Source of the DNA: Octopus sinensis
Lineage: Eukaryota
Direction of reading: 5' to 3'
Length of the DNA stretch: 16,392 bases
NCBI RefSeq assembly: GCF_006345805.1
Contig: NW_021825204.1
Location: 1 to 16,392 of the forward strand
Position numbers and translations under genes: made by a program. This document shows positions 1 through 16,392 of the stretch, one piece after another. The notes beneath the pieces are model-generated. The model made no database searches, was not told where the DNA came from, and saw nothing but the letters and a program-made list of their open reading frames with translations. The first letter of the stretch is position 1, and the number at the start of each line of letters is the position of its first letter.

Positions 1-169
1 AAATAGAAGAGGAAGAAATAGTCATTGACTGTCCTTTTTGAAGCCTCTTCTCTTGTGTTAGGTCGACGACTGTTGGAACTAAAGGCGGTCAAAGAGGGAA
101 ATTTTTAGAGGTTGATAAATTTATGGGAGCGAAGGACGTGACGAAGATCTTAATTTGACAGTAGTGATC

Positions 170-960
170 AAGTGGAAAACTTTAGACATATCGAAAAGAA
201 AATACGTAACTAAATTGTGTTTAACATAAAATTTGACTTGATTAGGCAGACCTATGATGAGAGAGCATTCAGTCATAGTATAGGATCATATTTTTCGATT
301 TTTGTTGTTGGCATGATCATTTCCCCCAAATATCTGATCTAGTGGAACTATAATCAATATTATGGTATCAGTGATGTTCATCTAGTCTTTTGTTATTCAT
401 TCGTAGTGCATTTAGGATCATTAACTAATTAGTTGAAGATCAGCTTGAAATTCTGGATGTAGACGTAGGCAGCTATCTATTATGGACAGAAAATATCTCC
501 GCTGTATATAACAGAACAATACAGAAATTTGAATTGCTATGAATTCTTGTGGCCAAATTAAACAAGGAAGAATCAATCTTCTTTTACAAAGCACAAATCT
601 GAAGCATTCTAGATTAGGTCTGTTTATACTGGATAAATGCTTCATAAAACATTACCTCCACTCAGATCTGTCGAAAAGGAAGCTCTTAAATCATTACAAT
701 TGACAAGGCTGATACTGAGAGAGTGTGAGAATACAACAAAAGCAAAATACGGTATCAACAAAGACAATCTGTTGTAGCAACAATTTTGCCATCCTTCAAA
801 CTTATTTGGTTGGATCTTAACCGGATTTTCAAGGTGTTTAAGCTTACAAGTTGATGACTTCCTTCCGACACGTAAACGTATTATAATTCTGTAGCTAGGT
901 TTCTCTGAAGATGCCACTGGTACATATTCTCAGGTGAGATTACTGAAACAATAATAAATG
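170..960 (+). mobile_element. Possible highly decayed, internally deleted Penelope-like element relic
   Basis: Broken + strand frames give RHIEKKIRN*IVFNIK (~184-231) and EKEALKSL (673-696), with DKAD (702-713) in a shifted frame, resembling the PLE pre-RT motif E..ALK.L....I..ADKG. RLILRECENTTKAKYGINKDN follows and resembles the end of a PLE GIY-YIG domain, then CTGAAGA...GAAAC at 905-949. Many stops and frameshifts; recognised by eye only. Confidence 0.35.
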
Positions 961-1384
961 TATTATACAAGGATTCAACTCATATCTCGTTTCAAAAATC
1001 GAATCACTGCTCAAACAATCGTGAGCCGAAGTCTCTTTAGGCTAGGCAATGCATCTTCCTTGCAGCAAAATTGCTCCAGCTAGGCCGAAGTTTAAACACA
1101 AAAACAAGTAGAAGACTGAACGTAAAGCAGATCGGTGGAGTTCAAGCCCTGGTAGATAAGGAACGTACAAAGAAAACCAAGGGTAGTGATTCCTCGGCAC
1201 TCAAACAGATTCTGCCAACGTATGATCTTTATTTCATCTAATTAATAACAAGGTAGGAATACATACAGCAACAGACAGCCTTCACCATAAATCAACATAT
1301 TTAGTCTTCTACAACACTGATGCGTATATGAGTGCTTGTAGCGAATCAAGTGTGTTTAATGCTAAGTCTGTATGAACGTCGACA

Positions 1385-1580
1385 TGTGTGAGTGTGCGTG
1401 GATGTGTATATGCACGCATGCGTACGTATGCGTGTACACAACATATATATATATCTGGATGAAATTCTGGTAGCAGAATTTAATACACACACACATATAT
1501 ACATATATATAAAATATAATACATATATATATATATATATACATATATATATGTATATATAATATATAGTATATAATATA

Positions 1581-1627
<47 letters not shown>

Positions 1628-1960
1628 ATATATATATATTCACACATACACACACTGAAACACTACATATATATCTATATACATATGCACACAGACGTAT
1701 AGTGATTGGCATTCTTTACAGAAGAAGGCCATCTCTTCCATCATATATATATATATATATATATAGTGCCTTTTTTGTGTGTATATACCAGTATGTTCAG
1801 TATACGTACATGAGTGATGTGCTAATGTGATGGGTATGTATATATATGGATGTATGCGTGCGTATGTGTATATGTTTGTCTGTGTATGTTGTTTGAATTC
1901 GTGTATGTAAGTGCCTGAGTGTATGTATCTGTATGTGTCTGGCTCTGTGTTTGTGCGTTA
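1385..1960. repeat. Compound (TA)n/(CA)n/(TG)n microsatellite region
   Basis: Dinucleotide runs directly visible. Confidence 0.9.
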
Positions 1961-2211
1961 GTTTGTCTTCTGTTAATGCCTCTATCTAACTGTGTGTTGA
2001 AAGTTATAAAGCCGATTTAACCGGAAGCTGGAATAGAAATATATCCGGTTTGTCTATAAACATGTCTATTGTTACTTTTTTTTCGTTCTTTTTGTCCTTT
2101 TTTGATATGTTTTTAAATATATTGCTGTTTTGTTCCTTGTCATTTTGCAGTTGTTTTTGTTGTTGTTGCAGCTGGATCTGTTGTGTTTTCAGTATAATAA
2201 ACAAAAGCGCA

Positions 2212-2309
2212 AATATATATATACACACACATATACATATAGACACGTATGTACGTACGTATATCTGTATATGTGTAGGTATATATGTAGGTGCATACTT
2301 ACTTAGAGG

Positions 2310-2369
<60 letters not shown>

Positions 2370-2828
2370 TGTGGTGTGGGGTGTGTATATATATAAGTTT
2401 TATATCTGTGTGTGTGTCTGAATGTATGTATGTATGCATAGATATACATAAACTATATACATATAGACACATATATATACATATATATGACAACATGTGT
2501 GTGTATATATACAATATATACTATGCCTAGTATGCATATATAAGTGCATATATATATATACTATATATATATATAATATATTATATATATATGTAAGAAT
2601 ATATATATACATATATATATATTTATATATATATATATAATACACATATATATATATACATATACATATATACATATACATATATTATATATATATATTA
2701 CTATATATATATACATATATATATACATTATACAATACATATATATACATATATACATATACATATACATCTACATATATATACATATATATATACCTAT
2801 ATCTATATATATATATATATATATAATA

Positions 2829-2874
<46 letters not shown>

Positions 2875-2890
2875 CATATATATATACATA
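2212..2890. repeat. (TA)n and (TATACA)n-like microsatellite region
   Basis: Long TA runs, e.g. 2311-2363, directly visible. Confidence 0.95.
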
Positions 2891-3094
2891 CAGAGACAGA
2901 CATGGACAGCCGCATATACAGCATAACATTAGCCTAGTTGTCTGATTTATTCTTTATGTAAACTTTCCGTGTAATTTCTCTTAGGTTTTTCATGGCATTT
3001 AGCCACTTAATACCGCCAGAACATCGCTTGTGTGTAGACACCACCAACAGTGTATATATAACATTTTATAACAGAGACCATCTCTATTGTTCTC

Positions 3095-3385
3095 TCCCAA
3101 CACCGACACCTATACCAGCAGCAATACCAACATCAACGGTGGTGGCAGCAGCTGTGCCGTCGCGCCTACCGACATCGGTGTCAACACCAACCCCGGCACC
3201 ATTATCGCATCTAGTGTCTATACCACACCATGCCGCACTACCGCCGCTCCAAACCATTTTGATATCAGCACTACAACTAACATCAACAGAATCGCCAAAT
3301 GTACCAACAACGGCAACAACATCAACACCACCGCCGTCAACAACAACCTCGGTAGTAACACCAACAACGGGATTGCAAAACCTCA
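3095..3385. repeat. Degenerate (ACC/AAC/GCC)n trinucleotide low-complexity tract
   Basis: caacaacggcaacaacatcaacaccaccgccg-type periodicity; open in several frames on both strands. Confidence 0.8.
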
Positions 3386-3407
3386 AACAGCGTATTTTTG
3401 TAGTGGC

Positions 3408-3900
3408 ATGTATATATATATGTACGTGTGTATATGTGTGCGTCTGTGTGTATACTCACGGATACAGACGCACACGGACACAAACACGCACACACACACA
3501 CACACGTATACACACACATACATGTATACACACACATATAATATATATATATTATATATATATATATATATATTGCATATATGTATGTATAGACTCACAT
3601 ATATATACATACATATACAATATATGTATATTATATTATATATATATATATATATTAATATATAATATATATATATATATATACATACATATACAATATA
3701 TGCGTCTATGTATCTATATATGATATAGATATACATGTCTATTAATATATGGTATATGTATATATGCTTACATATATGCGGTGTACAATTGTATATCTAA
3801 CTATGTGTGTGTATGTGTGTGTGTGAGTGTGTGTGCGTGCGTGTGTGTGTGAGAGTGTGTGCGCGTGTGTGTGTACATGTATGTATTTATATATGTATGC
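3408..3900. repeat. (TA)n/(CA)n/(TG)n microsatellite region
   Basis: Directly visible. Confidence 0.9.
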
Positions 3901-4029
3901 ACACAGAAATGGCCTCTTGCTACTAATATTAAACACCAGAAGACAACGCTCCTCTTCATTTTTTTCACTATTTATATAAATACATGTAAACATACCGTGG
4001 TATGAAGCACAACGTTTGTGTAGGCTCGC

Positions 4030-4225
4030 GTATGTGTGTACGTGTACGCGTGTGTGTATGTGTATGTGTGTGTGTGTGTGTGGTGACGGCGAGGCTGATG
4101 ACGATGGTAGTGGTGGTGGTGGTGGTGGTGATGCTGATGATGCTGATGATGATGAAGGTGACGGTGAGGTGGATGATGATGAGAGTGGTGGTGGTGGTGG
4201 TGATGGCACTGATGATGATGATGAA

Positions 4226-4297
<72 letters not shown>

Positions 4298-4375
4298 GAT
4301 GATGATGAAGGCGGTGACGCCGACGCTGATGATGATGCTGATGATGATGATGCCGGTGATGATGATATGTGTGTG
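4030..4375. repeat. (TG)n followed by a long (GGT)n/(GAT)n trinucleotide repeat
   Basis: Near-pure GAT run ~4210-4307; source of the poly-His, poly-Asp, poly-Met and poly-Ile ORFs. Confidence 0.95.
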
Positions 4376-4540
4376 TTTGAACATTTCCCAGTAACGCCTT
4401 CTGCATAGAGAAGCTATAGTTAAGCACTGGCTTAACTACTTAAAATAGTGAATTTGTAATTCATGAAAGGAAAAACCAGAAATGGAGAACTGACTGTGAA
4501 ATTTAAATTGATTAAGAAAATAGGTGTGCATGAAAGTGAA

Positions 4541-4790
4541 CCTTTCGGTTGTTTACTGCCATTGGATTGCGGCCATGCTGGGGTACTGCCTGACGGACAA
4601 TAGCCGAACAACTCCACGCTAGGGCTTACTTTTTAAAGTTTGGTGTTATTTTGTTTGTCTTTTGCCGGACCATTGCGTTACACGAACATAAACAGACCAA
4701 CACCGGTTGTCAATGGGGAGGGGAGAGGACCGCCACAAAGATAAACATAAATATGCACAGTCAGACATGCACACAGACAGACATGCACAT
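4541..4790 (-). mobile_element. Diverged SINE 3' half, same family as 14201-14575 (family A)
   Basis: gcggccatgctggggtactgcc, cttttgccggacc and accaacaccggttgtcaa are reverse complements of ggcggtgctccagcacggccgc, ggttcggcaaaag and ttggcaaccgatgttggt in the copy at 14201-14575. Confidence 0.8.
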
Positions 4791-5706
4791 ACATGCACAC
4801 ACACATTCACGTATGTGTGTGTGCGTGTATGTGTGTGTATGTGTCCATGTGTGTATGTATTAGTCGATCTGGCCTGGAATTCTGCTACGTCCATTCACCC
4901 TACGCTACTCCAATTATTTCGTTTGATAGCTGCAAGGCTCTTTCTGTTGTATTTGTGGTATTTATGCAATTTCTTTTTTTTTTCCGTTGTATATAGGCTT
5001 CAAGTTGTTATATATGCATAATTCTGCATTTGTTGCATTTACATATGATCTTGTTTGTTTCTGTCTCAGTATATATACATTGGCTAACTTTTTCCCTTTT
5101 TCCCCCGTACCTCCAAGACTGAGTGGTCTCAATGATAATGGTGCGAAACCACGATGATATTTCGGTTCAATGAATGACGCGAAAAGCTCATCTGCGAATA
5201 TTCCGTGTATCATGCCTTCGTCTATATTCCCCGTCCGTTAAGATTTTGCCTAGTTTCCCGTTTGCTCTGCTTTTGTCTAACTTTTTCTCCGTGTCCTGTC
5301 TGTTTAATCATATATATATATATATAATTTTCTTACGAAACGCTTAGATAGCGTAGAGGCGCTCAAGTCGAATCTGAGGCGTTAGATAAGCATAGTGGAT
5401 AGAATGGAAAAAGTTCAAATCAGGCAGGTTTAGTTAAGAAAAAATATGAACTGTCCGAAATGAAACATATTTTGATATTTTAGAGATATGAAAATATACA
5501 GAAATATGAAAATATATAAATACTAAAAATATACGTGGACATATAGATATGTAGGTATATAAACGGACATTTGGATATTTCTAAAAGTCGCTTTCTGTAT
5601 GATGTACAGCGAGTTAAGGTGTGTGCGATATATACTTACGGTACTAATACAAAACATTTGGGGAATGTTTGTTAAGATTTTATACAACAAAGCAACAGGA
5701 ACTGCT

Positions 5707-5872
5707 ATTACAACAACAACAACAACTACTACTACTACTACTACTAATAATAATAATAATAATAATAATAATTTTAATGATAATAATACTACTACTACTA
5801 CTACTACTAATAATAATAATAATAATAATAATAATAGTAATAATAATAGTAATAATAATAATAACAATAATA
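5707..5872. repeat. Compound (ACA)n(ACT)n(AAT)n microsatellite with the (ACT)n(AAT)n block duplicated
   Basis: The (ACT)n(AAT)n block occurs at ~5725-5771 and again at ~5787-5836. Confidence 0.95.
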
Positions 5873-5948
5873 GGCATCTAAGATAACTTGATGCAGCCCG
5901 ATGCTAGGATTCTTTTCTTTTCCAACAATATAATCTGTTGAGTGTATA

Positions 5949-5949
<1 letters not shown>

Positions 5950-5983
<34 letters not shown>

Positions 5984-5984
5984 C

Positions 5985-6016
<32 letters not shown>

Positions 6017-6060
6017 TATTATTATTATTATTATATTATTATTATTATTATTATTATTAT

Positions 6061-6091
<31 letters not shown>

Positions 6092-6160
6092 AAGAAGAAA
6101 GAAAAAAGAAAAAGAAAAAGAAGAAGAGGAAGAGGAAGAAGAAGAACAACAACAACAACA
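5950..6160. repeat. Compound (AAT)n-(ATT)n-(AAG)n-(AAC)n microsatellite
   Basis: Directly visible; strand switch AAT to ATT at ~6015. Confidence 0.95.
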
Positions 6161-6213
6161 ATTGTTTCAAATTTCAGAACAAGACCAGCAGTTTTGAGGG
6201 GTTGGAATTAGTC
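6161..6213 (-). mobile_element. SINE 3' terminal fragment (family B tail variant)
   Basis: Its reverse complement (ccctcaaaactgctggtcttgttctgaaatttgaaacaat) matches the tail cccccgaaattgctggccttgcaccaaaatttgaaaccat at 11521-11560. Confidence 0.7.
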
Positions 6214-6214
6214 T

Positions 6215-6600
6215 CTGTTGCCTTCGTCCTTTTCTTTCTAACACCACTTCCTTCACTGGACCCAACAAGCACACTTCCAGTTTGGGAGTTCTTTTCGTTG
6301 CTCGTCTAGCAACCTTACAATATGCGCACCAATTTCTCCTCTGCACCTTTATCTACATCACGGAAACCAGCTAACAACTGACTGGCTGGCAGCTTTCGGG
6401 ATCCACTTGGTAACGGGTCACTTGTCTCTCGACATTTCCGTTCTGCCAACCATTCAATATATCACCTCTTGATCTTCGGTGTAGTTATCACCCTGGATCA
6501 CCTACTACTCTCCCTCAGAGGGAACAAGAGTATATTTTCTCACGCCAAACGGAATTCTCCGCCTACTCCGTCACTTTAAACCCTTTCTCACTATCACGCC
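6215..6600 (+). mobile_element. Penelope-like element (Neptune-type) GIY-YIG endonuclease region, pseudogenised
   Basis: Frameshifted segments RPFLSNTTSFTGPN, GSSFRCSSSNL, LCTFIYITETS*QL, GNGSLVSRHFRSANHSIYHLLIFG and QREQEYIF follow the PLE pattern F.C.SSN.vY.I.C..C...YIGET.R.L...V..HF....HS....R.RE..IF. Confidence 0.8.
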
Positions 6601-7140
6601 TTACTCCTACGCTGCTCCCATACACCGCACTCAACACCTAAAGTACTACTCACATCTGATTTCATCCCACACCACATTCACAACCATGCACGCGTTCTCG
6701 AGACACCAACACCACATACACACACTCCTTCTTTGCACCATACTCCCTAAACCTTTCTTCATGTAATCTTCGGCATACGTCCCATTTTCTTCACTTATAT
6801 ACTCACACATAGTAGTACTCATACACCGGTACAAGGAAGCAAACACACGCATGTATACTGACTCAGGTACATCTCGTTGTCAATCCATCTATGCCTGGCA
6901 GCTGTATTTCACACCTTTCATGCCTCCAATTCTTTACCATGCTAACACATGCGCACGTGCCTACACTTTTTCTTCTATTTCTTACCTCCTTTTGCTCTCC
7001 ATTATTTTCCATATACCATACGGCTTTACCTGATTTTTTCCCTCAACTCTTCATGGAGGATTTTACCCGATTCTCTCCCTTGTAAATTTTACTAATTTCT
7101 CAGTATTCATGACCAGTCTTTCCGAAATTTCTTCCTGTTA
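6601..7140 (+). mobile_element. Pyrimidine-rich segment, probable 3' UTR/pLTR of the upstream PLE
   Basis: C/T-skewed sequence directly after the GIY-YIG remnant; contains a decayed hammerhead-like motif at 6858-6906. Assignment is inferred. Confidence 0.4.
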
Positions 7141-7197
7141 CGCATATTTAGATAGATACATAATACATGCATACATACATACATGGCATACATACAC

Positions 7198-7265
7198 AAA
7201 TGGCGGTGCCCCAGCATGGCCACAGCTCATAAGCTGAAACTAGAATCAATCAATCAATCAATCAA
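7198..7265 (+). mobile_element. SINE 3' tail fragment (family A-related) ending in (AATC)n
   Basis: ggcggtgccccagcatggccacag...ctgaa matches ggcggtgctccagcacggccgcag...ctgaa at 14524-14560. Confidence 0.7.
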
Positions 7266-7301
7266 TACATGCATACATACATACATACATACATACATAC
7301 A

Positions 7302-7335
<34 letters not shown>

Positions 7336-7341
7336 CATACA

Positions 7342-7382
<41 letters not shown>

Positions 7383-7500
7383 CTGTGTGTGTATGTGCTT
7401 ATGTATATAAGCGTGTATTTATAAACATGCTGTAACATATGTAAGTTCATAGCTACATACATATGTAAATGTGATGTATGTGTGTGTATATGTGTATGTT
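7266..7500. repeat. (TACA)n/(TA)n microsatellite
   Basis: Directly visible. Confidence 0.95.
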
Positions 7501-7774
7501 TTTACTTCTGACTTCCGCGAAAGAACACTCCTGGATCCAACACAGGCATACACATCTCTCATCTTCCTCTTACCTTTCTACATGCCTTACAAATATACAC
7601 ACATAAACTCCATTCAGACGGATTAATTTAAAATTAGATTGTGAAACTCTCAAAACGTCGGTCCAGCCGATTCAGAAAAAGTTTTTTTTTTTACGAACCA
7701 GACATTAAGAAATAATAAGGATATCCAAAAAATCTTTGCCAAAACCAAGTTAAAACATGAGCGTCGTAGTGTAT

Positions 7775-7978
7775 TCTATATGTATAAACATATATAAATA
7801 TAGATGTATAGATACACCCATGCATCTGTTCCAATATATATTTCACAGTATCCATAGAAACACAGACACACATATATACACACATATACATCACATTTAC
7901 ATATGTATTAGCTTGGAACTTACATACGTTTGAGCATGTATATAAATACACGCTTATTACATAAGCGCGCATACACAT

Positions 7979-8064
<86 letters not shown>

Positions 8065-8137
8065 AATATAGACATATATATATATATAATATATATATAT
8101 ATGTATGTATGTATGTATGTATATGCATGCATGCATG

Positions 8138-8170
<33 letters not shown>

Positions 8171-8648
8171 CTCTATCTATATATCTACTATCTGTCTATC
8201 TATCTGTGTCTGTCTATCTATATTACTATACATGTGTGTGCACATACATACATACATACATACATAATACATACATACATACATACATGTAAACAGATAT
8301 AAGACATGACATTATGGCGCAATCTAAAATATAGTGACATATACACCTAAATCGTTACCACGAGTAACTATAAGTAGAAATAATGCTTTTTTTAGGTTTC
8401 TTTAGCATTTTGCCATCTGTGTGTATATGTATGTATGTATGATGTATGTATGTATGTATGTATGTATGTATGTATGTATGTATGTATGTGTTAGTGTGTG
8501 TTGTGTATATGTATGTGTGCATGTGTGCAAATGCACACACACATATGCATATTCATACGTTTGTGCGAGCTTCGTGTGTGTGAATATGCATGTGCGTGAC
8601 GTGAATTTTAAATGACATACTTATATGTATTTACGCGTGTAAAATGTG

Positions 8649-8717
<69 letters not shown>

Positions 8718-8820
8718 GTCTATATATATACATGTATATATATATATATTATATATATTATATATGCATATAATATACATAACATATACATACATATATA
8801 TGTATATGCATGTATGCATG

Positions 8821-8879
<59 letters not shown>

Positions 8880-9090
8880 ATGTATGCGGTTATGTATTTC
8901 TATACTATATAAGCATGTATTTATATACATTCATATACATATATACATACGTACATATATATATATACAAACATACACACACACACATATATATATATAT
9001 ATAAGTAGATGTGTGTGTGCATGAATGAGAGTGTGCGTGCATGTGTGAATGTGTGTGTGTGTGTCTGTGTGTGTGTTTGTGTGTGTGTAC
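7775..9090. repeat. Extended (TA)n/(TATG)n/(TATC)n/(TG)n microsatellite region with short unique spacers
   Basis: Directly visible. Confidence 0.9.
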
Positions 9091-9624
9091 ACAGAGCGAC
9101 AATCGGAAGTGGAGAAACGTCTCACGTGACTTCGCCTCTGTCTGAAAGTTGTCTTACTTGTCGACATTGTTTACACAACTAAATGTCACAAGATTAAAGT
9201 GAATTAGGATGTTATTGGCCGGATAACTTACACAGTGTTAGATAGAGAGAAACAGTCTAATAGCTAGAGACAGAGATCGCAACAGGATGATACAGAGTGA
9301 GAACTACATAATGTTTGCGTGAAAGGGGAGGCGAACAGAGAAAAGTCGGTGAGGCAGGGAATGGATGGGAGAAGCAAAGAGAAGAAAACACACGACTGAA
9401 GTGGGACTCGAAAGCGCAGCCTATGAATCTACAGGGTTAGATTGCTTGCTCTTGTGCATGTGGCATTAGGATTCAGCCTTGTGAAATTTTATATCTTTCA
9501 ACTTTGCAGATATTTCACACACACATGCACACGTAACACACACTCACACACACACACACACGCACAACCACCCACCCACCCACACAATATATATATATAT
9601 ACATACATATATATATATATATAA

Positions 9625-9664
9625 TTCACACTATCACTATTGTTTCACTTCTTACTTCTATATA

Positions 9665-9742
<78 letters not shown>

Positions 9743-9778
9743 AAGTAAAGAAGTGAAACTATGTAGTGATAGTGTGAA
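9625..9778. repeat. Inverted repeat of ~35 bp arms flanking a (TA)n spacer
   Basis: ttcacactatcactattgtttcacttcttacttc (9625-9658) versus the reverse complement of 9742-9778, ttcacactatcactacatagtttcacttctttacttc. Confidence 0.9.
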
Positions 9779-9863
9779 AATTTAATACGTACGTTTCAGA
9801 TTTGCGTAATGTATATTAGGAAATGAATCCATTATGTAAAACTTCCTCAGTTAAGGTATTTCA
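9775..9863 (-). ncRNA. Type I hammerhead ribozyme motif (PLE-type), catalytic core intact
   Basis: The minus strand reads UUAA-CUGAGGA (9850-9844), then helix II AGUUUUACAUAAUG / CAUUACGCAAAUCU (11 of 14 pairs, 18-nt loop), then GAAAC-GUAC-GUA (9797-9786, palindromic helix III), then UUAA closing helix I. Predicted cleavage after the A at 9786. Confidence 0.72.
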
Positions 9864-9869
9864 AAATAC

Positions 9870-9962
9870 TGAAATGCTTTAACTGAGGAAGGCCATATGC
9901 AGTGGATGCATTCCTTATTATACATGACGCAAAACTTGAAAAGTACGTATTAAATTATTTCA
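9870..9962 (+). ncRNA. Type I hammerhead ribozyme motif, degenerate paralog
   Basis: Helix I UGAAAUGCUUUAA (9870-9882) / UUAAAUUAUUUCA (9950-9962) gives 12 of 13 pairs including one G-U. CUGAGGA at 9883-9889; GAAAAGUACGUA at 9938-9949 has a C-to-A change in helix III; helix II is eroded. Confidence 0.6.
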
Positions 9963-10053
9963 AAATATTACTGACGGAGTGCCAGAATGCATATATATAT
10001 AAATATATATATCTTCGAAACAGAAAACATAATTATTATATATACACAGTGTA

Positions 10054-10268
10054 AGGCGGCGAGCTAGCAAAATCGTTAGCATGCCGGATGACATGCTTAA
10101 CGGCATCTCGTCCGTATTTATGTTTTCGGTTCAAATTCTGATGAGTGCAAATTCTTTTGCCTTTCATCCTTTCGAGGTCGATAAAGTAAGTACCAGTCAA
10201 GTACTGGGGTCGATGAAATTGACTACCCGCTCCCCACAAAATTAATTTCAGACCTTGTGTCTTTGGCA
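10054..10268 (+). mobile_element. tRNA-derived SINE, family B (central domain resembling Meta/MESC)
   Basis: Head aggcggcgagctagcaaaatcgttagc, B-box-like ggttcaaattc, central ttttgcctttcatcctttcgaggtcgataaagtaagtaccag; collinear with 11934-12147. Confidence 0.88.
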
Positions 10269-10269
10269 G

Positions 10270-10471
10270 CAGCGATTAGATATAAACAGCGTTAGGTAGT
10301 GACCGTACATTTCGTTTATTTGTACGATCTGAGTTCAAATGCTGCCGAGGTCGACTTCTCCTTTTATTACTTCTGGGTCGATGAAATAAGTACCAGTTGA
10401 GCATTGGGATCGATGTAATCGCCTAGTCCCTTTCCACAAAATTCTAGGTCTTGTGCCTATAACAGAAAAGG
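10270..10471 (+). mobile_element. SINE family B, second tandem copy with a degraded head
   Basis: ctgagttcaaatgctgccgaggtcgactt...gggtcgatgaaataagtaccagttgagcattgggatcgatgtaatcg...cttgtgcctataacagaaaagg. Confidence 0.82.
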
Positions 10472-10506
10472 TATATATATATATATATATACATGTGTGT
10501 GTGTTT

Positions 10507-10547
<41 letters not shown>

Positions 10548-10575
10548 GTGTGTGTGTGTGTGTGTGTGTGCGTGC
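10472..10575. repeat. (TA)n(TG)n microsatellite
   Basis: Directly visible. Confidence 0.95.
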
Positions 10576-10577
10576 GA

Positions 10578-11085
10578 TTTACATCACCATTCTGGAACCC
10601 CTACCTTGCTCAGCATATAAATATCCTAGAAACTGTTCAGAAACGAGCAACAAAACGAATACCCGCCGTCAGACATCTACCATACTCTGAACGTCTTCCT
10701 ACTCTGGGCATGGATACATTGAAGCTCAGACGTCTGCCAACTGATTTGGTAGACACCCTCAGGATTATCCACCAGCTTTCCAACAACAACCTTGGGCACC
10801 TTTTTGAATTCCATATGACAAACACACGCGGACATACTTATAAAATCAAAAACAACATAGCACCCATGACTTTCAGCAACGTTTTGCACGCTCAGAAATG
10901 CTGGAGCATGGAATAAACTACCCGCATCAGTTGTTAGCTGTCGAGACTCTACATCCTTCAAAACATCCATGTTTCCTGAAATCCGCTAACAGTACACCTG
11001 ATGGCCTTTTTGCTTTCTTTCTTTTTTTTTTAGTTGTAGTGCACCTGACCACTGTATACAACAATTTCCTTCATTATTATATTAT
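10578..11085 (+). mobile_element. CR1/L2-type LINE 3' fragment (ORF2 C-terminus plus 3' UTR), 5'-truncated
   Basis: SPFWNPYLAQHINILETVQKRATKRIP...LPYSERL..LGMDTLKLRRL..DL...TRGH.YKI, continuing through two frameshifts as KQHSTHDFQQRF and TLRNAGAWNKLPASVV...SFK, with a stop at 10987-10989. This is the typical CR1-group post-RT region; it ends in (ATT)n. Confidence 0.92.
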
Positions 11086-11099
11086 ACATAGACTGATTC

Positions 11100-11290
11100 G
11101 TTATACAGAGTGGATGAATAAATATTTCCGTTCTGAGCTCAATTTTGAGTTCAAGTCGTGCCGATATCAACTTTGTTTTCCGTCCCTTCGGGATCGATAA
11201 CATATGATTTCATCAGTTACAGGGGTCGATGTATTCAATTAGTTACCACATATAAAATTTCAGGCCTTTTTCCAGTAGTAAGAAAGGATA
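11100..11290 (+). mobile_element. SINE family B, diverged copy
   Basis: tgagttcaagtcgtgccgatatcaactttg...cccttcgggatcgataa...ggggtcgatgta...aaaatttcaggcctt...agaaaggat. The 5' boundary is approximate. Confidence 0.75.
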
Positions 11291-11296
11291 ATCATC

Positions 11297-11560
11297 GACC
11301 GGCAAGTTGGCAGAATCGTTAGAGTGTCGAACAAAATCATAACGGAATTTCTACCGATTCAATTATGGACTGTGTTCAAATTCTGCCGAGATCAACCTCA
11401 GCTTTCATCTTTCTGGGAACGATAGAATAATATACGTGTCAACTTTGACTCTCATCCTTTCAGGATCGATAAGATAAATACCATTTGTGCCCTTGAGTTA
11501 ATGTAATCGAATTAGGCCCTCCCCCGAAATTGCTGGCCTTGCACCAAAATTTGAAACCAT
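11297..11560 (+). mobile_element. SINE family B copy with a duplicated central domain
   Basis: Head ggcaagttggcagaatcgttag, B box gttcaaattc, central motif at ~11389-11436 and again at ~11438-11485. Confidence 0.8.
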
Positions 11561-11570
11561 TGTTATTATT

Positions 11571-11873
11571 GTGGAGGCACATGGCCTAGTGGTAAGAGCA
11601 GCAGACACGCCGTCGAGGGATCGCGGATTCGAATCTCAGACCGGTCGATGTGTGTGTTTATGAGCGAAACACTTAAGCTCCATGCGGCTCCGGCAGAAGG
11701 TAATGGCAAACTTCTGCTGACTCTTTCGCCACAACTTTCTCTCCCTCTTTCCTCCTGCATCTTACAGCTCAACTGCGACGGACCGGCGTCCCGTCCAGGT
11801 GGGGAACCTATACGCCAAGTAAACCGGGGAAACCGGCCCTAATGAGCCAGGCGTGGCTCGAGAAGGAACAAAC
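11571..11873 (+). mobile_element. Full-length tRNA-derived SINE, family C (V-like domain)
   Basis: A box tggcctagtgg, B box gattcgaatc, and ctgcgacggaccggcgtcccgtccagg...aaaccggggaaaccggccc resembling the V-SINE domain; flanked by (ATT)n. Confidence 0.88.
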
Positions 11874-11933
11874 ATATTTATTATTATCATTATTGTTGTT
11901 GTTGCTGTTATTATTATTATTAAGGCAGCGAAC

Positions 11934-12147
11934 AAGGCGGCGAGCTGGCAGAGTTGTTAGCACGCTGGATGAAATGCTTAGCGCTATTTCGCCCGTCGCT
12001 ACGTTCTGAGTTCAAATTGCACCGAGTCGACTTTACTTTTCATCCTTTCGGGGTCGATAAATTAAGTACCAGTTGAGTACTGGGGTCGAAGTAATCGACT
12101 ATCCCCCTCTCCCAAATTTCAGGCCTTGTGCCTTTAGTAGAAAGGAT
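11934..12147 (+). mobile_element. SINE family B, best-preserved copy, with a (TAC)n tail to ~12165
   Basis: aaggcggcgagctggcagagttgttagc...gagttcaaatt...tttcatcctttcggggtcgataaattaagtaccagttgagtactggggtcga...caggccttgtgcctttagtagaaaggat. Confidence 0.9.
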
Positions 12148-12389
12148 TACTACTACTATTACTACAAGTCAGAGACAGACAGAGACGTAGACTGACAAGC
12201 AGGCACATGCACACGAAGTTGTTTTCTAGTGTTTCTAGAAAACCGTATGTAAATGCCTGTGAGTCTTCGTTCGGGCGTATCCCATCGCACGTGTTCAGAT
12301 AGCATCGAGGAATGGGTAAGTATGAATACACGTATTTGCCTTTATTCGGAAACCAGCCTTGTAACATGAAGATATATATATATATATAT

Positions 12390-12422
<33 letters not shown>

Positions 12423-12446
12423 ATACACACACACATACATACATAT

Positions 12447-12727
12447 GGACATATGGCTCAGTGGTTAAGAGCGCGGGTTGTTAACCCCAAGATTCCAAGT
12501 TCGATTCCAAGCAGTGACCAGAATAATAATAATGTACATGCACCAGACAGTGGCTCTAATGGCTTCTGATCTTAAGTGATTGGAAGTGTTATCATGTACA
12601 TTGTTTTTTCTTGGTATAATAGATGGGATGCAACAAATATTCTGCTCAATACCACAGATTTGCTTGTTAGTTGTTTGACCTTATACAGTTGAGCATGTCT
12701 CTTAGTGGCTGACGATATGTGCATCTT
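12447..12727 (+). mobile_element. tRNA-headed SINE, family D, probably 3'-incomplete
   Basis: A box tggctcagtgg (12454-12464), anticodon-like arm ggg-ttgttaa-ccc, B box gttcgattcc (12499-12508), then (AAT)n and a non-tRNA body running into (GGT)n. Confidence 0.75.
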
Positions 12728-12840
12728 TGGTGGTAATGGTGGTGGTGGTGGTGGTGGTGGTGGCAGTGGCGGAGATGGTGATGGTAGCGGCGGCGGCGGT
12801 GGTGGTGGTGGTAGTGGTGGTGGTGGTGGCGGCGTTGTGG
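12728..12840. repeat. (GGT/GGC)n repeat
   Basis: Directly visible; source of the poly-Pro, poly-Gly and poly-His ORFs. Confidence 0.95.
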
Positions 12841-13278
12841 ACAAATATCCATCAAATGTAAATAATGTAAGTGTGTATGTATATATATATATACAGTGTA
12901 CATCTAAACACATAAGAAGCATCCATCATAGGACTCATTGCACGTTAAAAAGAACAGTTAAATTCCAAACCACTATTAGAGATAAAAACTTCGAAGGGAA
13001 TGAAAAATAAAAACATTTACCATCTAAATCCTGGACCATTGGTTTCAGACTTTTTTAGCAAATAAAATAATTTGCTAGGCGAAGACTTTTCCAGCAAGTA
13101 GACCCAAGATTAAACATATATACATGAGGCAATCCAGTATATGCTCCATGTTTCTACATTCTAACTTTTCAAATCTACCGCGTAAGCGCAGCACTTTGTC
13201 GGCAGTAAATGTAATTGCTGGCTTAGTAGAAATTTCTAATATTTTTTATTACCCATGATATTAATATATATATATATT

Positions 13279-14200
13279 GAGGAATGGCATTTGGAGTGTC
13301 GTCAGGTACTTCAGCTACTCTCTCGGGCGGACAATGCCGGCAACAGAAGTTCCCCCGCGGATTTCTATAGCGGGTTAGTGGAATTTATATCTGAAGACGC
13401 CTTGGGGGAGACCCTGAGCTATGATGAAGATCAGTTGGTCAACCTGTTCAGGAGAATGTTCGGGACGAGGTATCTGGATAATTACCAGAAATCTCTGGCC
13501 TGGCAGTGTTTCCGTGCGGCGTTACCTGTTCGTGATAAGCTGTCAAAGCACGGAAGTGCCATCTCGCCGACATGCCCACGATATGAGCAGGATAGGAAAA
13601 CCGTCTTGCACGCATTCATTGTCCGGAGTTATCGGGACTGATACCTTTTGCCGAACAATTGTTATCAGTGATGGGAAGAGTACGGTTGAGTCTATTATCG
13701 AGATTGTGCCGCCTCCTTTCCTCAACAGGGAAAGGAAGGCTTGTTTTTTCTGCGTATTAGCCATACTGAAAGAAACAGTATGGAGGACGCGTATGAAATG
13801 TATAGTGACAGGCACCTTCGTCTCTGGCCAGGGGTTGGTCAACTTTTTTAGTTACCACCTCGGTAGTAAGATCAGGCTGGAGAGGAGGTGTCTGTCACGA
13901 GATATGTTTGTGAAAAGATGGAAGCCCGTAGTGTGCAGGCTGGGTATAAGTGGCACCAGGTAGGTGGGGCCGGGTTGAAAAGTAACGTTTCTGCCCAAAT
14001 GGACGGGTGCCTTGCCTTCGACATGATTTATATAAAAAATTTTAAACTTGTTGATACCCTTTGTATAATTCCTTGTTCATAATTTCATTCATTATTTCAT
14101 TAGTAATTTTTAATTGCTAAAAGCTTATTTACCCTTTTTATTTGTCCTTGTTTGTTCCCTCTTTGTAAATGCCTTAAAGGCAAATTATATATGAAATAAA
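13279..14200 (+). mobile_element. Tx1/L1-clade LINE 3' fragment (zf-RVT zinc-binding region plus 3' UTR), 5'-truncated and frameshifted
   Basis: QKSLAWQCFRAALPVRDKLSKHG...TCPRYEQDRKTVLHAF is a decayed W.....LP....L...G......C..C....ET..H motif. It continues in another frame as LAILKETVWRTR...IRLER...FVKRW with a stop at 13963. The T-rich UTR ends in AATAAA (14195-14200). Confidence 0.88.
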
Positions 14201-14575
14201 GAAGCTTGCTTCCCAACAATATGCTTCCGTGTTCAGTCCCATTTCGGGGCACCATCGGCAAGTGTCTTCTAATATTGCCTCGGGCCAACCTAAACCTTGT
14301 GAACCGATTTGGTAGAAGGAAACCGAAAGAAGCCCGTCGTATATGTGTGTATTTGTGTGTGTGTGAATGTGTAGTTGGGTGTCTGTGTTTGACCTCCATC
14401 GCTTGGCAACCGATGTTGGTGTGTGTATACGCCCCCGTAACTTAGCGGTTCGGCAAAAGCGACCGATAGAATAAGTACTAGGCTAACAAAAAGTAAATCC
14501 TGGGGCTGATTTGTTCGACTAAAGGCGGTGCTCCAGCACGGCCGCAGTTAAATAACTGAAGTAAAAGAGTAAAAG
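14201..14575 (+). mobile_element. tRNA-derived SINE, family A (CORE-like segment, internal (TG)n), A box missing
   Basis: B-box-like gttcagtccc, then caccatcggcaagtgtctt, internal (TG)n, and 3' aaggcggtgctccagcacggccgcag...gtaaaagagtaaaag; homologous copies at 4541-4790 and 15795-16012. Confidence 0.88.
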
Positions 14576-14576
14576 C

Positions 14577-14630
14577 GTGTATATATATATATATATGCTC
14601 GCGTGTGTGTATGTAAGTTTGTATGTATGC

Positions 14631-14663
<33 letters not shown>

Positions 14664-14740
14664 TGTATGTATGTATGTATGTATGTATGTATGTAGTACA
14701 TGCACACACATACATACATTCATGTATGTTTGTATGTTTG
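14577..14740. repeat. (TA)n/(TATG)n microsatellite
   Basis: Directly visible. Confidence 0.95.
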
Positions 14741-14849
14741 TAGTGACCCCGTATGTACGCGCGAGATCATGCTCTGTTTTATCAACTTGTTATCTTTTTC
14801 TAGATAAACGATGTATAAACACACTTTCACGGCATCAACAACATTAGCT

Positions 14850-15022
14850 TTATCATCATCATCATCATCTACAACAGCAACAACAGGAACAACATGAACG
14901 GCAGCCCTGAAAAGAGCAACCGTCATCGTTGGTACGATAAACGGTGTCAAACACACAATATGATGTAACCTACAACAACAACCATAACAAAAACAACAAC
15001 AATAACAGCAATAACAACATGA
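14850..15022. repeat. Degenerate (ATC)n/(AAC)n tract
   Basis: Directly visible. Confidence 0.75.
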
Positions 15023-15093
15023 ATCATAAACGGGATTTTTAACATAGTCACAAATGGCGGTAAAATTTGAAAGACGGGAGTAGTTTGATTATA

Positions 15094-15351
15094 ATAAAGT
15101 AAATGCGCTCTTTTAAAGCCTAGCCAGGGTCATGGGCCCGGTTTCCCGGTTTCAATGACGTTTGTGTTCCCCAGCTGGACGAGACGCCAGTCCATCGCAG
15201 CGTTACTCCTTTTTGCCGGCTGAATGGACTGGAATAACGTGAAATGAAGTGATTTCCTCAAGAACACAACGCGTCGCCCGGTCCAGGAATCGAAACCACT
15301 ATCTTACGATCATGATGCTGACACCCTAACCACTAAGCCACGCGCCTCCAC
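15094..15351 (-). mobile_element. Full-length tRNA-derived SINE related to family C (CORE-like plus V-like domains), with an 11-bp target-site duplication
   Basis: Minus strand: gtggaggcgcgtggcttagtggttagg...gtttcgattcctggaccggg...gctgcgatggactggcgtctcgtccagctggggaac...gaaaccgggaaaccgggccc. Flanks are gtttgattata (15083-15093) and gtttgtttata (15352-15362). Confidence 0.9.
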
Positions 15352-15599
15352 GTTTGTTTATATGTAGCTCAGTATTTGATATTGCCTTCTAACTACCTCT
15401 GGGTGTTGGAGAATTGAGTGTGCTTCGGCGTGTTTTGAACTCGGTGTATAAAACTGCTATATTGTGGCGTTATTTCAAGCCAGCTGGCTTTTTTTTTGCG
15501 CAAACTGCACGTGTATTTTTCTCGCGTACGCGTAGTGTCGATCGCAACAGCTGATGTACTTGCGCGTACAAATGCACATTCCCACGGCTTTATCTATCG

Positions 15600-15757
15600 C
15601 ATTATCATCTGGAATCGATTTTTATAATTTTTTCAAGACTTGTACATGCCCTGATACCTTCGGTATCTACAGATCAAATTTGAGCGCAATCGAATGGAGG
15701 ATGCCCGAGATCCTAGAAGACACAGACAGACAGAACGGATTTTATATAATATACATG
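15600..15757 (+). mobile_element. Probable terminal part of a non-autonomous Helitron/Helentron-like element
   Basis: caaatttgagcgcaatcg...gagatcc...(ACAG)n...ttttatataata matches the remembered layout of Lep1/HINE-like ends: CAAATTT...ATCGG, a tetranucleotide microsatellite, then an AT-rich terminus. The other end was not identified. Confidence 0.45.
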
Positions 15758-15794
15758 TATATATACGTTTGCGTGTGTGTGTGTGTGTATGTAG

Positions 15795-16012
15795 TCTTTT
15801 ACTTGCTTGAATCATGAGATTGCAGCGATGCTGGGGAACTGCCTTGTAGAATTTTTAGTCGAATGTATCAACGCCAATACTTATTTTTTATAAGCCTAGT
15901 ACTTATTCTATCGATCTGTTTTGCCGAACTGCTAAGTTACAGAGACGTAAACGTACCAGCACCGGTTGTCAAGCAGTGATGGAGGAACAAACACAAACAC
16001 AAAGACAGACTC
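15795..16012 (-). mobile_element. SINE family A, 3' half
   Basis: agcctagtacttattctatcg and ttttgccgaactgctaagttac are reverse complements of cgatagaataagtactaggct and gtaacttagcggttcggcaaaa at 14437-14484. Confidence 0.88.
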
Positions 16013-16111
16013 ATACACATACATATGTATATATATATATATTATATCTTATATATAGTGTGTGTATATATATATATTATATATATATATATATACATAT
16101 ATATTGTATAG

Positions 16112-16202
<91 letters not shown>

Positions 16203-16342
16203 TATATAAATCTATCAGAAAGGAACTCTATCTCTCTTTAAAAATATCTTTTGATAAGCATAACAAATGCGCAACCGGTAAAAGAACTCTCACCTAATTA
16301 AATACTTAAATTATTTTGTCAGCATTTTCTTCATTTCCTATG

Positions 16343-16373
<31 letters not shown>

Positions 16374-16392
16374 TATATATATTATATATATA
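16013..16392. repeat. (TA)n microsatellite region with a unique spacer at ~16210-16340
   Basis: Directly visible. Confidence 0.9.

What the first reader, a model, noticed from the sequence alone, without database searches (positions are those of the whole stretch)
9765..9972. Divergent pair of hammerhead ribozyme motifs forming a ~200-bp palindrome
Seen: 9765-9863 and 9870-9972 are inverted copies (roughly 80% identical by eye) separated by 6 nt. Each arm, read outward from the centre, is a type I hammerhead: helix I, CUGAGGA, helix II, GAAA(C)GUACGUA, helix I. Identity is perfect across the blocks around the core (cttcctcagttaa 13/13, aatttaatacgtac 14/14) but eroded in helix II. Known: Penelope-like elements and animal retrozymes carry type I hammerheads with a short palindromic helix III, and PLE insertions often include inverted pLTR copies. 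Inference: this is an ORF-less ribozyme-bearing element. Read-through from either strand makes the antisense arm first, so the ribozyme would be trapped in a long duplex and yield dsRNA. Only transcripts starting at the centre could cleave.
Basis: partly seen in the sequence, partly recalled or inferred. Interest (0 to 1): 0.75.

Follow-up and report, generated by a model that had tools for sequence, protein, structure and literature searches.

The report
Fossil mirror-image Penelope retrotransposon stump
The palindrome with a hammerhead-ribozyme motif on each strand is real, but it is one decayed copy of an old repeat family with hundreds of copies, likely the usual back-to-back stump left when a Penelope-type jumping gene inserts, and its centre likely marks where the element's RNA began.

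Summary
Confirmed: two inverted arms (85 of 106 aligned bases identical), each a type I hammerhead motif read outward from the centre. It is one copy of a dispersed family of roughly 860-900 arms, about 87% identical to their majority and decaying at CpGs. Insertions sit in TA/CA repeats as two divergent arms, one ending at a 'short' site and one at a 'long' site about 146 nt further on (21 of 22 classifiable pairs in an unbiased set). This is the described Penelope-like 'inverted pLTR plus one-sided tail' form; a coding Hydra-type family in this genome shows it too. One locus joins an arm directly to a Hydra-type RT fragment. Specific to this family: 17 of 22 arms that reach the foot of helix I stop there (2.8 expected), which is the palindrome's centre and likely the RNA 5' end. 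The window copy is probably dead: its helices are predicted broken and the right arm lost a helix III pair. No tandem retrozyme arrays were seen. The scan has already reported mirror-image Penelope stumps several times, on other DNA of this and other genomes.

The parts
9659..9738 (.). (TA)n microsatellite, the likely insertion target, abutting the short end of the left arm
   Evidence: TRF 9659-9738; most short and long ends of the family meet TA/CA repeats
9739..9869 (-). Left arm: short-end arm (family positions about 411-544), from the foot of helix I to the short 3' end
   Evidence: nhmmer hit model 412-549 at 9868-9733, E 3.9e-30; short-end flank list
9851..9869 (-).
   Evidence: sequence; junction listing; alignment A1
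9844..9850 (-). Left arm catalytic core, first half (CUGAGGA)
9798..9843 (-). Left arm helix II and loop (about 12 bp stem and 20-nt loop in the family; mismatched here)
9786..9797 (-). Left arm GAAAC, palindromic helix III and GUA triplet; predicted cut after 9786
   Evidence: 8-bp self-duplex predicted at -9.8 kcal/mol
9870..9972 (+). Right arm: helix I 5' strand shortened by about 6 nt, CUGAGGA 9883-9889, degraded helix II 9890-9937, GAAAA-GUAC-GUA 9938-9949 (C15.2 lost), helix I 3' strand 9950-9968. It is likely the long-end arm with its tail lost
   Evidence: nhmmer hit model 416-517, E 2.4e-24, and no further family piece in the window at E<=1. The long-arm status is inferred from the family rule

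Best explanation
The palindrome is a decayed two-armed copy of the hammerhead-bearing end repeat (pLTR) of an old dispersed repeat family, likely inserted by a Hydra-type Penelope-like reverse transcriptase/endonuclease that would have cut both strands of a TA repeat and copied the RNA twice. Shown: two divergent arms per insertion, one ending at each of two fixed sites about 146 nt apart; TA/CA flanks; a hard 5' boundary at the foot of helix I; decay of the copies with CpG loss. Inferred: the two fixed ends are internal RT start sites, as shown in vitro for the anole element; both cDNAs ran to the RNA's 5' end at the foot of helix I (a transcription start) and were joined there through the self-complementary ATAT, giving the centre of symmetry. 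The hammerhead likely worked in the source element, probably as a dimer through the palindromic helix III. This copy is predicted to be inactive, and any read-through RNA would form a long hairpin.
For: Family: 79 matches from 40 scored of 339 candidates; 898 candidates; 57 exact 22-mer hits against 0 for the reversed control, about 860 arms by extrapolation. 3' ends are bimodal near 544 and 690 (145 ends). Pairing: 30 short+long, 1 long+long, 0 short+short of 31 classifiable among 51 two-armed insertions; 21 short+long and 1 short+short of 22 classifiable among 28 in the unbiased set (the sets overlap in part). 5' stop: 17 of 22 arms reaching position 418 start at 408-417, 2.8 expected, P 1e-11, including solo arms joined straight to TA repeats, and in both helix-II subfamilies (noisy classifier). 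Coding link: at G000:C14 (L141) an inverted long arm abuts a 57-residue RT-thumb fragment 37-47% identical to intact PLE ORFs of this genome, with the family's upstream part 1.1 kb further on in the same orientation. A young ORF-bearing family (L313) shows the same form: 1932 exact hits, 32 divergent pairs among the first 100 listed (my count), 9 of 9 fetched pairs short+long, about 120 nt apart. Literature: inverted 5'-truncated copy and 30-40 bp tail (PMC8557442, passages); palindromes at inverted junctions (PMC3846280, passages); dual hammerheads on opposite strands 100-700 bp apart (PMC4209133, parts 1-2 of 4); two internal RT starts define the tail (PMC11167929, parts 1-2 of 4); internal promoter in Penelope (PMC2377424, passages). 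Decay: mean 87% identity to the majority, CpG sites at 66-83%, 43 of 109 arms with an intact core; hammerhead-constrained fold -21.9 kcal/mol for the majority against -3.6 and -7.3 for the window arms.
Against: The coding link rests on one locus, where linker and endonuclease are missing; five follow-up searches found no copy with ORF and this pLTR in one piece (with 100-101). A supposed ORF start beyond the long end in L281 was not significant (P 0.32-0.38). Core positions are slightly better kept than others (A/T 0.941 vs 0.914, P 0.026; G/C 0.898 vs 0.827, P 0.005), which pure neutral decay from one source does not predict; several source lineages and search bias could explain it. The young coding family has no 5' pile-up (2 of 30 starts at -30 to -45), so the hard stop is not general. 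The initiator-like match at 411 is weak (13 such sites in 694 positions; consensus recalled). About 10 of the 22 upstream matches begin at one (ATT)n boundary and none shows shared sequence beyond it, which would also fit a non-coding master of about 690 nt. No cleavage, start site or RT start was measured.
Confidence: 0.75

Rival explanations
1. A non-autonomous, non-coding PLE passenger (retrozyme-like, about 690 nt or a 280-nt short form) was mobilised in trans by a Hydra-type enzyme; the RT fragment at L141 is a template switch or a neighbour.
For: Many longer copies begin at one (ATT)n boundary with nothing shared beyond it; RT-linked copies are 1 of 112; animal retrozymes are argued to derive from PLE pLTRs (10.64898/2026.07.22.740005, part 1 of 5 and passages).
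Against: No head-to-tail hammerhead units among 57 unbiased arms. In L150 and L213 microsatellite and later inserts lie between the inverted arm and that boundary, so the boundary may be an internal microsatellite. The RT fragment starts exactly at the arm's end.
Confidence: 0.3
2. The 5' pile-up is structural, not a transcription start: the 17-bp helix I lets the nascent cDNA fold on itself and release the enzyme just as the helix is completed, and ATAT microhomology fixes the joint.
For: The boundary coincides with the first base of helix I; helix I is long in this family and short in the family without a pile-up; starts are somewhat raised inside the helix I strand (7 at 419-427); some joints use helix-related microhomology (L189, L257, L272).
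Against: A longer TA run in loop II stops only 6 of 45 arms (counted), so microhomology alone is not enough; fold-back priming predicts joints onto the 3' strand of helix I, which are a minority.
Confidence: 0.3
3. The palindrome is a selected, functional unit (a regulated ribozyme switch or a dsRNA source).
For: Both core blocks are intact in this copy; slight excess conservation of core positions; arms within a locus are marginally more alike than between loci (78.6% vs 77.0%, P 0.035, 21 loci).
Against: Both cores intact is expected in about 1 of 10 such loci; only 7 of 57 arms sit in two-core palindromes; helices are predicted broken in this copy; no covariation beyond shuffles in 30 arms (103/500 and 155/500).
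Confidence: 0.05

Closest known systems
Insertion units of endonuclease-positive Penelope-like elements: pLTR, adjacent inverted 5'-truncated pLTR and one-sided tail (PMC8557442; PMC3846280; PMC2377424)
   Same: Head-to-head arms, palindromic junction, an extension on one arm only, TA-repeat targets, hammerhead in the repeat
   Different: The extension is about 146 nt, not 30-40 bp; about three quarters of arms that reach the foot of helix I stop there; no intact ORF-bearing copy was found
Hydra-clade PLEs, including Hydra-1_Obim (PMC8557442 passages and supplement look-ups)
   Same: (TA)n preference, canonical hammerhead whose helix II opens with A-U, RT-thumb motifs at the one linked locus (likeness judged by eye against the supplement alignment)
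   Different: Different hammerhead sequence with longer helices I and II; clade not tested by a tree
PLE hammerheads with palindromic helix III, and dual motifs on opposite strands in Schistosoma (PMC4209133)
   Same: Type I core, larger helix II, palindromic helix III suited to a dimer, opposite-strand pairs 100-700 bp apart
   Different: Helix I about 17 bp with a 2x2 loop and helix II about 12 bp with a 20-nt loop; position 10.1-11.1 is A-U, not G-C
Metazoan non-LTR retrozymes (PMC7229834 passages; 10.64898/2026.07.22.740005)
   Same: Non-coding, AT-rich, type I hammerhead, a unit of a few hundred nt
   Different: Not in head-to-tail arrays; copies are solo or inverted, so no hammerhead-to-hammerhead monomer could be cut out
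PAc (Poseidon) of Anolis (PMC11167929)
   Same: Two fixed RT start sites define the tail; both strands are cut and extended; AT-rich target
   Different: The two sites are adjacent (30-40 nt) and lie inside the ORF; here they are about 146 nt apart with no ORF start found

Membership tests
Type I hammerhead ribozyme | CUGANGA and GAAA core with NUH triplet around three helices, helix I open | tested here: met
   Family majority folds with the core free at -21.9 vs MFE -23.6 kcal/mol, shuffles -13.6 +/- 3.0; 84% of cells paired vs 22-48% when slid
Type I hammerhead ribozyme | Compensatory changes in helices | tested here: inconclusive
   No excess over shuffles in 30 of 109 arms; one subfamily change: an extra base in the helix II 5' strand goes with G478 in 9 of 14 vs 0 of 25 (45 of 107 arms parsed)
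Type I hammerhead ribozyme | Fold intact in the window copy | tested here: not met
   Constrained folds -3.6 and -7.3 kcal/mol, helix II not formed as in the majority; right arm lacks C15.2. The 2-base insertion seen in run X1 was not folded
Type I hammerhead ribozyme | Self-cleavage | not testable with these tools
   Needs an in vitro assay
EN+ Penelope-like element insertion | Inverted 5'-truncated copy adjacent at the 5' end | tested here: met
   51 of 112 insertions are two-armed and divergent, none listed as non-divergent; 28 of 57 unbiased arms have an inverted partner by the strict filter
EN+ Penelope-like element insertion | Tail on one arm only | tested here: met
   30 of 31 and 21 of 22 pairs are short+long; length about 146 nt, outside the described 30-40 bp
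EN+ Penelope-like element insertion | Hammerhead in the pLTR | tested here: met
EN+ Penelope-like element insertion | RT plus GIY-YIG ORF in the same element | tested here: inconclusive
   One locus with an RT-thumb fragment at the junction; no endonuclease link
EN+ Penelope-like element insertion | Partial tandem (pLTR-ORF-pLTR) | tested here: inconclusive
   Only L281 shows a tail followed by a second forward arm
Hydra clade | (TA)n target preference | tested here: met
   Flank lists of 54 short and 38 long ends
Hydra clade | RT phylogeny | not tested
   A 57-residue fragment, compared by BLAST and by eye only
Non-LTR retrozyme | Head-to-tail repeats each carrying a hammerhead | tested here: not met
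   0 of 57 unbiased arms; the three loci flagged are a helix I cross-hit (L258, my reading), a separate tail piece and a partial tandem without a second core
Non-LTR retrozyme | Abundant circular RNA | not testable with these tools
   Only assembled contigs were on offer

The most novel reading that the evidence does not exclude
These palindromes are fossil 'strong-stop' products of Penelope-type insertion: two cDNAs, primed on opposite strands at two RT start sites about 146 nt apart, both ran off the RNA's 5' end at the foot of the hammerhead's helix I and annealed through a terminal ATAT. The centre of each palindrome then maps the element's transcription start, the ribozyme is the very first structure of the transcript, and Hydra-type tails are three to four times longer than described.
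Probability: 0.4. Interest if true: 0.5.

Novelty: new member of a known kind. Interest (0 to 1): 0.27.

Why it matters
As a locus it is ordinary: a dead retrotransposon stump. The family statistics are of some use to people working on how Penelope-like elements integrate, a cycle that is still unresolved. The near-strict short+long pairing, the long tail and the hard 5' stop give exact predictions for an in vitro system. Such palindromes would also be natural double-stranded RNA substrates if read through, but that was not tested.

Tried and rejected
Rfam on the whole window (256 matches, best 150 listed, none a hammerhead) and on 9740-10000 (18 matches, none a hammerhead). Expression: no RNA holder listed; contigs only, which say nothing on expression, starts or editing; the letter differences there come from other family copies. 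Reading the upstream region as a degenerate ORF end: no tblastn match to intact PLE proteins at E<=0.05. A piece between arms in L093 proved to be a younger, unrelated family. ORF start beyond the long end in L281: no second copy, motif score not significant, rejected. Walking from old RT and endonuclease fragments (L133-L136, L155, L355-L360) to this pLTR: no contiguous link; an arm 2.4 kb from endonuclease fragments in L377 is a divergent relative in a locally duplicated region, not counted. A Hydra-type ORF near L203 faces the other way. Splice acceptor at the 5' boundary, as described for D. virilis: no AG there (model). Arm concordance for subfamily markers within a locus: not significant (P 0.09 and 0.54). 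Pfam does not name the RT fragment or the intact ORF tested. Literature searches that did not turn up this family or a tail over 100 nt; Repbase and Dfam were not available, and bioRxiv supplements were not asked for.

Full report
Observation. The two arms align with 85 identities in 106 bases, far above shuffles. Each reads outward as helix I, CUGAGGA, a long helix II, GAAA, a palindromic helix III and GUA. A short-read contig spans the stretch in one piece with only a 2-base insertion. Rfam does not recognise the motif, probably because its helices are longer than the models allow. The 6-nt 'spacer' belongs to the left arm's helix I, and the left arm runs on to the (TA)n tract at 9738.

Family. 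A genome search gave 79 matches from the 40 best of 339 candidates, many with the same palindrome. A longer arm gave 898 candidates. I built a 694-position profile from 22 natural copies (core at 430, cut at 494/495, helix I 411-429 with 495-513) and mapped 112 distinct insertions. To avoid bias from the query I also took all 57 exact hits of a 22-mer just downstream of the cut (0 for the reversed control; fetched), which extrapolate to about 860 arms. Arms are 87% identical to the majority, CpG sites have decayed most, and 43 of 109 keep an intact core. The family is old and apparently inactive.

Architecture. 3' ends cluster near 544 and 690 (145 ends) and mostly meet TA or CA repeats through a shared ATA/TA. 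Two-armed insertions are divergent and pair one short with one long end: 30 of 31 classifiable among 51 (20 had a truncated arm) and 21 of 22 among 28 in the unbiased set. The window copy has the short arm on the left; the right arm has lost its tail. Junctions vary widely, but 5' starts pile up at the first base of helix I: of 57 unbiased arms, 35 start at 419-494, 17 at 408-417 and 5 further upstream. So 17 of the 22 arms that get that far stop there, against 2.8 expected. The bin was suggested by the earlier sets and then tested on this one, which shares a few loci with them. Solo arms stop there as well. Only 7 of 57 arms lie in palindromes with two full cores, and exact core 12-mers on both arms occur at 4 loci in the genome, the window among them, in line with chance retention.

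Ribozyme. The majority arm is predicted to fold into a 17-bp helix I with a 2x2 loop and a helix II of about 12 bp, with the core free at little cost. Helix III is the self-complementary 8-mer typical of dimeric PLE hammerheads (PMC4209133). Pair counts on 30 arms show the helices but no covariation beyond shuffles; one change between subfamilies is compensatory. Core positions are slightly better kept than the rest, which I attribute to several source elements and search bias but cannot prove. Both window arms are predicted not to reach the fold, and a read-through RNA would pair arm with arm.

Parent. Longer copies extend about 410 nt upstream through a pyrimidine-rich stretch to an (ATT)n boundary. 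At one locus an inverted long arm abuts an RT-thumb fragment of Hydra type, with the upstream part 1.1 kb further on behind younger repeats. That is 1 of 112 insertions, and further walks failed. Indirect support comes from a young family with an intact ORF (L313): 1932 exact hits, 32 divergent pairs among the first 100 listed, and 9 of 9 fetched pairs short+long about 120 nt apart, but with scattered 5' starts (30 arms).

Mechanism. Shown: two fixed ends, one per arm; TA targets; a hard 5' boundary; decay. Inferred from PMC11167929 (both strands cut and extended, two internal RT starts making the tail): a PLE enzyme primed one cDNA from each strand of a cut TA repeat, one at each start site. 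Inferred here: both cDNAs ended at the RNA's 5' end and joined through the palindromic ATAT at 411-414. Penelope has an internal promoter (PMC2377424), and rotifer pLTRs carry palindromes at their 5' ends (PMC3846280), so a start at the pLTR's edge is plausible. The initiator-like match is weak, and a structural stop caused by the long helix I remains a real rival.

What is known. The inverted 5'-truncated copy with a one-sided 30-40 bp tail is the described PLE insertion form (PMC8557442), palindromic junctions were described in rotifers (PMC3846280), and hammerhead pairs on opposite strands in Schistosoma (PMC4209133). I read parts 1-2 of 4 of PMC11167929 and of PMC4209133, part 1 of 5 and passages of 10.64898/2026.07.22.740005, passages of PMC8557442 with two searches in its supplement, and passages of PMC3846280, PMC2377424 and PMC7229834. 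My seven searches did not show this family or tails over 100 nt. Earlier notes of this scan describe the same kind of stump on other DNA several times; a search by this sequence found none.

Verdict. A real feature and a correct motif call, but an ordinary fossil of a known insertion type. The long tail and the hard stop at helix I are the only parts that add something. Interest 0.27.

Noticed in passing
L313 (G000:C21) and L324-L353: Young Hydra-type PLE family with an intact ORF, a long-helix-II hammerhead, 1932 exact 24-mer hits and two fixed 3' ends about 120 nt apart; a good source for in vitro work.
   Followed up: partly
L112-L131: Another young TA-targeted family (1545 candidates, 92-96% identity to the query in the fetched copies) with inverted arms and two ends about 40 nt apart; no CUGANGA seen in the stretch printed.
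   Followed up: partly
L027:1965-2288, L027:2419-2670, L029:268-423, L060:1035-1233, L209:5886-6278, L218:679-1332: Further unrelated inverted repeats carrying hammerhead-like cores in the flanks of fetched loci; such stumps are common in this genome.
   Followed up: no
L316, L318: Hydra-type ORFs followed about 600 nt later by a hammerhead with long helix II whose helix I and core resemble this family's design.
   Followed up: partly
L377:1325-1653: Divergent relative of this family's arm with a different helix II and upstream region, 2.4 kb from old endonuclease fragments in a locally duplicated region.
   Followed up: partly
L057: A whole two-armed insertion stands twice in tandem with identical arms; local duplication or assembly repeat.
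   Followed up: no
window 10053-10460: Copies of an abundant SINE-like repeat directly right of the palindrome; the same repeat occurs in flanks of several other loci.
   Followed up: no
window 13240-13963 and 10584-10985: Broken LINE-like coding fragments; 13240-13638 has a zf-RVT match below the curated cut-off (E 3.8e-05).
   Followed up: partly
window 9778: Run X1's contig has two extra bases here, in the left arm's helix I 3' strand: an allele or a small error in the window's assembly.
   Followed up: no
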